Source of the DNA: Candidatus Micrarchaeota archaeon
GTDB taxonomy: Archaea; Micrarchaeota; Micrarchaeia; Micrarchaeales; Micrarchaeaceae
NCBI GenBank assembly: GCA_021827995.1
Contig: JAKATK010000014.1
Coordinates: forward strand, 10,888 to 34,887
Length of the DNA stretch: 24,000 nt
Direction: 5' to 3'
In this document: positions 1-24,000 of the stretch, piece after piece
Layout: every line of letters starts with the position of its first letter
How positions within the stretch are numbered: position 1 is the stretch's first letter
Position numbers and translations under genes: made by a program
The notes under the pieces: model-generated
What the model was told of the DNA's origin: nothing
What the model saw: the letters and a program-made list of their open reading frames with translations, nothing else
Database searches by the model: none

Positions 1-774
1 CTATTCGGCGTAGTGATAATAATCGCATATGCCGCGTTCACATATCTCTACGGCGACAAGTTCGTGCTTAAGATGTCCGGCGCCAAGCCGGCTGACAGGA
101 ACCAGTACCCAGAATACTTCAGCGCCGTAGAAGGGCTGTCTGCCGCAGCAGAGGTGCCGACGCCCAAGGTCTACGTCATCAACGACCCGAGCCCGAATGC
201 CTTCGCTACCGGGCGCAACAAGAAGGTTTCGGCGATAGCCGCCACGACAGGCCTGCTTTCGACGATGAACAGGCGCGAGCTCGATGGCGTGGTCGGCCAC
301 GAGATGTCGCACATAAGCAACAACGACATACAGTTCATGATGGTGGCGATAGTCTTCGCCGGCGCGATCGGAATCATCGCAGCCATATTCAGGGGCATGT
401 TCTTCTTCGGCGGCTTCTACGGAGGTGGCGGCAACCGCAACAACGGCGGCCTGCTCCTGCTTCTGGCTCTTGTCGTCGGCCTCCTGGCCCCGTTCTTCGC
501 GCTTTTGCTCCGCCTCGCCATATCGAGGCGCAGGGAGTACATGGCCGACGCAAACGGCGCCAGGATGACTAGGGATCCGCACGCGCTCGCGGATGCGCTC
601 GGCAAGATACAGCAGTACACGAAAAGCCAGAAGGCACAGCCTGTCAAGCGCGCCAACGAGGTAACGGCATCGCTGTACTTCGCAAACCCACTCAGCGCCA
701 AGAGCGTTGCCAACCTATTCTCAACGCACCCGCCGATAGAGGAGAGGATAAAGAGACTGGAGAAGATGTACTGA
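1..774 (+). CDS. htpX: HtpX-like M48 zinc metalloprotease, 5' end cut by window edge
   Basis: Frame 1 is open from base 1 (track ORF 13..774). HExxH is present in GVVGHEMSHISNND, followed by a Gly-rich loop, hydrophobic segments and the C-terminal STHPPIEERIKRL typical of HtpX. Stop TGA at 772-774. Confidence 0.85.
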   Translation, partial: LFGVVIIIAYAAFTYLYGDKFVLKMSGAKPADRNQYPEYFSAVEGLSAAAEVPTPKVYVINDPSPNAFATGRNKKVSAIAATTGLLSTMNRRELDGVVGHEMSHISNNDIQFMMVAIVFAGAIGIIAAIFRGMFFFGGFYGGGGNRNNGGLLLLLALVVGLLAPFFALLLRLAISRRREYMADANGARMTRDPHALADALGKIQQYTKSQKAQPVKRANEVTASLYFANPLSAKSVANLFSTHPPIEERIKRLEKMY

Positions 775-829
775 GCGCTCCGCCAATCATGCGCGCTATC
801 CTGGGCGTTTCTGGCCTGCGCAGTTGTAT

Positions 830-901
830 AGCCCCAAGAGGTAATCGAAACCTCGACCTTCTGCTTACCATGCAGACGCTCTACCACTGAGCTACTGGGG
901 C
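830..901 (-). tRNA. tRNA-Thr (anticodon GGU), no intron, CCA not encoded
   Basis: The reverse complement folds by hand into a cloverleaf: acceptor GCCCCAG/TTGGGGC, D arm GCTC-AGTGGTA-GAGC, anticodon arm TCTGC-AT[GGT]AA-GCAGA, variable AGGTC, T arm GAGGT-TTCGATT-ACCTC, discriminator T. Total 72 nt. Confidence 0.9.
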
Positions 902-922
902 GCACGATATCTTGGCAGCGAG

Positions 923-933
923 TTTTTATAAAA
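923..933 (-). promoter_or_regulatory. TATA box (TTTTATAAAAA) for tRNA-Thr
   Basis: A/T-rich palindromic box centred about 27-29 nt upstream of the tRNA 5' end at 901, which is the canonical archaeal TATA-to-TSS spacing. Confidence 0.5.
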
Positions 934-945
934 CCGATAGCAGCT

Positions 946-1734
946 TCAGCCTCCGCCGCTCGTGTAGAACTTCAGGAGCCAGAGGCTGCCCCTGTAAAAC
1001 AGGTACGAAAGCACGATCGCTATAGCAGCGACCACCAGCACAGGCGTGTAGTCTATCTTCGAGAACATCAGCTCCGCCGGGTAGAACGAGGCTATGCCGA
1101 TCGGAAGGCCTACGGTGAGCAGGAAGATGCCGGTCACGCCGTATATGCCGAGCGGGTACTCGGCTGTCGACTTCGCTATGCTGACTATCCAGTGCAGGAA
1201 GTTGGCGCTCTTGAAGAGCACGTATGCGAGCATCGACATGAACACCATGAACAGCGTCACCGCCACGCAGCCGAGCGCGACCAGAGCCAACGCGGGTAAG
1301 ATGGCCAGCGGGTTCACCTGCAGCTGCGCAATCGAGTATACGAACAGGGCGAGCCCGCTCACGATGGAGCCGGTGGCAGCCACCCAGCCCTGGCGCGAGA
1401 GCACGAGCACTATCGGGTTGTACGGCTTGGTGAGCACCTGGTCGAAGGTGCCGTTCCGCATGTTGGTCACCAGGTTCCACGGGTTCACCAGGTAGTCGAC
1501 GACGCCGAGTATGGTGTTCGCCAGGCCCGACAGGGCAAGTATCTGGTAGTAGCTCCAACCGGCTATGCCGTTGGATACGCTGTATATCACGCTTATGCCG
1601 ACCACGCTCGCGAGCGTGGACAGCGAGAACACGACCAGCCATATCGCTCCCTGCGACCTGTATATCAGGAACGAGAGCCACTGGTAGCGCTGCGAACTCA
1701 AGAATATCCTCAGGTTCCTAGCTACGCCGAACAC
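946..1734 (-). CDS. ABC-2-type transporter permease subunit (uncharacterised ABC system)
   Basis: 262-aa polytopic hydrophobic protein. Its GTG start directly abuts the stop of the upstream permease (TGA-GTG), making it the last gene of the ATPase-permease-permease operon. From memory it resembles the COG4587/COG3694 permease pair. Confidence 0.7.
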   Translation of the reverse strand: MFGVARNLRIFLSSQRYQWLSFLIYRSQGAIWLVVFSLSTLASVVGISVIYSVSNGIAGWSYYQILALSGLANTILGVVDYLVNPWNLVTNMRNGTFDQVLTKPYNPIVLVLSRQGWVAATGSIVSGLALFVYSIAQLQVNPLAILPALALVALGCVAVTLFMVFMSMLAYVLFKSANFLHWIVSIAKSTAEYPLGIYGVTGIFLLTVGLPIGIASFYPAELMFSKIDYTPVLVVAAIAIVLSYLFYRGSLWLLKFYTSGGG

Positions 1735-2547
1735 TCATACACCCACGGTGTTTATCGCCATGTTCACCCTGGACCAGACCGTTCTGGCAGCAAGAGCCAG
1801 GATGGCCAGCCACACCAGGCCGGTTTCGATGCCGCCGAGCGCTTGCTGCGCCGTCACTATGCCGATGAGCGTGCCGGCAGGCAGGTAGAACAGCAGTGGG
1901 AACGGCGTCAGCATCAGTGCGCCGGCCACCTCTGCCGGGAAGAAGAGCAGCGGCACCACGCCGCCGCCCGCTATGCTGAACACCCACGAGATGCCCTCCG
2001 CTATGCCGTATATGTTAGTGAGGTACACCGCCATGCTGCCTATCATGAAACCTAGAAGGTTTATTATCAGGTAGCCGATGAGCAGCTCTGCAGCGAAGAG
2101 AAGCAGCGTCGATGCGCTTAGGCCGAAGCCGCCGATGAGCACTACCAGTGCCATGATCGGCAGCGACGCGAACAGGAAGAAGAGCAGGTCATAGGGCATG
2201 GCCTCCACGAAGAGCTGCTCGACGTAGCTCATCGGCCTTATCAGCAGCCTGGCTATCGAGCCCTCGCGTATGTCGTCCTGCATGTTGTTCACCACCTTGG
2301 GCCAGCCCAGTATCGGCGATATCGCGCTGAGCACAACGAAATAGGCGAGCATGCCGCTCAGCGTGAGGCCGTTCAACGAGCTTGTGTTCGAGAAGGAGTA
2401 CACAGCAGACCAGACGATTATGTAAATCAGCGATGACATTACCGAGAGTATGAGGGTCAGCACCAGGTCGCTCTTGTAGGCGAGCGTTTCCTTCATGTTG
2501 ACGCGCAGCACAGCCATGTAGGCGCGCAGCCGCCAGGCGCCGGTCAT
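1735..2547 (-). CDS. ABC-2-type transporter permease subunit
   Basis: 270-aa polytopic membrane protein. Its ATG (2545-2547) overlaps the TAA stop (2547-2549) of the upstream ATPase gene by 1 nt. Confidence 0.7.
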   Translation of the reverse strand: MTGAWRLRAYMAVLRVNMKETLAYKSDLVLTLILSVMSSLIYIIVWSAVYSFSNTSSLNGLTLSGMLAYFVVLSAISPILGWPKVVNNMQDDIREGSIARLLIRPMSYVEQLFVEAMPYDLLFFLFASLPIMALVVLIGGFGLSASTLLLFAAELLIGYLIINLLGFMIGSMAVYLTNIYGIAEGISWVFSIAGGGVVPLLFFPAEVAGALMLTPFPLLFYLPAGTLIGIVTAQQALGGIETGLVWLAILALAARTVWSRVNMAINTVGV

Positions 2548-3545
2548 TACACGTCACCCTTCTTGTTCCTCTTGTCTATCCTGTGGTACATCTGGTTCAG
2601 CATCGAGCTCAGGCCAGGCTCCGACAGCCTGAAGTCCCGTATGTTCCTGTCGCTGAGCATGCGCACGAACCACGACTGCCTCACCACCGAGGGCTTGACG
2701 CCTATCTTCATGTAGCCGTCGTTCGAGGTCATGACCCTGCCGAGCTTGGCGTAGGCTGACCTGTCCGCGCCCAGCTTAAGGTACAGCTCGAGTATGACGC
2801 TCTTCCTGAACTGCGACCTCATGCGCTCTTGCGTGCCGTCGAAGACCAGCTTGCCGTGGTCCAGTAGTATTATCCTGTCAACGCCGGCTATGTCATCGAC
2901 AACGTGCGTGGTTATCAGGAACGTTATGCCGCGCTCCCTCCTGAGCGACTGCACGGCCTCTGCTATCGCCATGCGCGACGGCAGGTCGACCCCGATCGTA
3001 GGTTCGTCCATGAACACCACTTCTGGCGCGTGCAGGTTCGCGGCCACGAACTCGCACTTCATGCGCTCCCCGAGGGATAACTGCCTCGTCTGCCTCCTGT
3101 AAACATCCTTGAGGGTTAGCGTCCCGACCAAGCCGTCGAGCCTCTTCTTGAACTCTGCCTCTGGTATGCCGTACATGTCCCTTACATAGTTGAACGTGTC
3201 TATGGGCGGCAGGTTCCAGAAGAGCTGCGGGTGCGTAGACCCGAAGACTATGCCGATGCGCCTGGCCAACCTTATGCGGTCGCGCCACGGGTCCATGCCC
3301 AGCACGCTGATCTTGCCGGAATCCGGGTGCAGCACCCCGGTCAGAAGCTTTATGACAGTAGACTTGCCGCTCCCGTTCCTGCCAAGCAGAGCTATTATCT
3401 CGCCCTTCTCGACGCCGAAGCTGACCCCGTTTACCGCGGTCTTGATCTTCTTCTTCCTGCCGAAGAGAGCCCCGGCTGCGCCCGTCTCGCTCTCGTAGGT
3501 CTTGAACCTCTTCACTATCGCGTCTAAGCGAATAACCTCTGCCAT
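2547..3545 (-). CDS. ABC transporter ATP-binding protein
   Basis: Walker A GRNGSGKST, ABC signature LSLGERMK, Walker B VVFMDEPT, H-loop TTHVVDD. A C-terminal extension of about 90 aa resembles COG4586-type ATPases (from memory). Confidence 0.9.
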   Translation of the reverse strand: MAEVIRLDAIVKRFKTYESETGAAGALFGRKKKIKTAVNGVSFGVEKGEIIALLGRNGSGKSTVIKLLTGVLHPDSGKISVLGMDPWRDRIRLARRIGIVFGSTHPQLFWNLPPIDTFNYVRDMYGIPEAEFKKRLDGLVGTLTLKDVYRRQTRQLSLGERMKCEFVAANLHAPEVVFMDEPTIGVDLPSRMAIAEAVQSLRRERGITFLITTHVVDDIAGVDRIILLDHGKLVFDGTQERMRSQFRKSVILELYLKLGADRSAYAKLGRVMTSNDGYMKIGVKPSVVRQSWFVRMLSDRNIRDFRLSEPGLSSMLNQMYHRIDKRNKKGDV

Positions 3546-3737
3546 GTGATTACCGCGACCAAGGAAAGGCAGCCAGCGTTGATACTGTGATGTGGCACGC
3601 GCGTACTAGCGGTGTGCAGGGCTGGCCATGTGATCATCCTTCAGACAGGTCACACTATCTTGCCTGGAAAAATTTAAATTGGTATCTGCGTGCTCGGCAT
3701 CTTTGGCTGAGTCCCGCGACGCGCCTAATCGAGGCAG

Positions 3738-3746
3738 GTATAAAAG
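3738..3746 (+). promoter_or_regulatory. Candidate TATA box (GTATAAAAG) for the aIF5A-S24e-S27ae cluster
   Basis: A/T-rich box about 46 nt upstream of ATG 3792, in the 246-nt divergent intergenic region. A second TATA-like TTTAAATT near 3672-3679 could serve the divergent ABC operon. Confidence 0.35.
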
Positions 3747-3791
3747 CCTTTCACAACAATAACGATAGGTTTCGGTTGATGATGTGGTAAG

Positions 3792-4193
3792 ATGAGCGAC
3801 GAGGTAGCCCACGCGTCCGCGAAGGACGTGAAGATAGGCCGCTACATGCTGATAGACGGCGTACCGTGCAAGGTTATCGATATAGAGACGAGTTCGCCTG
3901 GCAAGCATGGCTCGGCCAAGATGAGGATAACCGGCATAGGCATATTCGACGGCCAGAAGAAGACGCTGCTGCAGCCCAGTCACGGCGACATAGAGGTGCC
4001 GATCATAACCAAGAAGAAGACGCAGGTCGTGTCGATCAGCGGGGACAACGTGCAACTCATGGATTCTGAAACCTATGCTGTCTTCGAGCTGCCCATACCA
4101 GATGAGTTGAAGGGCAGGCTGGCTGCCGGCGCAGAAGTGGAGGTCATAGAGGCCATGGACAGGAAGGCCGTCTCTAGGATTCTAAGTGGTTGA
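3792..4193 (+). CDS. eif5a: Translation initiation factor 5A (aIF5A)
   Basis: Hypusination loop SSPGKHGSAKMRITGIGIFDG, SH3-like N-domain plus OB C-domain, 133 aa. Confidence 0.95.
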   Translation: MSDEVAHASAKDVKIGRYMLIDGVPCKVIDIETSSPGKHGSAKMRITGIGIFDGQKKTLLQPSHGDIEVPIITKKKTQVVSISGDNVQLMDSETYAVFELPIPDELKGRLAAGAEVEVIEAMDRKAVSRILSG

Positions 4194-4523
4194 ATGGAAA
4201 TAGAAGTGACCGCTCAAACGGAGAACGCCCTGCTGAGCAGGCGCGAGATAAAGTTCTATGCAGTCGGCTACGACGCCACGCCCTCGCGCGATGCGCTTAG
4301 GGCCGAGCTGTGCAGGAAGCTCGGGCTGAGCCCCGACGCCACGATAGTGACGAGCATAGGGCAGGACTTCGGCCTAAAGCGCAGCAGCTGCGTCGCCCAC
4401 TCCTACAAGAGCGCGGCAGACATGCAGAGGCTGGAGCCGAAGCATCTCATGGCAAGGATTAGCGGGGAGAAGAAGGAGAAGCCGAAGGAGAAGAAGGCGC
4501 CAGCTAAGAAGGCAGACGCGTAG
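4194..4523 (+). CDS. rps24e: 30S ribosomal protein S24e
   Basis: [16 protein letters not shown]...[17 protein letters not shown] pattern with a Lys-rich tail. The ATG immediately follows the aIF5A stop (TGA-ATG). Confidence 0.9.
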
Positions 4524-4534
4524 GGTGCTTTTCT

Positions 4535-4681
4535 ATGGCAGACAAAAAGGCGAAGAAGGATTTCAAGGCGTACAAGCCAGGCAGGCAGTGCCCCAAGTGC
4601 GGCTCGCGCATGGCTGAGCATGCGGACAGGTTCGCATGCGGCAAGTGCGCCTACACCGAGTTCAAGAAGCGGCAGGCCTGA
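4535..4681 (+). CDS. rps27ae: 30S ribosomal protein S27ae (zinc ribbon), 48 aa; absent from the supplied ORF track
   Basis: Hand translation gives [48 protein letters not shown]. It has a CxxC...CxxC zinc ribbon and the conserved archaeal position directly after S24e. Confidence 0.85.
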
Positions 4682-4693
4682 GGCGTAGGATGC

Positions 4694-5386
4694 ATGGCCT
4701 CTAGCGGTGCACTACGCTCGCGTGCCAGCGCACGACCCGGTCGCTATTTCAGGCTCTTGGCAGCGTTGCTGGTCGTGGTCGCTGCATCCACCCTGTACTT
4801 CTCATACGAAGAGGCAGTGCTGCCCACCGGTTCGCCCTGGTTCCCGTCGGCTCTGGCAGGCTCATCCATATCGTTGTCGCTGATGTTGCCGCTCATAGCG
4901 CTCACATACCTGACTTCGAGAGGGCTGCCCCTCGCCGGCGCTCTGCGCAGCCTGGGCCTCGGCAAGGGCAAGCTGTCCATAACCGCCATAGTAACGATAG
5001 GCATAGGCGTCTTCCTGGCCATACTCGGCGTCGAGATAGCGCTGTCGCTTTTCCAGGCCGTGACGAACATAAGCCTGCCAACCAACGTGCAGAGCCTGCT
5101 GCAGGGTCAGGCGCTCTACTATATCGTGTTCGCTGCGCTGATAGGGCCGATAAACGAGGAGATATTCTTCAGGGGCTTCCTAGTCCCAAGGTTCGGAATC
5201 GTCCTTAGCGCCCTGCTCTTCATGATGTTACACAGCGGCTATGCATCGGTAGCAGAACTGATCGGCGCGTTCGTCTTCGGCCTTCTCGCAGGTTACGTGT
5301 TCAAGAGGACCGGTTCGCTCTACACCACGATCATAGGCCACATCCTGGTCAACAGCATGGCGCTGTTCTTCATCATGGCGATCTGA
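4694..5386 (+). CDS. CPBP (CAAX/Abi) family intramembrane metalloprotease
   Basis: Polytopic protein with the family motifs PINEEIFFRGF (EExxxR), MMLHSGY (FxxxH-like) and GHILVNS (HxxxN). Confidence 0.8.
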   Translation: MASSGALRSRASARPGRYFRLLAALLVVVAASTLYFSYEEAVLPTGSPWFPSALAGSSISLSLMLPLIALTYLTSRGLPLAGALRSLGLGKGKLSITAIVTIGIGVFLAILGVEIALSLFQAVTNISLPTNVQSLLQGQALYYIVFAALIGPINEEIFFRGFLVPRFGIVLSALLFMMLHSGYASVAELIGAFVFGLLAGYVFKRTGSLYTTIIGHILVNSMALFFIMAI

Positions 5387-6099
5387 TGCACATGCGCGTC
5401 GTCATGGTCGAGCCCAGGTACCAGATGAACGTCGGTTATGTGGCAAGGGTGGCGGCCAATTTCAGCGCCGAGAGCATAGCCATCGTGAAGCCGCGCTGCA
5501 GTTGCAAGGGCAAGACCGCGACCATGTACTCGAAGCACGCGAGGCCGCTGCTGGAGCGCGCGCGCATATTCGAGACGTTGCGCGAGGCCACAAAGGGCTC
5601 GTTCGTGATGGGCACCACAAGCAACTGGCGCAGGTCCGGTTCGGCCTTCCACAACGCCTTCACGCTTTCGGAATTCATTGCCCGCTTCGGCCCTGGCCTC
5701 ACTGGTCGTCGAGTCTCGGTCGTCCTCGGGAGGGACGACACCGGCCTTACCGCCGAGGAACTGGCCGACTGCGACGCAACCGTAACGATAGAAGCGTGCA
5801 GCTCATACCCTGTGCTAAACATATCGCATGCGCTAGCGGTCATCATGTACACGCTAGGCAGTGTCAAAGGCCGGCAGGAAGAGATGATGGATCATAGGGC
5901 ATCGGAGGCAGCGATAAGCAACCTCGCAAGGCTGTTCGAACGTCACATCGCGTCAAACGCCGACATACGGGACAAGGTGGCGGTAGCGATGGCGTTCAGG
6001 CACGTGATGAGCAGGTCGATGCCCACGCAGGAGGAGCTTGGCGCTATCGCTGCCGCGCTCTCACAAAAAAGGAAACAAGAAAGAATGCTTCGCCGTTAG
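5386..6099 (+). CDS. trmJ: SPOUT-class RNA 2'-O-methyltransferase, TrmJ/LasT-like
   Basis: VMVEPRYQMNVGYVARVAANF, VVLGRDDTGLTAEEL and the knot region YPVLNISHALAVIMY closely parallel bacterial TrmJ. The start overlaps the CPBP stop (TGATG). Confidence 0.75.
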   Translation: MHMRVVMVEPRYQMNVGYVARVAANFSAESIAIVKPRCSCKGKTATMYSKHARPLLERARIFETLREATKGSFVMGTTSNWRRSGSAFHNAFTLSEFIARFGPGLTGRRVSVVLGRDDTGLTAEELADCDATVTIEACSSYPVLNISHALAVIMYTLGSVKGRQEEMMDHRASEAAISNLARLFERHIASNADIRDKVAVAMAFRHVMSRSMPTQEELGAIAAALSQKRKQERMLRR

Positions 6100-6467
6100 C
6101 TCTGCTGCTTCCTGTTCTTTATTATCTTTACCTTGGCAGGCGTCAGCAGTATCTTCTCCTCATCTATGCGTGCTATGTCGCCGTTTATCTTCTGCACGTA
6201 GCCCTTGAGCGAGTCGATCAGTGACTTGAGGGTGTTCGGTCTCTTCGATATCTCCGATATGTTCATCAGTATTATGTTCTTCTTCTCGAGCTCAGCCTGT
6301 ATGAGCGATACGTCCTCCTCCCCCCTGAGAGCCACCGGCTTTATGTAGAAGTCCGCCGGCTCGTTCATGACGTCGACGTTCTCCATCTCTGCGGAGTTCA
6401 TGTACTCCTCCACATCGAGTTCCTTGGACGTGCCCAGCGTCTTGCCTAGTCTGTCAAAGATTCCCAT
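6096..6467 (-). CDS. sepF: Cell division protein SepF
   Basis: MGIFDRLGK N-terminal membrane-targeting helix followed by a DUF552-like core (YIKPVALRGEEDVSLIQAELEKKNIILMNISEI...GDIARIDEEKILLTP). ATG 6467 is preferred over the track TTG 6488 because GGGTG lies about 9 nt upstream. The 3' end overlaps the trmJ-like stop by 4 nt (convergent). Confidence 0.8.
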   Translation of the reverse strand: MGIFDRLGKTLGTSKELDVEEYMNSAEMENVDVMNEPADFYIKPVALRGEEDVSLIQAELEKKNIILMNISEISKRPNTLKSLIDSLKGYVQKINGDIARIDEEKILLTPAKVKIIKNRKQQS

Positions 6468-6526
6468 ATTCAGCACCCTTGTCGCCAAAACGGTTAGCTT
6501 TCTGTGTTAGGCTTTTTAATACTTTC

Positions 6527-6548
6527 GTGGTTGACTGGTGGTTGACTG
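6527..6548. repeat. Perfect tandem direct repeat 2 x GTGGTTGACTG
   Basis: Read directly: copies at 6527-6537 and 6538-6548 are identical. They sit just beyond the A/T box GCTTTTTAATAC (6511-6522) in the sepF/TRAM divergent intergenic region. Confidence 0.9.
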
Positions 6549-6654
6549 CCTCATCGCGCGTGCGTTCAAAATTGCGAATCGCGCCAATCATAAACGCCAT
6601 AGAAAGTTCTGCGGCAAGCCTCCCAGAAACGCATAATAATCTGGATTACAAAGG

Positions 6655-6915
6655 ATGAATTGGATTGGCGATTCTGTGACAAGCGTTCGTCCTATGGAAC
6701 CTGAACCGTTGCCTCCGTTCAAGGCAGGTGACAGGGTCTCTGTCACGCTGGATATGGTCGAGAAGGGCGGCAAGCATGCGTTCGGGACAGTCGATGGCCG
6801 CTGGGTCGTCGAGGTCGCTCCTTCATCCGGCAGGCCTGGGCTTGCCATAGGCCAGAGGGTCGAGGTCGTCATAACAGAGACACGGCCTGGCCACGCCAGC
6901 GGCAGGCAGGTGTGA
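6655..6915 (+). CDS. Small TRAM-like beta-barrel protein (module A)
   Basis: FKAGDRVSVTLDMVEKGGKHAFGTVDGRWVVEV...LAIGQRVEVVITETRPGHASG follows the standalone archaeal TRAM pattern (xGDxxxVxI...G.G.A...G..v.V.....iGq.V.V.I). The alternative start ATG 6694 (MEPEPLPP..., 73 aa) fits better with the TATA-like CATAATAAT at 6632-6640. Confidence 0.55.
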   Translation: MNWIGDSVTSVRPMEPEPLPPFKAGDRVSVTLDMVEKGGKHAFGTVDGRWVVEVAPSSGRPGLAIGQRVEVVITETRPGHASGRQV

Positions 6916-8048
6916 TGGTGGTTGTTTTGGCCGATATCATTGATGGGGGGTTCGTGGAAAAGGCGCCGACAAAGGCCACTGCGGATGTCGCCAGCGAGGA
7001 GACACCTGCTACAGTATCAGAGCCAGAAATAAACGAGAACGTTGACCAGGAGCGCTTCGCGGCCTTCAGGTTGTACGTCGAAGGGCAGATACGCACCACG
7101 CTGGACAGGTTACGGCCGCTATACAAGGATGCCCATGAGTCTATGCTGGGCAAGGACGCGATGATGACAGAGTTGAGGATGCCAAAGATAGTCGTATCGC
7201 AGTTCGAGAATCCAGGCGACCTATCCACACTTGCGCAAGCCGACTTCTCGTCCAACACGATAACCGTATTCCTGCCGCAGTTCAAGGAATTCTCCGATAT
7301 GCAGGACTCCAAGAGCGATAAAACGCGCGCCGACCTCAGGGCCAGCATCGAGACCACCCTAGGGCACGAGCTAGGTCACATGCTTATAGACCGCCTAATA
7401 TTCGATGCACGCATCAGCGGGAGGTACAACGACCGGTCGCAGTGGCCGCTCTCCTTCGTCTACGAGGGCAGCGGCAAGAGGATGCAGGAGGCTCTCGCCC
7501 AGGTCATCGGCACGTACGTGCATCTGTCGCTTGAGGGCCGCGAGACGGACTGCGCCTCCATCGCCGAGAATATGCTTGGCAAGCTCGCTAGCTCCTTCGA
7601 CGGTTGCGCAAGGTACCACAAGAACTTCATCGACCATTACGATGCAGAGATAAGGGACATGGGCATCGACGTCCTGCGCGACCGCCACGTCAAGGAGCCT
7701 ACTGACGAGGAGATAAAGCTTGCCGGGCTGGAGCGTTTCAAGGAGACCTGTGCATGCCAGACCAACTGGTACCTAGTCTACGGACTGCCGCGTGCCGGCC
7801 TTGCGTCGGCCATGGTGGAGCGCGGCAGCAGCAGCCTGGCCTCATTCATAAGCGATGCGTTGCTTAAGCCGGAGAGCCTCGGTCCTGCGATCAGCAACGA
7901 GATAATGGACGGTGACAACCACGTCGAGAGGTTGGACGCGGAACTGGGCAACGCGACGCTGGCAGCCAAGAACGAGATATTGTACAAGCGGTTCCTGGCC
8001 GCGAAGGAACTGCCCGCTGTCAAGCGTGCGCGCGCCGCCTCGTCCTGA
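6915..8048 (+). CDS. Hypothetical protein with HExxH...E (gluzincin-like) metallopeptidase signature (module A)
   Basis: 377 aa. TTLGHELGHMLIDRL is followed 36 residues later by RMQEALAQVIGTY. The HELGH context recalls ImmA/IrrE (M78)-type or MA-clan peptidases. An acidic, low-complexity N-terminus precedes it. ATG 6915 overlaps the TRAM-like stop TGA 6913-6915. Genome-typical ATA/AGG codon usage supports coding. I did not recognise a family. Confidence 0.55.
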   Translation: MVVVLADIIDGGFVEKAPTKATADVASEETPATVSEPEINENVDQERFAAFRLYVEGQIRTTLDRLRPLYKDAHESMLGKDAMMTELRMPKIVVSQFENPGDLSTLAQADFSSNTITVFLPQFKEFSDMQDSKSDKTRADLRASIETTLGHELGHMLIDRLIFDARISGRYNDRSQWPLSFVYEGSGKRMQEALAQVIGTYVHLSLEGRETDCASIAENMLGKLASSFDGCARYHKNFIDHYDAEIRDMGIDVLRDRHVKEPTDEEIKLAGLERFKETCACQTNWYLVYGLPRAGLASAMVERGSSSLASFISDALLKPESLGPAISNEIMDGDNHVERLDAELGNATLAAKNEILYKRFLAAKELPAVKRARAASS

Positions 8049-8061
8049 GCTGCGCAGCGCC

Positions 8062-8544
8062 TTACAGCATCTTAGCGTGTATGTTCGTTATCGGCCTGAA
8101 CCCCTGCTTCGCGTAGAACTCCACAGATATCCGGTTCTGCGATGGGAACTCTGCAGACACTAGGTGTATGCCGCGCTGCTTGAGCTTGCCGAGGGCGTGG
8201 CGCATGAGCTCAGTGCCTATCTCATGCTTCCTGAATTCCGGCATTATGTAGAACTCCTGCACCCTCCCCTCTGTGCCTGGCTCGTTGAAGATGCGGTCGA
8301 GTATCTCGACCTTAACGAAGCCCATGACCCTGCCCTCACGCTCGGCCACTATTATGATCGAGTCCCTGTCCTTAAGCGCATTGGTCACGTAAGCCTTCGC
8401 CTGCTCCCTCACGTCGTCCCTGACCTTGAGCATTGTGTCGAACTCCTCGTTTAGCCTCTTGAGCCTGACGACAAGATCCGTGACGGCATCTGCGTCGCCC
8501 TTGCGCGCGTCCCTGAACTTTACTCCGGCGTCTATCTTGGCCAT
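8062..8544 (-). CDS. GNAT family N-acetyltransferase
   Basis: 160 aa. Acetyl-CoA binding region EFYIMPEFRKHEIGTELMRHALGKLKQRG (R/Q-x-x-G-x-G/A-like) and C-terminal FYAKQGF. Confidence 0.8.
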   Translation of the reverse strand: MAKIDAGVKFRDARKGDADAVTDLVVRLKRLNEEFDTMLKVRDDVREQAKAYVTNALKDRDSIIIVAEREGRVMGFVKVEILDRIFNEPGTEGRVQEFYIMPEFRKHEIGTELMRHALGKLKQRGIHLVSAEFPSQNRISVEFYAKQGFRPITNIHAKML

Positions 8545-8562
8545 CGAAACACCACATAAGCA

Positions 8563-9894
8563 TTATGGCGGCATCCTAATTAATTTGTTCTTTACGAGCG
8601 TCGCGAGCGTGGACCTGCTCTCCTTTATTATGAAGTCCGCGCGCCTGTGGAACCAGGCCTTGGACATCCGCCTCTTCGCTACGTGCTGCTCTACTGCGCG
8701 CGCGGCCACTACCGCGGCCACCGCAGGATAAACGTCCCACTCGCTCATGTCCGGCAGTATGTGGTCCTCGGACAGGCCGTTCTTGGCCGCATACCTGGCC
8801 AGCTCTGTCGATGCCGCCACTATCATCTCGTCGGTTATCCTCGACGCCCTGGCGTCTAGCGCGCCCCTGAACATTGCCGGGAAGATGAGGCTGTTGTTCA
8901 CCTGGTTTGGGAAGTCCGACCTGCCTGTTGCCACTATCCTGGCGCCAGCCCCCTTGGCCTCCCATGGCCAGATCTCCGGTACCGGGTTCGCGAGTGTGAA
9001 TACGATCGAATCGCTGTTCATGGCGCTGATGCAGCCCTTGGGGAACTTGTCCGGACCAGGACCGGCTGCGGCCACCAGGGCGTCGGCGCCCTTGAGCGCA
9101 GCGTCCAGGCCACCCTCAACCCGGTCTGCATTGGTCTTGAGCGCGAGCTCGTACTTCCACGGGTTGTGCAGCTCCAGCTCGTCCAGGTCCTCCCTTTCCG
9201 GGTGCAGCGTGCCCTTCTTGTCGACGAGTATAATGTTGCCTGCCTTGAAGCCGGCTGCCATGAGCACCCTGGCGGTTGCTATGTTGGAGGCACCGGCACC
9301 GAAGAACACGACCCTTGTCTGGCCAACATCCCTGCCGGTAAGCTTCAGCGCGCCGAAGAGCCCAGCCAGCGTAGCGCCGGCAGTTCCCTGCTGGTCGTCG
9401 TGCCATACTGGAACGCTCAGCTTGCCTCGAAGGCTGTCTAGCAGGAAGAAGCATTTCGGCGACTCTATGTCCTCGAGGTTGAAACCTCCGAATGACGGCT
9501 CCAGGGCCTTCACGGTATCGAATATCTTGTTCTGGTCATGCACCCCAAGGGTTATGGGCACTGCGTTGACGCCACCGAGGTACTTGAACATCAGCGCCTT
9601 GCCCTCCATCACCGGCATGGCGGCCTGCGGACCGACGTTGCCGAGGCCGAGCACCCTGGTCCCATCGGTCACTATGGCTATGGTGTTCCACCTGCTCGTG
9701 AGCTCGAACGAAAGGTCGCTGTTGCGCTCGATGGCCTTCGACACCGCGGCCACCCCGGGCGTGTACCAGACAGAGAAGTCCTTCAAGCTGCGCACTGGAA
9801 CGTTTGGCACCACCGATATCTTACCGCCGTAGAACCTGGAGTAGCGTATCGCCAGCCTGTAGTATTTCTCGGTGTCGTGGTTCTTCTTAGGCAT
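8563..9894 (-). CDS. NAD(P)-dependent malic enzyme (oxaloacetate-decarboxylating malate dehydrogenase)
   Basis: VWYTPGVAAVSKAI, AIVTDGTRVLGLGNVG, FGGFNLEDI, HDDQQGTA and the Rossmann FFGAGASNIA motifs. ATG 9894 (MPKKNHD...) is preferred over the upstream track start 9909. Confidence 0.9.
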   Translation of the reverse strand: MPKKNHDTEKYYRLAIRYSRFYGGKISVVPNVPVRSLKDFSVWYTPGVAAVSKAIERNSDLSFELTSRWNTIAIVTDGTRVLGLGNVGPQAAMPVMEGKALMFKYLGGVNAVPITLGVHDQNKIFDTVKALEPSFGGFNLEDIESPKCFFLLDSLRGKLSVPVWHDDQQGTAGATLAGLFGALKLTGRDVGQTRVVFFGAGASNIATARVLMAAGFKAGNIILVDKKGTLHPEREDLDELELHNPWKYELALKTNADRVEGGLDAALKGADALVAAAGPGPDKFPKGCISAMNSDSIVFTLANPVPEIWPWEAKGAGARIVATGRSDFPNQVNNSLIFPAMFRGALDARASRITDEMIVAASTELARYAAKNGLSEDHILPDMSEWDVYPAVAAVVAARAVEQHVAKRRMSKAWFHRRADFIIKESRSTLATLVKNKLIRMPP

Positions 9895-9992
9895 CGAGCA
9901 CCACCGCAAGGGGCATGGTTGACATGTAGGTGAACGACTAAAGTATTTAGACCTCTCGCACGCATTACGTTTTTATGTGTAGATTCAGTTCG

Positions 9993-10020
9993 GGGCCGCG
10001 CGGCGCGCCCTCCGCGGCCC
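9993..10020 (+). promoter_or_regulatory. GC-rich inverted repeat GGGCCGCG-N12-CGCGGCCC in the leader of the Toprim gene
   Basis: Perfect 8-bp arms read directly. It lies 11 nt upstream of ATG 10031 and about 20 nt downstream of the TATA-like TTTTTATG (9970-9977). Confidence 0.3.
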
Positions 10021-10030
10021 AGGTGGCAGC

Positions 10031-10414
10031 ATGCACGATGACAGCTATGGCATCAGGAAAAGGAAGCTCATAGAGGGCATTCTCGGTAGCTTCAGGGCCG
10101 GCTTCGTAGTCGTCGAGGGCAAGCATGACGTGGCTACGCTGGCCAGGCTCGGGGTCAGTGCCGTACGCTTGGGCGCCCTGCCAGGCAAGGTCGATGCCAT
10201 CAGGGCAGCAGCTCCGAAATCCACGTTCTATATAGTGATGGACATGGACAGGGGCGGGGCCGACAAGGAGGGCAGGGCAATAAGCTTCCTAACGAGCGTA
10301 GACCAGGCAATAAAGTACGACACCGGAATGGGCCGCAGGTTCCTAAAGGCCCTCGGGATAACATCGGTCGAGCAGGCTTACAAAAGGGTCGAGGAGTTGC
10401 TCGGCACGCAGTAG
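10031..10414 (+). CDS. Small Toprim-domain protein (UPF0292 / RNase M5-like, COG1658-type)
   Basis: 127 aa. Toprim glutamate in VVVEGKHDVATLARLG and the DxD motif in YIVMDMDRGGADKEGR. Confidence 0.7.
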   Translation: MHDDSYGIRKRKLIEGILGSFRAGFVVVEGKHDVATLARLGVSAVRLGALPGKVDAIRAAAPKSTFYIVMDMDRGGADKEGRAISFLTSVDQAIKYDTGMGRRFLKALGITSVEQAYKRVEELLGTQ

Positions 10415-10634
10415 CTGGTCGTAGTTCTCGCCGCTTACCTGCATGTGTCCACCGTTTGCCGCATCTGCGCTGAGTTGCGCGAGAAGTGGTCGAGGGGCGC
10501 TTCCAGCGCGGTCAGGCGCCGGCGCTATATCTATAAACCTTGCCGTACAATACACTACGAGCAAGTAGGGATGGAAAGAATTCATTCGCTTTTCCTCCTG
10601 TGAACGGTATAGCAATAAAAGAAACGGTGTTAGA

Positions 10635-11969
10635 TTGAAGTCTTTTTCAGAGATGTCATTAAAGCCAGAGCTAGCAGAGGCCATAGGCAGGGTCGGGTTC
10701 ACCGCAGCAACTGAGGTGCAGGAGCGTTCCATACCCTCGATACTCCTGGGCAGGGACGTGATAGTCAGGGCCAAGACCGGTACCGGCAAGACCGCGGCGT
10801 TCATAATCCCTATAATGCAGCGCATAACGCACTCGGGTTCAGTGAGCGCAATAATCATAGTGCCCACCAGGGAGCTGGCGCTGCAGGTGGCCGAGTTCTC
10901 CCGCAAGCTGGGCGAGCACATGCGCCTACGCACCACCACGGTCTACGGCGGCGCGTCGATAAACGTGCAGACGAGCGAGCTGGAGCGCGGCACCGACATA
11001 GTCGTCGGCACGCCAGGCAGGATAATAGACCTACTGGACCGCGGCGTACTGAGGCTCGATTCCGTGAAGTTCGTGGTGCTGGACGAGGCGGACCGCATGC
11101 TCGACATGGGCTTCATAGAGGACATAGACTACATACTCTACAAGACGCCGATGAAGAGGCAGACGATGCTCTTCTCGGCCACGATGCCGCAGGAGATAGT
11201 CAAGATAGCAAAGCGACACATGGACCAGGGCGTCGAGACTATACTGGTGGGCGAGGACGACGAGCTCGTGGTCTCGACGATCTCGCACAGCTGCGCATTC
11301 GCCAACGGCAACGCCAAGTTCGCCTCGCTGCTCTGGTACATCGACAAGTTCAAGCCCAAGAAGTGCATAGTATTCTCGCGCACGCAGCGCTGGGCCGAGC
11401 TGATACACGACGTTCTAAGGAACAACGGCTACAACGCCGTGCTGCTGCACGGCGGCCTGACGCAAGCGGTGCGGGAGAGGTCCCTGAGCCACTTCAGGCA
11501 TGCCGGCGAGATACTCGTTGCCACTAACATAGCATCGAGGGGTCTCGATATAAACGACGTCACCGACATAGTTAACTTCGATACGCCTGAGACCTCTTAC
11601 GACTACATCCACAGGGTGGGCAGGTCCGCTAGGATGGGCAAGGAGGGCAGGGCGTTCACGATCTTCCGCTTCGACGAAAAGTGGATCAAGGATGACATAG
11701 AGTACGGCGCTAACATAAAGTTCGAGGAGCTCAGGCCAGAGCTCAGCAAGTACCCGAACGTAAGGCCACCAGAGCGCGCCAGGGAGCCGTTCGGTGGTCG
11801 CGGCGGTCCTGGCGGCCAGAGATGGCACAGGGGCAACCAGCAGTACGGCCGCGGGGAGCATCGCGATTACCGTGGGGGAAGGTTCCACCGCGGCGGCCAG
11901 CAGCACGGTCATCAGGGGCAGCACGGTCACCAGCAGTACCACAGACCGCAGGCGCAGGCCCAGGCCTAG
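10635..11969 (+). CDS. DEAD-box ATP-dependent RNA helicase with RGG/QH-rich C-terminal tail
   Basis: Q-motif (F...GFTAATEVQ), AKTGTGKT, PTRELA, TPGR, DEAD, SAT, ARGLD, HRVGRSAR. The TTG 10635 start retains the conserved Q-motif Phe; ATG 10653 is the alternative. Confidence 0.9.
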   Translation: MKSFSEMSLKPELAEAIGRVGFTAATEVQERSIPSILLGRDVIVRAKTGTGKTAAFIIPIMQRITHSGSVSAIIIVPTRELALQVAEFSRKLGEHMRLRTTTVYGGASINVQTSELERGTDIVVGTPGRIIDLLDRGVLRLDSVKFVVLDEADRMLDMGFIEDIDYILYKTPMKRQTMLFSATMPQEIVKIAKRHMDQGVETILVGEDDELVVSTISHSCAFANGNAKFASLLWYIDKFKPKKCIVFSRTQRWAELIHDVLRNNGYNAVLLHGGLTQAVRERSLSHFRHAGEILVATNIASRGLDINDVTDIVNFDTPETSYDYIHRVGRSARMGKEGRAFTIFRFDEKWIKDDIEYGANIKFEELRPELSKYPNVRPPERAREPFGGRGGPGGQRWHRGNQQYGRGEHRDYRGGRFHRGGQQHGHQGQHGHQQYHRPQAQAQA

Positions 11970-11971
11970 AG

Positions 11972-13930
11972 TCAGAGGCCCTTCTCGATCGCGTCCATAA
12001 TCTCGTGGGCTAGGAGCTCCTTCGTGCCGTCTACAAGCTTGGACGAGCCATCACGCATCAGTATGTGGGCGCGGTGCCTCGCCTCGGTGACCTGTGAGGA
12101 GTCGTTCAGCACCATGAGGCCGGCGCCGAGCTCCTTCATCCTGTGCCGGCCTGCTTCTATCATCCCCTTGTCGCTCATCATGTACTCCAGCTTGAAGCCG
12201 GCTATGAACAACTTCGGGAACTCTCTCGCTACCCTCTCTATGATCTTCGGAGTTGGCGTGAGCGACAGGTTCCACTTCCCGGTTGACTTTAGCTTGGTAT
12301 GCAGCTTGCTCTCAGGTTCGAAGTCCAGGACCGCGGCCGCGAATATTGCGGCATCGTATGGGCCAGACCTTAACTCCGAGAGGGTAGCGTCCAGCATCTC
12401 CTCAACCGTATTTGCCGCTATAGATCCCACGTACATCGGAACTGGCACCCTGGCTGGCCCAGTTATTACCTTGATCTCGCAGCCGCGCCTGAAGGCCTCC
12501 CTCGCTATGCTCGCGCCAAGCGCCCCGCTCGAGCTGTTCGATATGTACCTGACAGCGTCAAGGTAGTACCTGGTGGGCCCGGAGAGCAGCAGGATCCTCC
12601 TGCCTCTCAGCCTGCCTACGGCCAACTTCCTGTGCACGCTGTCCGAAACCTCGCGTATGCCAGGTATCTTGGCGATGCCCTCATCGATCCTTGGCGCTAT
12701 CACCATCGCGCCGCGCTTCCGCAGCTCCGCCAGGCTCTCCTTAAGCAGCGGATTGTCGTACAGCTTCATGTTCATGGCCGGCACTACTATCAGCTTGTCA
12801 TTGGGGTTGGCCGCGCACAGCGTCGTCACTGCGGTGTCCGCTATTCCAAGCGCAATCTTCCGTATAGTGTTCAGCGTCGCAGGGTAAACCAGTATTGCGT
12901 CGTAATCGGTGAGGTGCTCAGACATGCCGGTCAGGTGCGTGACCACGCCCCTGCCGGTCGCCCACTCCATGAGCGCTGGGCTGACGCCGAACTTCACAGC
13001 GCCATCGGTCATGAAGCACTCTACGTCGCAGCCGCTCCTACGCAGTTCCCTGGCGAGCCTGGGCGCCATTACGCTCGCGACGCTACCTGACATGCACAAC
13101 GCTACGCGCCTGCCAGCCAGCCAGTCGTTCTTCAGCGTCAGTTCGCCACCGGTCGGGTGCTTAGCGAACAGGCTACTGTAGTCCCCGAAGCCGTTAGTGC
13201 ATGGATTGCCTTCGGTGTAGAGAAGCCTGGACCTGCCAGCATCATCAGCGAGCGCGATTATTGTAGACGAGGTCATCTTCCAGTCGCCTGATCCGTGGAA
13301 GCATATCGAGGCGTGGCCCTTCTGTGATACGTGGTCCGCAGCGATAACCCCGATGCGTTTCAGCGCGTCGTCCAGCGACGCGCCTGGGATGCCAGCCGCG
13401 AGTCTCATGGCCCTCTCACTCCTGAGCGCAGAGCCCTTCCTGATCGCAGCGGTGCCAGCCTTGTAGACCGCGCCCTTCCTATGGACGAAGCTGGTTATGA
13501 CGTGGACACCGGCCTCAAGCTCTGTCTTCTGTACACGGCCTTCCTCGTAAAGCACGTGGAAAGCGGAGCGCTTGTCTGCGACCACGAAGTTGCCGCGCTT
13601 ATAGCCCATAGTGACCTCCTTCACAAGATAGTCGACAGCTGTCTTGGCGTCGTCGAACATGTTGAGCAGGTCGAGCATGAGAAGGCCGCGGCTGCGCCTG
13701 AAGTCGGTATCGATACCGGTGTGCTGGTCAGTGACTGCTACGAACAGGCCGCTCTTGTTAGCACCGATCCAGGTGCCGCCGCTCCTCACGTCAATAGGCG
13801 CATAAATCTCGCGCGCGCCCTTTATCCTGCGCGGCGGGTACTCCAGCGTGTCCGAACGCTCGTACCTGTTGTGCATAGCGACTATCTGGAAGCCGTCGAT
13901 TACCCGGTAGAGCAGCACCAGAGTGCACAT
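11972..13930 (-). CDS. coaBC: Tri-domain fusion: N-terminal TANGO2/NRDE-family domain + phosphopantothenoylcysteine decarboxylase (CoaC) + phosphopantothenate-cysteine ligase (CoaB)
   Basis: Uninterrupted 652-aa ORF. Residues 1 to about 256 (nt 13163-13930) show MC start, AMHNRYE (cf. NRDE), GGTWIG, GLFVAVTD, RSRGLL, RGNFVVAD and TSSTIIALAD, collinear with human TANGO2. Residues about 272-435 (nt 12626-13117) are a flavoprotein fold with VALCMSGSVAS, SEHL and VVPAMN. Residues about 441-652 (nt 11975-12610) carry GPTRYYLDAVRYISNSSSG, AAAVLDF and KLHTKLKS, the CoaB signatures. Confidence 0.85.
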   Translation of the reverse strand: MCTLVLLYRVIDGFQIVAMHNRYERSDTLEYPPRRIKGAREIYAPIDVRSGGTWIGANKSGLFVAVTDQHTGIDTDFRRSRGLLMLDLLNMFDDAKTAVDYLVKEVTMGYKRGNFVVADKRSAFHVLYEEGRVQKTELEAGVHVITSFVHRKGAVYKAGTAAIRKGSALRSERAMRLAAGIPGASLDDALKRIGVIAADHVSQKGHASICFHGSGDWKMTSSTIIALADDAGRSRLLYTEGNPCTNGFGDYSSLFAKHPTGGELTLKNDWLAGRRVALCMSGSVASVMAPRLARELRRSGCDVECFMTDGAVKFGVSPALMEWATGRGVVTHLTGMSEHLTDYDAILVYPATLNTIRKIALGIADTAVTTLCAANPNDKLIVVPAMNMKLYDNPLLKESLAELRKRGAMVIAPRIDEGIAKIPGIREVSDSVHRKLAVGRLRGRRILLLSGPTRYYLDAVRYISNSSSGALGASIAREAFRRGCEIKVITGPARVPVPMYVGSIAANTVEEMLDATLSELRSGPYDAAIFAAAVLDFEPESKLHTKLKSTGKWNLSLTPTPKIIERVAREFPKLFIAGFKLEYMMSDKGMIEAGRHRMKELGAGLMVLNDSSQVTEARHRAHILMRDGSSKLVDGTKELLAHEIMDAIEKGL

Positions 13931-13960
13931 GCACGCACCTACATTCGCTATGGTTTGCTG

Positions 13961-15889
13961 CTAGACAAAATTTAAGCTTGCGCCAGGCATGGAACCGTTG
14001 GGCGGGTATGCTCTAGTGCGTATCCAGTAGAACGTGACACTGCCACCGGAGCTTATGAATAAGCAGAGATACGATGGACCGATGTTAGGTATGTCATTTG
14101 AAGACGTAAGCTGGTTGCCGTAGTTATAATAACCATTGAGGTCTGTCTGGGACTGCCATGAGAGCGTGACTGTTATCGGGTAGCTGTAGGAACTGCCGGA
14201 TACCTGATTCGTGTTGCCGTTTGATATGGTTGGAAACTCTACCCACTGGTGCAGGCCGGAGGTAACGCCGTCAACCCATCCCCACCAACCGGAACAGCAG
14301 CCAGATGGCGTTTGCGTGTTCCAACCCAGCAGCTCGTCATGGCCATCGTATTGCGCCGTACCAGTATAGAAGTACGCGTCTGCCATCAGACCGGCGGGAG
14401 AGAGCCGGGTGGCGTAGTAGAAGAATATAGAGCCGCCGTTGCCAGTCAACGTTAAGCCGTTGTTGATGCTCTCGCCACCGCCATTGGCGCTGTAAGTCCA
14501 ACCTGACGGTACGGAAGAACCAGAGAAATCGGTGTAGACATTGAACACGTTTGCGCCGTTGTCGTACTGCGCGTATCTGGGACTTAGCTGCGGCGCCTCG
14601 CCTGCGATGGGCACGTCGAACTCCGTGCTTAACGGCTCGAACACCATGTATATCGTGTTTCCGGGCGCCGTCTGGGTTTCTCCGTTCGGCAGCTTTACCC
14701 AGAAGATCGCCTGCGACGACGATTGGTTGCTACACGCGGTCTCGGGGCAGCCCTCGAGCCACGAGGCCAGCGGCCCAGACGGGACGCCGTTCGTGAGCGA
14801 GGAGTAGAACCTTATGTTGCCCAGGTCGCCGCTCTCATAAGATGAATACGAAGAGGGGTTGAAAGTGATTTCCTGCTGGAACGTGCCTGATATCGTGCTG
14901 CCAGGATTGAGCGTTATCTGCACGTAAGGCGATGTCACTGTGAGCGTATACACGGCATTGCTCGTGGCACCGGTGAGCGCATTGGTGCCTGTCACCGTGA
15001 TCTGGTAACTGCCCGGCTGCGCCGACGCGGTGGTGTTTATCGATAGGATGCTGTTGCACGTAGGATCAGGCGTGCACGACAACGGGCTGAACGCCTTCGT
15101 TATAGTGGGCGGCGCGGTATCAGATAGCGTCACTACGTTGGCGTTGTTGGATATTGGTGTAGTAATCGTCACCAACGCGTTGGTCGACTGGCCTGCCGCG
15201 ATCGTGTTGCTGGTAGGGCTCACCGATACGGTGAAGCTGAACTGCCGCGCCGGTGGCGGTGCTGGCGGAGGCGAGGAAGATCCGGAACCTCCGCCGAAAT
15301 AGCCGCCGAACGATGCGCTGTTGGTACCCGCCTCCTTCGCCGTTATCGTAGCAACCTTCGAGTATGCCGTCGGGGCCGAGCACGGGCTCAGGCAGTAGCC
15401 CAGCCAGACGTAACCCGCGAACGGCGTCCCTATCGGAGCGTTCGCAGGTATCTGGCCGTACGCGAACTTGCTGGCGTTGAAGTCTGCGCCGACCGTTTGG
15501 CCCGGAAGTAGGTTGCCTATGAAGAGCGCCTTTGAAAGGTCGTTGGCCGTGAAGTTCTGCGGTACGCCCATACTGTTTAGCGGTTCGCCATCCGCGGCCA
15601 TGAACATAAAGGAATCGAAGTATTCCCTGCCCGTCGTCTGGCCGAATGTTATGCCTATACCGTTGGCGGTGTATACCAGGCTCTTGCAGACGAAGCCTGC
15701 TTGGGCGATGCAGGCCTGCGGTGCCAGGTTCGAGCCGTTGAAGACGCCGAGTTCGAAGAGCGCAGCTAGCACTACTGCTATGATCAGTATGGCCCATCCG
15801 TAGGTCATCAAGTACTCCATGGCTGACTGTGCTTTACTCCCGATCTTTTTGGCGATGGTACGCTGCGACTGCATGTGAATACTAACCAT
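13961..15889 (-). CDS. Large secreted/surface protein with archaeal class III (prepilin-type) signal peptide, beta-sandwich, DUF2341-like and lectin-like domains
   Basis: N-terminus ...KKIGSKA/QSAMEYLMTYGWAILIIAVVLAALF carries the Q-x-x-x-E-Y-L plus hydrophobic helix motif. It is followed by the Pro-rich linker GSGSSSPPPAPPPA, an S/T/N-rich beta-sandwich (GSYQITVTGT...YTLTVT), a DUF2341-like segment (GNIRFYSS...ASWLEGC...AIFWVKLPNG...IYMVF) and a W/G/Y-rich C-terminal lectin-like region. ATG 15874 (MQSQR...) is an alternative, possibly leaderless, start behind the TATA-like TTTAAATT at about 15897-15904. Confidence 0.75.
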   Translation of the reverse strand: MVSIHMQSQRTIAKKIGSKAQSAMEYLMTYGWAILIIAVVLAALFELGVFNGSNLAPQACIAQAGFVCKSLVYTANGIGITFGQTTGREYFDSFMFMAADGEPLNSMGVPQNFTANDLSKALFIGNLLPGQTVGADFNASKFAYGQIPANAPIGTPFAGYVWLGYCLSPCSAPTAYSKVATITAKEAGTNSASFGGYFGGGSGSSSPPPAPPPARQFSFTVSVSPTSNTIAAGQSTNALVTITTPISNNANVVTLSDTAPPTITKAFSPLSCTPDPTCNSILSINTTASAQPGSYQITVTGTNALTGATSNAVYTLTVTSPYVQITLNPGSTISGTFQQEITFNPSSYSSYESGDLGNIRFYSSLTNGVPSGPLASWLEGCPETACSNQSSSQAIFWVKLPNGETQTAPGNTIYMVFEPLSTEFDVPIAGEAPQLSPRYAQYDNGANVFNVYTDFSGSSVPSGWTYSANGGGESINNGLTLTGNGGSIFFYYATRLSPAGLMADAYFYTGTAQYDGHDELLGWNTQTPSGCCSGWWGWVDGVTSGLHQWVEFPTISNGNTNQVSGSSYSYPITVTLSWQSQTDLNGYYNYGNQLTSSNDIPNIGPSYLCLFISSGGSVTFYWIRTRAYPPNGSMPGASLNFV

Positions 15890-16099
15890 GCAAACAATTT
15901 AAACATGACCTTATGCCGGAATTTGTTTTGGCGTCTCACCAGCAACCGCTACGCTCGCGAAAAGGCATAAAAGGCTGTTATCTAGAGCTTATCGCAAGAC
16001 CACACTTCTAGTGGCGCCCCCTACCGTTCCGGTGTTTATCTGCTCTCGATACTATTCAATCGCGCAAGCAGGGAGTTCAGCGCAGTAGACCAATCCACT

Positions 16100-17209
16100 G
16101 TGGACACGCTGAGAAACGGTCACATAGGCATGGCGATGCCAAAGGGCACGCTCGGCTTGGCTCCAGAGGAAGCGCTCTACCTAATGGACGTGCGTAATGC
16201 CGAGTGCACTGATTCTAAGACAGGTAACAGGCTCGCCTTCAACGACGTCGCGGCCCGCTTTGTGCACGTGAGCAAGTTCATGGCCAGGTACTTCACGTAC
16301 AAGGACTGGCGCGATCGAGGCCTCATAATAAAGGCGCCGAGCGAAGGCCGCACCGGAGAAGCAGGCAGGCACCTGCCGACGAAAAGGTATCCGAGGGCTG
16401 AGCTGCGCCTGAACGGATACAAACTGCGCGGCGTGTTCTTCCCCGAGGATATGACAACAGTAGTGGACGACATGGATGCCGGCAGGTCTGTGTATCTCGA
16501 CCACTGGTTCGGCCAGTACGGCACGTACAAGCTCGGCGACCACGGCGTGCTCAACAAGCTCGACATATACGAGACCGTCTTCCTCATGGGCGAGGGCGTC
16601 CTGAGCGTTGACAGCGCCACGCGCGGCGACATAGTCGACATCGCCACTAGGCGCCGCTCCGACTTCCAGAAGCTCTACGACGTGTACAGCGACTGGCGCA
16701 GCAAGGGCTACGTCGTCAAGACTGGTTTCAAGTTCGGGACGCACTTCAGGGTGTACTTCCCTGGCGCACGACCGGTCAAGGACGACAACTGGGTGCACTC
16801 GAAGCACGTGCTGCACGTCTTCCCTCGTGACGTGAAGCTGCTGACCGCGGAATGGGCCAGGGTCATAAGGGTTGCCCACTCGGTGCGGAAGACGTTCATA
16901 CTGGCGATACCTGGCAAGAGCAGGGTGAAGAAGGTCGGCATCGACTTCGTACTCTACCACAGGAAGGGCGGCGGTATAGAGGTGCCAGGCACCGATAGCC
17001 CCAGATTCGCCATGCTGTCGCTCAGCGAGGACGAGTACATAGGCGGCGCAGAGCTTTCCGCTGTGATAAACGAGGCTAAGGCTCGAAGGCTAGAGCTCAT
17101 AATTGCAATAGCCGACAGGGAGACCTCCGTAACGTACTACAAGGTGCGCAGGATCGAGCTGCCGAAGAGCAGCTACGAGTACTACGAGATCGACTGGATG
17201 CAGCCGTAG
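16100..17209 (+). CDS. endA: tRNA-splicing endonuclease, apparent three-unit (alphaN-alpha-betaC, epsilon2-like) architecture
   Basis: Catalytic unit GYVVKTGFKFGTHFRVY...HSKHVLHVF...VAHSVRKTFILAI has the Tyr/His/Lys triad. It is preceded by a partial N-terminal unit (LAPEEALYLMD...YKDWRDRGLIIK) and followed by a C-terminal structural-type unit (RLELIIAIADRETSVTYYKVRRIELP). GTG 16100 is the track start; ATG 16130 or 16136 are possible. Confidence 0.85.
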   Translation: MDTLRNGHIGMAMPKGTLGLAPEEALYLMDVRNAECTDSKTGNRLAFNDVAARFVHVSKFMARYFTYKDWRDRGLIIKAPSEGRTGEAGRHLPTKRYPRAELRLNGYKLRGVFFPEDMTTVVDDMDAGRSVYLDHWFGQYGTYKLGDHGVLNKLDIYETVFLMGEGVLSVDSATRGDIVDIATRRRSDFQKLYDVYSDWRSKGYVVKTGFKFGTHFRVYFPGARPVKDDNWVHSKHVLHVFPRDVKLLTAEWARVIRVAHSVRKTFILAIPGKSRVKKVGIDFVLYHRKGGGIEVPGTDSPRFAMLSLSEDEYIGGAELSAVINEAKARRLELIIAIADRETSVTYYKVRRIELPKSSYEYYEIDWMQP

Positions 17210-17219
17210 GTCGGTTCAC

Positions 17220-18077
17220 ATGCTCGGCTGGCTGCTCGCGCCACTGGTCGCGGTTATCGCGTACACGATCTCTGACACGCTGGTCAAGACGCCGTCAGAG
17301 GATTACGGCGTGGTACCTACGGCGATATGGATTGGTGTCCTGTCGGCGCTGATACTCGCGCTCTACCTGCCGTTCGCCGGTCCGGAGGCCATAAACGCGG
17401 CCACGGTCGTCTACGCGGCGATAATAGCCGTGTGCTTCGGCGCAGGCGCCGTCATGATTTTCACCGCGCTGAAGACCGAGCAGGTGTCGAACGTCATGGC
17501 GCTGGTCGAGCTCGCGTACGTTGTCGTGGTCCTGTACGGCGGTCTAGCGCTGCATGAGGATGTCACCGCTTGGCAGTGGTCAGCCATAGTGCTGGTGCTG
17601 TTCGGCACGCTCCTGGTCAGCACCACGGAGAAGTTCAAGTTCGACAGGACGTTCGGCCTGGTGATAATCGGTCAGCTGCTGTGGGGCGTTTGGTACATAC
17701 CGTTCGATTACGCCACTGCGGCCAGCGGCGGTTTCGTGATGCCCCTGTTTCTCGCTTCCGTCATGTCGTCGCTGTTTTTCATAGCGTACTATCTGCTAAG
17801 CAGGAGGTCGGCGCCTAGCGCGACCGGGCGCGCAGTAACGGCCAGGATGATCGCGATAGTCATAATCGTTGGCGCGACCTACGGCATAGGGCTCCTTTTC
17901 TTCGGCTATCTGATCACAGTGAACATCGTAGCAATCGGCGCAGCGATAATAGCATCTGAGCCAGCGTTCATTATACTGCTAGGCAGGCTTTTCTACAAGG
18001 ACAGATTCGCCGCCCACCAGGTTCTTGGCTTCGCCCTGATAATATCCGGCGCGGTGGCCCTGAGCATTCTCGCCTGA
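17220..18077 (+). CDS. EamA/DMT-family transporter
   Basis: 285 aa, about 10 hydrophobic helices arranged as two similar halves. No soluble domain. Confidence 0.7.
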   Translation: MLGWLLAPLVAVIAYTISDTLVKTPSEDYGVVPTAIWIGVLSALILALYLPFAGPEAINAATVVYAAIIAVCFGAGAVMIFTALKTEQVSNVMALVELAYVVVVLYGGLALHEDVTAWQWSAIVLVLFGTLLVSTTEKFKFDRTFGLVIIGQLLWGVWYIPFDYATAASGGFVMPLFLASVMSSLFFIAYYLLSRRSAPSATGRAVTARMIAIVIIVGATYGIGLLFFGYLITVNIVAIGAAIIASEPAFIILLGRLFYKDRFAAHQVLGFALIISGAVALSILA

Positions 18078-18157
18078 AAACAAGGCCGCGTGCTGTCGTT
18101 TAGAATTTTCGCTTCGCGCTGCGGCGAAACCACGCTACGACGTCAGATCTCTAAACT

Positions 18158-18167
18158 GATAAATATC
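18158..18167 (+). promoter_or_regulatory. Candidate TATA box (GATAAATATC) for the DapA-like/UbiD/UbiA operon
   Basis: Only A/T-rich box in the 132-nt gap after the EamA gene, about 45 nt upstream of ATG 18210. Confidence 0.3.
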
Positions 18168-18209
18168 TTGCGTGGCATAAGATATCACTGCATCTATCTG
18201 GGTCTTTTC

Positions 18210-19196
18210 ATGGAGTATACAAAGAGCGAAGCCAAAGCTTGGGCCCGCGAAAAGCTCGTGGGGCAGTGGACCACAATGGTCACACCGTTCACTAAGGACG
18301 ACCGGCTGGACGAGGCCGGACTAAAGCGTAACGTAGAGCATGTGCTCTCGCTCGGCACCAAGGGTCTCGGCTTCTCGTGGAACATGGGCGAGTTCTGGAG
18401 CCTGACCCGCGAGGAGCGGCTAAGGCTCATGGACATCGTACCAGAACTGGTCAATGGCAGGGCGATGACAGCCTTCCAGGTTACGAGCACCTCGCTCAAC
18501 GAGGTGATCGAGCTCTCTGAAAGAGCCAGGCAGCGCGGGTTTGATTTCGTAATAGTCGCTGCACCGTTCATAATGACAAAGACAGAGGAGCAAGTCATTG
18601 ACTTCGTCAGGCGCGTCTCTGAGCGCACCGATATCGGCATAGCATTCTACAACTCCCCCCAGTTCGGCATAACAATTTCTGCAAAGGGTCTCTCGCGCAT
18701 TGCCGACATACCAAGCGTCATCGCGATAAAGGAGGCGAGCTTCAACACGCAGATATCGATAGACACGCACCTGCTGGCAGGAGGCAAGGCGGTAGTTAGC
18801 GTGCCTGACGAGGAGATATTCCTGTACGAGCAGTACTACGGCTTCCACCAGCAGGTCATGTTCGCCAACACCAGCGACTGGCGCTTTGACACGAAGAGCA
18901 GGCACGAGTACGTCAAGTTCATAGACGCAGCTACGACTGGCAACCAAGAGAAGGCACGTGATTTATACGAGAAGGTGAAGCCGATAAAGATGGTTTCTAG
19001 AAAATGGTGGTCGCAGACCGCGGCGAAGACTGGCGGCGCCCTGCCCGTGCAGATGGTGAAGTGCTGGGGCGAGCTGATGGGCATGGCAGGTGGTGCCGTG
19101 AGGCCGCCGGTGATACCGTTCTCAGAGGAAGACAGGGCCGCGCTCAAGGAAGACCTGGCAAGGCTCGGCCTCGTGGAACAATCGGTCATAGAATGA
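18210..19196 (+). CDS. DapA/NAL-family class I (Schiff-base) aldolase-type enzyme
   Basis: Family motifs MVTPF, SWNMGEFWSLTREER (GxxGE), FYNSP (catalytic Tyr) and IAIKEAS (Schiff-base Lys). ATG 18210 (MEYTKSE) is preferred; the track extension from 18090 is Arg/Cys/Ile-rich and covers the promoter region. Confidence 0.85.
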   Translation: MEYTKSEAKAWAREKLVGQWTTMVTPFTKDDRLDEAGLKRNVEHVLSLGTKGLGFSWNMGEFWSLTREERLRLMDIVPELVNGRAMTAFQVTSTSLNEVIELSERARQRGFDFVIVAAPFIMTKTEEQVIDFVRRVSERTDIGIAFYNSPQFGITISAKGLSRIADIPSVIAIKEASFNTQISIDTHLLAGGKAVVSVPDEEIFLYEQYYGFHQQVMFANTSDWRFDTKSRHEYVKFIDAATTGNQEKARDLYEKVKPIKMVSRKWWSQTAAKTGGALPVQMVKCWGELMGMAGGAVRPPVIPFSEEDRAALKEDLARLGLVEQSVIE

Positions 19197-20602
19197 TAGC
19201 TGACCTTAGGGGATACCTGGGCTATTTGTCTTCTAAGAGCAGGCTCGTTGAGGTGTCTGAAAGGGTCAGCACCGACCTGGAGATATCGGCCATGACAAGC
19301 ATAGCCGGCAAGGAATCCCCCCACCACAGCAAATCGCTACTATTCAAGAACGTTGAAGGCTACGATATGCCCGTGGCTACGAACCTGTTCGGTTCGGTCG
19401 ACACAATCAGCGAACTCTTCAGCGATGCGCGCATACCAGAATTGATCACCGGTATAATGCACCCGAAGGGAGGAGCGGGCAACATGCTGAGAGGCGCGAA
19501 GGTGCTCATAGACTCGATGCCGAAGGTAGCGGGCTTCAGCAGCAGGAACTATGACAGGTTAAGCAGCCTGGACGAGCTGCCTATAATAAAGGCATGGCCG
19601 AAAGATGCCGGCAGGTTCATAACCTTGCCGTTGGTGATAACCAAGGGCCAGGACGGCTCTACGAACGTCGGCATTTACCGCATGCAGGTCTTCGATGACA
19701 TGACCACAGGCATGCACTGGCAGGCGCAGAAGGGCGGCGCGATACATGCCCACGATGCGCGGCAGGCAGGCAAGACCATGCCAGTGTCTGTTACGATAGG
19801 CACGGACCCGTTCAACATGGTATCGGCTGCCACGCCGCTGCCGCAGGGCATAAACGAGTTCGCCTTCGCAGGAATGGCCAGGCGCTCCCGCACGCAGCTC
19901 GTCAAGAACGGTGACTACCCACCTGTGCCAGCGAACTCAGAGATAATCCTGTACGGCGAGGTCGACCCGTCGGAGAAGCGCGTCGAGGGGCCGTTCGGCG
20001 ACCACACCGGCTATTACTCTATACCGGAGCCTGCAAACGTGTTCCACATAAAGGAGATATACGCCAAGAAGAATGCCGTCTACGCCGCCAGCGTAGTCGG
20101 GCACCCGTGGCACGAGGACGCGTCGATAGGCCTGTTCATGATGGACTACCTAAAGCCAATGGTGAGCATGGTCAACGACAGCATAACCGACATCTACCTG
20201 CCGCCAGAGGGCCTGTTCACGCACGTCTGCTTCATAAAGGTCAACAAGAGGTTCCCGGGAGAGGCCAGGAAGGCGATGTTCACAGTGCTCGGTCTTGGCC
20301 AGCTCTCGTTCGTCAAGATGGTCGTCGCATTCGACGATGACATAGACATAAGGGATTACGGCAGCGTGCTGTGGGCCATGGCCAGCAGGGTCGAGCCTGG
20401 GCGTGACATACAGATAATAAATGGCGCGCCGACGGACACGCTCGATCACACGGCCAATATGCCCGCATATGGCTCGAAGGTGCTAATAGACGCAACCAAG
20501 AAGAGCGCCGGCGAGGGCTACGCCAGGGAGTGGCCCGACACCATAGCTATGACCAAGGAAGTGCTGGAATCTGCGGAGAGAAAATGGCGAAAGTCAAGAT
20601 AG
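19193..20602 (+). CDS. UbiD-family (prFMN-dependent) decarboxylase
   Basis: MIADLRGYLGYL..., ITLPLVITK, GIYRMQV and EGPFGDHTGYYS signatures. ATG 19193 overlaps the upstream TGA (ATGA). Confidence 0.9.
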   Translation: MIADLRGYLGYLSSKSRLVEVSERVSTDLEISAMTSIAGKESPHHSKSLLFKNVEGYDMPVATNLFGSVDTISELFSDARIPELITGIMHPKGGAGNMLRGAKVLIDSMPKVAGFSSRNYDRLSSLDELPIIKAWPKDAGRFITLPLVITKGQDGSTNVGIYRMQVFDDMTTGMHWQAQKGGAIHAHDARQAGKTMPVSVTIGTDPFNMVSAATPLPQGINEFAFAGMARRSRTQLVKNGDYPPVPANSEIILYGEVDPSEKRVEGPFGDHTGYYSIPEPANVFHIKEIYAKKNAVYAASVVGHPWHEDASIGLFMMDYLKPMVSMVNDSITDIYLPPEGLFTHVCFIKVNKRFPGEARKAMFTVLGLGQLSFVKMVVAFDDDIDIRDYGSVLWAMASRVEPGRDIQIINGAPTDTLDHTANMPAYGSKVLIDATKKSAGEGYAREWPDTIAMTKEVLESAERKWRKSR

Positions 20603-21444
20603 CCGCTGTGCTGGCCGGTCTGTTCAGGCCCTGGCTTATCGCGTACAACCTGTCGTTCGTCTACATAGGCGTGCTCTTCGCGCATGGCATAACGCTCTAC
20701 GCCTTCGCGCTCGTCACCATCGCATTCATGGCCGCACGGCTGTCCGCGCTGCTGATGAACAGGTACGTGGACCGCGAACTGGACCTGAGGAACCCGAAGA
20801 AGCGGCACAGCGATCCAAGCCTCGCCGTACCAAGGAACACGCTACTGTACGCGTTCGCGCTTTTATCCGCGCTGTTCGTTTTCTGCGCGTACCTTCTCAA
20901 CACGCTGGCGCTGCTCCTGTCGCCAATCGTTATTGCGCTCTTCATCATAGACCCGATGCTCAAAACCAGGACTAGCAGCAGGCACTTCAGCGTTGGCGCG
21001 ATAGAGAGCATATCGCCTCTAGCCGGTTACATAGGGATAACAGGCACGTTCCCGGCGGCGCTGCCGCTCTACCTCCTTGTCGTCGGCATGATCCTTGTCG
21101 GCGGTGGCTTCGACGCGCTCTACGCCGTAGTCCACGCAGACTTCGACAGGAGCAACGGCATCAAGACCTATGCAGTCAAGTATGGTGTCGACAAGGCGCT
21201 TCGCATATCGATGGTAAGCCACGTGATCGCGATCGCGTTCATTATACTGTTCGCCTTGTCGAGCGGTTCCTTCGCCATCCTGATCGGTTCTATCGGCGCC
21301 TCAGCGATACTGCTATCGGAGCATTCTGGCATCAAGGGTGCCAACGATGCGGATTTCATGAAGCGGTTCAATATCTACAACCCGGCATTGGCCGTCGTAA
21401 TACTGGCTTCTGTGTTCGCATGGTGGTTCATGACGCTCGCATGA
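20584..21444 (+). CDS. UbiA-family aromatic prenyltransferase (UbiD-associated subfamily)
   Basis: About 8-9 TM helices. First Asp-rich motif ARLSALLMNRYVDRELDLRNP (NxxxDxxxD), second in FDALYAVVHADFDRSNG. ATG 20584 lies 19 nt inside the UbiD gene. Confidence 0.85.
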   Translation: MAKVKIAAVLAGLFRPWLIAYNLSFVYIGVLFAHGITLYAFALVTIAFMAARLSALLMNRYVDRELDLRNPKKRHSDPSLAVPRNTLLYAFALLSALFVFCAYLLNTLALLLSPIVIALFIIDPMLKTRTSSRHFSVGAIESISPLAGYIGITGTFPAALPLYLLVVGMILVGGGFDALYAVVHADFDRSNGIKTYAVKYGVDKALRISMVSHVIAIAFIILFALSSGSFAILIGSIGASAILLSEHSGIKGANDADFMKRFNIYNPALAVVILASVFAWWFMTLA

Positions 21445-21462
21445 GCTCCATTGCGAAAGCGA

Positions 21463-21472
21463 TTTATTAAAT
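21463..21472 (+). promoter_or_regulatory. Candidate TATA box (TTTATTAAAT) for the HIT gene, implying a leaderless or near-leaderless mRNA
   Basis: The box ends about 18 nt before ATG 21490, so the expected TSS falls at or next to the start codon. Confidence 0.35.
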
Positions 21473-21489
21473 GCAAATAGAGTGTGCGC

Positions 21490-21957
21490 ATGGCTGTAGA
21501 CAGAGGCGTTGCTAAGAAGGGTGCCGGCGCGTGCGTTTTCTGCGACGTCATAGCGCTAAGGGTCAATTCCCATATGGTGTACGAGGACGAGGTAGCCGTT
21601 GCTATACTCGATGCCAGCCCTCTGTTCAAGGGCCACACTCTCCTTTTACCGAGGTCGCACACCGAGGACCTGTACGCCCTGGGCGAAGGCTCGGCCGCGA
21701 GGTACTTCGCCGACTTGAGGACCTTATCCAGGGCGGTGCAAACTGCCATGGGTGCAGACGGCACCTTCGTGGCGCTTAACAACAGAGTCAGCCAGAGCGT
21801 GCCGCATATGCATTTCCACATAGTCCCGCGGAGATTCAACGACGGGTTGCGCGGCTTCTTCTGGCCGAGGACATCGTACGCCAGCGAAGCAGAGGCCGAT
21901 GAGGTGGCCGGTCGGATCAGGCGCGCCGCGATGGAGCTGGCCGCAGGCAGAACCTAG
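21490..21957 (+). CDS. HIT (histidine triad) family nucleotide hydrolase/transferase
   Basis: CVFCDVIA N-terminal motif and the histidine triad VPHMHFHIVPR. Confidence 0.9.
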   Translation: MAVDRGVAKKGAGACVFCDVIALRVNSHMVYEDEVAVAILDASPLFKGHTLLLPRSHTEDLYALGEGSAARYFADLRTLSRAVQTAMGADGTFVALNNRVSQSVPHMHFHIVPRRFNDGLRGFFWPRTSYASEAEADEVAGRIRRAAMELAAGRT

Positions 21958-22003
21958 AACGCGAAAGCGGTGAGAGCACTTGGAAGCGAGGCGCAATTCA
22001 ACG

Positions 22004-23257
22004 ATGCTCTCTTGGGTGTCAGACCTGCGGGCGGAGCTCAGCCTGTCAAGACAGGAGGTCGCCATATTCGCGGCCAAGGCCCTCAGGGTCTTCGCGTACT
22101 CGTTCATCAGCATAGTCCTGCCGGTCTACCTGCTCGAGCTGGGCTACCCCGTGCTTGTAGTCGGTGTCATCTCCTCGCTCGCTATAGGCAGCGCGGCAGC
22201 CTACAACCTGGTAGCCAGCAGATACGCGGACATTTTCGGTCGCAGAAAACTTCTCGTGATACTGGCGCTGTTGACAGCCGTTTCAGGGGTCATGTTCGCA
22301 ACTGGCTCTGGAATCGCAGCTTTCGTACTAGCGGCCATTGTGGGCCCGATAAGCGCGACAGGCACCGAGACCGGGCCGTTCATGAACGTAGAGACCGCGG
22401 CCCTCACGAAATTCTGCAGCGACAGCAACAGGACGATCACATTCAGCGCCTACAACTTCGTCGGCTATATCGCGCTGTCCCTCGGAGCGCTGTTCAGCGG
22501 GCTGCCATCGCTGCTGTCCGACTCGATAGGCAGCCTCAGGGTCATGCTATACGCGTACGCGGCCATAATGCTGGTGCTAGCCCTCATCTACCACAGGCTC
22601 GGCAACTCGCTGGAGCTAGAAGCTAAGAACCGCGGCGCAAAGAGACTTAGCGCAGAGGCCAGGGGCAGGATACTGCACCTGGCGGCGCTGTTCTCGCTAG
22701 ACGCGTTCGGCGGCGGCTTCGTTGTGCAGACGATACTCACAGCGTGGTTCTACAGCGTCTGGCACCTCAACCTCGGTTCGCTGGCCCTCGTATTCTTCAT
22801 CTCGGGCGCGATAACCGCCGCGTCGATATTCATGGCGGCCAAGGTAGCGAAGCGCATAGGCCTGCTGAACACTATGGTGTTCACCCACGCACCGTCATCG
22901 CTCTTCCTCATAGCGATCCCGTTCGCGCCTTCAGCCATCGCTGCGGTCGTGCTCCTCTTCCTCAGGCAGTCCATATCGCAAATGGACGTGCCAGCAAGGC
23001 AGTCGTACACTATGGCCATAGTCAGGCCTGAAGAGCGCGTCGCCGCCGGCAGCCTAACTAACACGCCGAGAGCAGTGGCCCAGGCCGTGGGCCCGAGCAT
23101 AGCTTCGTACATGCTGCAGTTTGCGGCCACCACGCTGCCGTTCGTTGTCGGTGGCACAATGAAGATCACCTACGACGCGCTAGTATTTCTGAGGTTCAGG
23201 CATGTGAAGCCGCCGGAGGAAGTCAGGGATTCGCGCGGAGCGGCAAAAAAGATATAA
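22004..23257 (+). CDS. MFS transporter
   Basis: About 12 TM helices and MFS motif A between TM2 and TM3 (YADIFGRRKLL). ATG 22004 is preferred over TTG 21980. Confidence 0.8.
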   Translation: MLSWVSDLRAELSLSRQEVAIFAAKALRVFAYSFISIVLPVYLLELGYPVLVVGVISSLAIGSAAAYNLVASRYADIFGRRKLLVILALLTAVSGVMFATGSGIAAFVLAAIVGPISATGTETGPFMNVETAALTKFCSDSNRTITFSAYNFVGYIALSLGALFSGLPSLLSDSIGSLRVMLYAYAAIMLVLALIYHRLGNSLELEAKNRGAKRLSAEARGRILHLAALFSLDAFGGGFVVQTILTAWFYSVWHLNLGSLALVFFISGAITAASIFMAAKVAKRIGLLNTMVFTHAPSSLFLIAIPFAPSAIAAVVLLFLRQSISQMDVPARQSYTMAIVRPEERVAAGSLTNTPRAVAQAVGPSIASYMLQFAATTLPFVVGGTMKITYDALVFLRFRHVKPPEEVRDSRGAAKKI

Positions 23258-23262
23258 ATATA
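23252..23262 (+). promoter_or_regulatory. Candidate TATA box (ATATAAATATA) for TRAM-like module B
   Basis: A/T box straddling the MFS stop codon, about 40 nt upstream of ATG 23297. GAGGTG lies 5-10 nt before the ATG. Confidence 0.35.
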
Positions 23263-23296
23263 TGGCAGAAATAGCGCTATCCATAGAGGTGCGGCC

Positions 23297-23572
23297 ATGC
23301 CGGCAAAGAAGGGTGGAGCAGGCGAGGAGACTGGTGCCAGCATGCACCTTGCGATCGACGAATCCGAGGAGGCCGTGCAGGTGGGCGACGAACTGGATGT
23401 CAGGATAGAGCGCGTGCTGAGCAGCGGACAGGGCCAGGCCAGCATCAAGGACAATGACGGCTACCCGTATCTTATATTCGTTAGGGGCAGGAAGCTGAAG
23501 ATGGGCGAGGTTGTGAAGGTTTCCATAGTGAGGACGAGGGGTGGCGTTGCAGAGGCTGTCGCGCTCTCCTGA
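23297..23572 (+). CDS. Small TRAM-like beta-barrel protein (module B)
   Basis: VQVGDELDVRIERVLSSGQGQASIKDNDGYPYLIFVRGRKLKMGEVVKVSIVRTRGGVAEAVAL matches the standalone archaeal TRAM pattern (GDGIARv.GfvIFV.G.k.Gd.V.V.I..v....A.A). Confidence 0.65.
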   Translation: MPAKKGGAGEETGASMHLAIDESEEAVQVGDELDVRIERVLSSGQGQASIKDNDGYPYLIFVRGRKLKMGEVVKVSIVRTRGGVAEAVALS

Positions 23573-23583
23573 CCGGTGTTCTA

Positions 23584-24000
23584 ATGCAATTCAACGTAAA
23601 GGGCGTGAATATCAGGAGCGAGGAGAGCGTAGAGGCTAGCAGCGCACCGGCAGCGGCAGAGCACGCAAAGGAGGTAACGCGTCATGCGTCTACGGACAAG
23701 ACCTCCGAGCTGCGCGTCTACGCTGAGACGCGGAAGACCGAGATGTTCGTCTACATAGACGAGCTCTACATGGGCGTGCAGCGCGGACTGAACCCTTCCT
23801 TGACCAAGCTCGTTCCGATGGGTCAGCCGAGGCTTGATCAGTCGCTCAGCGACCGAAACGATGGCACCATCGCCGTGTGGGAAAGGCGCGGGCCTACTGG
23901 AGGAGTCATCACGCTTGACAAGAAAGCGCTCGACCTGTTCTCACGCATGCAGCAGTACGAGGCCGACGGCAATACAGACGCGGCTGGCAGGATAAGGCAC
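23584..24000 (+). CDS. Hypothetical protein, paralog of the 6915..8048 HExxH protein (module B), 3' end beyond window; absent from the supplied ORF track
   Basis: Hand translation gives 139 codons without a stop, from an ATG preceded by GGTG: MQFNVKGVNIRSEE...LRVYAETRKTEMFVYIDELYMGVQRGL...GVITLDKKALDLFSRMQQYEADGNTDAAGRIRH. It is collinear with 6915..8048: LRVY/FRLY, then LY at +19/20 in both, ITL/ITV at +66/67, and FSRMQ/FSDMQ at +11 from there. The window ends about where the HExxH motif would be expected. Confidence 0.55.
   Translation, partial: MQFNVKGVNIRSEESVEASSAPAAAEHAKEVTRHASTDKTSELRVYAETRKTEMFVYIDELYMGVQRGLNPSLTKLVPMGQPRLDQSLSDRNDGTIAVWERRGPTGGVITLDKKALDLFSRMQQYEADGNTDAAGRIRH

What the first reader, a model, noticed from the sequence alone, without database searches (positions are those of the whole stretch)
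6655..8048. Translationally coupled pair: small TRAM-like protein plus orphan HExxH...E metallopeptidase-like protein
Seen: an 86-aa (or 73-aa) protein with a TRAM-like beta-barrel pattern ends with TGA 6913-6915, overlapping the ATG 6915 of a 377-aa protein. The only recognisable feature of the larger protein is TTLGHELGHMLIDRL, followed 36 residues later by QEALAQ. It also has an acidic low-complexity N-terminus and a long, probably helical, C-terminal half. Established: HExxH plus a downstream Glu is the zinc site of gluzincin metallopeptidases. HELGH in this context is typical of ImmA/IrrE (M78) regulators, which cleave a partner protein encoded next to them. Standalone TRAM proteins in archaea are RNA-binding chaperones. 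Inference: this is a protease plus small-partner module (substrate, inhibitor, or toxin-antitoxin-like pair) in which an RNA-binding barrel replaces the usual HTH partner. I could not assign the large protein to a known family by eye.
Basis: partly seen in the sequence, partly recalled or inferred. Interest (0 to 1): 0.7.

Follow-up and report, generated by a model that had tools for sequence, protein, structure and literature searches.

The report
TRAM plus new zinc-peptidase gene pair
A tiny DPANN archaeon (Micrarchaeota) carries, twice in this window, an old and conserved two-gene unit: a small TRAM barrel protein of the RNA-binding type, followed by an unclassified zinc-protease-like protein. 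The partnership is real, but what the protease acts on is still unknown.

Summary
A small ORF ends at TGA 6913-6915, overlapping ATG 6915 of a 377-aa ORF that carries HELGH (151-155) and QEALAQ (E192). Homologues indicate the small gene starts at GTG 6676 (79 aa), not 86 or 73 aa.

**Large protein.** It is not an orphan. It belongs to a rare, uncurated family: 25 clusters among 1.84 billion proteins, all named "hypothetical", with no Pfam or NCBIfam match. Located members lie in Micrarchaeota MAGs. H151, E152 and H155 are invariant, and E192 is E or D in all 22 members. A confident model (pLDDT 89.5) shows a gluzincin-like order of elements plus an all-helical C-terminal half. Weak similarities point to M48, minigluzincin and thermolysin motifs, not M78.

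**Small protein.** It is a divergent standalone TRAM (family profile against PDB 1yez, E=3.6e-6).

**Linkage.** A TRAM gene lies directly upstream in all 12 distinct pairs of the core clade, in at least seven different neighbourhoods, with a GGTG ribosome-binding motif. The two proteins co-diverge (Mantel r=0.70, p=1e-4). Genomes hold several pairs, and this window has a second one at 23297->24000.

**Interpretation.** Most likely this is a cognate protease-partner module. Cleavage, inhibition, RNA targeting and toxin-antitoxin behaviour are all untested.

The parts
6626..6642 (+). Promoter-like conserved motif GAAACGCATAATAATCT (TATA-like CATAATAA), about 35 nt upstream of the conserved GTG start
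   Evidence: The same 17-mer, with one mismatch, lies 36 nt upstream of the GTG start of the 71%-identical TRAM gene in L003. A promoter function is inferred, not shown.
6676..6915 (+). Pair 1, small gene: divergent standalone TRAM-domain protein, 79 aa from the conserved GTG start (the ORF is open from ATG 6655, 86 aa). Stop is TGA 6913-6915.
   Evidence: ORF. Homologues start at MTS. Pfam TRAM gives E=0.035 for this protein, but 8 of 9 family members match, best 7e-9. The family profile hits standalone TRAM structures 1yez_A (3.6e-6) and 1yvc_A (2.7e-5).
6908..6912 (+). Shine-Dalgarno-like AGGTG inside the 3' end of the TRAM gene, just upstream of the start of the large gene
   Evidence: A GGTG motif lies between the TRAM stop and the large-gene start in nine of the ten pairs printed (L025a has none) and again before the second pair. 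It matches the archaeal anti-SD sequence (own knowledge). Coupled translation is inferred.
6915..8048 (+). Pair 1, large gene: 377-aa soluble gluzincin-like protein of an uncurated family. It has a disordered acidic N-terminus (1-~40), a catalytic-type domain (~45-210) and an all-helical C-terminal domain (~213-376).
   Evidence: ORF. Family of 25 representatives. Alignment A3. Model with pLDDT 89.5 and pTM 0.86. No hydrophobic segment: maximum KD19 is 1.07.
7365..7379 (+). Codons of H151-E152-L153-G154-H155 (HExxH)
   Evidence: H151, E152 and H155 are invariant in 22 members at 18-31% identity. They lie in the middle of predicted helix 135-167.
7485..7511 (+). Codons of Q191-E192-A-L-A-Q196-V-I-G199: the proposed 'glutamate helix' motif (E/D)xxA(E/Q)xxG
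   Evidence: Position 192 is E in 18 and D in 4 of 22 members. A195 is nearly invariant and G199 invariant. The motif lies in predicted helix 186-206. It aligns to the thermolysin-type HELTH...NEAISDIFG motif of 1npc, but only at E=0.17.
23297..23572 (+). Pair 2, small gene: 91-aa bona fide TRAM-domain protein
   Evidence: ORF. Pfam TRAM E=2.9e-7, 30.7 bits, above the gathering score of 21. It is 24% identical to the pair-1 TRAM.
23584..24000 (+). Pair 2, large gene, 5' part only (cut by the window end): a paralogue of the same zincin-like family. It follows an 11-nt spacer that contains GGTG.
   Evidence: tblastn gives 97.8% identity to residues 1-139 of P0022 (351 aa; HETAH and EEGLAELIGFY motifs).

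Best explanation
The two genes form one operon-encoded, probably co-translated, cognate two-protein module that is specific to Micrarchaeota.

**The large protein.** It is a soluble cytoplasmic zinc metallopeptidase of the gluzincin type and founds a new family. Zinc would be held by H151, H155 and E192, with E152 as the general base. The invariant Y289 in the helical C-terminal domain is a candidate transition-state stabiliser.

**The small protein.** It is a dedicated TRAM beta-barrel that binds its own peptidase. I favour the logic of IrrE-DdrO and ImmA-ImmR: the nucleic-acid-binding partner encoded just upstream is what the peptidase recognises. The peptidase either holds the partner in a complex or cleaves it on a signal. 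Here the partner is an RNA-type binder (TRAM) instead of a DNA-binding HTH.

**Shown.** Both genes are real. The metal-site motif is conserved. The partner is a TRAM. The linkage is ancient and the two proteins co-diverge. Genomes hold several pairs.

**Inferred.** Zinc binding, peptidase activity, physical interaction and cleavage of the partner.
For: 1. **Conserved site.** H151, E152, H155 and G199 are invariant, and E192 is E or D, in 22 members at 18-31% identity. They sit on two consecutive predicted helices, after a long helix and a three-stranded sheet, which is the gluzincin order of elements (pLDDT 89.5).
2. **All weak similarities are zinc peptidases.**
   - DUF4344 "putative metallopeptidase" in 7 of 22 members (best 9e-4), and DUF5700 in one (4e-4).
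   - Thermolysin-like 1npc, Ste24 and MMPs.
   - Selecase, projannalysin and deuterolysin.
   - Viral M48, IrrE-N-like and SprT-like models, Foldseek probability 0.9-0.99 and TM up to 0.52 on the target.
   - An HtpX pattern by hhalign.
3. **Partner is a TRAM**.
4. **Conserved linkage.** A TRAM gene lies directly upstream on the same strand, from a 1-nt overlap to a 52-nt gap, in all 12 distinct pairs examined in the core clade. The neighbourhoods differ: SepF/GNAT, isochorismatase/GNAT, AP endonuclease/GNAT, ribosomal proteins/FtsZ, ThiI/Band_7, AbiE/type I RM, M24 peptidase and an MFS transporter. In an NJ tree the TRAM-linked members form one clade.
5. **Coupling signal.** A GGTG motif precedes the downstream start in nearly all pairs: nine of the ten printed, plus pair 2.
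6. **Co-divergence.** TRAM and peptidase co-diverge (Mantel r=0.79, p=1e-4 for 10 pairs; r=0.70, p=1e-4 for 12 pairs).
7. **Several diverged pairs per genome.** There are two in this window (24%/24% identical), two in MAS5.bin21, two in isolate clean615, and two in L025, one of them frameshifted.
8. **Fast evolution.** At the syntenic site, TRAM is 37-39% and the peptidase 31-32% identical, against 57-70% for the adjacent GNAT and 72-74% for malic enzyme.

Points 6-8 fit cognate, insulated partner pairs. The IrrE-DdrO and Zn-protease/Xre precedents are described in PMC6868357, PMC12828697 and PMC10538038.
Against: - No direct evidence of interaction or cleavage.
- No fold match reaches significance. 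The best Foldseek E-values are 0.18 (PDB) and 0.037 (viral).
- A 71%-identical TRAM in L003/L004 has no family partner next to it. It appears to be its own transcription unit, so the TRAM can exist without an adjacent partner.
- Most loci lie among housekeeping genes and are syntenic between species. This is unlike typical mobile protease-repressor or toxin-antitoxin cassettes.
- There are no PADLOC or PHROGs hits.
- Most partner TRAMs keep the canonical aromatic and basic TRAM positions. That equally fits an RNA-targeting adaptor role.
Confidence: 0.45

Rival explanations
1. RNA-targeted enzyme complex. The TRAM protein is not a substrate but the RNA-binding (or ribosome/tRNA-binding) subunit. 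It brings the zincin to RNA-associated substrates or makes its activity RNA-dependent. This would parallel TRAM domains in MiaB/RimO/RumA and PIN-TRAM proteins, and the way DNA binding activates SprT/Wss1-type zincins.
For: - Standalone archaeal TRAMs bind RNA and act as RNA chaperones (PMC5572242, PMC6705878).
- Most partner TRAMs keep the canonical Y-x-I-F-V, V-K-V-x-I and F-A positions. The pair-2 TRAM passes the Pfam gathering score.
- Viral SprT-like models are among the local fold matches.
- Tight coupling suits a stoichiometric complex.
Against: - Housekeeping RNA-processing complexes are normally single-copy and slowly evolving. Here there are several pairs per tiny genome, they evolve faster than their flanks, and one copy is frameshifted.
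- The TRAMs of the window's own clade have lost part of the aromatic patch (W-V-V-E-V and PG-H-A), and the partners are neutral to acidic (net charge -9 to +2).
- No RNA-related domain is found in the large protein.
Confidence: 0.28
2. Toxin-antitoxin or other conflict module. One component is toxic, either the zincin or the RNA-binding TRAM, and the other neutralises it. The multiple fast-evolving cognate pairs are then selfish or defence cassettes.
For: - The layout is small upstream gene overlapping or abutting a larger downstream one.
- There are several diverged pairs per genome, and one is a frameshifted pseudogene.
- In L025 two pairs flank an AbiEi/AbiEii system, next to type I RM and UvrD-PDDEXK genes.
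- A distant family member follows a HipA_2 kinase gene by 5 nt.
- The pair diverges faster than its flanks.
- Zn-protease/Xre pairs have been treated as type II TA systems (PMC10538038).
Against: - No PADLOC or PHROGs match, and no relatives found in pattern scans of viral contigs.
- Most loci are in housekeeping contexts and keep synteny across species whose malic enzymes are about 72% identical.
- Recent dN/dS is an ordinary 0.25.
- The family is confined to one phylum rather than spread horizontally.
Confidence: 0.15
3. True ImmA/IrrE (M78, COG2856) family protease with a non-canonical partner.
For: - The HELGH motif is present.
- Viral "IrrE N-terminal-like" models appear among the local Foldseek matches (probability 0.99, E=0.07, TM 0.52 on the target).
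- The gene order, small nucleic-acid binder then protease, resembles immR-immA (own knowledge).
Against: - No member of the family hits Pfam Peptidase_M78 at E<=1.
- The family profile finds no IrrE chain in the PDB at E<=10.
- There is no HTH partner or HTH domain.
- The C-terminal domain is a long helical bundle with no known match.
- The N-terminal strand pattern aligns better with M48/HtpX.
Confidence: 0.05
4. The zincin fold is used for something other than peptide-bond hydrolysis, for example a YbeY-like metallo-ribonuclease or another RNA-linked hydrolase, with the TRAM protein as RNA clamp. Alternatively, the two genes share an operon without acting together.
For: - TRAM modules normally accompany RNA-modifying or RNA-cleaving enzymes (own knowledge; PMC2948915 for the fusion to methylthiotransferase).
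- No peptidase family membership could be established.
Against: - The HExxH + E(xx)A(E/Q) arrangement is the peptidase-type gluzincin signature, not the H3xH5xH of YbeY (own knowledge).
- Every weak match is a peptidase.
- Co-divergence and 12-of-12 linkage argue against a chance operon.
Confidence: 0.07

Closest known systems
IrrE-DdrO / ImmA-ImmR (M78, COG2856 metallopeptidase plus XRE-type repressor) modules
   Same: A small nucleic-acid-binding protein is encoded next to, and here just upstream of, a soluble HExxH...E zincin. The pairs look cognate, and several occur per genome. In the known systems the protease cleaves its neighbour (PMC6868357, PMC12828697, PMC10538038).
   Different: The partner is a TRAM beta-barrel (RNA-type binder), not an HTH. 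The peptidase shows no detectable M78 sequence membership. Its C-terminal domain is a large helical bundle. The pairs are found in DPANN archaea, mostly in housekeeping neighbourhoods rather than in mobile elements.
M48 (HtpX/Ste24) peptidases and the soluble minigluzincins (selecase, projannalysin)
   Same: The catalytic core has the same order of elements: MPK-type strand, A(F/Y) strand, I-x-(V/F) strand, helix, HExxH helix, then a Glu on the next helix with an acidic or amide residue four positions on. Weak matches come from hhalign (probability 42% and 22%), from Ste24, from selecase and projannalysin, and from a viral M48 model.
   Different: There are no transmembrane segments. Pfam M48 is not reached (E=0.42 in 2 of 22). 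The protein is three times the size of a minigluzincin, with a 165-residue helical domain of its own and a dedicated TRAM partner.
Thermolysin-type gluzincins (M4)
   Same: HExxH followed by an xE(A/S/G)(L/I)(A/S)(E/Q/D)xxG motif on the next helix. The family profile aligns IGHELGHAL...EGLAEvIG to VIGHELTHAV...NEAISDIFG of 1npc.
   Different: The E-value is only 0.17. The spacing is 37 rather than about 20 residues. There is no other similarity, and the protein is cytoplasmic, with no signal peptide or propeptide.
Standalone archaeal TRAM proteins (MM1357 / PDB 1yez, MrR5 / 1yvc; the RNA chaperones TRAM0076 and TRAM3066)
   Same: Same size and fold family. The profile match is E=3.6e-6. Most partners keep the canonical aromatic and basic positions.
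   Different: These TRAMs are fixed upstream of a zincin gene and co-diverge with it. The window's own clade has a conserved MTS...PLPP N-terminal extension and has replaced several aromatic positions. RNA binding has not been tested.
Serralysin-type protease plus beta-barrel inhibitor operons (AprA/AprI, PrtA/Inh) - own knowledge, not tested here
   Same: A zinc metallopeptidase and a small beta-barrel protein lie in one operon, and the N-terminal tail of the barrel protein occupies the active-site cleft.
   Different: Those systems are periplasmic or secreted, and the proteases are bacterial metzincins. Neither component is homologous to the proteins here.

Membership tests
Gluzincin metallopeptidases (clan MA(E)) | HExxH on an 'active-site helix' | tested here: met
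   H151, E152 and H155 are invariant in 22 members. The motif lies in the middle of predicted helix 135-167.
Gluzincin metallopeptidases (clan MA(E)) | Third zinc ligand Glu on a downstream 'glutamate helix' | tested here: inconclusive
   E192 is E in 18 and D in 4 of 22 members. It lies in predicted helix 186-206 with conserved A195 and G199. Distances to the two His residues could not be measured because no coordinates were available.
Gluzincin metallopeptidases (clan MA(E)) | N-terminal subdomain with a mixed beta-sheet and backing helix, and a significant fold match to a known zincin | tested here: inconclusive
Gluzincin metallopeptidases (clan MA(E)) | Zinc binding and peptidase activity | not testable with these tools
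   This needs purified protein.
Peptidase M78 (ImmA/IrrE, COG2856) | Sequence membership (Pfam Peptidase_M78 / similarity to IrrE) | tested here: not met
   0 of 22 members hit it at E<=1. The family profile finds no IrrE chain in the PDB at E<=10.
Peptidase M78 (ImmA/IrrE, COG2856) | Adjacent or fused XRE-type HTH partner | tested here: not met
   The upstream partner is a TRAM in all 12 core-clade pairs. No HTH was found in either protein.
Peptidase M48 (HtpX/Ste24) | Pfam PF01435 above the gathering score, and membrane anchoring | tested here: not met
   E=0.42 in 2 of 22 members. hhalign probability is 22-42% over the strand-HExxH region only. No hydrophobic segment is present.
TRAM domain (PF01938), standalone archaeal type | Sequence membership | tested here: met
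   The pair-1 protein alone is below threshold (E=0.035, 14.4 bits against 21). However, 8 of 9 partners match (best 7e-9). The family profile hits 1yez_A at 3.6e-6 and 1yvc_A at 2.7e-5. The pair-2 TRAM scores 30.7 bits, above the gathering score.
TRAM domain (PF01938), standalone archaeal type | RNA binding / RNA chaperone activity | not testable with these tools
   Canonical aromatic positions are kept in most partners but are partly replaced in the window's clade.
Type II toxin-antitoxin / defence modules | Match to known TA or defence families, or location in mobile or defence islands | tested here: inconclusive
   No PADLOC or PHROGs hits. One of about eight contexts is a defence island. 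No relatives were found in pattern scans of viral contigs.
Type II toxin-antitoxin / defence modules | Toxicity of one partner, neutralised by the other | not testable with these tools
   This needs expression experiments.

The most novel reading that the evidence does not exclude
The TRAM-zincin pair is an RNA-level counterpart of the repressor-protease switches, or an RNA-dependent protease. In this reading the metallopeptidase's activity or target choice is governed by a dedicated RNA-binding barrel. Possible roles are cleavage of an RNA chaperone/regulator on a signal, clearance of proteins stuck on RNA (an RNA analogue of SprT/Wss1), or a new toxin-antitoxin class built from these parts. 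Several mutually insulated versions would then be maintained in each minimal DPANN genome.
Probability: 0.15. Interest if true: 0.8.

Novelty: new variant of a known kind. Interest (0 to 1): 0.55.

Why it matters
- **Genome economy.** DPANN archaea have about 1-Mb genomes, yet these keep two or more diverged copies of this pair. The module therefore probably does something they need, or cannot get rid of.
- **A new family.** The pair defines a zinc-peptidase-like family absent from Pfam, NCBIfam and the PDB. Its confident model matches no solved structure overall.
- **A new association.** As far as the searched literature shows, a standalone TRAM protein has not been reported before as the fixed partner of a protease-like enzyme. 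Until now such proteins were known only as general RNA chaperones.
- **If the partner logic holds.** It would extend the repressor-protease principle (IrrE-DdrO, ImmA-ImmR) from DNA-binding to RNA-binding partners, and would give a tractable two-protein system to test.

Tried and rejected
- **Family libraries.** Direct Pfam and NCBIfam scans of both proteins found nothing above threshold.
- **Word-indexed homology search.** It found only 2 relatives of each protein. Repeating it with a 22-sequence profile returned only 3, because of the candidate cap.
- **PDB sequence search.** The 3-sequence profile gave 0 hits at E<=10. The 22-sequence profile gave only E>=0.17.
- **First structure model.** Built from 3 sequences, it was poor (pLDDT 66) and was not used for fold search.
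- **Pattern scans.**
  - Genome contigs, first try: nothing.
  - Both metagenome-contig scans found no relatives, probably because the patterns were unsuitable.
  - Two viral-contig scans found none.
- **GNAT acetyltransferase as a third component.** Rejected. It is adjacent only in the window's clade. The GNAT in L001 is not the same gene, and L034 has none.
- **L003/L004 as an alternative TRAM partner.** There a 71%-identical TRAM lies before an M48 membrane peptidase. It is separated by 300 nt that hold no remnant of the family gene, and a separate TATA-like element precedes the M48 gene. I treat this as unproven, possibly chance.
- **Defence and phage libraries.** No hits.
- **Literature.** No paper combines "TRAM domain" with "zincin". 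The single paper combining it with "metalloprotease" is unrelated. The source MAG accessions were not found in the library.
Full report
**1. The observation**

On the + strand an ORF runs from ATG 6655 to TGA 6913-6915 (86 aa). The A of that stop is the A of ATG 6915, which opens a 377-aa ORF ending at 8048.

The large protein contains TTLGHELGHMLIDRL (HELGH = residues 151-155, nt 7365-7379) and QEALAQ (191-196; E192 codon at 7488-7490). Its first 44 residues hold 10 acidic against 2 basic residues.

The description is therefore correct, with one correction. All close homologues of the small protein begin MTS.... The 71%-identical homologue in locus L003 starts at a GTG preceded by GGTGAT, and shares with the window the upstream 17-mer GAAACGCATAATAA(T/C)CT. 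The conserved start in the window is thus GTG 6676 (79 aa), not 86 or 73 aa.

**2. The organism and the neighbourhood**

The flanking genes are archaeal: aIF5A, S24e, S27, a Rce1-like protease, a SpoU methylase and SepF upstream, and a GNAT acetyltransferase, malic enzyme, a DEAD helicase and CoaBC downstream.

A 98%-identical copy of the locus lies in MAG GCA_027353935.1. The only relatives found among 185,579 GTDB species genomes are four loci in MAGs titled "Candidatus Micrarchaeota archaeon". Two of these four loci show the same downstream GNAT in the stretch read, 57-70% identical to the window's, and tblastn finds malic enzyme (72-74%) downstream in three of them. The window is therefore from a Micrarchaeota (DPANN) genome. 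This rests on inference from synteny and near-identity.

**3. The large protein**

*No curated match.* Pfam and NCBIfam give nothing significant; the best is DUF4344 "putative metallopeptidase" at E=0.038.

*A rare family.* A full HMMER pass over 1.84 billion cluster representatives found 25 proteins at E<=1e-3 and 14 at E<=1e-10. Every member that carries a name is called "hypothetical protein". One is labelled Marsarchaeota.

*Conserved residues.* In an alignment of 22 members sharing 18-31% identity with the query, the only invariant positions besides Met1 are H151, E152, H155 and G199. L153, A195 and Y289 are nearly invariant, and position 192 is E in 18 and D in 4. The family signature is (I/V)GHELGHAL ... 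(E/D)(G/S/A)LA(E/Q)xIGxY.

*Structure model.* With this alignment AlphaFold2 gives a confident model (pLDDT 89.5, pTM 0.86):
- a disordered N-terminus, residues 1-30;
- a long helix, 45-78;
- three short strands, 91-94, 107-110 and 115-118;
- helix 120-131;
- a long helix 135-167 carrying HELGH at its centre;
- helix 186-206 carrying E192;
- an all-helical domain running to residue 376.

This is the order of elements of a gluzincin catalytic domain: backing helix, sheet, active-site helix, glutamate helix (own knowledge). No hydrophobic segment exists, so the protein is soluble and cytoplasmic.

*Relation to known families.* No match reaches significance, but every weak signal is a zinc peptidase.
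- The family profile against PDB sequences gives, as best hit, the thermolysin-like neutral protease 1npc (E=0.17). It aligns IGHELGHAL...EGLAEvIG with VIGHELTHAV...NEAISDIFG, followed by Ste24 (M48) and MMPs.
- Per-member Pfam scans give DUF4344 in 7 of 22 (best 9e-4), DUF5700 "putative zinc dependent peptidase" in one (4e-4), M48 in two (0.42), and Peptidase_M78 in none.
- Foldseek against the PDB finds no overall match. The best E is 0.18, to unrelated helical proteins. The zincins that appear are local matches: selecase 4qhf, projannalysin 4jix, 3lmc and deuterolysin.
- Foldseek against viral models gives local matches to M48, IrrE-N-terminal-like and SprT-like domains. Probability is 0.9-0.99 and target-normalised TM up to 0.52, but E>=0.037.
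- hhalign against two HtpX-like M48 proteins from related contigs aligns the stretch "MPKv.. / ..A.AaY / NsItfY / lD.iIGHELGH" to the M48 pattern, with probability 42% and 22%.

My reading is that this is a new family of the gluzincin clan. Its core is nearest to the M48/minigluzincin type, and it has a private 165-residue helical domain. It is not a member of M78.

**4. The small protein**

Alone it is only TRAM-like (Pfam TRAM E=0.035-0.042). Among nine partner proteins collected from related loci, 8 match Pfam TRAM at E<=0.1 (best 7e-9). Their profile hits the solved standalone archaeal TRAM proteins 1yez_A (MM1357, E=3.6e-6) and 1yvc_A (2.7e-5).

Most partners keep the canonical Y-x-I-F-V, V-K-V-x-I and F-A positions. 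The window's clade has W-V-V-E-V and PG-H-A instead, plus a conserved MTS...PLPP N-terminal extension. The partners are neutral to acidic (net charge -9 to +2).

Standalone TRAMs of methanogens are RNA chaperones (PMC5572242, PMC6705878). Whether these partner TRAMs bind RNA is not known.

**5. The linkage**

This is the strongest result. A TRAM gene lies directly upstream, on the same strand, of every core-clade member whose contig could be read:

| Pair | Spacing | Upstream / downstream context | Calls |
|---|---|---|---|
| Window pair 1 | 1-nt overlap | SepF / GNAT | 1, 2, 24 |
| P0002 (L001) | 15-nt gap | isochorismatase / a different GNAT | 9, 13, 107 |
| P0005 (L012-17, L032) | 13 nt | AP endonuclease / GNAT | 33, 63 |
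| P0006 (L031) | about 11 nt | AP-endonuclease homologue / GNAT | 61 |
| L033 | 9 nt | AP-endonuclease homologue / GNAT | 65 |
| P0007 (L034) | 3 nt | acetyl-CoA-synthetase-like / phosphoesterase-like (judged by eye) | 64, 106 |
| P0008 (L018-20) | 13 nt | ribosomal proteins / FtsZ | 35 |
| P0010 (L028-30) | 13 nt | M24 peptidase | 43 |
| P0011 (L021-22) | 12 nt | ThiI / Band_7 | 36 |
| P0013 (L025-27) | 30 nt | AbiEi/AbiEii, type I RM | 42 |
| Second, frameshifted pair in L025 | 52 nt | same island | 47, 48 |
| Second pair in this window | 11 nt | MFS transporter | below |

A GGTG motif, complementary to the archaeal 16S 3' end (own knowledge), precedes the downstream start in nearly all of these pairs: nine of the ten printed, and pair 2.

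In an NJ tree all TRAM-linked members fall in one clade. The four outlying members that could be read (P0017, P0021, P0024, P0025) lack a TRAM neighbour, and P0021 instead follows a HipA_2 kinase gene by 5 nt.

Pairwise identities of TRAMs and of their peptidases are correlated: Mantel r=0.79 for 10 pairs and r=0.70 for 12 pairs, both p=1e-4. The pair has therefore been inherited and duplicated as a unit since before the deepest splits of the clade, where peptidases are about 25% identical.

**6. A second pair in the same window**

tblastn with the family members showed that residues 1-139 of P0022 (351 aa, HETAH, EEGLAELIGFY) are encoded at 23584-24000 at 97.8% identity, cut by the window end.

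Eleven bases upstream ends a 91-aa ORF (23297..23572) that passes the Pfam TRAM gathering score (E=2.9e-7). The two pairs are only 24%/24% identical.

Other genomes also hold two pairs: MAS5.bin21 has L032 and L034, and isolate clean615 has L033 and L018.

**7. Rates of change**

At the syntenic site, the window and its relatives share 57-70% (GNAT) and 72-74% (malic enzyme) identity. They share only 37-39% (TRAM) and 31-32% (peptidase). Between the window and its 98% relative the peptidase has dN/dS 0.25, which is ordinary purifying selection (few differences).

**8. How it most likely works**

*Shown:* two real genes; a conserved HExxH...E/D signature on consecutive predicted helices; a TRAM partner; ancient, tight, co-diverging linkage; several diverged copies per small genome.

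*Inferred:* the large protein is an active zinc peptidase, and the two proteins form a cognate complex made in fixed proportion.

*Preferred reading (about 0.45).* I favour a protease-partner module with the logic of IrrE-DdrO and ImmA-ImmR (PMC6868357, PMC12828697). The adjacent nucleic-acid-binding protein is what the peptidase recognises, holds or cleaves. Multiple insulated, fast-diverging cognate pairs are what such systems look like, and are not what housekeeping RNA enzymes look like.

*Main rival (about 0.28).* The TRAM is an RNA-binding adaptor that directs the peptidase to RNA-bound substrates or makes it RNA-dependent.

*Other readings.*
- A toxin-antitoxin or conflict role (about 0.15) is suggested by the AbiE/RM island, the pseudogenised copy and the HipA-linked cousin. 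No defence or phage library matches, and most loci are vertically conserved.
- True M78 membership (0.05) is not supported.
- A non-peptidase use of the fold, or an operon of two genes that do not act together (0.07), is not supported either.

**9. Comparison with what is known, and novelty**

The module works like the zincin-plus-small-partner systems, but the partner is a TRAM rather than an HTH. The peptidase belongs to no curated family.

In the literature library, no paper combines "TRAM domain" with "zincin". The only one combining it with "metalloprotease" is unrelated.

I rate it a new variant of a known kind. It is of moderate interest for protease, DPANN and RNA-chaperone specialists, with a higher-value reading (an RNA-level protease switch or RNA-dependent protease) that the evidence neither excludes nor supports directly.

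Noticed in passing
window 23297-24000 (+): A second, paralogous TRAM + zincin-like pair. It consists of a 91-aa Pfam-positive TRAM (23297..23572) and, after 11 nt containing GGTG, the first 139 codons of a P0022-like family member, cut by the window end. It is only 24%/24% identical to pair 1.
   Followed up: yes
window 6527-6548: A perfect tandem duplication of the 11-mer GTGGTTGACTG lies in the divergent intergenic region between SepF (- strand) and the TRAM gene. It may be an operator or regulator site.
   Followed up: no
window 6096-6488 (-); L018 6050-7138 (-): Two different clades of the pair sit next to cell-division genes. SepF is divergently upstream in the window, and FtsZ is convergently downstream in L018-L020. 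That is two of about 16 neighbour slots in genomes of about 1000 genes (my estimate). It may be chance or may hint at a target.
   Followed up: no
window 11972-13930 (-): A 652-aa protein combines an N-terminal TANGO2 domain with the CoaBC domains (Flavoprotein + DFP). This fusion physically links TANGO2 to coenzyme A biosynthesis.
   Followed up: no
window 13961-15889 (-): A 642-aa ORF has no Pfam match at E<=1e-3.
   Followed up: no
L025 1712-3064 and 4728-6194: Two TRAM + zincin pairs flank an AbiEi/AbiEii toxin-antitoxin system, inside an island with AAA_14/DUF4143 ATPases, type I RM and UvrD-PDDEXK genes. The first pair's peptidase gene is split by a frameshift into 171-aa and 198-aa ORFs.
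   Followed up: partly
L003 5372-7390; L004 1024-3042: A TRAM 71% identical to the window's, with the same promoter-like motif, has no family partner. It lies 300 nt upstream of an unusual 491-aa multi-pass M48 (HtpX-like) peptidase, which is followed by a DUF7557-ParE pair.
   Followed up: partly
L035 3148-4948: A distant family member (P0021, 315 aa) starts 5 nt after a HipA_2 kinase-like gene instead of a TRAM. Another distant member (P0024, 506 aa) lies beside a phage-type integrase and a family B DNA polymerase.
   Followed up: partly
L013, L014, L016 about 7650-8033: A short Cas12f1-like_TNB (TnpB-type) fragment is inserted between the peptidase gene and the GNAT gene in some strains but not in others.
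   Followed up: no
L019 2020-2238: A HicA toxin-like gene is inserted immediately upstream of the TRAM gene in one variant of the P0008 locus.
   Followed up: no

What the first reader, a model, noticed from the sequence alone, without database searches (positions are those of the whole stretch)
11972..13930. TANGO2/NRDE-family domain fused in frame to bifunctional CoaBC: a gene-fusion link between an enigmatic family and CoA biosynthesis
Seen: one uninterrupted 652-aa ORF. Its first ~256 residues are collinear with the TANGO2/NRDE (DUF833) family: Met-Cys start, AMHNRYE, GGTWIG, GLFVAVTD, RSRGLL, GNFVVAD, TSSTIIALAD. Residues ~272-652 are a complete CoaC flavoprotein (PAMN motif) plus CoaB (GPTRYYLDAVRYISNSSSG, AAAVLDF). 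Established: CoaB and CoaC convert 4'-phosphopantothenate plus cysteine to 4'-phosphopantetheine. The TANGO2/NRDE family is predicted to be Ntn-hydrolase-like with Cys2 as nucleophile, and its biochemical function is unresolved. From memory, human TANGO2 deficiency phenotypes have been reported to respond to pantothenate (vitamin B5), and both acyl-CoA handling and haem trafficking roles have been proposed. Inference: the physical fusion argues that the ancestral NRDE/TANGO2 activity acts on a CoA-pathway metabolite, for example hydrolysis or salvage of a pantetheine or cysteine-containing amide. The N-terminal placement is the only order that keeps Cys2 free as an Ntn nucleophile. I do not know whether this architecture has been described before.
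Basis: partly seen in the sequence, partly recalled or inferred. Interest (0 to 1): 0.82.

Follow-up and report, generated by a model that had tools for sequence, protein, structure and literature searches.

The report
TANGO2-like domain fused to CoaBC
An archaeal gene joins a relative of the human disease protein TANGO2, whose biochemical job is unknown, to the enzyme for the middle steps of coenzyme A synthesis; the same pairing is conserved across an archaeal clade and recurs independently as a two-gene unit in a bacterial phylum, pointing to where TANGO2-family proteins act.

Summary
Window 11972-13930 (minus strand) is one 652-aa ORF. It contains an N-terminal TANGO2/NRDE Cys-Ntn-hydrolase-fold domain (aa 1-256), a short linker, and a complete archaeal CoaC-CoaB. 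It is not an assembly artefact: the identical protein occurs in at least four independent assemblies, and close full-length variants exist. At least 38 protein clusters, 42-58% identical, share the collinear architecture in Micrarchaeota, Bathyarchaeia and related archaea. Cys2 is present wherever the N-terminus is intact.

In Marinimicrobia/Fidelibacterota bacteria, a canonical NRDE gene sits immediately 5' of a bacterial-type coaBC in 5 of 5 genomes examined, while the flanking genes differ; in one genome the pair lies beside panD-panB-panC. In the nearest Micrarchaeota relative, the fusion gene sits between coaD and an acyl-CoA dehydrogenase gene.

Caveats: most NRDE genes sampled are not linked to CoA genes. 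The fusion clade has HNRY in place of NRDE, losing the proposed catalytic Asp. Some strains of this population have deleted the gene. The chemistry is inferred. My favoured mechanism is an amidase that returns 4'-phosphopantothenate to CoaBC. I found no prior description in the searchable literature.

The parts
11972..13930 (-). Complete 652-aa ORF including the stop codon: tri-domain NRDE-CoaC-CoaB protein.
   Evidence: The identical protein is found in at least 4 independent assemblies.
13925..13930 (-). ATG-TGC start: Met1-Cys2, the predicted Ntn nucleophile once Met is removed.
   Evidence: Cys2 is present in 30/30 fusion homologues whose called N-terminus reaches this position.
13163..13930 (-). 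TANGO2/NRDE-family domain (aa 1-256) with a Cys-Ntn-hydrolase alpha-beta-beta-alpha fold; 'HNRY' subfamily.
   Evidence: Pfam PF05742 41.4 bits. AF2 pLDDT 88.8. Foldseek hits to 3GVZ, 8SV7 and 9BWA at E about 1e-11. Invariant residues listed.
13118..13162 (-). Inter-domain linker (aa 257-271), predicted with low confidence and probably flexible.
   Evidence: pLDDT below 70 around aa 256-272 and full-length pTM 0.58. The spacer between the GNPC and GSVA motifs is 34-38 aa in 31/36 homologues.
12686..13117 (-). CoaC (phosphopantothenoylcysteine decarboxylase) flavoprotein domain, aa 272-415, with conserved His339 and the PAMN motif.
   Evidence: PF02441 72 bits. TIGR00521. Invariant H339, P384-A385-M386-N387. 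Alignment to M. smegmatis CoaBC 6TGV.
11975..12610 (-). CoaB (phosphopantothenate-cysteine ligase) domain, aa 441-652, with GPTRYYLDAVRYISNSSSG, AAAVLDF and K546.
   Evidence: PF04127 137 bits. TIGR00521. Alignment to 6TGV.
12293..15904 (.). Segment deleted and replaced by about 156 nt in co-occurring strains. The deletion removes aa 1-546 of the fusion gene and the upstream pilin-like gene.
   Evidence: blastn of L010 and L013 against the window, flanks 98.9-99.4% identical. 122-aa stub proteins P0066/P0067.

Best explanation
Shown. This is a genuine, conserved three-domain enzyme. An N-terminal TANGO2/NRDE-family Cys-Ntn-hydrolase-fold domain with a free Cys2 is joined by a short flexible linker to a complete archaeal CoaC-CoaB. 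CoaC-CoaB converts 4'-phosphopantothenate plus cysteine to 4'-phosphopantetheine. The fusion arose once in an archaeal clade (Bathyarchaeia and relatives; also present in Micrarchaeota, to which this window most likely belongs) and has been kept under constraint. An independent NRDE-coaBC gene pair in Marinimicrobia bacteria points to the same functional coupling.

Inferred mechanism. The NRDE domain is an amidohydrolase. After removal of Met1, it uses the Cys2 thiol to cleave the pantothenoyl-cysteamine (or pantothenoyl-cysteine) amide of spent, S-modified or mis-made 4'-phosphopantetheine or CoA-derived molecules. This releases 4'-phosphopantothenate, which is the CoaB substrate. The fused CoaB-CoaC then re-attaches a fresh cysteine. 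The whole would be a salvage or repair loop around the thiol end of CoA.

I put the functional link to the CoaBC step at about 0.85-0.9, and this particular chemistry at about 0.35-0.4.
For: Domain identity.

Reality of the ORF.

Retention of the fusion.
- At least 38 clusters at 90% identity carry PF05742+PF02441+PF04127, are 636-681 aa long and are 42-58% identical to the window protein.
- The exhaustive phmmer search finds the fusion only in this clade among its top hits.
- The junction is collinear.
- Mean pairwise identity across 36 fusions is NRDE 49%, CoaC 66%, CoaB 57%, so the N-domain is constrained rather than decaying.
- Cys2 is present in 30/30 intact N-termini, and N21, R22, R81, G82, N114 and D119 are invariant or nearly so.
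- Among GTDB species representatives, 10 intact fused ORFs occur in Micrarchaeota, Bathyarchaeia, 'Thermoprotei' MAGs and Ca. Scotarchaeum, plus split-adjacent forms.
- In an NJ tree all fused and adjacent forms fall in one clade.

Independent bacterial linkage.
- L080 has nadA-nadC-NRDE-coaBC-DUF2520-panD-panB-panC.
- NRDE lies immediately 5' of coaBC, spaced -4 to +4 nt, in L121, L122, L123/L124 and L125/L126. Their NRDE proteins are 47-59% identical to that of L080, and the flanking genes differ.
- The bacterial partner CoaBC is bacterial-type: 275 bits against 6TGV, compared with 92 bits for the window's CoaBC.

Pathway context: coaD (TIGR01510, 179.7 bits) lies divergently upstream and an acyl-CoA dehydrogenase 17 nt downstream of the fusion gene in Micrarchaeota FK3.bin83.

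Literature consistent with the proposed chemistry.
- TANGO2 binds acyl-CoA through its NRDE motif (PMC11867700).
- Docking places Cys2 at the pantothenoyl-cysteamine amide, with a phosphate/sulfate site at R32/K56/R88 (PMC12359130 and PMC13044924). R88-G89 aligns with the invariant R81-G82 here.
- Vitamin B5 rescues TANGO2 deficiency models, and a CoA-salvage defect has been suggested.
Against: - No biochemical data exist for any prokaryotic NRDE protein on CoA metabolites.
- The whole fusion clade, and its standalone sister proteins, have Tyr in place of the NRDE Asp. In human TANGO2 that Asp is proposed to position the Cys2 alpha-amino group.
- The window protein has Ser where most homologues have the Asn I provisionally align with the human oxyanion-hole residue Asn157. 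That alignment is by sequence only.
- Most NRDE genes sampled are not near any CoA or pantothenate gene within 6-10 kb. This includes Baldrarchaeota, about 30 Bathyarchaeia 'HNRYL' genes, haloarchaea and several other bacterial phyla.
- The L128 fusion locus has no CoA-related neighbours.
- AlphaFold gives no fixed inter-domain interface (pTM 0.58).
- Some strains of the same population have deleted the gene, so it is not indispensable there.
- Human TANGO2 was reported to bind the acyl part of acyl-CoA, and free CoA was tested only as a competitor.
Confidence: 0.4

Rival explanations
1. The NRDE domain is an acyl-CoA or acyl-phosphopantetheine thioesterase or acyltransferase. It forms an acyl-Cys2 intermediate, as acyl-CoA:isopenicillin-N acyltransferase does. 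It would be coupled to CoaBC because both raise the free CoA or 4'-phosphopantetheine pool, not because they share an intermediate.
For: Acyl-CoA:IPN acyltransferase is among the best structural matches (E about 2e-11, TM 0.70-0.71). There is a weak NCBIfam C45 hit. Human TANGO2 binds C16 and C18 acyl-CoA (PMC11867700). PMC12359130 proposes acyl-CoA hydrolysis. An acyl-CoA dehydrogenase lies directly downstream in L127.
Against: The linkage is specifically to coaBC in 5/5 bacterial genomes and in all the fusions, not to acyl-CoA-metabolising genes. A thioesterase shares no substrate or product with CoaB or CoaC. PMC11867700 reports ruling out acyltransferase activity for human TANGO2.
Confidence: 0.2
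2. The NRDE domain is a non-catalytic, or only vestigially catalytic, ligand sensor. It binds CoA or acyl-CoA and allosterically tunes CoaBC, giving feedback control of the pathway.
For: The proposed catalytic Asp is replaced by Tyr throughout the fusion clade. Human TANGO2 has so far been shown only to bind acyl-CoA. CoA and acyl-CoA inhibition of bacterial CoaB is known for M. tuberculosis CoaBC; I did not re-read PMC7794376, which was listed.
Against: Cys2, N21 and R22 are strictly conserved, and the Met-Cys start is retained in 30/30 intact N-termini. The Marinimicrobial partners keep the full canonical NRDE motif. The domain is always N-terminal, which only matters if a free N-terminal Cys is needed. 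AlphaFold predicts no fixed interface.
Confidence: 0.15
3. The NRDE domain serves the cysteine side of the CoaB reaction. Either it liberates L-cysteine from a cysteine-containing amide for CoaB, or it proofreads by hydrolysing mis-ligated products such as phosphopantothenoyl-serine or -homocysteine that CoaC cannot decarboxylate.
For: The coupling is specific to the only cysteine-consuming step of the pathway. The Ntn-amidase fold fits either reaction.
Against: There is no direct evidence. No cysteine-metabolism genes recur in the neighbourhoods examined. The proofreading version overlaps chemically with the favoured explanation.
Confidence: 0.1
4. There is no functional link. On this view the fusion is a neutral accident inherited by one clade, and the bacterial adjacency is inherited synteny.
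For: Most NRDE genes are unlinked to CoA genes. Only two lineages show linkage. The fusion has secondarily split, or the NRDE gene has moved away, in some members. The gene is deleted in some strains.
Against: The fusion persists down to about 42% identity with both halves constrained. The bacterial pair survives while both flanks are reshuffled, and it has coupled or overlapping stop and start codons. The partner CoaBCs are each native to their own domain of life. Additional pan and coaD neighbours are seen. Independent human and fly data link TANGO2 to vitamin B5 and CoA.
Confidence: 0.08
5. The long ORF is an assembly, frameshift or stop-codon artefact that joins two adjacent genes.
For: A few relatives do show separate adjacent genes (L109, L029) or frameshifted copies (L065, L069).
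Against: The identical ORF is present in at least 4 independent assemblies. Population variants keep the frame. At least 38 divergent clusters share the same collinear junction.
Confidence: 0.01

Closest known systems
Human TANGO2 and the prokaryotic NRDE/DUF833 family (PF05742; structures 8SV7, 9BWA, 3GVZ)
   Same: Met-Cys N-terminus. Alpha-beta-beta-alpha Cys-Ntn hydrolase fold (Foldseek E about 1e-11, TM 0.65-0.72). Conserved Asn-Arg of the NRDE motif, the GGTW(I/L)G motif, and the R-G pair equivalent to human R88-G89.
   Different: Fused to CoaBC. The motif is HNRY, so the Asp is replaced by Tyr. The window has Ser at the position provisionally aligned with human Asn157. Sequence identity to human TANGO2 is only about 16-18%. 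There is an insertion in the helical region (aa 150-200).
Bifunctional CoaBC (Dfp; TIGR00521), e.g. M. smegmatis 6TGV and standalone archaeal CoaBC
   Same: Complete CoaC flavoprotein plus CoaB ligase in the usual order, scoring above the equivalog cutoff. Key motifs are conserved. coaD is a neighbour in a relative.
   Different: Carries an extra 256-aa N-terminal Ntn-hydrolase-fold domain. Public annotation names only CoaBC.
Acyl-CoA:isopenicillin-N acyltransferase (peptidase C45; 2X1C/2X1D/2X1E)
   Same: Among the best structural matches. A Cys-Ntn enzyme that binds a CoA thioester and forms an acyl-Cys intermediate.
   Different: It is made as a proenzyme that autoprocesses internally. It is about 100 aa longer. 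Identity is 17-18%. It has no link to CoA biosynthesis.
Vanin-type pantetheinase (nitrilase superfamily)
   Same: Functional analogue of the proposed chemistry: a Cys-dependent hydrolysis of the pantothenoyl-cysteamine amide that recycles pantothenate (basis: established knowledge; reviews listed).
   Different: Unrelated fold. Extracellular or GPI-anchored in animals. Acts on unphosphorylated pantetheine. No homology was tested or expected.
Shewanella HtpA (SO0126), a bacterial TANGO2 homologue proposed as a haem-trafficking protein (PMC10470608)
   Same: Same Pfam family (DUF833/NRDE).
   Different: Proposed function is haem chaperoning for cytochrome c maturation. Its gene neighbours a metal transporter, not CoA genes. 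The haem role of the family is contested.

Membership tests
TANGO2/NRDE (PF05742, DUF833) | Significant match to the family profile HMM. | tested here: met
   41.4 bits against a gathering cutoff of 22.6, aa 1-147. All close homologues carry a precomputed PF05742 hit.
TANGO2/NRDE (PF05742, DUF833) | Met-Cys N-terminus (Cys2 as putative Ntn nucleophile). | tested here: met
   ATG-TGC start with no upstream in-frame start codon. Cys2 present in 30/30 intact fusion N-termini.
TANGO2/NRDE (PF05742, DUF833) | Alpha-beta-beta-alpha Ntn-hydrolase fold matching solved TANGO2/NRDE structures. | tested here: met
   AF2 pLDDT 88.8, pTM 0.89. Foldseek: 3GVZ E 6e-12, 8SV7 E 1.3e-11, 9BWA E 1.9e-11.
TANGO2/NRDE (PF05742, DUF833) | Canonical N-R-D-E motif (human N25-R26-D27-E28). 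| tested here: not met
   The window has N21-R22-Y23-E24. Tyr is invariant in 36/36 fusions and in the nearest standalone relatives; more distant archaeal and bacterial members keep NRDE. It is therefore a divergent 'HNRY' subfamily rather than a canonical member.
TANGO2/NRDE (PF05742, DUF833) | Other proposed active-site residues (human N75, N157, K166; phosphate-site R88). | tested here: inconclusive
   R88-G89 aligns with the invariant R81-G82. N75 aligns with D68. The provisional N157 equivalent is Asn in 32/36 homologues but Ser in the window. The K166 equivalent cannot be placed without coordinates.
TANGO2/NRDE (PF05742, DUF833) | Hydrolase or ligand-binding activity. | not testable with these tools
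The family's own activity is still unresolved in the literature.
Bifunctional CoaBC (TIGR00521) | Score above the equivalog trusted cutoff over the full model. | tested here: met
   268.7 bits against 219.7; model positions 2-391 of 392.
Bifunctional CoaBC (TIGR00521) | Flavoprotein (CoaC) domain followed by DFP (CoaB) domain, with conserved catalytic motifs. | tested here: met
   PF02441 at aa 275-415 and PF04127 at aa 441-614. His339, PAMN, GPTRxxLDxVRxISNxSSG, AAVLDF and K546 are conserved in the family and align to 6TGV. The assignment of catalytic roles to these motifs is from memory of the E. coli Dfp literature.
Bifunctional CoaBC (TIGR00521) | It is the organism's working CoA-pathway enzyme (sole copy, pathway context). 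| tested here: inconclusive
   coaD is adjacent in the nearest relative. However, the window has no CoA-pathway neighbours, the rest of the genome could not be searched, and some strains carry a deletion of the gene.
Rosetta-stone (functionally informative) fusion | Recurrent fusion or adjacency of the two components in independent lineages. | tested here: met
   Archaeal fusion clade, plus the NRDE-coaBC pair in 5/5 Marinimicrobia/Fidelibacterota genomes with a bacterial-type CoaBC.

The most novel reading that the evidence does not exclude
TANGO2/NRDE proteins are the missing intracellular '(phospho)pantetheine amidase'. On this reading, Cys2 cleaves the pantothenoyl-cysteamine amide of damaged, S-modified or surplus 4'-phosphopantetheine or CoA. 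This regenerates 4'-phosphopantothenate for PPCS/PPCDC (CoaBC). The result is a CoA thiol-repair and salvage cycle conserved from archaea to humans. Its loss would explain why vitamin B5 supplementation rescues TANGO2 deficiency.
Probability: 0.3. Interest if true: 0.92.

Novelty: new variant of a known kind. Interest (0 to 1): 0.8.

Why it matters
TANGO2 deficiency is a life-threatening childhood metabolic disease, and the biochemical function of its protein is still disputed. Proposals include haem chaperone, acyl-CoA binder and unknown Ntn hydrolase. Patients are treated empirically with vitamin B5.

A conserved physical fusion, together with an independent conserved operon, links the family specifically to CoaBC. 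Those are the phosphopantothenate-cysteine ligation and decarboxylation steps. This is evidence independent of the human and fly data, and it points to the CoA pathway and to a particular node within it.

It turns an open question into a short list of assays on soluble prokaryotic enzymes. It also flags an unannotated domain on dozens of database entries currently labelled only 'CoaBC'.

Tried and rejected
- Assembly or frameshift chimera: rejected.
- Conserved NRDE-coaBC adjacency among the closest standalone relatives: looked for in P0004, P0007 and P0008 and not found. Their neighbours are Maf, DUF2207, M24 peptidase and HAD.
- Metagenome scan with the Marinimicrobial NRDE protein: found no close relatives (best 36% identity), and none of those lay next to CoA genes. 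It only re-found archaeal fusion or adjacent loci L108-L110.
- tblastn of PanB, PanC, PanD, DUF2520, CoaD and acyl-CoA dehydrogenase against all 129 fetched loci: no further CoA-pathway neighbours beyond L080 and L017/L127, plus a distant ACAD in L082.
- Direct phmmer of the N-domain against PDB sequences: only E = 1.3 to human TANGO2. The relationship needed the Pfam profile and the fold search.
- Full-length AlphaFold model: gave no confident inter-domain geometry (pTM 0.58), so channeling cannot be argued from structure.
- Literature searches for prior description (TANGO2 with phosphopantothenoylcysteine, operon or neighbourhood, DUF833, pantetheine, or gene fusion; also the fusion survey PMC4921024): nothing found. 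The library omits most subscription-journal papers, so absence is not proof.
- The 122-aa and 99-aa cluster members: first considered as evidence of an insertion. They are explained instead by a 3.6-kb deletion allele plus a rearranged variable surface-protein locus.
Full report

The window contains one uninterrupted ORF on the minus strand, 11972..13930, of 652 aa. It starts ATG-TGC. An in-frame TAG lies 33 nt upstream with no alternative start codon in between, and a GGTG motif sits 6-9 nt upstream of the ATG.

Pfam finds three domains:

| Domain | Residues | Score |
|---|---|---|
| TANGO2 (PF05742) | 1-147 | 41.4 bits (gathering cutoff 22.6) |
| Flavoprotein (PF02441) | 275-415 | 72 bits |
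| DFP (PF04127) | 441-614 | 137 bits |

The NCBIfam equivalog model for bifunctional CoaBC (TIGR00521) scores 268.7 bits against a cutoff of 219.7 over residues 272-648.

An AlphaFold2 model of residues 1-262 is confident (pLDDT 88.8, pTM 0.89). Its best matches among solved structures are the bacterial NRDE-family protein CV2077 (3GVZ, E 6e-12, TM 0.72), human TANGO2 (8SV7 and 9BWA, E about 1e-11) and acyl-CoA:isopenicillin-N acyltransferase. Bile-salt hydrolases, NAAA and acid ceramidase follow, which together make up the Cys-Ntn hydrolase superfamily. The domain assignment is therefore confirmed by both profile and fold.

**2. Is it an artefact?**

No. The identical 652-aa protein is called on contigs from four independent sources: ENA ERZ27237319 (a 90.5-kb contig), ERZ27237336, NCBI GCA_027338305.1 and Logan SRR13205813. 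Its 90%-identity cluster holds further full-length variants with 6-8 amino-acid substitutions spread over all three domains.

**3. How widespread is the architecture?**

An exhaustive phmmer search of 1.84 billion cluster representatives with the full protein returned one further full-length fusion (P0078, 656 aa, 45% identity, aligned 1-650) and two junction-spanning fragments. Everything else in the top 150 was a standalone CoaBC or a standalone NRDE protein.

A profile search of the 5.8-billion-protein collection then listed at least 38 clusters of 636-681 aa, all carrying PF05742+PF02441+PF04127 and 42-58% identical to the window protein. Where a source names them, the name is only 'bifunctional CoaBC'.

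Across 36 full-length members:
- The junction is collinear. The spacer between the NRDE-domain GNPC motif and the CoaC GSVA motif is 34-38 residues in 31 of 36.
- Mean pairwise identity is 49% for the NRDE domain, 66% for CoaC and 57% for CoaB. The N-domain is therefore under purifying selection and is not a decaying relic.
- Cys2 is present in all 30 proteins whose called N-terminus reaches that position.

A scan of GTDB species representatives, followed by ORF classification, found intact fused ORFs in the following:
- a Candidatus Micrarchaeota MAG (L017, the closest relative: 54% identity in the N-domain, 61% in CoaBC);
- several Bathyarchaeia;
- 'Thermoprotei' MAGs from Guaymas;
- a MAG labelled Nitrososphaerales;
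- Ca. Scotarchaeum otlingeri.

A few relatives have the two parts as separate but abutting or overlapping genes (L109, L029, and the pair P0013/P0269) or as frameshifted copies.

In a rough neighbour-joining tree, all fused and adjacent forms fall in one clade, with a fused protein as the deepest branch. Standalone Baldrarchaeota genes are nested inside that clade. A large clade of standalone Bathyarchaeia 'LHNRYL' proteins is its sister. The simplest reading is one ancient fusion, long retention and occasional fission.

The window most likely comes from a Micrarchaeota (DPANN) archaeon. Its nearest fusion homologue is from a Micrarchaeota MAG, and its malic-enzyme region is 74% identical at the nucleotide level to another Micrarchaeota MAG.

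**4. Independent linkage in Bacteria**

One GTDB hit, a Neomarinimicrobiota single-cell genome (L080), has a canonical NRDE gene: MCTLMM...SNRDEAY, 228 aa, Pfam TANGO2 103 bits. Its stop codon lies 1 nt before the start of coaBC. The gene cluster reads nadA-nadC-NRDE-coaBC-DUF2520-panD-panB-panC, and each assignment is confirmed by Pfam.

That NRDE protein belongs to a family of about 70 clusters from Marinimicrobia/Fidelibacterota. I examined four more genomes whose NRDE proteins are 47-59% identical to that of L080, including a complete 3.1-Mb chromosome. In all of them NRDE lies immediately 5' of coaBC, with spacing of +3, +4, -4 and -4 nt. The genes on both sides differ between genomes: nadA/nadC or HIT or GAF upstream, and a TonB-dependent receptor or unknown genes downstream.

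The bacterial partner CoaBC is clearly bacterial-type. It scores 275 bits against M. smegmatis CoaBC (6TGV), whereas the window's CoaBC scores 92 bits. The Marinimicrobial NRDE proteins also cluster apart from the archaeal fusion clade. The association with coaBC has therefore arisen at least twice.

**5. Further pathway context**

In the Micrarchaeota relative (L127), the fusion gene is flanked by two CoA-related genes:
- a divergently transcribed coaD (pantetheine-phosphate adenylyltransferase, TIGR01510, 179.7 bits against a cutoff of 103.3), which consumes CoaBC's product;
- an acyl-CoA dehydrogenase, 17 nt downstream on the same strand.

The window itself has no CoA-pathway neighbours. 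The fusion gene lies tail-to-tail with a DEAD-box helicase gene and 30 nt downstream of a 642-aa pilin-like surface-protein gene.

**6. Limits of the linkage**

- The nearest standalone relatives (43-48% identity) are not next to coaBC or any other recognisable CoA gene.
- The same holds for about 30 Bathyarchaeia 'HNRYL' genes, for haloarchaeal NRDE genes, and for NRDE genes from several other bacterial phyla, within 6-10 kb.
- Another fusion locus (L128) has no CoA-related neighbours.
- The linkage is therefore lineage-specific, not a universal property of the family.

**7. Active-site comparison**

The 2026 crystal-structure paper proposes human Cys2, Asn25, Arg26, Asp27, Asn157 and Lys166 as the catalytic set, and describes a sulfate site formed by Arg32, Lys56 and Arg88 (PMC13044924).

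In the fusion family:
- Cys2, Asn21 and Arg22 are conserved.
- The Arg88-Gly89 equivalent (Arg81-Gly82) is invariant.
- The Asp27 equivalent is an invariant Tyr, giving the motif HNRY. The closest standalone proteins share this feature; more distant archaeal and bacterial members, including the Marinimicrobial ones, do not.
- The position I provisionally align with human Asn157 is Asn in 32 of 36 homologues but Ser in the window.

The archaeal clade is thus a divergent subfamily. Its catalytic competence is plausible, given the strict Cys2 conservation and the invariably N-terminal placement, but it is unproven.

**8. Mechanism**

Shown:
- a conserved tri-domain protein;
- domain-level constraint on all three parts;
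- two independent genomic couplings of NRDE to coaBC;
- coaD and pan-gene neighbours in individual genomes.

Established knowledge: CoaB ligates 4'-phosphopantothenate to cysteine, and CoaC decarboxylates the product to 4'-phosphopantetheine.

From the literature:
- TANGO2 binds acyl-CoA through the NRDE motif (PMC11867700).
- A docking study places Cys2 at the pantothenoyl-cysteamine amide of palmitoyl-CoA, with the diphosphate at R32/K56/R88 (PMC12359130).
- Vitamin B5 rescues TANGO2-deficient flies and cells.
- A review speculates about a CoA-salvage defect (PMC11179719).

Inference: the NRDE domain is a Cys-Ntn amidase. It cuts the cysteamine or cysteine end off spent, S-modified or mis-made phosphopantetheine-type molecules. 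This regenerates 4'-phosphopantothenate, which is the substrate of the CoaB to which it is fused. That is the only reading in which the extra domain shares a metabolite with CoaBC specifically. It would also explain B5 responsiveness.

I put it at about 0.35-0.4. The rivals are an acyl-CoA thioesterase or acyltransferase (0.2), a CoA or acyl-CoA sensor regulating CoaBC (0.15), cysteine supply or proofreading (0.1), and no functional link (0.08).

The full-length AlphaFold model has well-folded domains (pLDDT 85) but a low pTM of 0.58 and a low-confidence linker. It therefore neither supports nor excludes channeling.

**9. Prior knowledge and novelty**

The fused proteins are already in public databases, annotated as CoaBC. 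I searched the held literature for TANGO2 together with phosphopantothenoylcysteine, operon or neighbourhood terms, DUF833, pantetheine, and gene fusion. I also read the two structure papers, the acyl-CoA paper, the bacterial HtpA paper and a systematic metabolic-fusion survey. I found no mention of an NRDE/TANGO2-CoaBC fusion or operon. The library lacks most subscription-journal papers, so this is not proof of absence.

I class the finding as a new variant of a known kind: a CoaBC that carries an Ntn-hydrolase-fold domain. Its main value is as comparative-genomic evidence about an unresolved disease-protein family.

**10. Population variation**

In several assemblies from the same sample series, window 12293-15904 is replaced by about 156 nt. 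This deletes the pilin-like gene and residues 1-546 of the fusion protein, while the flanks remain 98.9-99.4% identical. A third Micrarchaeota MAG retains only a 37-aa stub. The gene is therefore dispensable or lost in some strains. That fits a host-dependent DPANN lifestyle, but it means the gene's essentiality cannot be assumed.

Noticed in passing
window 12293-15904; loci L010-L013: A 3.6-kb deletion allele, with about 156 nt of filler, removes the pilin-like gene and aa 1-546 of the NRDE-CoaBC gene. It appears in several independent assemblies of the same population, with flanks 98.9-99.4% identical. It leaves a 122-aa ORF that database clustering groups with CoaBC.
   Followed up: partly
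L014-L016 (ENA ERZ27237460/444/515); window 13689-14026: Contigs carry the first 80 codons of the fusion gene (97% nt identity) followed by unrelated genes (a 162-aa ORF and a Methyltransf_21 gene). They are preceded by a much more divergent (72-82% nt) copy of the pilin-like/DUF2341-like gene. This suggests a hypervariable surface-protein locus whose rearrangements clip the fusion gene.
   Followed up: partly
L091:10001-10096 (Ca. Micrarchaeota MAS5.bin21): Only a 37-aa N-terminal NRDE stub (MCTFVL...MHNRYQRS) remains, next to a malic-enzyme gene that is 74% nt-identical to window 8071-9895. This is probably a pseudogene remnant of the fusion in a third Micrarchaeota species.
   Followed up: no
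window aa 199-244 of the ORF (nt about 13199-13336); alignments A2-A5: Prokaryotic NRDE proteins, fused and standalone, share invariant D199-H200, C210-x-H212 and C244 (the GNPC motif). This Cys/His cluster could be a metal or structural site. It is not discussed in the TANGO2 structure papers I read.
   Followed up: no
L080:12101-12874: A Rossmann plus DUF2520 ORF sits between coaBC and panD-panB-panC in the Marinimicrobial cluster. From memory, DUF2520 proteins include the PanG-type ketopantoate reductase, which would complete a pantothenate pathway in this cluster.
   Followed up: no
L127:9308-9799 (-): The coaD next to the Micrarchaeota fusion gene matches the bacterial-type pantetheine-phosphate adenylyltransferase model TIGR01510 (179.7 bits). 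This suggests horizontal acquisition of CoA-pathway genes in this DPANN lineage.
   Followed up: partly
window 10635-11969 (+): The DEAD-box helicase gene, convergent with the fusion gene (2-nt spacing between stop codons), ends in an RGG/Gln-His-rich low-complexity tail. Its length differs between strains (438 vs 444 aa).
   Followed up: no
P0084 (607 aa), P0092 (597 aa), P0099 (588 aa): Other archaeal CoaBC proteins carry different C-terminal extensions of about 200 aa. One looks like a class II aldolase/adducin-type domain by eye, so CoaBC may be a recurrent fusion partner.
   Followed up: no

What the first reader, a model, noticed from the sequence alone, without database searches (positions are those of the whole stretch)
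11972..13930. TANGO2/NRDE-family domain fused in frame to bifunctional CoaBC: a gene-fusion link between an enigmatic family and CoA biosynthesis
Seen: one uninterrupted 652-aa ORF. Its first ~256 residues are collinear with the TANGO2/NRDE (DUF833) family: Met-Cys start, AMHNRYE, GGTWIG, GLFVAVTD, RSRGLL, GNFVVAD, TSSTIIALAD. Residues ~272-652 are a complete CoaC flavoprotein (PAMN motif) plus CoaB (GPTRYYLDAVRYISNSSSG, AAAVLDF). Established: CoaB and CoaC convert 4'-phosphopantothenate plus cysteine to 4'-phosphopantetheine. The TANGO2/NRDE family is predicted to be Ntn-hydrolase-like with Cys2 as nucleophile, and its biochemical function is unresolved. From memory, human TANGO2 deficiency phenotypes have been reported to respond to pantothenate (vitamin B5), and both acyl-CoA handling and haem trafficking roles have been proposed. 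Inference: the physical fusion argues that the ancestral NRDE/TANGO2 activity acts on a CoA-pathway metabolite, for example hydrolysis or salvage of a pantetheine or cysteine-containing amide. The N-terminal placement is the only order that keeps Cys2 free as an Ntn nucleophile. I do not know whether this architecture has been described before.
Basis: partly seen in the sequence, partly recalled or inferred. Interest (0 to 1): 0.82.

Follow-up and report, generated by a model that had tools for sequence, protein, structure and literature searches.

The report
TANGO2-like domain fused to CoaBC
An archaeal gene really does join a relative of the human disease protein TANGO2 to the two-step coenzyme A enzyme CoaBC, which gives a natural, testable link between this puzzling protein family and coenzyme A metabolism, although the fused branch has altered its presumed catalytic site.

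Summary
Window 11972-13930, on the minus strand, is one 652-aa ORF. It has a TANGO2-family Ntn-fold domain (residues 1-256), a 15-residue linker, then a complete CoaC and CoaB.

Pfam, NCBIfam, a profile match to human TANGO2 (E 9e-23) and a high-confidence fold model (Z 23-25 to TANGO2 structures) all agree.

It is not an assembly artefact. Contigs from three other studies cross the junction without indels. At least 27 protein clusters at 42-99% identity share the architecture.

The fusion looks like a single old event in Bathyarchaeia-type archaea. It was later transferred into one Micrarchaeota genus, the window's lineage, whose sampled relatives otherwise show no CoaBC.

Three caveats apply:
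- The whole fusion-bearing clade reads NRY, not NRDE. The proposed catalytic Asp is Tyr and the Asn75 equivalent is Asp, while Cys2 and Arg22 are invariant.
- Close stand-alone NRY relatives are not next to CoaBC.
- 80 loci of stand-alone NRDE-type relatives show no CoaBC or CoaD.

So the fusion ties this subfamily to CoA metabolism. It does not show the ancestral TANGO2 activity.

A structure predictor docks the N-domain on CoaC and the CoaC-CoaB linker (0.78, controls 0.00).

The most likely role is a Cys-Ntn hydrolase acting on a pantetheine- or CoA-type compound. The reaction itself is unproven.

The parts
11972..13930 (-). Whole gene: 652-aa TANGO2-like / CoaC / CoaB fusion protein (P0001), stop codon included
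   Evidence: Single ORF. Pfam gives three domains. NCBIfam coaBC is above its cut-off. It is the only DFP-domain and the only TANGO2-domain gene in the 1.26-Mb genome.
13163..13930 (-). N-terminal TANGO2-family Ntn-fold domain (residues 1-256)
   Evidence: PF05742, 41.4 bits. The clade profile matches human TANGO2 at E 9e-23. The AF2 model has pLDDT 95.9 and pTM 0.93. Structural matches: Z 24.6 to 3gvz, 23.2 to human TANGO2 9bwa, 22.4 to isopenicillin N acyltransferase.
13925..13927 (-). Cys2 codon: presumed N-terminal nucleophile once Met1 is removed
   Evidence: Invariant in all 68 aligned family members. The structural alignments begin at the nucleophile of known Cys-Ntn enzymes: model residue 2 pairs with acid ceramidase 143, BSH 2 and PVA 1, and model residue 1 pairs with IAT 102.
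13859..13870 (-). N-R-Y-E (residues 21-24), in place of the family's N-R-D-E motif
   Evidence: R22 and Y23 are invariant in 23 fused proteins. Y occurs in 20/20 of the NRY clade, against D or E in 48/48 other members. It aligns to human R26-D27.
13721..13732 (-). T-D-Q-H (residues 67-70), in place of the family's T-N-R; D68 aligns to human Asn75
   Evidence: D is in 85% of the NRY clade, N in 96% of the rest. Q69 is in 100% of the NRY clade, R in 79% of the rest.
13118..13162 (-). Inter-domain linker (residues 257-271); low model confidence
   Evidence: pLDDT is 63-67 and drops below 50 at 258-263. Independent contigs bridge it with no indel. L019 is split or frameshifted exactly here.
12611..13117 (-). 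CoaC (phosphopantothenoylcysteine decarboxylase, flavoprotein) domain, residues 272-440, including E338-H339 and PAMN 384-387
   Evidence: PF02441 covers 275-415. H339, P384, M386 and N387 are invariant or nearly so. It aligns to M. smegmatis CoaBC 6tgv.
11975..12610 (-). CoaB (phosphopantothenate-cysteine ligase) domain, residues 441-652
   Evidence: PF04127 covers 441-614 at E 1e-39. It aligns to the CoaB structures 5int, 1u7u and 4qji. Conserved motifs: GPT.Y.D..R, AA.LDF.P and K546.

Best explanation
The gene encodes a three-domain enzyme of coenzyme A metabolism.

Shown:
- An intact, selectively maintained fusion of a TANGO2-family Ntn-fold domain to a complete CoaC-CoaB.
- The N-domain keeps an invariant N-terminal Cys (free after Met removal) and Arg22.
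- This is the only CoaBC in the genome.
- The architecture arose once in Bathyarchaeia-type archaea and was horizontally acquired by one acid-mine-drainage Micrarchaeota genus.

Inferred:
- The N-domain is a catalytic Cys-Ntn hydrolase or acyl-transfer module. It is docked on CoaC and the CoaC-CoaB linker.
- It acts on a small molecule that carries the pantetheine or CoA moiety, attacking an amide or a thioester.
- Its action is coupled to CoaBC, either by supplying or recycling CoaB substrate or by clearing off-pathway or damaged derivatives.

The most economical concrete version is three consecutive steps. The amidase cleaves a damaged or modified (phospho)pantetheine at the beta-alanyl-cysteamine amide. 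This gives 4'-phosphopantothenate. CoaB and CoaC then rebuild it with fresh cysteine.

The active site differs from canonical TANGO2: NRDE has become NRY, and TN has become TD. Substrate and chemistry may therefore differ from the human protein.
For: Architecture and integrity.

Fold and nucleophile:
- N-domain model pLDDT 95.9.
- Best structural matches are TANGO2-family structures, then acyl-CoA:isopenicillin N acyltransferase, C69 dipeptidase, NAAA, acid ceramidase and bile salt hydrolases. All these alignments start at their nucleophile Cys.

Selection:
- Cys2, R22, G52, T53, S80 and G82 are invariant across 68 sequences.
- The N-domain is 38-54% identical and CoaBC 45-60% identical across the fused family.
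- Population variants in the N-domain are 6 synonymous to 4 non-synonymous, with no stop or indel. CoaB shows the same 6:4.

Recurrence: 27 clusters, 8 intact fused loci in species-representative genomes, and an Atlas cluster of 54.

Single retained event: the CoaBC halves form one clade, 99 SH-aLRT.

Docking: ipSAE 0.78, best of 3 controls 0.00. That mark was reached by 58 of 80 solved complexes and 2 of 110 mismatched pairs. The runs share at least 87% of contacts and partner pLDDT is at least 87. The interface is N-domain 29-51, 76-91 and 109 against CoaC 273-274, 342, 344, 376, 378, 405-407, linker 436-445 and CoaB 524, 526. No like complex is solved, as far as the PDB searches show.

CoA context:
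- In the sister species the fused gene lies between a divergent bacterial-type CoaD and an overlapping acyl-CoA dehydrogenase.
- The own genome has CoaD.
- No PPS, type III PanK, CoaE or DUF359 kinase was found in it.

Literature:
- Human TANGO2 binds CoA and acyl-CoA, and binding needs the NRDE region (PMC11867700).
- The crystal structure suggests a Cys-Ntn hydrolase (PMC13044924).
- Among Ntn enzymes of known function, the closest structural match (IAT) uses acyl-CoA.
Against: - No enzymatic data exist for any TANGO2-family member.
- The residue aligned to the proposed catalytic Asp27 is Tyr in the whole clade. The Asn75 equivalent is Asp. In the window protein and its sister the Asn157 equivalent is Ser. 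Catalysis by the canonical mechanism is therefore uncertain.
- Hydrolysing unmodified phosphopantetheine would be a futile cycle with CoaBC.
- Stand-alone NRY proteins in five genomes coexist with an unlinked, unfused CoaBC that falls outside the fused clade. Their neighbours are a CBS protein, a 2-hydroxyacid dehydrogenase, a radical SAM protein and a GNAT, which do not point to CoA biosynthesis.
- 80 loci of NRDE-type relatives have no CoaBC or CoaD. Their commonest neighbour is an AAA ATPase.
- TANGO2-like domains also occur fused to a sugar-binding domain and to a metallophosphatase.
- One congeneric genome lost the gene but kept CoaD.
Confidence: 0.45

Rival explanations
1. Regulatory sensor. 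The N-domain is an enzyme-derived ligand-binding module that binds CoA or acyl-CoA and allosterically throttles the attached CoaBC. This would give feedback control at steps 2-3 of the pathway. Replacement of the catalytic Asp and Asn would reflect loss or change of catalysis.
For: - Human TANGO2 binds CoA and C16/C18 acyl-CoA (PMC11867700).
- CoaB of M. tuberculosis is inhibited by CoA and acyl-CoAs, so control at this step exists in nature (PMC7794376).
- Catalytic-site substitutions D to Y and N to D are seen across the clade.
- The predicted rigid docking touches CoaC and the CoaC-CoaB linker, a plausible allosteric route.
Against: - Cys2 and Arg22 are absolutely invariant, and the N-terminal position is never violated. 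That is expected for a nucleophile rather than for a mere binding pocket.
- Stand-alone NRY proteins exist with no linked CoaBC.
- In human TANGO2, acyl-CoA binding required the very NRDE motif that is altered here.
Confidence: 0.22
2. Amidotransferase-like substrate delivery. As in class II (Ntn) glutamine amidotransferases, the N-terminal Cys domain would hydrolyse a precursor amide. The candidate precursors are cysteine conjugates such as gamma-glutamylcysteine or an N-acyl-cysteine. The released nucleophile, cysteine, would pass to the CoaB ligase.
For: - The topology matches PurF, GlmS and AsnB-type enzymes: an N-terminal Cys Ntn domain ahead of a nucleotide-dependent synthetase (established knowledge).
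- The N-terminal position is strictly conserved.
- The domain is predicted to dock on the CoaBC body, including contacts to CoaB residues 524 and 526.
Against: - There is no sequence match to glutamine amidotransferase families in the Pfam scan.
- The nearest folds are acyl-amide and acyl-CoA enzymes, not GATases.
- Predicted contacts are mostly with CoaC, not with the CoaB active site.
- Unfused CoaBC enzymes use free cysteine.
Confidence: 0.1
3. Functionally unrelated passenger. The TANGO2-like domain keeps a role unrelated to CoA synthesis, for example lipid-amide hydrolysis or haem handling. On this view it was fused to CoaBC by chance and has been kept through co-expression or structural dependence.
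For: - The fusion is a single event.
- There is no CoA-gene adjacency for stand-alone relatives.
- The domain also fuses to unrelated partners.
- A haem-trafficking role is claimed for the Shewanella homologue HtpA (PMC10470608, listed).
Against: - The fusion has been retained through divergence down to 42% identity and across a horizontal transfer.
- An ordered domain interface is predicted.
- Independent literature links TANGO2 to CoA and acyl-CoA (PMC11867700, PMC13044924).
- The haem role is disputed (PMC12782551, PMC13044924).
Confidence: 0.2
4. Artefact. The ORF is an assembly chimera or a read-through of two genes caused by a frameshift error.
For: Three related loci do show breaks: L019 is split at the linker, and L048 and L049 have frameshifts in the N-domain.
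Against: - Contigs from three other studies bridge the junction with no indel.
- A protein 99% identical represents 15 member sequences, and 26 further clusters share the architecture.
- Eight species-representative genomes carry intact fused genes.
Confidence: 0.01

Closest known systems
Human TANGO2 (PDB 8sv7, 9bwa) and bacterial CV2077 (PDB 3gvz), Pfam PF05742
   Same: Homologous alpha-beta-beta-alpha Ntn fold: Z 23.2 and 24.6, Foldseek E about 6e-13. Shared features are the Met-Cys N-terminus, the Arg of the NRDE motif, GGTW.G, (S/G)RG and a GT.S(S/T)T-type strand. The profile E-value to the human protein is 9e-23.
   Different: Only 15-18% identity. The NRDE Asp is Tyr, the Asn75 equivalent is Asp, and the Asn157 equivalent is Ser in the window protein. 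The archaeal and bacterial clade carries conserved DH, C.H and PC motifs. The domain is covalently fused to CoaBC. No mitochondrial targeting is involved.
Bifunctional CoaBC / Dfp (E. coli; M. smegmatis 6tgv)
   Same: Residues 272-652 match the coaBC equivalog model end to end. They align to 6tgv over both domains with the PAMN and CoaB nucleotide-binding motifs. It is the sole copy in the genome.
   Different: It carries a 256-residue N-terminal Ntn domain. The CoaC substrate-clamp segment is shorter (conserved E-G-x-A-K) than the G-x-G-R-type segment in 6tgv. How twelve extra domains fit the CoaC-core dodecamer described for 6tgv (PMC7794376) is unknown.
Acyl-CoA:isopenicillin N acyltransferase (C45 family, PDB 2x1c/2x1d)
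   Same: It is the characterised Ntn enzyme with the best structural match, Z 22.4 over 236 residues, and its nucleophile Cys103 aligns to Cys2. There is a weak NCBIfam C45 hit at E 1e-3. It uses CoA thioesters as acyl donors (established knowledge).
   Different: IAT is made as a proenzyme and cleaves itself, whereas here the Cys is exposed by Met removal. Identity is 16-18%. No shared substrate is demonstrated.
Class II (Ntn / PurF-type) glutamine amidotransferases
   Same: The design principle is the same: a Cys-Ntn hydrolase must sit at the extreme N-terminus and is fused to a nucleotide-dependent synthetase.
   Different: There is no detectable sequence match. The branch of the Ntn superfamily differs by fold ranking. 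CoaB uses cysteine, not ammonia.

Membership tests
TANGO2 / NRDE family (Pfam PF05742) | Match to the family HMM above the curated threshold | tested here: met
   41.4 bits against a cut-off of 22.6, but only residues 1-147 align. A profile of the clade matches human TANGO2 chains over positions 12-215 at E 9e-23.
TANGO2 / NRDE family (Pfam PF05742) | Four-layer alpha-beta-beta-alpha fold as in the solved TANGO2 structures | tested here: met
   Predicted model pLDDT 95.9. Z 24.6 to 3gvz and 23.2 to 9bwa, with 237-238 residues aligned. This is a prediction, not an experimental structure.
TANGO2 / NRDE family (Pfam PF05742) | Met-Cys N-terminus (Cys2) | tested here: met
   There is no alternative upstream start.
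TANGO2 / NRDE family (Pfam PF05742) | N-R-D-E motif, with Asp aligned to human D27 | tested here: not met
   The motif is N-R-Y-E. Tyr is invariant in the fused clade and in its stand-alone sisters, 20/20. I therefore treat this as a distinct 'NRY' subfamily. It is homologous to TANGO2 but cannot be assumed to share its function.
TANGO2 / NRDE family (Pfam PF05742) | Equivalents of human Asn75, Asn157 and Lys166, proposed in PMC13044924 | tested here: not met
   The N75 equivalent is D68. The N157 equivalent is S147 in the window protein and its sister, and Asn in most other fused proteins. The K166 region is not conserved.
Cys-Ntn hydrolase superfamily | Nucleophile is the first residue of the mature chain, at the start of a central beta-strand | tested here: met
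   Cys2 opens strand 3-11 of the model. The structural alignments start at the nucleophile of IAT, acid ceramidase, NAAA, BSH and PVA.
Cys-Ntn hydrolase superfamily | Hydrolytic or acyl-transfer activity dependent on the N-terminal Cys | not testable with these tools
   This needs enzyme assays with the wild type and a C2A mutant.
Bifunctional CoaBC (NCBIfam TIGR00521) | Equivalog HMM above its cut-off, spanning both domains | tested here: met
   268.7 bits against 219.7; residues 272-648 match model positions 2-391 of 392.
Bifunctional CoaBC (NCBIfam TIGR00521) | CoaC flavoprotein motifs (active-site His, PAMN) and CoaB nucleotide and acyl-binding motifs | tested here: met
   H339, P384, M386, N387, G451, T453, D458, R461, A532, A533, D536, F537 and K546 are invariant or nearly so in 23 fused proteins. 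They align with 6tgv and 1u7u.
Bifunctional CoaBC (NCBIfam TIGR00521) | CoaC substrate-clamp segment with the Cys used in the reduction step (E. coli-type; recalled from memory) | tested here: inconclusive
   The segment is shorter and has no Cys (P-R-I-D-E-G-I-A-K). In the alignment, the 6tgv chain also shows no Cys in its aligned segment.
Class II glutamine amidotransferases (architectural analogue only) | Sequence or fold membership in the GATase_2-type Ntn domain | tested here: inconclusive
   No Pfam hit at E up to 0.01, and not among the 50 listed fold matches. Absence from a list does not exclude distant kinship.

The most novel reading that the evidence does not exclude
TANGO2-family Ntn domains would be enzymes of the pantetheine arm. 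In this fusion the N-domain would cleave damaged, S-modified or acylated (phospho)pantetheine or CoA derivatives. This would regenerate 4'-phosphopantothenate, or free the thiol, for immediate rebuilding by the attached CoaB and CoaC. The result would be a three-step CoA repair and salvage machine on one polypeptide.

If the human protein performs a related reaction, that would explain why TANGO2 deficiency is stress-triggered and responds to vitamin B5.
Probability: 0.17. Interest if true: 0.9.

Novelty: new variant of a known kind. Interest (0 to 1): 0.7.

Why it matters
TANGO2 deficiency is a severe childhood metabolic disease, and the protein's biochemical function is unresolved. Haem trafficking is disputed. 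Acyl-CoA binding and a Cys-Ntn hydrolase role have been proposed (PMC12782551, PMC11867700, PMC13044924).

A natural, long-conserved covalent fusion of a TANGO2-like domain to the enzyme that makes 4'-phosphopantetheine is independent genomic evidence that at least one branch of the family works in CoA metabolism. It also offers a compact prokaryotic protein on which candidate substrates can be tested directly.

Full-text searches of the library found no paper that mentions TANGO2 together with CoaBC. The three papers that mention TANGO2 with phosphopantothenoylcysteine gave no sign of such a fusion: the one I read (PMC11179719) only names the pathway enzymes, and the other two are a prescribing survey and a transporter review by title. 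Source databases label these proteins simply as CoaBC.

The finding also documents horizontal gain of a CoA-synthesis module by genome-reduced acid-mine-drainage Micrarchaeota. CoaBC was found in no other sampled relative.

Tried and rejected
- **Assembly or frameshift artefact:** rejected.
- **Expression:** no RNA holder is listed for the stretch, so nothing can be said about transcription.
- **CoA genes next to stand-alone relatives:**
  - tblastn with CoaBC and CoaD found nothing in 80 metagenome loci, 425 kb in total.
  - A Pfam tally of 59 flanking ORFs gave an AAA ATPase (8) and GFO/IDH/MocA oxidoreductases (4), with no CoA enzymes among the 25 commonest families listed.
  - Neighbours of stand-alone NRY genes are unrelated to CoA synthesis.
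  - The look-up for P0093 gave only short contigs.
- **Neighbourhoods of two Bathyarchaeia-type fused genes:** no other CoA-biosynthesis gene was found. One has an acyl-CoA dehydrogenase and thiolases 2 kb downstream.
- **Local context in the window:** uninformative. Upstream is a pilin-like surface protein and downstream a convergent DEAD-box helicase. The ORFs at 11415-11942 and 10343-10939 overlap that helicase on the opposite strand and are probably not genes.
- **Rest of the CoA pathway in the own genome (88% complete):** PF04019, PF02006, PF01121 and PF03309 were not found. This is not proof of absence. Pantoate kinase and type I/II PanK were not searched.
- **Active-site geometry:** I could not measure distances between C2, Y23, D68, H200, C210, H212 and C244, because model coordinates are not exposed to scripts. 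Whether H200, C210, H212 and C244 form a metal site stays open.
- **Single protein against PDB sequences:** only E 1.4 to TANGO2. The clade profile was needed.
- **Search for longer fused forms:** it scored only 8000 candidates, so other architectures may be missed.
- **N-domain tree:** the backbone is poorly resolved. It cannot tell one fusion followed by fissions from several fusions. The CoaBC tree supports one event.
Full report
**1. The observation**

Window 11972-13930 holds one uninterrupted ORF of 652 codons on the minus strand. It begins ATG-TGC. The frame upstream is closed by a stop 10 codons earlier, with no other start codon, so Met1-Cys2 is the only possible N-terminus.

Family matches:
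- Pfam finds TANGO2 (PF05742) at residues 1-147 (41.4 bits, cut-off 22.6), Flavoprotein at 275-415 and DFP at 441-614.
- NCBIfam's coaBC equivalog model matches residues 272-648 end to end, above its cut-off (268.7 against 219.7 bits).

The only correction is the strand.

**2. Is the gene real?**

The domain junction is the linker at residues 257-271, window 13118-13162. Logan contigs from three other sequencing studies of mine drainage or tailings metagenomes cross it without any insertion or deletion.

The variants seen in those contigs are 6 synonymous to 4 non-synonymous in the N-domain, the same ratio as in CoaB, with no stop. The numbers are small but fit purifying selection on both halves.

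A search of 5.8 billion proteins returned 27 clusters (42-99% identity, 636-681 aa) with the same three Pfam domains. The ESM Atlas holds a cluster of 54 archaeal members with this architecture. An assembly chimera is excluded.

**3. What the N-terminal domain is**

- An alignment of 23 fused proteins shows that the N-domain is as well conserved as CoaBC.
- A profile of 68 fused and stand-alone relatives matches the two human TANGO2 crystal chains at E 9e-23 over most of the domain.
- With that alignment AlphaFold2 gives a model with pLDDT 95.9 and pTM 0.93.
- Its best PDB matches are the bacterial family member CV2077 (3gvz, Z 24.6) and human TANGO2 (9bwa, Z 23.2). Next come acyl-CoA:isopenicillin N acyltransferase (Z 22.4), a C69 dipeptidase, NAAA, acid ceramidase, bile salt hydrolases and penicillin V acylase.
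- In these alignments model residue 2 pairs with the known nucleophile: acid ceramidase 143, BSH 2, PVA 1. For IAT, residue 1 pairs with 102.

The domain is therefore a TANGO2-family member of the Cys-Ntn superfamily, with its Cys in the nucleophile position.

**4. A derived active site**

The 2026 crystal-structure paper proposes Cys2, Arg26, Asp27, Asn75, Asn157 and Lys166 as the human catalytic set (PMC13044924). Here:
- Cys2 and Arg22 are invariant.
- The residue aligned to Asp27 is Tyr in every member of the clade (NRY instead of NRDE).
- The Asn75 equivalent is Asp (TDQ instead of TNR).
- The Asn157 equivalent is Asn in most fused proteins, but Ser in the window protein and its sister.
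- The Lys166 region is not conserved.

The wider prokaryotic family also shares D-H, C-x-H and P-C motifs (H200, C210, H212, C244). Their spatial relation I could not check, because coordinates are not exposed.

This is a distinct 'NRY' subfamily. It is homologous to TANGO2 but not safely iso-functional with it.

**5. Evolution**

- In a tree of N-domains the NRY sequences form one clade (99 SH-aLRT). It contains fused genes, a large group of stand-alone ~250-aa Bathyarchaeia genes, and stand-alone Baldrarchaeota genes. Its backbone is unresolved.
- In trees of the CoaBC halves all 20 fused proteins form a single clade (99). The only unfused member, P0029, is nested beside the Micrarchaeota pair.
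- The CoaBCs of five genomes that carry stand-alone NRY genes are unfused, encoded elsewhere, and fall outside the fused clade.
- The simplest reading is one fusion in a Bathyarchaeia or Thermoproteota-type ancestor, followed by occasional decay. L019 is split or frameshifted exactly at the linker, and L048 and L049 carry frameshifts.

**6. The window's own lineage**

The nearest fused gene (54% identity in the N-domain, 61% in CoaBC) lies in a record titled Candidatus Micrarchaeota (L009). The DNA is found in mine-drainage metagenomes.

Among 41 related small genomes, most of them over 90% complete:
- The DFP domain was found only in the window's genome and one congener, both in the fused form.
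- A third congener keeps only a decayed relic of the first ~37 codons.
- A bacterial-type CoaD scores above its cut-off in 6 of the 41.

In the congener, CoaD lies about 200 nt upstream and is divergently transcribed. An acyl-CoA dehydrogenase overlaps the 3' end of the fused gene. In the window's genome CoaD lies on another contig.

PPS, type III PanK, CoaE and the archaeal DUF359 kinase were not found in this 88%-complete genome.

The fused gene is thus a horizontally acquired, and in one species already lost, CoA module in a genome-reduced symbiont lineage.

**7. Do the domains touch?**

The full-length AF2 model has confident domains (mean pLDDT 86.8) but pTM 0.61.

A separate complex prediction of the N-domain against CoaBC scored ipSAE 0.78, with the best of three controls at 0.00. 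That mark was reached by 58 of 80 solved complexes and 2 of 110 mismatched pairs. The runs share at least 87% of contacts, and the partner's pLDDT is at least 87.

The interface joins N-domain residues 29-51, 76-91 and 109 to CoaC residues 273-274, 342, 344, 376, 378 and 405-407, the CoaC-CoaB linker 436-445, and CoaB 524 and 526. This supports an ordered assembly. It does not prove one.

**8. Mechanism**

Shown:
- The architecture, its conservation and its single origin.
- The nucleophile-position Cys.
- The CoA-pathway identity of the C-terminal two thirds.

Inferred: that the N-domain acts on a pantetheine- or CoA-type molecule. The reasons are these:
- Ntn enzymes cleave non-peptide amides.
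- The closest characterised structural relative uses acyl-CoA.
- Human TANGO2 binds CoA and acyl-CoA (PMC11867700).
- Long-retained fusions usually join steps of one process.

My preferred concrete model is an amidase that removes a damaged or modified cysteamine part to give 4'-phosphopantothenate, followed by CoaB and CoaC. It is coherent, and it would explain a genome with CoaBC and CoaD but no recognisable route to phosphopantothenate. It remains speculative.

The rivals are an acyl-CoA-sensing regulatory domain, a glutamine-amidotransferase-like cysteine-delivery domain, and a functionally unrelated passenger.

Against a general CoA role for the whole family:
- Stand-alone NRY genes and 80 NRDE-type loci show no CoA-gene linkage.
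- TANGO2-like domains also fuse to a sugar-binding domain and to a metallophosphatase.

**9. Novelty**

CoaBC and TANGO2 are both known families. Their fusion is visible in precomputed domain tables, but the source databases label it only as CoaBC.

I found no paper in the searchable library that describes it. I rate it a new variant of a known kind.

It has real value as a test bed for TANGO2 biochemistry. That value is tempered by the altered catalytic residues of the fused clade.

Noticed in passing
window 13961-15889 (-): A 642-aa protein (P0223) ends 30 nt upstream of the fused gene on the same strand. It has an archaeal type-IV-pilin-like N-terminus (hydrophobic helix after a QSAMEYL-type signal), is rich in Ser, Thr and Pro, and has no Pfam or NCBIfam match. 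It is probably a surface or adhesion protein of this symbiont.
   Followed up: partly
L009 5308-5799 (-) and 7937-9196 (+); G003:C21: In the congeneric Micrarchaeota genome the fused gene is flanked by a divergent bacterial-type CoaD (TIGR01510, 179.7 bits) and by an acyl-CoA dehydrogenase that overlaps its 3' end. In the window's genome CoaD sits beside NreA on another contig (L007).
   Followed up: yes
L050 6001-6400 (= G001:C16): A third congener retains only a decayed relic of the fused gene, about 37 N-terminal codons plus a short out-of-frame fragment. It has no DFP domain anywhere but keeps CoaD. This is recent loss of the acquired module.
   Followed up: yes
P0030 (583 aa, metagenome): This CoaBC carries a class II aldolase/adducin domain (PF00596) at its N-terminus. 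It branches next to the TANGO2-fused clade in the CoaBC tree. Archaeal CoaBC seems prone to N-terminal additions.
   Followed up: no
P0125, P0186 (~410 aa); P0225 (523 aa): Other TANGO2-domain fusions exist: with a GH2-N-like galactose-binding domain, and with a calcineurin-like metallophosphatase (PF00149, weak at E 2e-7).
   Followed up: no
L068, L069, L070, L080, L084, L114 and other metagenome loci: Stand-alone NRDE-type genes often have a ~370-400-aa AAA ATPase as their immediate upstream divergent neighbour (8 of 59 flanking ORFs). An Ntn-fold protein beside an AAA ATPase recalls proteasome-like pairs, but this is unexplained.
   Followed up: no
L025, L030, L032, L033, L036, L038, L043 and others: Stand-alone NRY genes of Bathyarchaeia sit in a conserved neighbourhood: a CBS-domain protein and a D-2-hydroxyacid dehydrogenase upstream, then a radical SAM protein or a protein of unknown family, a GPN-loop ATPase, or a GNAT-SCP2 acetyltransferase downstream.
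   Followed up: partly
N-domain residues 200, 210, 212, 244 (window about 13199-13332): D-H, C-x-H and P-C motifs are conserved in at least 90% of the archaeal and bacterial TANGO2-like sequences examined. Human TANGO2 keeps the Cys of C-x-H but has Arg at the His. This is a possible metal or redox site, but its geometry could not be checked.
   Followed up: no
window 19004-20602 (+) and 20530-21444 (+): A UbiD-family decarboxylase (closest to the SCO4490-type menaquinone biosynthesis model, below its cut-off) is followed by a UbiA prenyltransferase. The upstream DHDPS-like ORF (18090-19196) overlaps the UbiD frame by about 190 nt, so one of the starts is probably miscalled.
   Followed up: no
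L036 (record titled Candidatus Krumholzibacteriaceae bacterium): A stand-alone NRY gene in a bin labelled bacterial is nearly identical to Bathyarchaeia copies, with the same neighbours. This is probably a mis-binned archaeal contig.
   Followed up: no

What the first reader, a model, noticed from the sequence alone, without database searches (positions are those of the whole stretch)
11972..13930. TANGO2/NRDE-family domain fused in frame to bifunctional CoaBC: a gene-fusion link between an enigmatic family and CoA biosynthesis
Seen: one uninterrupted 652-aa ORF. Its first ~256 residues are collinear with the TANGO2/NRDE (DUF833) family: Met-Cys start, AMHNRYE, GGTWIG, GLFVAVTD, RSRGLL, GNFVVAD, TSSTIIALAD. 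Residues ~272-652 are a complete CoaC flavoprotein (PAMN motif) plus CoaB (GPTRYYLDAVRYISNSSSG, AAAVLDF). Established: CoaB and CoaC convert 4'-phosphopantothenate plus cysteine to 4'-phosphopantetheine. The TANGO2/NRDE family is predicted to be Ntn-hydrolase-like with Cys2 as nucleophile, and its biochemical function is unresolved. From memory, human TANGO2 deficiency phenotypes have been reported to respond to pantothenate (vitamin B5), and both acyl-CoA handling and haem trafficking roles have been proposed. Inference: the physical fusion argues that the ancestral NRDE/TANGO2 activity acts on a CoA-pathway metabolite, for example hydrolysis or salvage of a pantetheine or cysteine-containing amide. 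The N-terminal placement is the only order that keeps Cys2 free as an Ntn nucleophile. I do not know whether this architecture has been described before.
Basis: partly seen in the sequence, partly recalled or inferred. Interest (0 to 1): 0.82.

Follow-up and report, generated by a model that had tools for sequence, protein, structure and literature searches.

The report
TANGO2-like domain fused to CoaBC
An archaeal gene really does join a TANGO2/NRDE-type domain to CoaBC, the enzyme for two steps of coenzyme A synthesis; the fusion arose once and persists in about 40 protein clusters, which is independent genomic evidence that this poorly understood, disease-linked family works with CoA-pathway molecules.

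Summary
Window 11972-13930 (-) is one 652-aa ORF. Residues 1-262 are a TANGO2/NRDE domain (Pfam above cut-off; model pLDDT 95.6; best solved matches human TANGO2). Residues 272-652 are a complete CoaC+CoaB (TIGR00521 above cut-off). It is not a chimera: contigs from three other studies cross the junction without indels, and the same architecture occurs in about 40 protein clusters (90% identity) from Bathyarchaeia, Thermoprotei, a Nitrososphaerales-labelled MAG and this mine-drainage Micrarchaeota genus. The fused CoaBC halves form one clade, so the fusion arose once. It is the only full CoaBC in 7 of 7 fusion-bearing genomes checked. It probably reached Micrarchaeota by horizontal transfer, because 39 relatives searched lack CoaBC. 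The N domain belongs to a diverged 'NRY' subfamily. Cys2, Asn and Arg are kept, but the catalytic Asp is Tyr and two arginines are lost. A controlled co-fold supports docking of the N domain on the CoaC-CoaB hinge. A functional link to CoA synthesis is well supported. The chemistry is open: hydrolysis or salvage versus CoA sensing. No searched paper describes the fusion. It is a new variant of known kinds, with high hypothesis value for TANGO2 biology.

The parts
13145..13930 (-). Residues 1-262: a TANGO2/NRDE-fold domain of the 'NRY' subfamily. It carries Met1-Cys2, N21-R22-Y23-E24, GGTW 51-54, TDQH 67-70, RSRG 79-82, DH 199-200, C210-x-H212, SST 221-223 and C244.
   Evidence: Pfam PF05742 scores above its cut-off. 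The AF2 model has pLDDT 95.6 and pTM 0.93. Foldseek's top hits are human TANGO2 9bwa/8sv7 (E 2.5e-13) and CV2077 3gvz. The family profile matches 8sv7 at E 1e-25.
13118..13144 (-). Residues 263-271: a flexible linker. Its consensus in fused proteins is E-x3-KS-x-KL-x-G-x-R, just before the first CoaC strand.
   Evidence: pLDDT is below 50 for residues 257-263 in the full-length model. E263 is invariant and L271 is nearly invariant across 38 fused proteins.
12641..13117 (-). Residues 272-430: CoaC (phosphopantothenoylcysteine decarboxylase flavoprotein). It has the G-S-V-A FMN loop, His339 (EHL) and the PAMN motif at 384-387. The clamp is the short archaeal type (EGxAK), without Cys.
   Evidence: PF02441 and TIGR00521 match.
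12611..12640 (-). Residues 431-440: the CoaC-CoaB connecting loop. It is part of the predicted docking surface for the N domain.
   Evidence: Predicted interface residues include 436 and 438-440, continuing to 442-445 in the next part. The equivalent loop contacts both domains tightly in M. smegmatis CoaBC (PMC7794376).
11972..12610 (-). Residues 441-652 plus the stop codon: CoaB (phosphopantothenate-cysteine ligase), with GPTRYYLDAVRYISNSSSG, AAAVLDF and the K546-x2-S549 motif.
   Evidence: PF04127 gives E 1.1e-39. TIGR00521 covers residues 272-648.
13961..15889 (-). Upstream ORF on the same strand (642 aa), 30 nt from the fused gene. It has a pilin-like class III signal sequence and resembles DUF2341 surface proteins. 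It is context only and not conserved next to the fusion in other genomes.
   Evidence: No Pfam or NCBIfam hit. Atlas look-alikes are DUF2341 clusters of Micrarchaeota at score 0.92.
10635..11969 (+). Convergent DEAD-box helicase gene that ends 2 nt from the fused gene's stop codon. Context only.
   Evidence: Pfam DEAD and Helicase_C domains.

Best explanation
This is a genuine three-domain protein: an NRDE/TANGO2-fold domain, then CoaC, then CoaB. It serves as the organism's only CoaBC. The fusion arose once in TACK-type archaea and was later acquired horizontally by this mine-drainage Micrarchaeota genus, whose relatives have no CoaBC. Shown: the architecture, its single origin, its wide retention, and the intact CoaC and CoaB motifs. 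Inferred: the N domain is an accessory module of CoA synthesis. It would be tethered by a flexible linker and would dock on the CoaC-CoaB hinge. Its Cys2 pocket would bind a pantothenate-derived, singly phosphorylated metabolite such as 4'-phosphopantetheine, phosphopantothenoylcysteine or a mis-made or damaged analogue. My preferred mechanism is that it cleaves an amide or thioester of that metabolite, so that 4'-phosphopantothenate (or a clean product) is returned to or released from CoaBC. That would be a salvage or proofreading step comparable to the N-terminal Cys domains of class II amidotransferases. The general claim of functional coupling to CoA synthesis is likely (about 0.75). The specific catalytic version is less certain (about 0.4).
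For: Architecture and membership. It is not an artefact: independent contigs cross the junction, and 40 clusters share the architecture. Single origin: all fused CoaBC halves, plus 9 fragmentary or split forms, make one clade (SH-aLRT 99-100), and E263 in the linker is invariant. Essential context: the fused gene is the only full CoaBC in G000, G003, G041, G042, G043, G047 and G048. The N domain is under purifying selection. It is 40-54% identical among the first ten fused proteins, similar to CoaB. Cys2 is present in 97/98 family rows, and R22, S80, R81 and G82 are invariant or nearly so. Docking: the co-fold of residues 1-262 with 268-652 gave a score of 0.78 against a best control of 0.18. 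That mark was reached by 58 of 80 solved complexes and 2 of 110 mismatched pairs; these counts hold only roughly because my own alignments were used. The runs agree in at least 79% of contacts, and the partner's pLDDT is at least 88. Predicted N-side contacts (29, 48, 51, 78-80) flank the positions that align with human R32, K56 and R88. Literature: human TANGO2 binds acyl-CoA through the NRDE motif (PMC11867700). Docking places the CoA diphosphate on R32/K56/R88 and the pantetheine amide at Cys2 (PMC12359130). The crystal structure suggests a Cys-Ntn hydrolase (PMC13044924). Vitamin B5 rescues TANGO2 deficiency models (PMC12782551 and references therein). The NRY clade has lost two conserved arginines (R32 becomes T28; the R after N75 becomes Q69). 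By inference, this fits a ligand with fewer phosphates than CoA. Neighbours in the sister genome G003 are a divergent bacterial-type coaD and an overlapping acyl-CoA dehydrogenase.
Against: No enzymatic activity has been shown for any TANGO2/NRDE protein. The Asp that positions the N-terminal amine in Cys-Ntn hydrolases (human D27) is Tyr in the whole clade. N75 is Asp. In this protein the residue aligned with human N157 is Ser. Stand-alone NRY genes are commoner than fused ones in a 201-genome Bathyarchaeia sample: 22 stand alone, 1 is fused and 1 is adjacent. They sit beside unrelated genes (CBS, 2-hydroxyacid dehydrogenase, OCD, MIPS), and those genomes use a CoaBC from another clade. So the domain can work without covalent linkage. 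The monomer model gives no fixed domain arrangement (pTM 0.64, linker pLDDT below 50). The predicted interface is not more conserved than average. A hydrolase that reverses the CoaB reaction would create a futile cycle unless it is specific for damaged or wrong products.
Confidence: 0.5

Rival explanations
1. The N domain is a non-catalytic sensor. It binds CoA or acyl-CoA, as human TANGO2 does, and transmits feedback inhibition to CoaBC through the CoaC-CoaB hinge. This would give these archaea pathway control at the CoaBC step.
For: Purified human TANGO2 bound acyl-CoA but showed no acyltransferase activity (PMC11867700). The catalytic Asp is lost in the NRY clade, and the Asn157 equivalent is lost in this protein. 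CoaBC is a known control point, inhibited by CoA and CoA thioesters in mycobacteria (PMC7794376). The predicted docking surface includes the inter-domain loop, residues 436-445. No PanK type III, PanC or PPS was found in the five fusion genomes searched, so the usual control point may be absent.
Against: Cys2 and a dense set of polar pocket residues (N21, R22, D47, N58, S80, R81, N114, D199, H200, H212, S221, S222) are almost strictly conserved. This looks more like an active site than a lipid-binding groove. The clade lost arginines that docking assigns to the CoA diphosphate (PMC12359130). Stand-alone descendants persist in genomes with a different CoaBC.
Confidence: 0.27
2. The N domain has a function unrelated to CoA, for example lipid amide or peptide hydrolysis. 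The fusion would be an evolutionary accident, kept because the CoaC dodecamer is a convenient scaffold or because of co-expression.
For: Most members of the subfamily and of the wider family are stand-alone and not next to CoA genes. Other C-terminal partners exist: a GH2-N-like domain and a metallophosphoesterase. A related CoaBC clade carries a different extra domain, a C-terminal class II aldolase, so CoaBC appears to tolerate passenger domains.
Against: The fusion arose once and has been retained across at least four named lineages, down to 44% identity in the CoaBC half (and about 40% in the N domain), while remaining the sole CoaBC. Eight of the 9 long NRDE-containing proteins found are CoaBC fusions. 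The co-fold passes its controls. Independent experimental literature links TANGO2 to CoA (PMC11867700, PMC12782551).
Confidence: 0.2
3. The ORF is an assembly chimera or hides a frameshift, so the two parts are really separate genes.
For: In one Bathyarchaeia genome (G228, L025) the two halves are separate overlapping ORFs in different frames at an AAAA run. In G042 the CoaB end is split.
Against: Contigs from three other studies span the junction with no indel. Forty clusters from NCBI, JGI, ENA and Logan assemblies encode the same continuous protein. The linker keeps invariant and nearly invariant residues.
Confidence: 0.01

Closest known systems
Human TANGO2 (PDB 8sv7, 9bwa) and the Pfam family PF05742 (TANGO2/NRDE, formerly DUF833); bacterial member CV2077 (PDB 3gvz)
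   Same: It has the same alpha-beta-beta-alpha Ntn-type fold (Foldseek E 2.5e-13 to 1e-12, TM 0.62-0.74). It also shares the Met-Cys start, the Asn-Arg of the NRDE motif, GGTW, the R-G equivalent to human R88-G89, and a length of about 260 aa.
   Different: Identity to human TANGO2 is about 17%. NRDE is NRYE here (D27 becomes Y). Human R32 corresponds to T28, N75 to D68, and N157 to S147 in this protein. The domain is covalently fused to CoaBC, and no such architecture is described in the papers searched.
Bifunctional CoaBC/Dfp (TIGR00521), for example M. smegmatis CoaBC PDB 6TGV (PMC7794376)
   Same: The CoaC and CoaB domains are complete and in the usual order. The FMN loop, active-site His, PAMN, the ISNxSSG loop and the Lys motif are present. 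It is the sole CoaBC in its genome.
   Different: It carries an extra 262-aa N-terminal domain and linker. The CoaC clamp is the short archaeal form without Cys, as in other archaeal CoaBC. It belongs to a distinct clade made up of fused forms.
Acyl-CoA:isopenicillin N acyltransferase (PDB 2x1d; C45 family) and bile-salt hydrolases/penicillin V acylases (cholylglycine hydrolase family)
   Same: These are the next-best structural matches (E 1e-11 to 1e-8). There is a weak NCBIfam C45 hit at E 9.7e-4. They are Cys-Ntn enzymes that cleave or transfer acyl groups on amides, and the acyltransferase uses acyl-CoA.
   Different: No family-level sequence match passes a cut-off. Those enzymes keep the Asp and Asn partners of the nucleophile, and this protein does not. 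The acyltransferase matures by self-cleavage, whereas here Cys2 follows the initiator Met.
Class II (Ntn-type) glutamine amidotransferases such as PurF, GlmS and AsnB (from established knowledge; not tested here)
   Same: This is an analogy of architecture only. An N-terminal Cys-nucleophile hydrolase domain is fused upstream of a synthetase and delivers a small product to it.
   Different: It is a different Ntn family. No glutamine-binding residues were examined, and no channel has been demonstrated.

Membership tests
TANGO2/NRDE family (Pfam PF05742) | Match to the family HMM above the curated cut-off | tested here: met
   41.4 bits against a cut-off of 22.6, residues 1-147. Whole-genome scan: 43.7 bits. 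A 98-sequence profile matches human TANGO2 at E 1e-25.
TANGO2/NRDE family (Pfam PF05742) | Alpha-beta-beta-alpha fold like the solved TANGO2 structures | tested here: met
   The model has pLDDT 95.6 and pTM 0.93. The top Foldseek hits are 9bwa, 8sv7 and 3gvz.
TANGO2/NRDE family (Pfam PF05742) | Cys directly after the initiator Met | tested here: met
   The protein starts M1-C2, and no earlier start is possible. Cys occupies this column in 97/98 family rows.
TANGO2/NRDE family (Pfam PF05742) | The N-R-D-E motif | tested here: not met
   The motif is N21-R22-Y23-E24. Tyr is invariant in the 38 fused proteins and present in their stand-alone sisters, whereas 88/98 family rows have D or E. Asn and Arg are kept. 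This defines a diverged subfamily rather than excluding membership.
TANGO2/NRDE family (Pfam PF05742) | Acyl-CoA binding (shown for human TANGO2, PMC11867700) | not testable with these tools
   Requires purified protein.
Catalytically competent Cys-Ntn hydrolase | The nucleophile Cys together with Arg, Asp and Asn partners (human C2, R26, D27, N75, N157; PMC13044924) | tested here: not met
   C2 and R22 are present. D27 corresponds to Y23, N75 to D68 and N157 to S147; most TACK fused forms keep Asn at the last position. Whether D68 compensates is unknown.
CoaBC / Dfp (NCBIfam TIGR00521 equivalog) | Match above the equivalog cut-off over both domains | tested here: met
   268.7 bits against a cut-off of 219.7, covering model positions 2-391 of 392.
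CoaBC / Dfp (NCBIfam TIGR00521 equivalog) | CoaC His and PAMN motif; CoaB nucleotide/phosphopantothenate loop (ISNxSSG) and Lys motif | tested here: met
   H339, P384-A-M-N387, I463-S-N-S-S-S-G469 and K546 align with bacterial and archaeal CoaBC.
CoaBC / Dfp (NCBIfam TIGR00521 equivalog) | FMN-containing dodecamer with both activities | not testable with these tools
   Indirect support only: it is the sole CoaBC in 7/7 fusion genomes.

The most novel reading that the evidence does not exclude
The NRY/TANGO2-type domain is a previously unrecognised enzyme of CoA metabolism. It would be a Cys2-dependent amidase or thioesterase that recycles or proofreads pantothenoyl-amide intermediates (4'-phosphopantetheine, phosphopantothenoylcysteine, or damaged or mis-ligated analogues) directly on the CoaBC particle. 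The same pantetheine-directed chemistry would then be the long-sought biochemical function of human TANGO2 and would explain why vitamin B5 helps in TANGO2 deficiency.
Probability: 0.2. Interest if true: 0.92.

Novelty: new variant of a known kind. Interest (0 to 1): 0.7.

Why it matters
TANGO2 deficiency is a severe human metabolic disease, and the biochemical role of the protein is disputed among heme trafficking, acyl-CoA binding and Ntn hydrolase activity. The clinical benefit of vitamin B5 is unexplained. A fusion of a family member to the enzyme that builds the pantetheine arm of CoA arose once, has been kept for a long time and sits on an essential enzyme. That is evidence independent of any cell model that the family handles CoA-pathway molecules. 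It also supplies a tractable test object: a prokaryotic protein in which the N domain's partner enzyme and candidate ligands are known, so binding and turnover assays can be designed directly. For archaeal biology it reveals a distinct CoaBC clade, a likely TACK-to-DPANN transfer of CoA-synthesis capacity, and gaps in the known route to 4'-phosphopantothenate in these lineages.

Tried and rejected
1. Does the N domain replace phosphopantothenate synthetase? PPS (PF02006) was not found in 7/7 fusion genomes. But it was also not found in 143 of 201 sampled Bathyarchaeia: 4 of 24 NRY-bearing genomes have it, against 53 of 177 others. There is no specific anticorrelation, so the idea was dropped.

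2. Neighbourhoods of 24 stand-alone NRY genes. No CoaBC lies within about 6 kb, except the adjacent or split form in G228. The recurrent neighbours are CBS, 2-hydroxyacid dehydrogenase, OCD/mu-crystallin, inositol-phosphate synthase, a GPN GTPase, GNAT and radical SAM genes. This is conserved synteny among related genomes, not a CoA link.

3. An apparent adjacency of PF01467 genes to the fused gene in G041 was a coincidence of coordinates on different contigs (C1 versus C3).

4. The full-length AF2 monomer gave good domains but pTM 0.64 and a disordered linker, so it yields no fixed arrangement.

5. The predicted interface residues are less conserved than the domain averages: 0.51 versus 0.60 for the N domain and 0.58 versus 0.70 for CoaBC. 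Random sets did as well or better in 96-98% of draws. This is uninformative, because surface residues were compared with all residues.

6. The narrow ten-sequence profile matched PDB TANGO2 only marginally (E 0.006), and two unrelated lipolytic enzymes scored equally. The 98-sequence profile superseded this result.

7. RNA evidence: no RNA holder was listed for this stretch.

8. The upstream 642-aa ORF was checked as a possible partner or transporter. It is a pilin-signal, DUF2341-like surface protein and is not conserved next to the fusion.

9. Fused N domains as one clade: the AU test rejects this (p 1.7e-5), so a simple 'one fusion, no fission' history was rejected.
Full report
OBSERVATION. 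Window 11972-13930 on the minus strand is one open frame of 652 codons. The ATG at 13930 is the first possible start after the upstream stop, and the stop-to-stop frame is only 662 codons. The protein therefore begins Met-Cys. Pfam finds TANGO2 (PF05742, 41.4 bits against a cut-off of 22.6, residues 1-147), Flavoprotein (275-415) and DFP (441-614). NCBIfam's CoaBC equivalog TIGR00521 scores 268.7 bits against a cut-off of 219.7 over residues 272-648.

THE N DOMAIN. An AlphaFold2 model of residues 1-262, built on a 98-sequence alignment, has mean pLDDT 95.6 and pTM 0.93. Its best matches among solved structures are human TANGO2 (9bwa, 8sv7; E 2.5e-13 to 1e-12) and the bacterial NRDE protein CV2077 (3gvz). 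Acyl-CoA:isopenicillin N acyltransferase and bile-salt hydrolases follow. The 98-sequence profile matches the human TANGO2 sequence at E 1e-25.

That alignment gives the following correspondences between human TANGO2 and this protein. C2 matches C2, N25 matches N21, R26 matches R22 and R88 matches R81. Human D27 corresponds to Y23, R32 to T28, N75 to D68 and N157 to S147. The crystallographic papers name C2, R26, D27, N75, N157 and K166 as the putative Ntn active site. They name R32/K56/R88 as an anion site that docking assigns to the CoA diphosphate (PMC13044924, PMC12359130).

The domain is therefore a true family member by sequence and fold. It belongs to a diverged subfamily that I call NRY. 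In this subfamily the nucleophile Cys, Asn and Arg are kept, the Asp is an invariant Tyr, and two otherwise conserved arginines are lost.

THE CoaBC HALF. The FMN loop, the active-site His (EHL), PAMN, the ISNxSSG loop and the Lys motif all align with bacterial and archaeal CoaBC. The short Cys-less clamp (EGxAK) is shared with other archaeal CoaBC, so it is not a defect.

IS THE ORF REAL? Logan contigs from mine-drainage and tailings metagenomes of three studies, none of them the probable source samples, cross the domain junction (about 13108-13165) with only substitutions. A search with the CoaBC half found 37 clusters (at 90% identity) carrying all three Pfam domains. The earlier N-domain search adds three more. 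They come from NCBI, JGI, ENA and Logan assemblies, on contigs of up to 292 kb. Public names call them only 'bifunctional ... CoaBC'. Named hosts are Bathyarchaeia/Bathyarchaeota, Thermoprotei, a Nitrososphaerales-labelled MAG and Candidatus Micrarchaeota.

EVOLUTION.

- Single origin. In a tree of CoaBC halves, all fused forms plus nine 'plain' entries form one clade (SH-aLRT 99-100). The plain entries are N-terminally truncated calls or split forms that start in the linker or inside the N domain. E263 in the linker is invariant. So the fusion happened once.

- Later fission. In the N-domain tree the NRY subfamily is a clade (100/99), but stand-alone NRY genes of Bathyarchaeia and Baldrarchaeota nest among fused ones. 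An AU test rejects monophyly of the fused N domains (p 1.7e-5). Genomes with a stand-alone NRY gene carry a plain CoaBC of a different clade. The simplest reading is that some lineages kept the N half as a separate gene and lost the CoaBC half. In G228 the two halves are overlapping ORFs in different frames at an AAAA run, which may be a split or a sequencing indel.

- Frequency. In 201 sampled Bathyarchaeia genomes, 24 have a strong NRY match. Of these, 22 stand alone, one is fused and one is adjacent.

THIS GENOME. The window lies in a 1.26-Mb, 22-contig, 88%-complete genome whose relatives are 0.6-1.1 Mb. The nearest named relative is a Micrarchaeota MAG. Of 41 genomes of the order searched, only this one and G003 (same genus) have a true CoaBC, and both copies are fused. 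A third genome of the genus keeps a 40-codon remnant of the gene next to the malic-enzyme gene, which indicates a deletion. Both halves of the Micrarchaeota genes sit inside the otherwise TACK clade. I infer horizontal acquisition.

Both Micrarchaeota genomes also have a bacterial-type CoaD (TIGR01510, 167-180 bits against a cut-off of 103). In G003 it is the divergent neighbour of the fused gene, and an acyl-CoA dehydrogenase gene overlaps the fused gene's 3' end. PPS, PanC, type III PanK, archaeal DPCK and CoaE were not found in either genome, which are 88% and 96% complete. The four TACK fusion genomes searched do have the archaeal DPCK. PoK and type I/II PanK were not searched. The fused gene is the only full CoaBC in 7 of 7 fusion genomes checked.

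HOW IT MIGHT WORK. The full-length monomer model has confident domains (mean pLDDT 89) but pTM 0.64 and a disordered linker at 257-263. The N domain therefore appears tethered rather than rigidly packed, at least in a monomer.

A co-fold of the two parts with controls supports binding. The score was 0.78 against a best control of 0.18. That mark was reached by 58 of 80 solved complexes and 2 of 110 mismatched pairs; these counts hold only roughly because my own alignments were used. The runs agree in at least 79% of contacts, and the partner's pLDDT is at least 88. This supports binding but does not show it. The contacts on the N domain (29-51, 76-91, 108-109) flank the anion-site positions. 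The contacts on CoaBC include 344, 376-378, 405-407, the CoaC-CoaB loop 436-445, and 524/526.

The literature adds three points. Human TANGO2 binds acyl-CoA in a way that depends on the NRDE motif (PMC11867700). Docking can place the pantetheine amide at Cys2 (PMC12359130); this is the same type of amide bond (pantothenoyl-aminothiol) that CoaB forms. Mycobacterial CoaBC is a dodecamer inhibited by CoA thioesters (PMC7794376).

I favour an accessory catalytic module acting on a singly phosphorylated pantothenoyl amide or thioester, for salvage or proofreading. The main rival is a non-catalytic CoA/acyl-CoA sensor. The loss of the Asp and Asn partners argues for the sensor. The near-absolute conservation of Cys2 and the polar pocket argues for catalysis. 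The data here cannot decide between them.

WHAT DID NOT HOLD. Absence of PPS is not specific to NRY genomes. Stand-alone NRY genes have no CoA neighbours. Interface conservation is uninformative.

NOVELTY. Full-text searches combining TANGO2 with CoaBC, archaea, NRDE/DUF833, domain architecture or gene neighbourhood found no description of this fusion. Neither did targeted reading of the two crystal-structure papers, the acyl-CoA paper, the 2026 cross-species paper and the 2026 TANGO2 conference abstracts. The library covers open-access papers and bioRxiv only, and automated databases already hold the domain calls. I rate it a new variant of known kinds, with high value as a hypothesis generator for TANGO2 function.

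Noticed in passing
P0202-P0207; P0203 residues 437-578: A related CoaBC clade (39-43% identical to this CoaBC half) carries a C-terminal class II aldolase/adducin domain (PF00596). This is a second undescribed CoaBC fusion.
   Followed up: partly
L005 = G001:C16:10142-13273, positions about 1513-1632: A genome of the same genus keeps only the first 40 or so codons of the fused gene, with stops, directly beside the malic-enzyme gene. The equivalent of window 9945-13810 has been deleted there.
   Followed up: partly
L025 6760-6830 (G228:C8): The NRY gene and coaBC are separate ORFs that overlap by 26 nt, in different frames, at a GAAAAT run. This could be a genuine split, a programmed frameshift or a homopolymer sequencing error.
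   Followed up: partly
L045 1028-1804 (G000:C13) and L007 7308-7799 (G003): These Micrarchaeota carry a bacterial-type CoaD (TIGR01510) rather than an archaeal PPAT. In G003 it is divergently adjacent to the fused gene, and an acyl-CoA dehydrogenase gene (L007 9937-11196) overlaps the fused gene's 3' end.
   Followed up: partly
Bathyarchaeia sample: Phosphopantothenate synthetase (PF02006) was found above the family's cut-off in only 57 of 201 sampled Bathyarchaeia genomes. PanC and type III PanK were also not found in the five fusion genomes searched. The source of 4'-phosphopantothenate in these archaea is unclear.
   Followed up: partly
P0001 residues 199-200, 210, 212, 244 (window about 13197-13336): D199-H200, C210-x-H212 and C244 are nearly invariant in prokaryotic NRDE proteins. 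Of these, the alignment shows human TANGO2 with Cys at the C210 column and Arg at the H212 column; the other positions were not compared. This may be a metal or redox site.
   Followed up: no
P0163, P0012, P0061: Other NRDE fusions exist: NRDE plus a calcineurin-like metallophosphoesterase, and NRDE plus a GH2 galactose-binding-like domain (Planctomycetes). The NRDE domain starts at residue 1 in each.
   Followed up: partly
window 13961-15889 (-): This 642-aa ORF has an archaeal pilin-like class III signal sequence (QSAMEYLMTYGWAILII) and look-alikes in DUF2341 clusters typical of Micrarchaeota. It is probably a surface protein. No Pfam or NCBIfam model matches it.
   Followed up: partly
window 19004-21444 (+): Adjacent UbiD-family decarboxylase and UbiA prenyltransferase genes occur in a small DPANN-type genome. 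Weak CoaC-like hits elsewhere in the genus (194-201 aa) may be the matching UbiX-type flavoproteins.
   Followed up: no
L009 8001-9740 and G042:C42:10593-11713: The fused gene of Bathyarchaeota B26-1 is interrupted near the end of CoaB, giving a 599-aa frame followed by a 128-aa frame. This is either a frameshift or an assembly error.
   Followed up: no

What the first reader, a model, noticed from the sequence alone, without database searches (positions are those of the whole stretch)
11972..13930. TANGO2/NRDE-family domain fused in frame to bifunctional CoaBC: a gene-fusion link between an enigmatic family and CoA biosynthesis
Seen: one uninterrupted 652-aa ORF. Its first ~256 residues are collinear with the TANGO2/NRDE (DUF833) family: Met-Cys start, AMHNRYE, GGTWIG, GLFVAVTD, RSRGLL, GNFVVAD, TSSTIIALAD. 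Residues ~272-652 are a complete CoaC flavoprotein (PAMN motif) plus CoaB (GPTRYYLDAVRYISNSSSG, AAAVLDF). Established: CoaB and CoaC convert 4'-phosphopantothenate plus cysteine to 4'-phosphopantetheine. The TANGO2/NRDE family is predicted to be Ntn-hydrolase-like with Cys2 as nucleophile, and its biochemical function is unresolved. From memory, human TANGO2 deficiency phenotypes have been reported to respond to pantothenate (vitamin B5), and both acyl-CoA handling and haem trafficking roles have been proposed. Inference: the physical fusion argues that the ancestral NRDE/TANGO2 activity acts on a CoA-pathway metabolite, for example hydrolysis or salvage of a pantetheine or cysteine-containing amide. 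The N-terminal placement is the only order that keeps Cys2 free as an Ntn nucleophile. I do not know whether this architecture has been described before.
Basis: partly seen in the sequence, partly recalled or inferred. Interest (0 to 1): 0.82.

Follow-up and report, generated by a model that had tools for sequence, protein, structure and literature searches.

The report
TANGO2-like domain fused to CoaBC
A small mine-drainage archaeon makes its only coenzyme-A enzyme CoaBC as one protein with a TANGO2-family domain at the front; this real, conserved fusion ties a variant of a poorly understood human-disease protein family to CoA metabolism, but only in one archaeal clade.

Summary
Window 11972-13930 (-) is one 652-aa ORF: a TANGO2/NRDE domain (1-255), a flexible linker, then a complete CoaC-CoaB (TIGR00521 above cutoff). 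It is not an artefact. Contigs from three independent studies bridge the junction without indels, and about 21 protein clusters elsewhere share the architecture. Their CoaBC parts form one clade (support 100), so the fusion arose once, with later loss, decay and splits. Both halves are under purifying selection (dN/dS about 0.19 and 0.16).

The link is local: 0 of 300 TANGO2 carriers across prokaryotic genera have DFP within 5 kb, and the closest stand-alone relatives have no CoA neighbours. The fused clade has a remodelled pocket (NRDE becomes N-R-Y; Asn75-equivalent becomes Asp; Cys2 kept), so extrapolation to the ancestral or human protein is weak.

In this genome it is the only CoaBC, in an order otherwise lacking it, beside a bacterial-type CoaD and no recognisable route to 4'-phosphopantothenate.

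Best guess (inferred): a Cys-Ntn module acting on, or sensing, a pantetheine-bearing CoA metabolite. The architecture was not found in the searchable literature.

The parts
11972..13930 (-). Whole 652-aa ORF (P0001): TANGO2-like domain + linker + CoaC + CoaB, stop codon included
13166..13930 (-). TANGO2/NRDE-family Ntn-fold domain, residues 1-255. Cys2, N21-R22-Y23 (variant of NRDE), GGTW, T67-D68-Q69-H70, S80-R81-G82, T146-S147, H200/C210/H212/C244
   Evidence: Pfam PF05742; profile hit to 8sv7/9bwa E 1.6e-25; AF2 pLDDT 96; Foldseek; column analysis
13115..13165 (-). Inter-domain linker, residues ~256-272: least conserved segment, low model confidence
   Evidence: mean pairwise identity 0.37; pLDDT <50 at 258-262 and pTM 0.59 in the full-length model; bridged by independent contigs
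12611..13114 (-). CoaC (phosphopantothenoylcysteine decarboxylase, HFCD flavoprotein), residues ~273-440. GSVA FMN motif, E338-H339, PAMN387, archaeal EG.AK clamp
   Evidence: PF02441; TIGR00521; alignment to 6tgv; motif comparison
11975..12610 (-). CoaB (phosphopantothenate-cysteine ligase), residues ~441-652. GPTR..D458..R461..N465-SSG, AAAVLDF, K546
   Evidence: PF04127 E 1.1e-39; alignments to 5int, 1u7u, 6tgv
13936..13939 (-). GGTG Shine-Dalgarno-like motif, 5 nt upstream of the ATG-TGC (Met-Cys) start
   Evidence: read directly from the sequence; function not tested

Best explanation
Shown: this is a genuine three-module protein. An N-terminal TANGO2/NRDE-family module with the alpha-beta-beta-alpha Ntn fold and a Met-Cys start is joined by a flexible ~17-residue linker to a complete CoaC-CoaB that keeps all hallmark motifs. 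It is the only CoaBC in this 1.26-Mb archaeal genome. Inferred from distribution: the gene entered this genus by horizontal transfer from Thermoproteota-type archaea. There the same derived 'N-R-Y / T-D-Q-H' subtype of TANGO2 is common as a stand-alone gene, and it became fused to CoaBC once. Inferred mechanism: after Met1 removal the module exposes Cys2 in a conserved, remodelled pocket that recognises a pantetheine-bearing molecule (acylated, conjugated or damaged 4'-phosphopantetheine or CoA). It cleaves that molecule at the thioester or at the pantothenoyl-cysteamine amide. Amide cleavage would release 4'-phosphopantothenate, which is exactly the substrate of the tethered CoaB. CoaB and CoaC would then rebuild 4'-phosphopantetheine with fresh cysteine, and the bacterial-type CoaD would carry it onward. 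The protein would thus be a salvage or repair shunt in an organism with no recognisable de novo route to 4'-phosphopantothenate. The substrate and the chemistry are not shown by any result here.
For: Architecture and authenticity. Recurrence: 10 fused clusters found with the N-domain and more with the CoaBC part. Single origin: 22 TANGO2-linked CoaBCs plus two derivatives form one clade with SH-aLRT 100. Selection: dN/dS 0.186 (TANGO2) and 0.162 (CoaBC) between two 92%-identical copies; mean pairwise identity 0.48 for the N-domain against 0.37 for the linker. Pocket conserved rather than decayed: C2, N21, R22, Y23, Q69, S80-R81-G82, N114, D119, D199-H200, C210, H212, S221-S222 and C244 are invariant, and T67, D68, H70 and T146 nearly invariant, across 21 fused sequences. 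There is a correlated swap of D23+N68 (81 sequences) to Y23+D68 (9 sequences), which keeps a carboxylate at the Asn75-equivalent position. Cys is in column 2 in 17 of 21 fused sequences; the other four are start-truncated gene calls. CoA context: this is the only DFP hit in G000, and DFP was found in only G000 and G003 among 61 genomes of the order. A bacterial-type CoaD is present at 167 bits. PPS, PanC, PanK-III, pantoate kinase, CoaE and DUF359 DPCK were not found. In G003 the order is CoaD divergent from TANGO2-CoaBC, followed 17 nt later by acyl-CoA dehydrogenase. In L027 acyl-CoA dehydrogenase and two thiolases lie downstream. DFP lies within 1 kb for 12 of 300 relatives of this N-domain against 0 at random places, concentrated in the closest bands. 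Family knowledge: purified human TANGO2 binds acyl-CoA through the NRDE pocket (PMC11867700). Crystal-structure papers propose a Cys2 Ntn hydrolase (PMC13044924). One of them docked palmitoyl-CoA with Cys2 poised on the pantothenate amide carbonyl (PMC12359130). An acyl-CoA-using Ntn enzyme (2x1d) is among the top fold matches.
Against: No activity has been demonstrated for any TANGO2 family member. The proposed catalytic Asp (human Asp27) is Tyr in the whole fused clade, and the oxyanion Asn157-equivalent is Ser in this window and in G003, so catalysis may be altered or lost. The module is dispensable for CoaBC in some lineages: P0201 is a nested, truly unfused CoaBC, and G404 has TANGO2 fragments upstream of an intact CoaBC. 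G001 of the same genus lost the whole gene yet keeps CoaD. No CoA association exists in the wider family (0 of 300) or around 20 stand-alone close relatives. A sister CoaBC clade carries an unrelated N-terminal fusion (Aldolase_II), so N-terminal additions to archaeal CoaBC need not be pathway-related. The full-length model gives no confident inter-domain packing (pTM 0.59). The genome is 88% complete, so missing pathway genes may simply be unassembled. If intact 4'-phosphopantetheine can be scavenged, CoaD alone would suffice.
Confidence: 0.4

Rival explanations
1. Regulatory sensor. The TANGO2-like module no longer catalyses anything. It binds CoA or acyl-CoA in its pocket and, through the tether, feedback-controls the attached CoaB/CoaC. 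This would give a pathway that lacks a pantothenate kinase its control point.
For: Human TANGO2 binds acyl-CoA and has no demonstrated enzymatic activity. The proposed catalytic Asp is replaced by Tyr throughout the clade, and the Asn157-equivalent by Ser in this genus. Mycobacterial CoaBC is inhibited by CoA and acyl-CoAs, so control at this step is physiologically meaningful (PMC7794376). The module can be lost while CoaBC stays, as expected of an accessory regulator.
Against: Cys2 and the N-terminal placement are strictly kept, and many polar pocket residues are invariant. The D23/N68 to Y23/D68 swap looks compensatory rather than degenerative. In Mycobacterium, acyl-CoAs appear to act at the CoaB active site itself, without a sensor domain. 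No confident docking of the module onto CoaBC is predicted.
Confidence: 0.25
2. Functionally unrelated or only loosely related fusion. The TANGO2-like module does something else (cysteine or other amide release unrelated to pantetheine, lipid amide hydrolysis, haem handling). It was joined to CoaBC by a chance event that was tolerated and then inherited or transferred.
For: Single origin. No CoA association elsewhere in the family. A different, unrelated domain (Aldolase_II) is fused at the same place in a sister CoaBC clade. Repeated loss, decay and splitting of the TANGO2 part. Bacterial homologues have been reported as haem-trafficking proteins (PMC10470608).
Against: The fusion has persisted over divergence down to about 40-45% identity, with dN/dS about 0.19 in the TANGO2 part. 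It was retained on transfer into a 1.2-Mb genome under strong reduction. It lies adjacent to CoaD and acyl-CoA genes in G003 and L027. There is independent experimental evidence for acyl-CoA binding in the family.
Confidence: 0.2
3. Artefact. The ORF is an assembly chimera or hides a frameshift or stop at the domain junction.
For: None found. The source is a metagenome-assembled genome in 22 contigs.
Against: Independent contigs from three studies cross the junction without indels. The same architecture is found in about 21 clusters from many samples, on contigs up to 292 kb.
Confidence: 0.01

Closest known systems
TANGO2 / NRDE family (Pfam PF05742, DUF833): human TANGO2 (PDB 8sv7, 9bwa) and bacterial CV2077 (3gvz)
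   Same: Same fold (AF2 model versus PDB, Foldseek E ~1e-13). The family profile hits human TANGO2 at E 1.6e-25. Met-Cys start, N-R of the NRDE motif, GGTW, R-S/G-R-G, and the S-S-T strand are shared. Size is ~255 residues.
   Different: Covalently fused to CoaBC. The NRDE motif reads N-R-Y-(E/A/T), with Tyr invariant in the clade. The Asn75-equivalent is Asp, within T-D-Q-H. The Asn157-equivalent is Ser in this genus. Pfam's own model aligns only residues 1-147.
Bifunctional CoaBC / Dfp (TIGR00521): Mycobacterium smegmatis CoaBC (6tgv) and E. coli CoaB (1u7u)
   Same: Residues 272-648 score above the equivalog cutoff. Domain order is CoaC then CoaB. The active-site His, PxMN, CoaB nucleotide and cysteine-site motifs and the conserved Lys are all present.
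   Different: A 270-residue N-terminal extension carrying another domain. Clade-specific Cys305 and Y-P-A-T. PAMN rather than the PAMH/PTMH of neighbouring plain archaeal CoaBCs. It is found in an order that otherwise lacks CoaBC.
Cysteine Ntn hydrolases and acyltransferases: acyl-CoA:isopenicillin N acyltransferase (2x1d, peptidase C45), bile-salt hydrolases, C69 dipeptidases
   Same: [quoted passage not shown] Foldseek E 1.6e-11 to 1e-8. Weak NCBIfam C45_proenzyme hit at E ~1e-3. One of these enzymes uses acyl-CoA as substrate.
   Different: No propeptide: Cys follows Met1 directly. 10-18% identity. The canonical Asp partner is not at its usual position. No activity is known.
Aldolase_II-CoaBC fusions (P0213, P0216, P0227)
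   Same: Another N-terminal domain fused to an archaeal-type CoaBC, in the sister clade of the TANGO2-fused CoaBCs.
   Different: The added domain is unrelated (PF00596), the origin is independent, and these proteins were not studied further here.

Membership tests
TANGO2/NRDE (PF05742) | Significant match to the family HMM above the curated cutoff | tested here: met
   41.4 bits against a cutoff of 22.6, E 2.4e-10, residues 1-147. A profile of 104 relatives hits human TANGO2 at E 1.6e-25.
TANGO2/NRDE (PF05742) | Four-layer alpha-beta-beta-alpha Ntn-type fold resembling solved TANGO2 | tested here: met
   AF2 pLDDT 96, pTM 0.93. Top PDB matches are 9bwa, 8sv7 and 3gvz.
TANGO2/NRDE (PF05742) | Cys directly after the initiator Met | tested here: met
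   MCTL start. Cys in 104 of 104 rows of A2 and in 2826 of 2925 carriers across genera.
TANGO2/NRDE (PF05742) | N-R-D-E motif, required for acyl-CoA binding in human TANGO2 | tested here: not met
   The motif reads N21-R22-Y23-E24. Tyr is invariant in all 21 fused sequences and the fourth position varies. D is the majority state in the family: 88 of 104 in A2 and 1290 of 2151 carriers.
TANGO2/NRDE (PF05742) | Binding of acyl-CoA or CoA | not testable with these tools
   Known only for the human protein (PMC11867700).
Cysteine Ntn hydrolase (functional class) | Acidic residue positioning the alpha-amino group of the nucleophile (human Asp27, BSH Asp20, AC Asp162) | tested here: inconclusive
   The canonical position is Tyr. 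A clade-specific Asp68 at the Asn75-equivalent position co-varies with it (Y23/D68 in 9 sequences against D23/N68 in 81). Geometry could not be inspected because no model coordinates were available.
Cysteine Ntn hydrolase (functional class) | Oxyanion-hole Asn (human Asn157 equivalent) | tested here: not met
   Ser147 in the window, in G003's protein P0003 and in P0211. The other 18 fused sequences have Asn.
Cysteine Ntn hydrolase (functional class) | Amide or thioester hydrolase or transferase activity | not testable with these tools
   Requires biochemistry.
CoaBC (TIGR00521) | Equivalog HMM above the curated cutoff over both domains | tested here: met
   268.7 bits against 219.7, residues 272-648 matching profile positions 2-391 of 392.
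CoaBC (TIGR00521) | CoaC catalytic His and PxM(N/H) motif; CoaB GPTR..D..R..N.SSG, AAA.LD(F/Y) and conserved Lys | tested here: met
   H339, N387, D458, R461, N465, D536 and K546 are present and invariant or nearly invariant in the clade.
CoaBC (TIGR00521) | FMN binding, dodecameric assembly, PPCS and PPCDC activity | not testable with these tools
   Whether a 255-residue N-terminal module is compatible with the CoaC-core dodecamer described for 6tgv is unknown.

The most novel reading that the evidence does not exclude
The TANGO2-like module is a (phospho)pantetheine-arm amidase. It cuts the pantothenoyl-cysteamine amide of acylated, oxidised or otherwise modified 4'-phosphopantetheine or CoA and hands 4'-phosphopantothenate to the tethered CoaB-CoaC. 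Together they form a cysteamine-exchange repair or salvage cycle. If so, processing of the pantetheine arm of (acyl-)CoA would be the core activity of the TANGO2 family, which would explain why vitamin B5 helps in human TANGO2 deficiency.
Probability: 0.12. Interest if true: 0.9.

Novelty: new variant of a known kind. Interest (0 to 1): 0.63.

Why it matters
TANGO2's molecular function is unresolved. Proposals include acyl-CoA binding, a Cys-Ntn hydrolase and haem trafficking. The question matters clinically because patients are treated with the CoA precursor pantothenate.

A natural, selected fusion of a TANGO2-family module to the CoaBC enzyme is independent evolutionary evidence that at least one branch of the family works in CoA or pantetheine metabolism. 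It also supplies small, soluble prokaryotic proteins on which substrate, binding and regulation hypotheses can be tested directly: full-length, the natural unfused CoaBC P0201, and the stand-alone relative P0038.

The finding also bears on how genome-reduced, host-dependent archaea obtain CoA. This genus combines a transferred TANGO2-CoaBC with a bacterial-type CoaD and has no recognisable source of 4'-phosphopantothenate.

The caveat is equally important. The association is confined to one derived clade, so it cannot simply be projected onto the whole family.

Tried and rejected
- **PDB single-sequence search:** phmmer of the N-domain against PDB found nothing. Only the family profile reached TANGO2.
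- **The search for related loci:** the search in genome contigs returned only a canonical bacterial TANGO2 from Paenimyroides.
- **Expression:** no RNA holder was listed for this DNA, so nothing can be said about expression.
- **Apparent two-gene form in L027, L032 and L033:** this is not a split at the domain boundary. Single in-frame stops lie inside CoaC, at or next to the Cys305 codon. I considered selenocysteine because one stop is TGA at a Cys codon, and rejected it because the sister sequence has TAA at the neighbouring Tyr codon.
- **Missing PPS as a hallmark of fusion carriers:** rejected. PPS was found in only 71 of 251 genomes of that class, in 6 of 34 carriers against 65 of 217 non-carriers.
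- **Missing CoaC clamp Cys as a clade peculiarity:** rejected. Plain archaeal CoaBCs share the EG.AK clamp, and the Mycobacterium enzyme also lacks the Cys.
- **Upstream 642-aa ORF as a peptidase S9 like the neighbour in L010:** no similarity. It resembles DUF2341 archaeal proteins.
- **Full-length AF2 model:** confident domains but pTM 0.59, so no inference on docking.
- **Fumble-type PanK search:** the control genomes were silent, so this is uninformative.
- **Not done:** Complex prediction was not run, because the domains are covalently linked and a pass would not separate the catalytic and regulatory models. The weak G020 hit (L005, E 9e-6) did not survive tblastn and was not pursued. The organism's phylum could not be named with certainty; the only leads are the mine-drainage source and an Atlas lead to Microcaldota/Parvarchaeota.
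Full report
**1. What is there.**
- The window holds one uninterrupted ORF on the minus strand, 11972-13930, 652 aa. It starts ATG-TGC, preceded by a GGTG motif 5 nt upstream.
- Pfam finds TANGO2 (residues 1-147, 41.4 bits against a cutoff of 22.6), Flavoprotein (275-415) and DFP (441-614).
- NCBIfam's coaBC equivalog scores 268.7 bits against a cutoff of 219.7 over residues 272-648.

**2. The N-terminal module is a true TANGO2-family Ntn fold.**
- A whole-library phmmer search found 1,526 relatives.
- A 104-sequence alignment of them (A2) hits the human TANGO2 crystal structures 8sv7 and 9bwa at E 1.6e-25.
- The same alignment gives an AlphaFold2 model with pLDDT 96 and pTM 0.93.
- The best PDB fold matches are human TANGO2, the bacterial homologue CV2077, acyl-CoA:isopenicillin N acyltransferase, bile-salt hydrolases and C69 dipeptidases.

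**3. The fusion is real.**
- The DNA occurs in mine-drainage and tailings metagenomes from several studies.
- Contigs from three of those studies cross the domain junction without any indel. These are contigs, not raw reads.
- Independently, about 21 protein clusters from other metagenomes carry the same three Pfam domains at 40-98% identity. They sit on contigs up to 292 kb with unrelated neighbourhoods.

**4. Evolution of the fusion.**
- In a maximum-likelihood tree of the CoaBC parts (72 rows), all 22 TANGO2-linked sequences plus two derivatives form one clade with SH-aLRT 100. Its sister clade holds plain CoaBCs and three Aldolase_II-CoaBC fusions. So the fusion arose once.
- It was later modified in several ways:
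  - P0201 is a genuinely unfused CoaBC that keeps a linker-like N-terminus and nests beside the window's protein.
  - L031 has the TANGO2 and CoaBC reading frames overlapping in different frames, with the break in the linker.
  - G404 has TANGO2 fragments before an intact CoaBC, in a locus where neighbouring genes are also fragmented, so assembly errors cannot be excluded.
  - L027 and L032/L033 carry independent single stops at adjacent codons just before the invariant Met307, yet show dN/dS of only 0.19 and 0.16 in the two halves.
- Across fused sequences, mean pairwise identity is 0.48 (TANGO2), 0.37 (linker), 0.63 (CoaC) and 0.56 (CoaB).

**5. Who carries it.**
- The window's genome is a 1.26-Mb archaeon, 88% complete (a tRNA-splicing endonuclease is in the window). 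Its relatives have 0.6-1.1 Mb genomes.
- An Atlas lead for the upstream 642-aa ORF points to Microcaldota (Micrarchaeota) or Parvarchaeota. I treat the phylum as likely DPANN but unverified.
- Within 401 genomes of its phylum, the N-domain was found only in genus g1. G003 has the full gene. G001 has a decayed remnant.
- DFP was found in none of the other 59 sampled genomes of the order.
- The closest relatives lie in Thermoproteota, in Bathyarchaeia and Nitrososphaeria at 40-59% of the self-score. One fused lineage is labelled 'Thermoprotei archaeon' at NCBI.
- In the class that holds fusion carriers G403 and G637, 34 of 251 genomes carry a close relative of this N-domain, and nearly all are stand-alone genes of about 260 aa.
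- From this distribution I infer that the fusion arose where the stand-alone gene lives and was transferred into genus g1. The tree itself does not fix the direction.

**6. How general the CoA link is.** It is not general.
- With Pfam TANGO2 as query, 5,037 of 36,145 genera are carriers, and 0 of 300 sampled have DFP within 5 kb, in every likeness band.
- With the window's own N-domain as query, DFP lies within 1 kb in <3 of 234, 3 of 57 and 3 of 6 carriers by rising likeness, against 0 at random places.
- Twenty stand-alone close relatives share a conserved neighbourhood: 2-hydroxyacid dehydrogenase, a CBS protein, TANGO2, OCD/mu-crystallin, a GPN-type ATPase and an inositol-phosphate synthase-like gene. 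The flanking genes are on the opposite strand and none is a CoA gene.

**7. The pocket is remodelled, not degraded.**
- The crystal-structure paper names Cys2, Asn25, Asp27, Asn157 and Lys166 as the putative catalytic set, with Arg26 and Asn75 nearby.
- Here Cys2, Asn21 and Arg22 are kept.
- The Asp27 position is Tyr23, invariant in all fused sequences.
- The Asn75 position is Asp68, within T-D-Q-H.
- The Asn157 position is Ser147 in this genus and in P0211, but Asn in the other 18 fused proteins.
- Across A2 the states co-vary: D23 with N68 in 81 sequences, Y23 with D68 in 9. That pattern suggests a relocated carboxylate. I could not check the geometry.

**8. The CoaBC part looks functional.** His339, PAMN387, the archaeal EG.AK clamp, the CoaB nucleotide and cysteine motifs and Lys546 are all conserved.

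**9. Metabolic context.**
- G000 has a bacterial-type CoaD (TIGR01510, 167 bits) next to NreA.
- Not found: PPS, PanC, type III PanK, pantoate kinase (the four GHMP kinases are ThrB, a heptose-kinase-like protein, MvK and MDD), CoaE and the archaeal DPCK.
- The bacterial-type CoaD occurs in 9 of 61 genomes of the order and persists in G001, which lost CoaBC.
- In G003 the fusion is divergent from CoaD and is followed 17 nt later by an acyl-CoA dehydrogenase. L027 has an acyl-CoA dehydrogenase and thiolases downstream.
- Absence of PPS is not specific to carriers in the Thermoproteota class.

**10. Mechanism.**
- Shown: a tethered, separately folding TANGO2-type module on an intact CoaBC. The linker has pLDDT below 50, and the full-length pTM is 0.59.
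- Inferred, best guess (0.4): a Cys-Ntn module acts on a pantetheine-bearing metabolite, so that its skeleton enters CoaB-CoaC.
  - The attractive specific version is cleavage of the pantothenoyl-cysteamine amide, whose product is CoaB's substrate. This geometry has already been explored by docking on human TANGO2.
- Rivals: a non-catalytic CoA/acyl-CoA sensor (0.25), an essentially unrelated function (0.2) and an artefact (0.01).

**11. Novelty and verdict.**
- Five full-text searches, two of them aimed at this architecture, and term searches within four TANGO2 papers found no description of a TANGO2-CoaBC fusion.
- It is a new architecture built from two known families. It offers a useful, testable lead on TANGO2 function. 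Its evidential reach is limited to one derived archaeal clade.

Noticed in passing
L027:2357-2368 and L032:2181-2192 (also L033): Two 92%-identical TANGO2-CoaBC genes carry different single in-frame stops at adjacent codons: TGT to TGA at the Cys305 codon in one, TAT to TAA at the Tyr306 codon in the other. Both stops lie just before the invariant Met307, giving ORFs of 302-303 and 346 aa. Both halves still show dN/dS below 0.2. This could be recent pseudogenes, a tolerated two-piece enzyme, or readthrough/reinitiation.
   Followed up: partly
P0213, P0216, P0227: A different N-terminal fusion, Aldolase_II (PF00596) + CoaC + CoaB (582-612 aa). The three form a small clade (support 92) in the sister group of the TANGO2-fused CoaBCs. 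Its function is unknown.
   Followed up: no
L004:1440-1662 (G001, same genus): A decayed remnant of the fused gene: residues 1-37 including MC...NRY, then a stop, then a fragment resembling residues ~87-106. It lies next to the malic enzyme gene. G001 has no DFP elsewhere but keeps the bacterial-type CoaD.
   Followed up: yes
G000:C13:9027-9521 (L017:7028-7522); L022:7308-7799: A bacterial-type CoaD/PPAT (TIGR01510 above cutoff) in an archaeon, next to NreA. It occurs patchily in the order (9 of 61 genomes), which suggests 4'-phosphopantetheine salvage in several of these small-genome archaea. No dephospho-CoA kinase of either known type was found in G000 or G003.
   Followed up: partly
window 13166-13930, residues H200, C210, H212, C244: A His/Cys/His/Cys set is nearly invariant (94-99 of 104) across prokaryotic relatives of this domain, which could indicate a metal or ligand site. 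In human TANGO2 the Cys210 column is Cys, and the His212 column appears to be Arg by inspection of the alignment.
   Followed up: no
L034-L053; L028/L029: Stand-alone N-R-Y-type TANGO2 genes sit in a conserved neighbourhood (2-hydroxyacid dehydrogenase, CBS protein, TANGO2, OCD/mu-crystallin, GPN-type ATPase). The decayed fused locus of G404 shares the OCD and ATPase neighbours, hinting that the fusion arose in that neighbourhood.
   Followed up: partly
window 13961-15889 (-): A 642-aa ORF 30 nt upstream of the fusion has no Pfam or NCBIfam hit. By language-model features it resembles DUF2341-containing proteins of Microcaldota/Parvarchaeota. It is Ser/Thr/Gly-rich and may be a surface protein.
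   Followed up: partly
window 18090-21444 (+): A run of DHDPS-family, UbiD-family decarboxylase and UbiA prenyltransferase genes. The first two ORF calls overlap by ~190 nt, so a start may be miscalled. A prenylated-aromatic or quinone-type module is unusual for a 1.26-Mb archaeon. The only HFCD/UbiX-like flavoprotein seen in the window is the CoaC domain.
   Followed up: no
window 11947: One metagenome contig (run X5) lacks 6 nt here. The site is just downstream of the fusion's stop and lies inside the 3' end of the convergent DEAD-box helicase ORF (10635-11969). This is strain variation outside the gene of interest.
   Followed up: no

What the first reader, a model, noticed from the sequence alone, without database searches (positions are those of the whole stretch)
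11972..13930. TANGO2/NRDE-family domain fused in frame to bifunctional CoaBC: a gene-fusion link between an enigmatic family and CoA biosynthesis
Seen: one uninterrupted 652-aa ORF. Its first ~256 residues are collinear with the TANGO2/NRDE (DUF833) family: Met-Cys start, AMHNRYE, GGTWIG, GLFVAVTD, RSRGLL, GNFVVAD, TSSTIIALAD. Residues ~272-652 are a complete CoaC flavoprotein (PAMN motif) plus CoaB (GPTRYYLDAVRYISNSSSG, AAAVLDF). Established: CoaB and CoaC convert 4'-phosphopantothenate plus cysteine to 4'-phosphopantetheine. The TANGO2/NRDE family is predicted to be Ntn-hydrolase-like with Cys2 as nucleophile, and its biochemical function is unresolved. From memory, human TANGO2 deficiency phenotypes have been reported to respond to pantothenate (vitamin B5), and both acyl-CoA handling and haem trafficking roles have been proposed. 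Inference: the physical fusion argues that the ancestral NRDE/TANGO2 activity acts on a CoA-pathway metabolite, for example hydrolysis or salvage of a pantetheine or cysteine-containing amide. The N-terminal placement is the only order that keeps Cys2 free as an Ntn nucleophile. I do not know whether this architecture has been described before.
Basis: partly seen in the sequence, partly recalled or inferred. Interest (0 to 1): 0.82.

Follow-up and report, generated by a model that had tools for sequence, protein, structure and literature searches.

The report
Archaeal CoA-making enzyme fused to TANGO2 domain
This archaeal gene makes one protein that joins a complete enzyme for making coenzyme A to a domain of the TANGO2 family, whose human member causes a metabolic disease that vitamin B5 eases; the fusion is real, recurs across several archaeal groups, and turns the open question of what TANGO2 does into something that can be tested on a defined enzyme.

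Summary
Confirmed. Window 11972-13930 (minus strand) is one continuous 652-aa open reading frame. Residues 1 to about 270 form a TANGO2-family domain: the Pfam hit is above Pfam's own cut-off, a profile search finds the solved human TANGO2 structures, and an AlphaFold model matches human TANGO2 (8SV7, 9BWA) by Foldseek and then other Cys-Ntn hydrolases. Residues 272-652 are a complete bifunctional CoaBC, above NCBI's cut-off. The fusion is not an assembly artefact: an independent assembled contig (Logan) spans the whole gene without a difference, and many independent genomes and metagenomes carry the same three-domain protein. In this genome, and in five others from other archaeal groups, the fused protein is the only CoaBC and the only TANGO2. 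The CoaBC parts of all fused proteins form one lineage, separate from the ordinary CoaBCs of the same groups. This fits one origin followed by spread between archaeal phyla, replacing the native gene. In one relative the fused gene sits next to coaD. The TANGO2 domain keeps the N-terminal Cys2 but carries lineage-specific changes at positions proposed as catalytic in human TANGO2. I found no published description. Best reading: a TANGO2 Cys-Ntn module that works on a phosphopantetheine-type intermediate at CoaBC, perhaps editing or salvage (inferred, untested).

The parts
11972..13930 (-). Complete fused ORF: TANGO2-family domain + CoaC + CoaB (652 aa, P0001)
   Evidence: contig support
13121..13930 (-). 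TANGO2-family (DUF833) Cys-Ntn-fold domain, residues 1 to about 270
   Evidence: Pfam PF05742; profile hit to human TANGO2 structures; AlphaFold model plus Foldseek top hits 9BWA/8SV7
13925..13927 (-). Cys2 codon, the putative N-terminal nucleophile after Met removal (Met-Cys start)
   Evidence: invariant in 16 fused homologs and in all TANGO2 loci with correct starts
13859..13873 (-). HNRYE motif (residues 20-24), the archaeal form of the NRDE motif (human N25-R26-D27-E28)
   Evidence: human motif residues from PMC13044924 and PMC11867700
13721..13732 (-). TDQH (residues 67-70): D68 and H70 are signature residues of the fused lineage, at the position of human TANGO2 N75
   Evidence: D/H in the fused lineage; N/E in standalone Bathyarchaeia; N in bacteria; human mapping
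13685..13699 (-). RRSRG (residues 78-82); R81 lines up with human R88, which binds phosphate in the crystal
   Evidence: PMC12359130
13106..13153 (-). Short linker between the TANGO2 fold and the CoaC domain (about residues 260-275)
   Evidence: AlphaFold secondary structure; domain boundaries
12686..13108 (-). CoaC flavoprotein domain (phosphopantothenoylcysteine decarboxylase), PAMN motif at 12770-12781
   Evidence: Pfam Flavoprotein 275-415; TIGR00521; motif position
11975..12610 (-). CoaB domain (phosphopantothenate-cysteine ligase), GPTRYY at 12563-12580
   Evidence: Pfam DFP 441-614; TIGR00521 to residue 648
13936..13940 (-). AGGTG ribosome-binding-like motif 7 nt upstream of the ATG; the gene starts 30 nt after the stop codon of the upstream surface-protein gene
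   Evidence: sequence read; inference

Best explanation
The gene encodes a single CoA-biosynthesis enzyme in an archaeon, probably a Micrarchaeota (ARMAN-like) from acid mine drainage. It is the cell's only CoaBC: it ligates 4'-phosphopantothenate to cysteine (CoaB) and decarboxylates the product to 4'-phosphopantetheine (CoaC). It carries an N-terminal TANGO2-family Cys-Ntn domain. My best-supported mechanism: after the initiator Met is removed, Cys2 is exposed as an N-terminal nucleophile. The TANGO2 pocket binds a phospho-pantetheine-type ligand; the invariant R81 corresponds to human TANGO2's phosphate-binding R88, and the N-R-Y loop is conserved. The domain then cleaves the pantothenoyl-amide bond, the same bond CoaB makes, in compounds that CoaBC cannot carry forward. 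Candidates are CoaB mis-ligation products (4'-phosphopantothenoyl adducts of the wrong amino acid) or damaged 4'-phosphopantetheine or CoA. This would hand 4'-phosphopantothenate back to CoaB, making the TANGO2 domain an editing or salvage module. That would matter in a small-genome archaeon in which no gene for making 4'-phosphopantothenate was found (no PPS, PanC or type III PanK), so the cell must conserve a scarce imported precursor. Shown: the architecture, its recurrence and single origin, sole-CoaBC status, and adjacency to coaD in a relative. Inferred: catalysis, the substrate and the salvage role.
For: The domain is a real TANGO2-family Cys-Ntn fold. Cys2 is invariant. The fusion is genuine and recurrent. 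The CoaBC parts of all fused proteins, and of three split or frameshifted relatives, form one clade (SH-aLRT 100) apart from ordinary CoaBCs of Bathyarchaeia, Nitrososphaerales and Micrarchaeota. The TANGO2 tree shows the same pairing of the window protein with the Micrarchaeota L010 protein: one origin, inherited as a unit, spread by horizontal transfer. Where the fusion is present it is the only CoaBC and the only TANGO2, so the TANGO2 domain is part of essential CoA biosynthesis. In the Micrarchaeota relative the fused gene lies beside coaD (TIGR01510) and an acyl-CoA dehydrogenase. In L022 the TANGO2 gene and a fused-type coaBC are adjacent, split near the junction. Human TANGO2 binds acyl-CoA and CoA through its NRDE sequence (PMC11867700, PMC13044924). 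Docking with the crystal structure placed Cys2 about 7 A from the pantothenate amide of palmitoyl-CoA (PMC12359130). Vitamin B5 rescues TANGO2-deficiency defects (bioRxiv 10.1101/2022.11.04.514597). The host genome has CoaD but no PPS, PanC or type III PanK hit, and none of the five other fused-gene genomes has PPS.
Against: No TANGO2 has ever been shown to have catalytic activity. Two residues that human-TANGO2 papers propose as catalytic differ here: human D27 is Y23 in all archaeal TANGO2s, and human N75 is D68 in the fused lineage. So the active site is modified, or the domain may not be catalytic. In two MAG loci the TANGO2 part is broken by frameshifts while CoaBC is intact (L056, L057), and a same-species deletion allele keeps only a 122-aa CoaB remnant. 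These hint that the TANGO2 domain can be dispensable, though sequencing errors are not excluded. The fused/PPS-absence association is weak: in Bathyarchaeia, TANGO2 versus PPS gives Fisher p=0.085, and 73% of Bathyarchaeia genomes sampled lack PPS anyway. The specific substrates are pure inference.
Confidence: 0.35

Rival explanations
1. The TANGO2 domain is a non-catalytic CoA/acyl-CoA-binding module that regulates CoaBC, for example feedback inhibition by CoA or acyl-CoA, sensing the CoA pool next to the enzyme that commits phosphopantothenate to CoA.
For: Human TANGO2 binds CoA and acyl-CoA, and deleting NRDE abolishes binding (PMC11867700, PMC13044924). The archaeal domain has lost the Asp of NRDE (D27 to Y) and, in the fused lineage, has N75 changed to D, which could mark a move from catalysis to binding. 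The fusion is the sole CoaBC.
Against: Cys2 is invariant across fused, standalone archaeal and bacterial TANGO2s, which is odd for a pure binder. CoaBC is not the classical control point of CoA synthesis; pantothenate kinase is (established knowledge).
Confidence: 0.2
2. The TANGO2 domain processes acyl-CoA (thioesterase or acyl transfer from the Cys2 thiol, as in the acyl-CoA:isopenicillin N acyltransferase fold) for lipid metabolism. It was fused to CoaBC only to place it where CoA is made, for co-expression or co-location, with no chemistry shared with CoaBC.
For: Foldseek ranks isopenicillin N acyltransferase, an acyl-CoA-using Ntn enzyme, among the top structural neighbours. Human TANGO2 binds C16/C18 acyl-CoA (PMC11867700). 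An acyl-CoA dehydrogenase is a neighbour in one relative.
Against: No acyltransferase activity was found for human TANGO2 in the test cited in PMC11867700. Fusion to the CoA-synthesis enzyme rather than to lipid genes is hard to explain this way.
Confidence: 0.15
3. The fusion is functionally neutral: the TANGO2 domain does something unrelated (lipid or heme handling) and rides along with an essential gene, spread by horizontal transfer of a CoaBC variant.
For: TANGO2 is disrupted by frameshifts in two MAG loci with intact CoaBC, and a same-species deletion allele exists. The TANGO2 tree does not resolve the fused forms as one clade apart from the standalone Baldrarchaeota sequences.
Against: Across at least five phyla the domain is retained intact, with invariant Cys2 and lineage-specific conserved residues. 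Replacement of the native coaBC by this lineage suggests a benefit.
Confidence: 0.15
4. Assembly or frameshift chimera joining two unrelated genes.
Against: An independent Logan contig spans window 11400-14600 with no difference. Dozens of independent assemblies and genomes from several phyla carry the same architecture, and the two domains' trees are congruent.
Confidence: 0.01

Closest known systems
Bifunctional CoaBC (Dfp; phosphopantothenoylcysteine synthetase/decarboxylase, TIGR00521), e.g. E. coli CoaBC and standalone archaeal CoaBCs
   Same: Complete CoaC flavoprotein (PAMN) and CoaB domains in the same order, full-length model above cut-off. Same pathway step.
   Different: Carries an extra N-terminal TANGO2-family Cys-Ntn domain. 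Its CoaBC part belongs to a distinct lineage, separate from ordinary archaeal CoaBCs.
Human TANGO2 (solved structures 8SV7, 9BWA/9N1S) and bacterial TANGO2/HtpA (Shewanella SO0126)
   Same: Same family (Pfam PF05742) and fold (Foldseek top hits). Met-Cys start with Cys2. Conserved GTW(I/L)G and RxRG segments.
   Different: The domain is fused to CoaBC rather than standalone. The NRDE motif is NRY (archaeal-wide). Fused-lineage-specific D68 and H70 sit at the human N75 position.
Cys-Ntn hydrolases/acyltransferases: bile-salt (choloylglycine) hydrolase, acyl-CoA:isopenicillin N acyltransferase, CV2077 (C45 family)
   Same: The same alpha-beta-beta-alpha Ntn fold with the nucleophile Cys at the N-terminus. 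NCBIfam C45 hit at residues 55-225. It would work like these: an amidase on N-acyl amino-acid-like conjugates, with isopenicillin N acyltransferase being an acyl-CoA user.
   Different: No internal autoprocessing site is implied, since the nucleophile follows Met1 as in TANGO2. Catalytic Asp and Asn positions are changed. No activity has been shown.
Vanin/pantetheinase (nitrilase superfamily)
   Same: It would be the known enzyme that cuts the pantetheine amide, if the salvage reading is right.
   Different: Unrelated fold: nitrilase superfamily versus Ntn. The TANGO2 domain gives no structural match to nitrilases.

Membership tests
TANGO2 family (PF05742, DUF833/NRDE) | Sequence match to the family HMM above Pfam's gathering score | tested here: met
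   41.4 bits against a cut-off of 22.6, residues 1-147; profile of 16 homologs finds human TANGO2 structures
TANGO2 family (PF05742, DUF833/NRDE) | Alpha-beta-beta-alpha Ntn-like fold matching TANGO2 structures | tested here: met
   AlphaFold model pLDDT 85.6; Foldseek top hits 9BWA/8SV7, TM 0.63-0.66
TANGO2 family (PF05742, DUF833/NRDE) | N-terminal Met-Cys with Cys2 as the putative nucleophile | tested here: met
   Invariant in fused homologs with correct starts and across archaeal and bacterial loci
TANGO2 family (PF05742, DUF833/NRDE) | NRDE motif, which human TANGO2 needs for acyl-CoA binding | tested here: not met
   NRY(E/A) in this protein and in all archaeal TANGO2s; bacteria keep NRDE
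TANGO2 family (PF05742, DUF833/NRDE) | Acyl-CoA or heme binding | not testable with these tools
   Needs purified protein
CoaBC bifunctional enzyme (TIGR00521) | Full-length equivalog model above the curated cut-off | tested here: met
   268.7 bits against 219.7, residues 272-648 covering 2-391 of 392
CoaBC bifunctional enzyme (TIGR00521) | Flavoprotein (CoaC) with PAMN motif and DFP (CoaB) domains | tested here: met
   Pfam calls; motif positions
CoaBC bifunctional enzyme (TIGR00521) | Ligase and decarboxylase activity | not testable with these tools
   Biochemical assay needed
Cys-Ntn hydrolase (catalytic) | Free N-terminal Cys after processing | tested here: inconclusive
   Met-Cys start fits removal of Met1 by methionine aminopeptidase (established specificity), but processing in vivo was not observable
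Cys-Ntn hydrolase (catalytic) | Conserved catalytic Asn/Asp set (as mapped in human TANGO2: N25, D27, N75, N157) | tested here: not met
   N25 is kept as N21, but D27 is Y23 and N75 is D68 in the fused lineage. N157 was not mapped.
Pantetheinase (vanin, nitrilase superfamily) | Nitrilase fold | tested here: not met
   The domain matches TANGO2 and Ntn folds, not nitrilases; this is compared for how it might work only, not as a family

The most novel reading that the evidence does not exclude
The TANGO2 family as a whole consists of Cys-Ntn amidases that cut the pantothenoyl-amide bond of phosphopantetheine-containing molecules (damaged or mis-ligated CoA-pathway intermediates, or CoA/acyl-CoA themselves). 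In these archaea this activity is fused to CoaBC to recycle 4'-phosphopantothenate. In humans, losing this activity would explain why TANGO2 deficiency responds to vitamin B5.
Probability: 0.15. Interest if true: 0.9.

Novelty: new variant of a known kind. Interest (0 to 1): 0.72.

Why it matters
TANGO2 is a human disease gene. Its deficiency causes life-threatening metabolic crises that respond to vitamin B5, and its biochemical function is unknown: heme transport, acyl-CoA binding and Ntn-hydrolase activity have all been proposed or disputed. A natural, recurrent, single-origin fusion of a TANGO2 domain to the enzyme that builds 4'-phosphopantetheine is independent genomic ('Rosetta stone') evidence tying the family to CoA metabolism. 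It also provides a defined enzyme in which the TANGO2 activity can be assayed against a short list of CoA-pathway substrates. In these archaea the fused lineage has replaced the native CoaBC in at least five phyla, which suggests the TANGO2 module gives a real advantage in CoA synthesis.

Tried and rejected
1. Assembly artefact or frameshift chimera at the domain junction: rejected. A Logan contig spans window 11400-14600 without a difference, and independent assemblies from many samples and phyla carry the same protein.
2. Other fusion partners of the TANGO2 domain among close relatives: only CoaBC fusions were found among longer proteins. Among 50%-identity cluster representatives, a separate TANGO2 plus glycosyl-hydrolase-2 sugar-binding-domain fusion exists (P0188, P0249), unrelated to CoA. 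A 404-aa TANGO2+Flavoprotein protein (P0138) is probably a truncated fused form.
3. Association of TANGO2 with absence of PPS across Bathyarchaeia: not significant (6/40 versus 74/261, Fisher p=0.085). None of the fused-gene genomes has PPS, but the baseline absence is high, so this is suggestive only.
4. Whether strains carrying the deletion allele have a coaBC elsewhere: the genomes behind L069-L071 are not held, so untested.
6. Full-length structure prediction and complex prediction: not run, because the outputs give no inter-domain contacts and the question is not one of binding.
7. Heme binding: not tested; the literature disputes it (PMC12782551, PMC13044924).
Full report
What is in the window. 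The ORF window:11972-13930 (minus strand) is continuous and encodes a 652-aa protein, P0001. Pfam finds three domains: TANGO2 (PF05742) at residues 1-147, above the gathering score; Flavoprotein (CoaC) at 275-415; DFP (CoaB) at 441-614. NCBIfam TIGR00521 (bifunctional CoaBC) covers 272-648 above its cut-off. A weak C45 Ntn-acyltransferase hit falls in the TANGO2 region.

Structure. The N-terminal ~270 residues form one TANGO2 fold. An AlphaFold2 model built from an alignment of 16 fused homologs (A1; pLDDT 85.6, pTM 0.86) has human TANGO2 (9BWA, 8SV7) as its top Foldseek matches, at TM 0.63-0.66 over about 272 columns. Next come CV2077 (C45), acyl-CoA:isopenicillin N acyltransferase and bile-salt hydrolases, all Cys-Ntn enzymes. 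An HMM profile of A1 finds the human TANGO2 crystal structures by sequence.

Reads. A Logan contig from a mine-drainage run (X1) spans window 11400-14600, across the domain junction, with no difference. The fusion is not an assembly chimera.

Conserved residues. Cys2 is invariant in every fused homolog with a correctly called start. So are N21 and R22, W54, R79-S80-R81-G82 (R81 lines up with human R88, which binds phosphate in the crystal; PMC12359130) and the SIC(Y/F)H and GNPC segments. Human TANGO2's NRDE motif (N25-R26-D27-E28) is required for acyl-CoA binding (PMC11867700), and D27 and N75 are proposed catalytic residues (PMC13044924). In this domain the motif reads NRY. That change is shared by all archaeal TANGO2s, fused or standalone; bacterial ones keep NRDE. 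The fused lineage, plus its standalone Baldrarchaeota sisters and the split L022, also carries D68 and H70 at the human N75/L77 positions, where the large standalone Bathyarchaeia clade has N/E and bacteria have N. The active-site region is therefore conserved but lineage-specific, not canonical.

Distribution and history. About 38 distinct fused proteins at 42-58% identity come from many independent metagenome, Logan and NCBI samples. A scan of GTDB genomes found the fused form in Micrarchaeota (FK3.bin83, the closest relative of the window protein), several Bathyarchaeota/Bathyarchaeia, Nitrososphaerales, Thermoprotei and Ca. Scotarchaeum (Geothermarchaeota). It also found standalone ~250-aa TANGO2s in a large Bathyarchaeia clade, in Baldrarchaeota and in bacteria, the bacterial ones mainly Planctomycetota. 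In a 301-genome Bathyarchaeia sample, 40 genomes carry TANGO2 and 3 of those carry the fused form. The CoaBC domains of all fused proteins, with the split or frameshifted L022, L056 and L057, form one clade (SH-aLRT 100). That clade is separate from ordinary CoaBCs of Bathyarchaeia, Nitrososphaerales and Micrarchaeota. The TANGO2 and CoaBC trees pair the window protein with the Micrarchaeota protein in both. The simplest reading: the fusion arose once, was inherited as a unit and spread between archaeal phyla by horizontal transfer, replacing the native coaBC. In this genome and in five fused-gene genomes from other phyla, the fused protein is the only CoaBC and the only TANGO2. Only 2 of 31 sampled Micrarchaeota genomes carry any CoaBC.

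Neighbourhood and pathway. In the window, the gene lies 30 nt downstream of a co-directional gene for a 642-aa surface protein, behind an AGGTG motif. That protein belongs to a large multicopy paralog family. A DEAD-box helicase lies tail-to-tail downstream. In the Micrarchaeota relative the fused gene sits beside coaD (TIGR01510) and an acyl-CoA dehydrogenase. The host genome is 1.26 Mb and 88% complete. EndA homologs are named Micrarchaeota, and the read holders are mine-drainage metagenomes. The genome has CoaD but no hits for PPS, PanC, type III PanK or archaeal DPCK; the Fumble search was uninformative. It therefore appears unable to make 4'-phosphopantothenate, the substrate of CoaBC. 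None of the five other fused-gene genomes has PPS, but in Bathyarchaeia the association of TANGO2 with PPS absence is not significant (p=0.085).

Literature. Searches found no description of this fusion. Known background: vitamin B5 rescues TANGO2-deficiency defects (bioRxiv 10.1101/2022.11.04.514597). TANGO2 binds CoA and acyl-CoA through NRDE (PMC11867700). Crystal structures show an Ntn fold with Cys2 proposed as nucleophile, and docking placed Cys2 near the pantothenate amide of palmitoyl-CoA (PMC12359130, PMC13044924). A heme role was proposed (PMC10470608) and disputed (PMC12782551, PMC13044924).

Interpretation. Shown: the TANGO2-CoaBC architecture is real, single-origin, spread between phyla and essential where present. 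Most likely, though inferred: the TANGO2 module acts as a Cys-Ntn amidase or editor on phospho-pantothenoyl-amide compounds at CoaBC, recycling 4'-phosphopantothenate (confidence 0.35). Rivals: a CoA/acyl-CoA-sensing regulatory domain (0.2); acyl-CoA processing placed next to CoA synthesis (0.15); a neutral hitchhiker (0.15). Points against catalysis: the lineage-specific changes at putative catalytic positions, frameshifted TANGO2 parts in two MAGs, and a same-species deletion allele. That allele, seen in L069-L071 and as a Logan contig joint, replaces window 12293-15904 with 156 bp copied from a surface-protein paralog and leaves only a 122-aa CoaB remnant at this locus.

Noticed in passing
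window 12293-15904; loci L069-L071; Logan run X3: A same-species deletion allele replaces 3612 bp: the whole surface-protein gene plus the first 546 codons of the fused gene. In its place are 156 bp matching a surface-protein paralog (G000 C17:48491-48618). What is left is a 122-aa CoaB remnant. Database entries of 122 aa annotated 'phosphopantothenoylcysteine synthetase/decarboxylase' (P0123, P0124, P0127) are this remnant. In sample X3 the deletion allele is more abundant than the intact one.
   Followed up: partly
window 13961-15889 (-): A 642-aa protein with no Pfam or NCBIfam hit and a hydrophobic N-terminus belongs to a large multicopy paralog family in G000, with tblastn hits on many contigs at 30-86% identity. 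Logan contig depth is very high over window 14532-15923, which fits shared paralog segments.
   Followed up: partly
G000 genome (C13 CoaD locus L072): The host genome has CoaD (TIGR01510) and the fused CoaBC, but no PPS, PanC, type III PanK or archaeal DPCK hits at 88% completeness. This suggests it depends on imported CoA precursors.
   Followed up: partly
Micrarchaeota sample: Only 2 of 31 sampled Micrarchaeota genomes carry a CoaBC over the cut-off; most of this DPANN group seem to lack the step entirely.
   Followed up: no
loci L056, L057 (Thermoprotei AUK163; Bathyarchaeia): The TANGO2 part of the fused gene is broken by frameshifts or stops while CoaBC is intact. In L022 the TANGO2 gene and a fused-type coaBC are separate adjacent ORFs with a frameshift near the junction. 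These could be sequencing errors or real fission or decay.
   Followed up: partly
proteins P0188, P0249: A different TANGO2 fusion architecture exists elsewhere: TANGO2 domain plus a glycosyl hydrolase family 2 sugar-binding-like domain.
   Followed up: no
all archaeal TANGO2 loci: The family-defining NRDE motif is NRY in every archaeal TANGO2, fused or standalone, while bacterial homologs keep NRDE.
   Followed up: yes
L043 (Krumholzibacteriaceae MAG): A standalone TANGO2 nearly identical to Bathyarchaeia sequences sits in a bacterial MAG; probably a misbinned archaeal contig.
   Followed up: no
window 10635-11969 (+): The DEAD-box helicase ends in a long Gly/Arg/Gln-rich low-complexity tail and is tail-to-tail with the fused gene; the stop codons are 3 nt apart.
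   Followed up: no

What the first reader, a model, noticed from the sequence alone, without database searches (positions are those of the whole stretch)
23297..24000. Second copy of the TRAM-like + HExxH-family module about 15 kb from the first
Seen: a 91-aa TRAM-like protein (23297..23572) is followed after 11 nt (GGTG then ATG 23584) by an open reading frame that runs off the window. That ORF is collinear with the N-terminal 150 residues of the 6915..8048 protein. Both have an acidic A/S/E-rich leader, then LRVY vs FRLY, LY at identical spacing (+19/20), ITL vs ITV at +66/67, and FSRMQ vs FSDMQ at +11 from there. The window ends roughly 5 residues before the expected HExxH. The downstream ORF is missing from the supplied ORF track. 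Inference: gene order, spacing and both partners are conserved in two diverged paralogous copies. This argues that the pairing is functional rather than accidental and that the module proliferates within this genome.
Basis: seen in the sequence. Interest (0 to 1): 0.65.

Follow-up and report, generated by a model that had tools for sequence, protein, structure and literature searches.

The report
Paired TRAM and zinc-hydrolase genes, twice
The window, from a tiny symbiotic archaeon (Micrarchaeota), carries two ancient copies of a two-gene unit that pairs a small RNA-binding-type protein (TRAM fold) with a predicted zinc hydrolase of a family not in the libraries searched; the pairing is conserved across the lineage, but what it does is unknown.

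Summary
A 91-aa TRAM protein (23297-23572) is followed after 11 nt by an ORF that runs off the window. A contig 100% identical to the window end completes that ORF to 351 aa. It has HETAH seven residues past the window edge and a conserved Glu 16 residues later. The full-length protein matches the 6915-8048 protein (BLASTP 9e-10; clade profiles 2.7e-32). The two small proteins are also homologous (profile 5.4e-10) and match solved stand-alone TRAM structures.

An exhaustive search of 1.84 billion protein representatives finds only 33 relatives. Those with a source name are called "hypothetical protein". All species-level genome hits are Candidatus Micrarchaeota. No Pfam, NCBIfam, PADLOC, PHROGs, PDB-sequence or Foldseek match is significant.

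HExxH and the downstream acidic residue are conserved in 29 of 29 members. A TRAM gene lies directly upstream in all 11 distinct modules examined in the closer subfamily. Small and large partners co-diverge (Mantel r=0.81). The two window copies belong to two old clades, so this is not recent proliferation.

Best reading: a cognate TRAM plus gluzincin-like metallohydrolase pair. The mechanism is inferred only. Toxin-antitoxin or defence readings have no support.

The parts
23251..23262 (+). A/T-rich TATA-like box (GATATAAATATA) about 35-45 nt upstream of the small gene. It is a candidate archaeal promoter for the module.
   Evidence: Read directly from the sequence. Its function is inferred only; no archaeal promoter tool was available.
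23286..23291 (+). Shine-Dalgarno-like GAGGTG, 5 nt before ATG 23297.
   Evidence: Read from the sequence. Function inferred.
23297..23572 (+). Small partner of module 2 (clade B): a 91-aa stand-alone TRAM-domain protein with a variable N-terminal tail of about 25 aa.
   Evidence: Pfam TRAM E 2.9e-7, 30.7 bits against cut-off 21. The family profile matches the solved stand-alone TRAM proteins 1YEZ and 1YVC at about 1e-5. It is 43-48% identical to the small partners in L009, L015 and L016.
23573..23583 (+). 11-nt spacer with GGTG (23575-23578) before ATG 23584. There is no room for a terminator or promoter, which implies co-transcription and coupled translation.
   Evidence: Sequence. The same tight spacing, from -1 to 30 nt, is seen in the other modules.
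23584..24000 (+). First 139 codons of the large partner of module 2 (clade B). The full protein is 351 aa, with HETAH at residues 147-151 and Glu167 just beyond the window.
   Evidence: Completed from L005 (100% identical overlap) and L004. BLASTP against 6915-8045 gives 9e-10. The AlphaFold2 model has pLDDT 88 and pTM 0.86.
6655..6915 (+). Small partner of module 1 (clade A): an 86-aa divergent TRAM-type protein with a conserved PLPPxKxGD N-terminal motif.
   Evidence: Pfam TRAM is below threshold on its own (E 0.042). It is 37% identical (E 1e-17) to the L001 small protein, which passes the Pfam TRAM cut-off (24.9 bits). hhalign against the clade B small proteins gives E 5.4e-10.
6915..8048 (+). 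Large partner of module 1 (clade A): 377 aa. Its ATG overlaps the small gene's TGA by one base (TGATG). HELGH lies at residues 151-155 (bases 7365-7379) and Glu192 at bases 7488-7490.
   Evidence: Orthologues with the same TRAM gene upstream and the same GNAT and malic-enzyme genes downstream are found in L003, L006 and L018.

Best explanation
What is shown:
- The window holds two ancient paralogues (clade A at 6655-8048, clade B at 23297 to beyond 24000) of a self-contained two-gene operon.
- All four species-level genome hits for the clade B large protein are Candidatus Micrarchaeota MAGs (DPANN archaea).
- Gene 1 encodes a stand-alone TRAM beta-barrel protein of about 80-100 aa.
- Gene 2 follows within 30 nt, or overlaps the stop of gene 1. 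It encodes a soluble protein of about 350 aa.
- These large proteins form a family of their own. They have an invariant HExxH, an acidic residue on the next predicted helix (16 residues downstream of the second His in clade B, 37 in clade A), a nearly invariant Tyr, and an all-helical C-terminal domain.

What is inferred:
- The large protein is a zinc metallohydrolase of the gluzincin type, most likely a peptidase (about 0.8).
- The two proteins act together as a cognate complex (about 0.5).
- The TRAM subunit supplies binding of RNA or of an RNA-associated substrate, so that it either targets the hydrolase or gates its activity (about 0.35).

The overall confidence value refers to the combined 'cognate TRAM plus zinc hydrolase working as one unit' reading.
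For: Homology of both partners across the two window modules.

TRAM identity of the small partner: Pfam above cut-off for the module 2 protein and for the L001 protein; family profile matches solved stand-alone TRAMs 1YEZ and 1YVC.

Catalytic signature across 29 sequences with mean column identity 18%:
- H, E and H of HExxH are 29/29.
- The acidic position is 25 Glu plus 4 Asp.
- Gly174 is 28/29 and Tyr242 is 28/29.

A confident AlphaFold2 model (pLDDT 88, pTM 0.86) shows a beta-hairpin, then a helix carrying HExxH, then a helix carrying the Glu. From my own knowledge this is the order expected in zincins.

The only recurrent weak Pfam hits are putative metallopeptidases: DUF4344 in 8 members, DUF5700 in 3, M48 in 3.

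Pairing: a TRAM-type ORF lies immediately upstream in all 11 distinct modules of the closer subfamily. The flanking genes differ, and nothing else is conserved around the pair.

Purifying selection acts on both genes. Partner divergence is correlated, Mantel r = 0.81, p = 2e-4.
Against: There is no direct evidence of interaction, zinc binding, or peptidase or RNA-binding activity.

Foldseek finds no significant structural neighbour for the confident model, including no zincin (best E 0.2 in PDB and 0.18 in BFVD). The zincin assignment therefore rests on motifs and the order of secondary-structure elements.

All matches to named peptidase families are below their curated cut-offs.

The more distant family members examined (P0020, P0021, P0025, P0026) have no TRAM gene next to them, so the hydrolase does not always need a TRAM encoded next to it.

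The small proteins are neutral to acidic (pI 5.0-6.8), which gives no electrostatic support for RNA binding.

Correlated divergence is expected for any two tightly linked genes and does not prove contact.
Confidence: 0.5

Rival explanations
1. Protease-and-regulator switch, working like ImmA/ImmR or IrrE/DdrO. The TRAM protein would be a post-transcriptional regulator or RNA chaperone and the cognate substrate of the adjacent metalloprotease, which would cleave it in response to a signal.
For: The layout matches: a small nucleic-acid-binding-type protein is encoded immediately upstream of, and coupled to, an HExxH enzyme. Partner pairs diverge together in two or more paralogous sets per genome. 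The module TRAMs carry variable N-terminal tails of 20-45 aa that short stand-alone TRAMs such as 1YEZ (68 aa) and 1YVC (70 aa) lack; these could be cleavage or docking segments.
Against: There is no sequence relationship to ImmA/IrrE-type peptidases in the Pfam or NCBIfam scans. The partner is a TRAM, not a helix-turn-helix protein. The modules examined are not in prophage-like contexts and PHROGs gave no hit. No cleavage evidence exists.
Confidence: 0.2
2. The large protein is an HExxH metallohydrolase that is not a peptidase. It would act on an RNA-linked or nucleotide substrate that the TRAM subunit presents, in the way fused TRAM domains present RNA in MiaB- or RumA-type enzymes.
For: From my own knowledge, TRAM is best known as the substrate-binding module of RNA-modifying enzymes, and stand-alone archaeal TRAMs have reported RNA chaperone activity (PMC5572242, PMC6705878). 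The large protein has no significant structural match to any solved peptidase.
Against: HExxH plus a downstream Glu and a conserved Tyr is the classic gluzincin peptidase signature (my own knowledge). The only recurrent weak hits are to putative peptidases. No nuclease or nucleotide-hydrolase family was hit.
Confidence: 0.15
3. Toxin-antitoxin, immunity or defence pair. One partner would neutralise the other, and copies would spread as selfish or defensive modules.
For: The unit is a compact two-gene operon with more than one diverged copy per genome. Some copies lie beside defence-type or mobile genes: AbiEii/AbiEi, an AAA_14 ATPase and HsdR around P0015; a PIN-RHH pair and an AAA_14 ATPase a few genes from module 2 in L004; a TnpB-like gene beside the decaying copy in L017.
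Against: PADLOC and PHROGs gave no hit. Clade A occupies the same core chromosomal site (GNAT and malic-enzyme genes downstream) in at least three diverged lineages, which indicates vertical inheritance. The paralogues are ancient, not recent. dN/dS is low for both genes. The family was not found in the viral contig scan.
Confidence: 0.1
4. The two genes are only co-transcribed and work independently: a general RNA chaperone and a housekeeping peptidase that happen to share an operon.
For: Distant family members occur without a TRAM neighbour. Stand-alone TRAMs are common, abundant archaeal proteins (PMC6705878).
Against: The adjacency survives in both ancient paralogues and in all 11 distinct modules of the closer subfamily while every flanking gene changes. 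The small proteins split into the same clades as their large partners. Spacing stays tight enough for translational coupling. The one copy that lost its TRAM is also frameshifted.
Confidence: 0.1

Closest known systems
Stand-alone archaeal TRAM proteins (RNA chaperones such as TRAM0076 of Methanococcus maripaludis; solved structures 1YEZ and 1YVC; Pfam PF01938)
   Same: They share size class and domain. The module 2 small protein passes the Pfam TRAM cut-off. The family profile aligns over the whole length of 1YEZ and 1YVC (E about 1e-5).
   Different: The module TRAMs carry N-terminal tails of 20-45 aa and are always encoded directly upstream of an HExxH protein. They score far below the NCBIfam PyTRAM equivalog cut-off (22 against 85 bits). 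The clade A proteins are so divergent that they fall below the Pfam threshold on their own. RNA chaperone activity is untested.
Gluzincin-type zinc metallopeptidases (thermolysin-like HExxH...E enzymes; the Pfam putative peptidases DUF4344 and DUF5700, and family M48)
   Same: Both have an invariant HExxH on a helix, a conserved Glu/Asp on the following helix, a conserved Tyr, and a beta-hairpin before the active-site helix. Weak recurrent hits go to these families.
   Different: No hit reaches any curated cut-off. No solved structure matches the confident model. The family has a long N-terminal helix and an all-helical C-terminal domain of about 160 aa with its own conserved motif (Y-x-x-P-x-L-G...A-L...F-I). 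Only 33 representative clusters exist among 1.84 billion.
ImmA/IrrE-type metalloprotease plus cognate repressor pairs (my own knowledge)
   Same: The operon logic is alike: a small nucleic-acid-binding-type protein gene lies immediately upstream of an HExxH protease gene, in cognate, co-diverging pairs.
   Different: No such peptidase family was among the hits of the Pfam and NCBIfam scans. The partner is a TRAM beta-barrel rather than a helix-turn-helix repressor. The context is chromosomal, not prophage or integrative element.
Enzymes with a fused TRAM domain (MiaB, RimO, RumA; also aIF2-beta with a C-terminal TRAM)
   Same: A TRAM module is attached to a catalytic or functional partner, where it binds the macromolecular substrate (my own knowledge). 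The module 2 TRAM hits the C-terminal TRAM part of an aIF2-beta model at E 8.7e-7.
   Different: Here the TRAM is a separate polypeptide, and the partner is a zinc hydrolase rather than a radical-SAM enzyme or methyltransferase. No TRAM-hydrolase fusion was found among the family members.

Membership tests
TRAM domain (Pfam PF01938) | Sequence match above the Pfam gathering score | tested here: met
   Module 2 small protein scores 30.7 bits against 21. Module 1 small protein scores only 14.1 bits on its own, but it is 37% identical (E 1e-17) to the L001 partner, which scores 24.9 bits. It also aligns with the clade B profile at E 5.4e-10.
TRAM domain (Pfam PF01938) | Small beta-barrel fold like the solved stand-alone TRAMs | tested here: inconclusive
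   The profile of the 10 small proteins matches 1YEZ_A (1.2e-5) and 1YVC_A (4.5e-5) over almost their whole length. No structure of the small proteins was predicted because both prediction jobs went to the large proteins.
TRAM domain (Pfam PF01938) | Binds RNA | not testable with these tools
   Needs gel-shift or chaperone assays. The pI of 5.0-6.8 is uninformative.
Stand-alone TRAM RNA chaperone (NCBIfam NF053605, PyTRAM equivalog) | Score above the equivalog cut-off (85 bits) | tested here: not met
   22.1 bits for the module 2 small protein and 13.2 bits for the module 1 small protein.
Gluzincin-type zinc metallopeptidase | Invariant HExxH | tested here: met
   H, E and H are 29/29 across an alignment with 18% mean column identity. 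The motif is HELGH in module 1 and HETAH in module 2.
Gluzincin-type zinc metallopeptidase | Third zinc ligand: a Glu on the helix after the active-site helix | tested here: met
   The acidic residue is 29/29 (25 Glu, 4 Asp) in the motif E-[GSA]-L-A-E-x-I-G-x-Y. It lies on predicted helix 163-181, which directly follows the HExxH helix 131-155.
Gluzincin-type zinc metallopeptidase | Structural similarity of the catalytic domain to solved zincins | tested here: not met
   Foldseek of the pLDDT 88 model against PDB found no hit with E below 0.2. M4 peptidases such as LasB appear only at E about 6, over 47-142 columns. BFVD gives the same picture. This may reflect the small size of the catalytic core next to the large helical domain.
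Gluzincin-type zinc metallopeptidase | Membership of a curated peptidase family (Pfam or NCBIfam cut-off) | tested here: not met
   The best hits are all below cut-off: DUF4344 at 9e-4, DUF5700 at 4e-4, M48 at 0.04, flagellinolysin at 1.4e-3.
Gluzincin-type zinc metallopeptidase | Zinc-dependent peptide-bond hydrolysis | not testable with these tools
   Needs biochemistry.
Toxin-antitoxin or anti-phage defence system | Match to a known or candidate defence protein model | tested here: not met
   PADLOC gave no hit for either partner of either module, nor for P0007 or P0009.
Toxin-antitoxin or anti-phage defence system | Patchy, mobile distribution in variable genome regions | tested here: inconclusive
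   Clade A is in conserved synteny with GNAT and malic-enzyme genes in three lineages. Some other copies lie near AbiE, PIN-RHH, HsdR or TnpB genes.
ImmA/IrrE-type protease with cognate repressor | Protease belongs to the ImmA/IrrE peptidase family and the partner is a helix-turn-helix repressor | tested here: not met
   Neither the individual Pfam and NCBIfam tables nor the top 25 of the 26 Pfam families hit by the 33 members included such a family. The partner is a TRAM.

The most novel reading that the evidence does not exclude
The pair is a new kind of two-component enzyme in which a free-standing TRAM subunit couples recognition of RNA, or of an RNA-bound substrate, to a zinc peptidase of a new fold family. 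In effect it would be an RNA-targeted or RNA-gated protease. It would be specific to Micrarchaeota and kept in two or more cognate versions despite genomes of about 1 Mb or less (genome sizes from PMC12892359). I found no paper in the searched library that links a TRAM domain with HExxH or zincin proteins.
Probability: 0.25. Interest if true: 0.7.

Novelty: new variant of a known kind. Interest (0 to 1): 0.5.

Why it matters
If the reading is right, this defines a previously unnamed family of zinc hydrolases. It has no Pfam or NCBIfam model and no structural neighbour among solved structures. It also defines an undescribed partnership between a protease-like enzyme and a TRAM protein.

Micrarchaeota genomes are very small (about 0.3-1.2 Mb; PMC12892359). 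Keeping two or more diverged copies of the pair there suggests that it does something these symbionts need.

The system is small, soluble and easy to test: two proteins, one clear catalytic glutamate to mutate, and two natural cognate pairs for swap experiments. It could show whether stand-alone archaeal TRAM proteins act as adaptors for enzymes and not only as general RNA chaperones.

If it turns out to be an ordinary housekeeping peptidase with a co-transcribed chaperone, the result is just a useful annotation for a set of 'hypothetical proteins'.

Tried and rejected
Searches that led nowhere:
- Searching the 139-aa fragment in the word-indexed protein database found nothing, not even itself. 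The continuation came instead from an exact look-up of the TRAM protein.
- The search for related loci with broad alignments failed because no stretch was conserved enough.
- The metagenome scan with clade A and the viral scan with clade B returned only generic HELGH pattern hits and no relatives.
- The PDB sequence search with the family profile gave no hit better than E = 0.47.
- Foldseek with the first, shallow model (pLDDT 76) and with the better model (pLDDT 88) gave no significant match in PDB or BFVD.
- PADLOC and PHROGs gave no hit.

Ideas considered and rejected:
- A third conserved gene in the module. The genes of about 230 aa upstream of several modules are unrelated to each other: ankyrin-repeat proteins in L009, L015 and L016, and different proteins in L011 and L025.
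- The GNAT gene as part of the module. It accompanies only clade A, its orientation differs between loci, and the L001 and window GNATs are only 26% identical.
- An acidic N-terminal leader acting as a conserved RNA mimic that docks on the TRAM. The leader's charge and sequence are not conserved.
- An LSM gene upstream of the distant member P0025 as a TRAM substitute. A sequence that looks like a tRNA gene (by eye; not run through ARAGORN) and a promoter-like A/T box separate the two.

dN/dS between the window and its 98-99% identical relatives was uninformative because there were too few differences.
Full report
**1. What is in the window**

The window is archaeal chromosome at about 58% G+C. 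It carries aIF5A, ribosomal protein S24e, SepF, tRNA-intron endonuclease, CoaBC, UbiD/UbiA and other housekeeping genes.

Its tRNA-intron endonuclease is 74% identical to that of a MAG labelled Candidatus Micrarchaeota. All four species-level genome hits for the protein family studied here are Micrarchaeota MAGs. The source is therefore a member of Micrarchaeota (DPANN archaea).

**2. The observation**

ATG 23297 to TGA 23572 encodes a 91-aa protein that passes the Pfam TRAM cut-off (30.7 bits against 21). After 11 nt containing GGTG, ATG 23584 opens a frame that runs to the last base of the window (139 codons). It is absent from the ORF list only because ORFs that run off the end are not listed.

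The E-value is only 0.078, and the two small proteins show nothing pairwise. So the window alone gave a good lead, not proof.

**3. Extending past the window**

An exact look-up of the 91-aa protein returned two contigs. L005 is 100% identical to window 19984-24000, and L004 is 98.5% identical. Both complete the ORF to the same 351-aa protein.

That protein has GHETAH, with HExxH at residues 147-151, seven residues beyond the window edge. EEGLAELIGFY follows at 166-176 and aligns with QEALAQVIGTY of the first protein.

- Full length against 6915-8045: E = 9e-10.
- Against the independent relative P0002: E = 3e-13.

**4. The family**

The word-indexed search of 5.8 billion proteins found only a 98% identical orthologue (P0001), one 30% identical relative (P0002) and the module 2 protein itself (P0003).

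The exhaustive HMMER profile search of 1.84 billion representatives found 33 proteins at E up to 1e-3, and 11 at E up to 1e-30. Most are 330-400 aa. Wherever a source names them, they are 'hypothetical protein'.

In a 29-sequence alignment with 18% mean column identity:
- the H, E and H of HExxH are 29/29;
- an acidic residue (25 Glu, 4 Asp) heads a conserved E-[GSA]-L-A-E-x-I-G-x-Y motif;
- Gly174 and Tyr242 are each 28/29.

The module 2 protein is an atypical member. It has HETAH where 23 of 29 have HELGH, Trp for the usual Tyr99, and Asn for Asp187. It keeps all the candidate catalytic residues.

No Pfam, NCBIfam, PADLOC or PHROGs model is matched significantly. The only recurrent weak hits are putative metallopeptidases: DUF4344, DUF5700 and M48.

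**5. Structure**

With three sequences the model of the module 1 protein was mediocre (pLDDT 76). With 29 sequences the module 2 protein gave pLDDT 88 and pTM 0.86. Its elements in order are:
- a disordered stretch, residues 1-35;
- a long helix, 32-69;
- a beta-hairpin, 97-112;
- a helix, 113-127;
- a helix, 131-155, carrying HETAH;
- a helix, 163-181, carrying Glu167;
- an all-helical C-terminal domain, 188-350.

From my own knowledge this order of elements is what a minimal gluzincin core looks like. However, Foldseek finds nothing significant in PDB or BFVD. M4 peptidases, 'lethal factor' and SprT-like proteins appear only at E of about 0.7 to 7. The zincin assignment rests on motifs and element order, not on a fold match.

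**6. The pairing**

A TRAM-type ORF lies directly upstream of the large gene in every distinct module examined in the closer subfamily. The spacing runs from a one-base overlap (TGATG) to 30 nt, apart from L015, where the large gene's start is uncertain and the first ATG gives a 29-nt overlap. The modules are:
- both window modules;
- L001 (P0002);
- L003 (the orthologue of module 1);
- L006-L008 (P0004);
- L009/L010 (P0007);
- L011/L012 (P0009);
- L015, L016 and L018 (Micrarchaeota MAGs);
- L023 (P0016);
- L024 (P0015).

Flanking genes differ from module to module, and no third gene is conserved.

The large proteins split into clade A (module 1 type, with insertions after the HExxH helix) and clade B (module 2 type). 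The small proteins split the same way.

- hhalign of the clade profiles gives 99.9%, E = 2.7e-32 for the large proteins.
- It gives 96.6%, E = 5.4e-10 for the small proteins.
- The combined small-protein profile matches the solved stand-alone TRAMs 1YEZ and 1YVC.
- Pairwise identities of small and large partners are correlated over ten modules (r = 0.81, Mantel p = 2e-4).
- dN/dS is 0.07 for the small gene and 0.14 for the large gene in the closest informative pair, with dS near saturation.

Six-frame HMM scans show exactly two large and two small copies in the window.

**7. Limits of the pairing**

The more distant members that were looked up (P0020, P0021, P0025, P0026) have no TRAM neighbour. 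P0025 at least seems to come from a related lineage, because the LSM protein encoded next to it is 75% identical to one in the P0004 locus L008, which is not itself labelled.

One MAG has a frameshifted, TRAM-less clade B copy beside a TnpB-like gene. Another has one TRAM followed by two tandem large genes that are 43% identical to each other.

**8. Age of the duplication**

The window paralogues are 19% (large) and 23% (small) identical. Orthologues across genera are 28-53% (large) and 37-65% (small) identical.

Clade A keeps the same downstream neighbours, a GNAT gene and a malic-enzyme gene on the minus strand, in the window, L003, L006 and L018. One other MAG also carries both clades. The duplication therefore predates the divergence of these lineages. 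This is retention of two old paralogues, not ongoing proliferation.

**9. How it most likely works**

Shown: a conserved, tightly coupled TRAM plus HExxH gene pair, with catalytic-type residues invariant and both genes under purifying selection.

Inferred: the large protein is a zinc metallohydrolase, probably a peptidase. It works with its cognate TRAM, which contributes binding of RNA or of an RNA-associated substrate. Published work reports RNA chaperone activity for stand-alone archaeal TRAMs (PMC5572242, PMC6705878).

The rivals are listed in the rival-explanations section with the results that would refute each:
- an ImmA/IrrE-like switch in which the TRAM is the substrate;
- a non-peptidase hydrolase acting on an RNA-linked substrate;
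- a toxin-antitoxin or defence pair;
- independent functions in a shared operon.

None can be excluded by sequence analysis. The toxin-antitoxin and defence readings have the least support.

**10. Novelty**

No paper in the searched library links a TRAM domain with HExxH or zincin proteins. A recent Micrarchaeota genomics paper mentions neither TRAM nor proteases.

I rate this as a new variant of a known kind. The catalytic signature and the TRAM domain are both familiar. The family, its fold context and the partnership are undescribed.

Noticed in passing
window 11972-13930 (- strand): A single 652-aa ORF fuses an N-terminal TANGO2 domain (Pfam E 2.4e-10, above cut-off) to CoaBC (Flavoprotein plus DFP domains). 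A disease review on TANGO2 and lipid imbalance also mentions phosphopantothenoylcysteine (PMC11179719, found but not read). A natural TANGO2-CoaBC fusion could be informative about TANGO2 function.
   Followed up: partly
window 13961-15889 (- strand); L004 10839-12362: A 642-aa ORF without any Pfam match starts with KAQSAMEYLMTYGWAILIIAVVLAALFELGVF, which I recognise as an archaeal type IV pilin-like (class III) signal peptide. Its 5' end is 84% identical in DNA to the Gly-rich 507-aa gene that directly follows module 2 in the related contig L004. These are paralogous surface or pilin-like proteins.
   Followed up: partly
L016 3520-6029 (Micrarchaeota MAG JAJYYB010000017.1): One TRAM gene is followed by two tandem large HExxH genes that are 43% identical to each other. 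This is a local duplication of the large partner only.
   Followed up: partly
L017 4720-5756 (Micrarchaeota MAG DAHVQB010000001.1): A clade B large gene is split over two frames and has no TRAM upstream. It lies between the tRNA-intron endonuclease gene and a 440-aa TnpB-like gene, and appears to be a decaying copy.
   Followed up: partly
L004 12998-16253: In the 98.5% identical relative, the region a few genes downstream of module 2 holds an AAA_14/DUF4143 ATPase and a PIN plus RHH toxin-antitoxin pair. This region lies beyond the window end, so whether the window strain has it is unknown.
   Followed up: no
L021 1128-2648 (P0020): A distant 506-aa family member with an N-terminal extension of about 150 aa lies near a phage-type integrase and a family B DNA polymerase. 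It may be on an integrated element. PHROGs gave no hit.
   Followed up: partly
window 13-774 (+); L003 2245-3851: The window starts inside an M48 (HtpX-like) peptidase gene. In the 98.8% identical contig L003 a LemA gene precedes it. This peptidase is unrelated to the family studied here.
   Followed up: no
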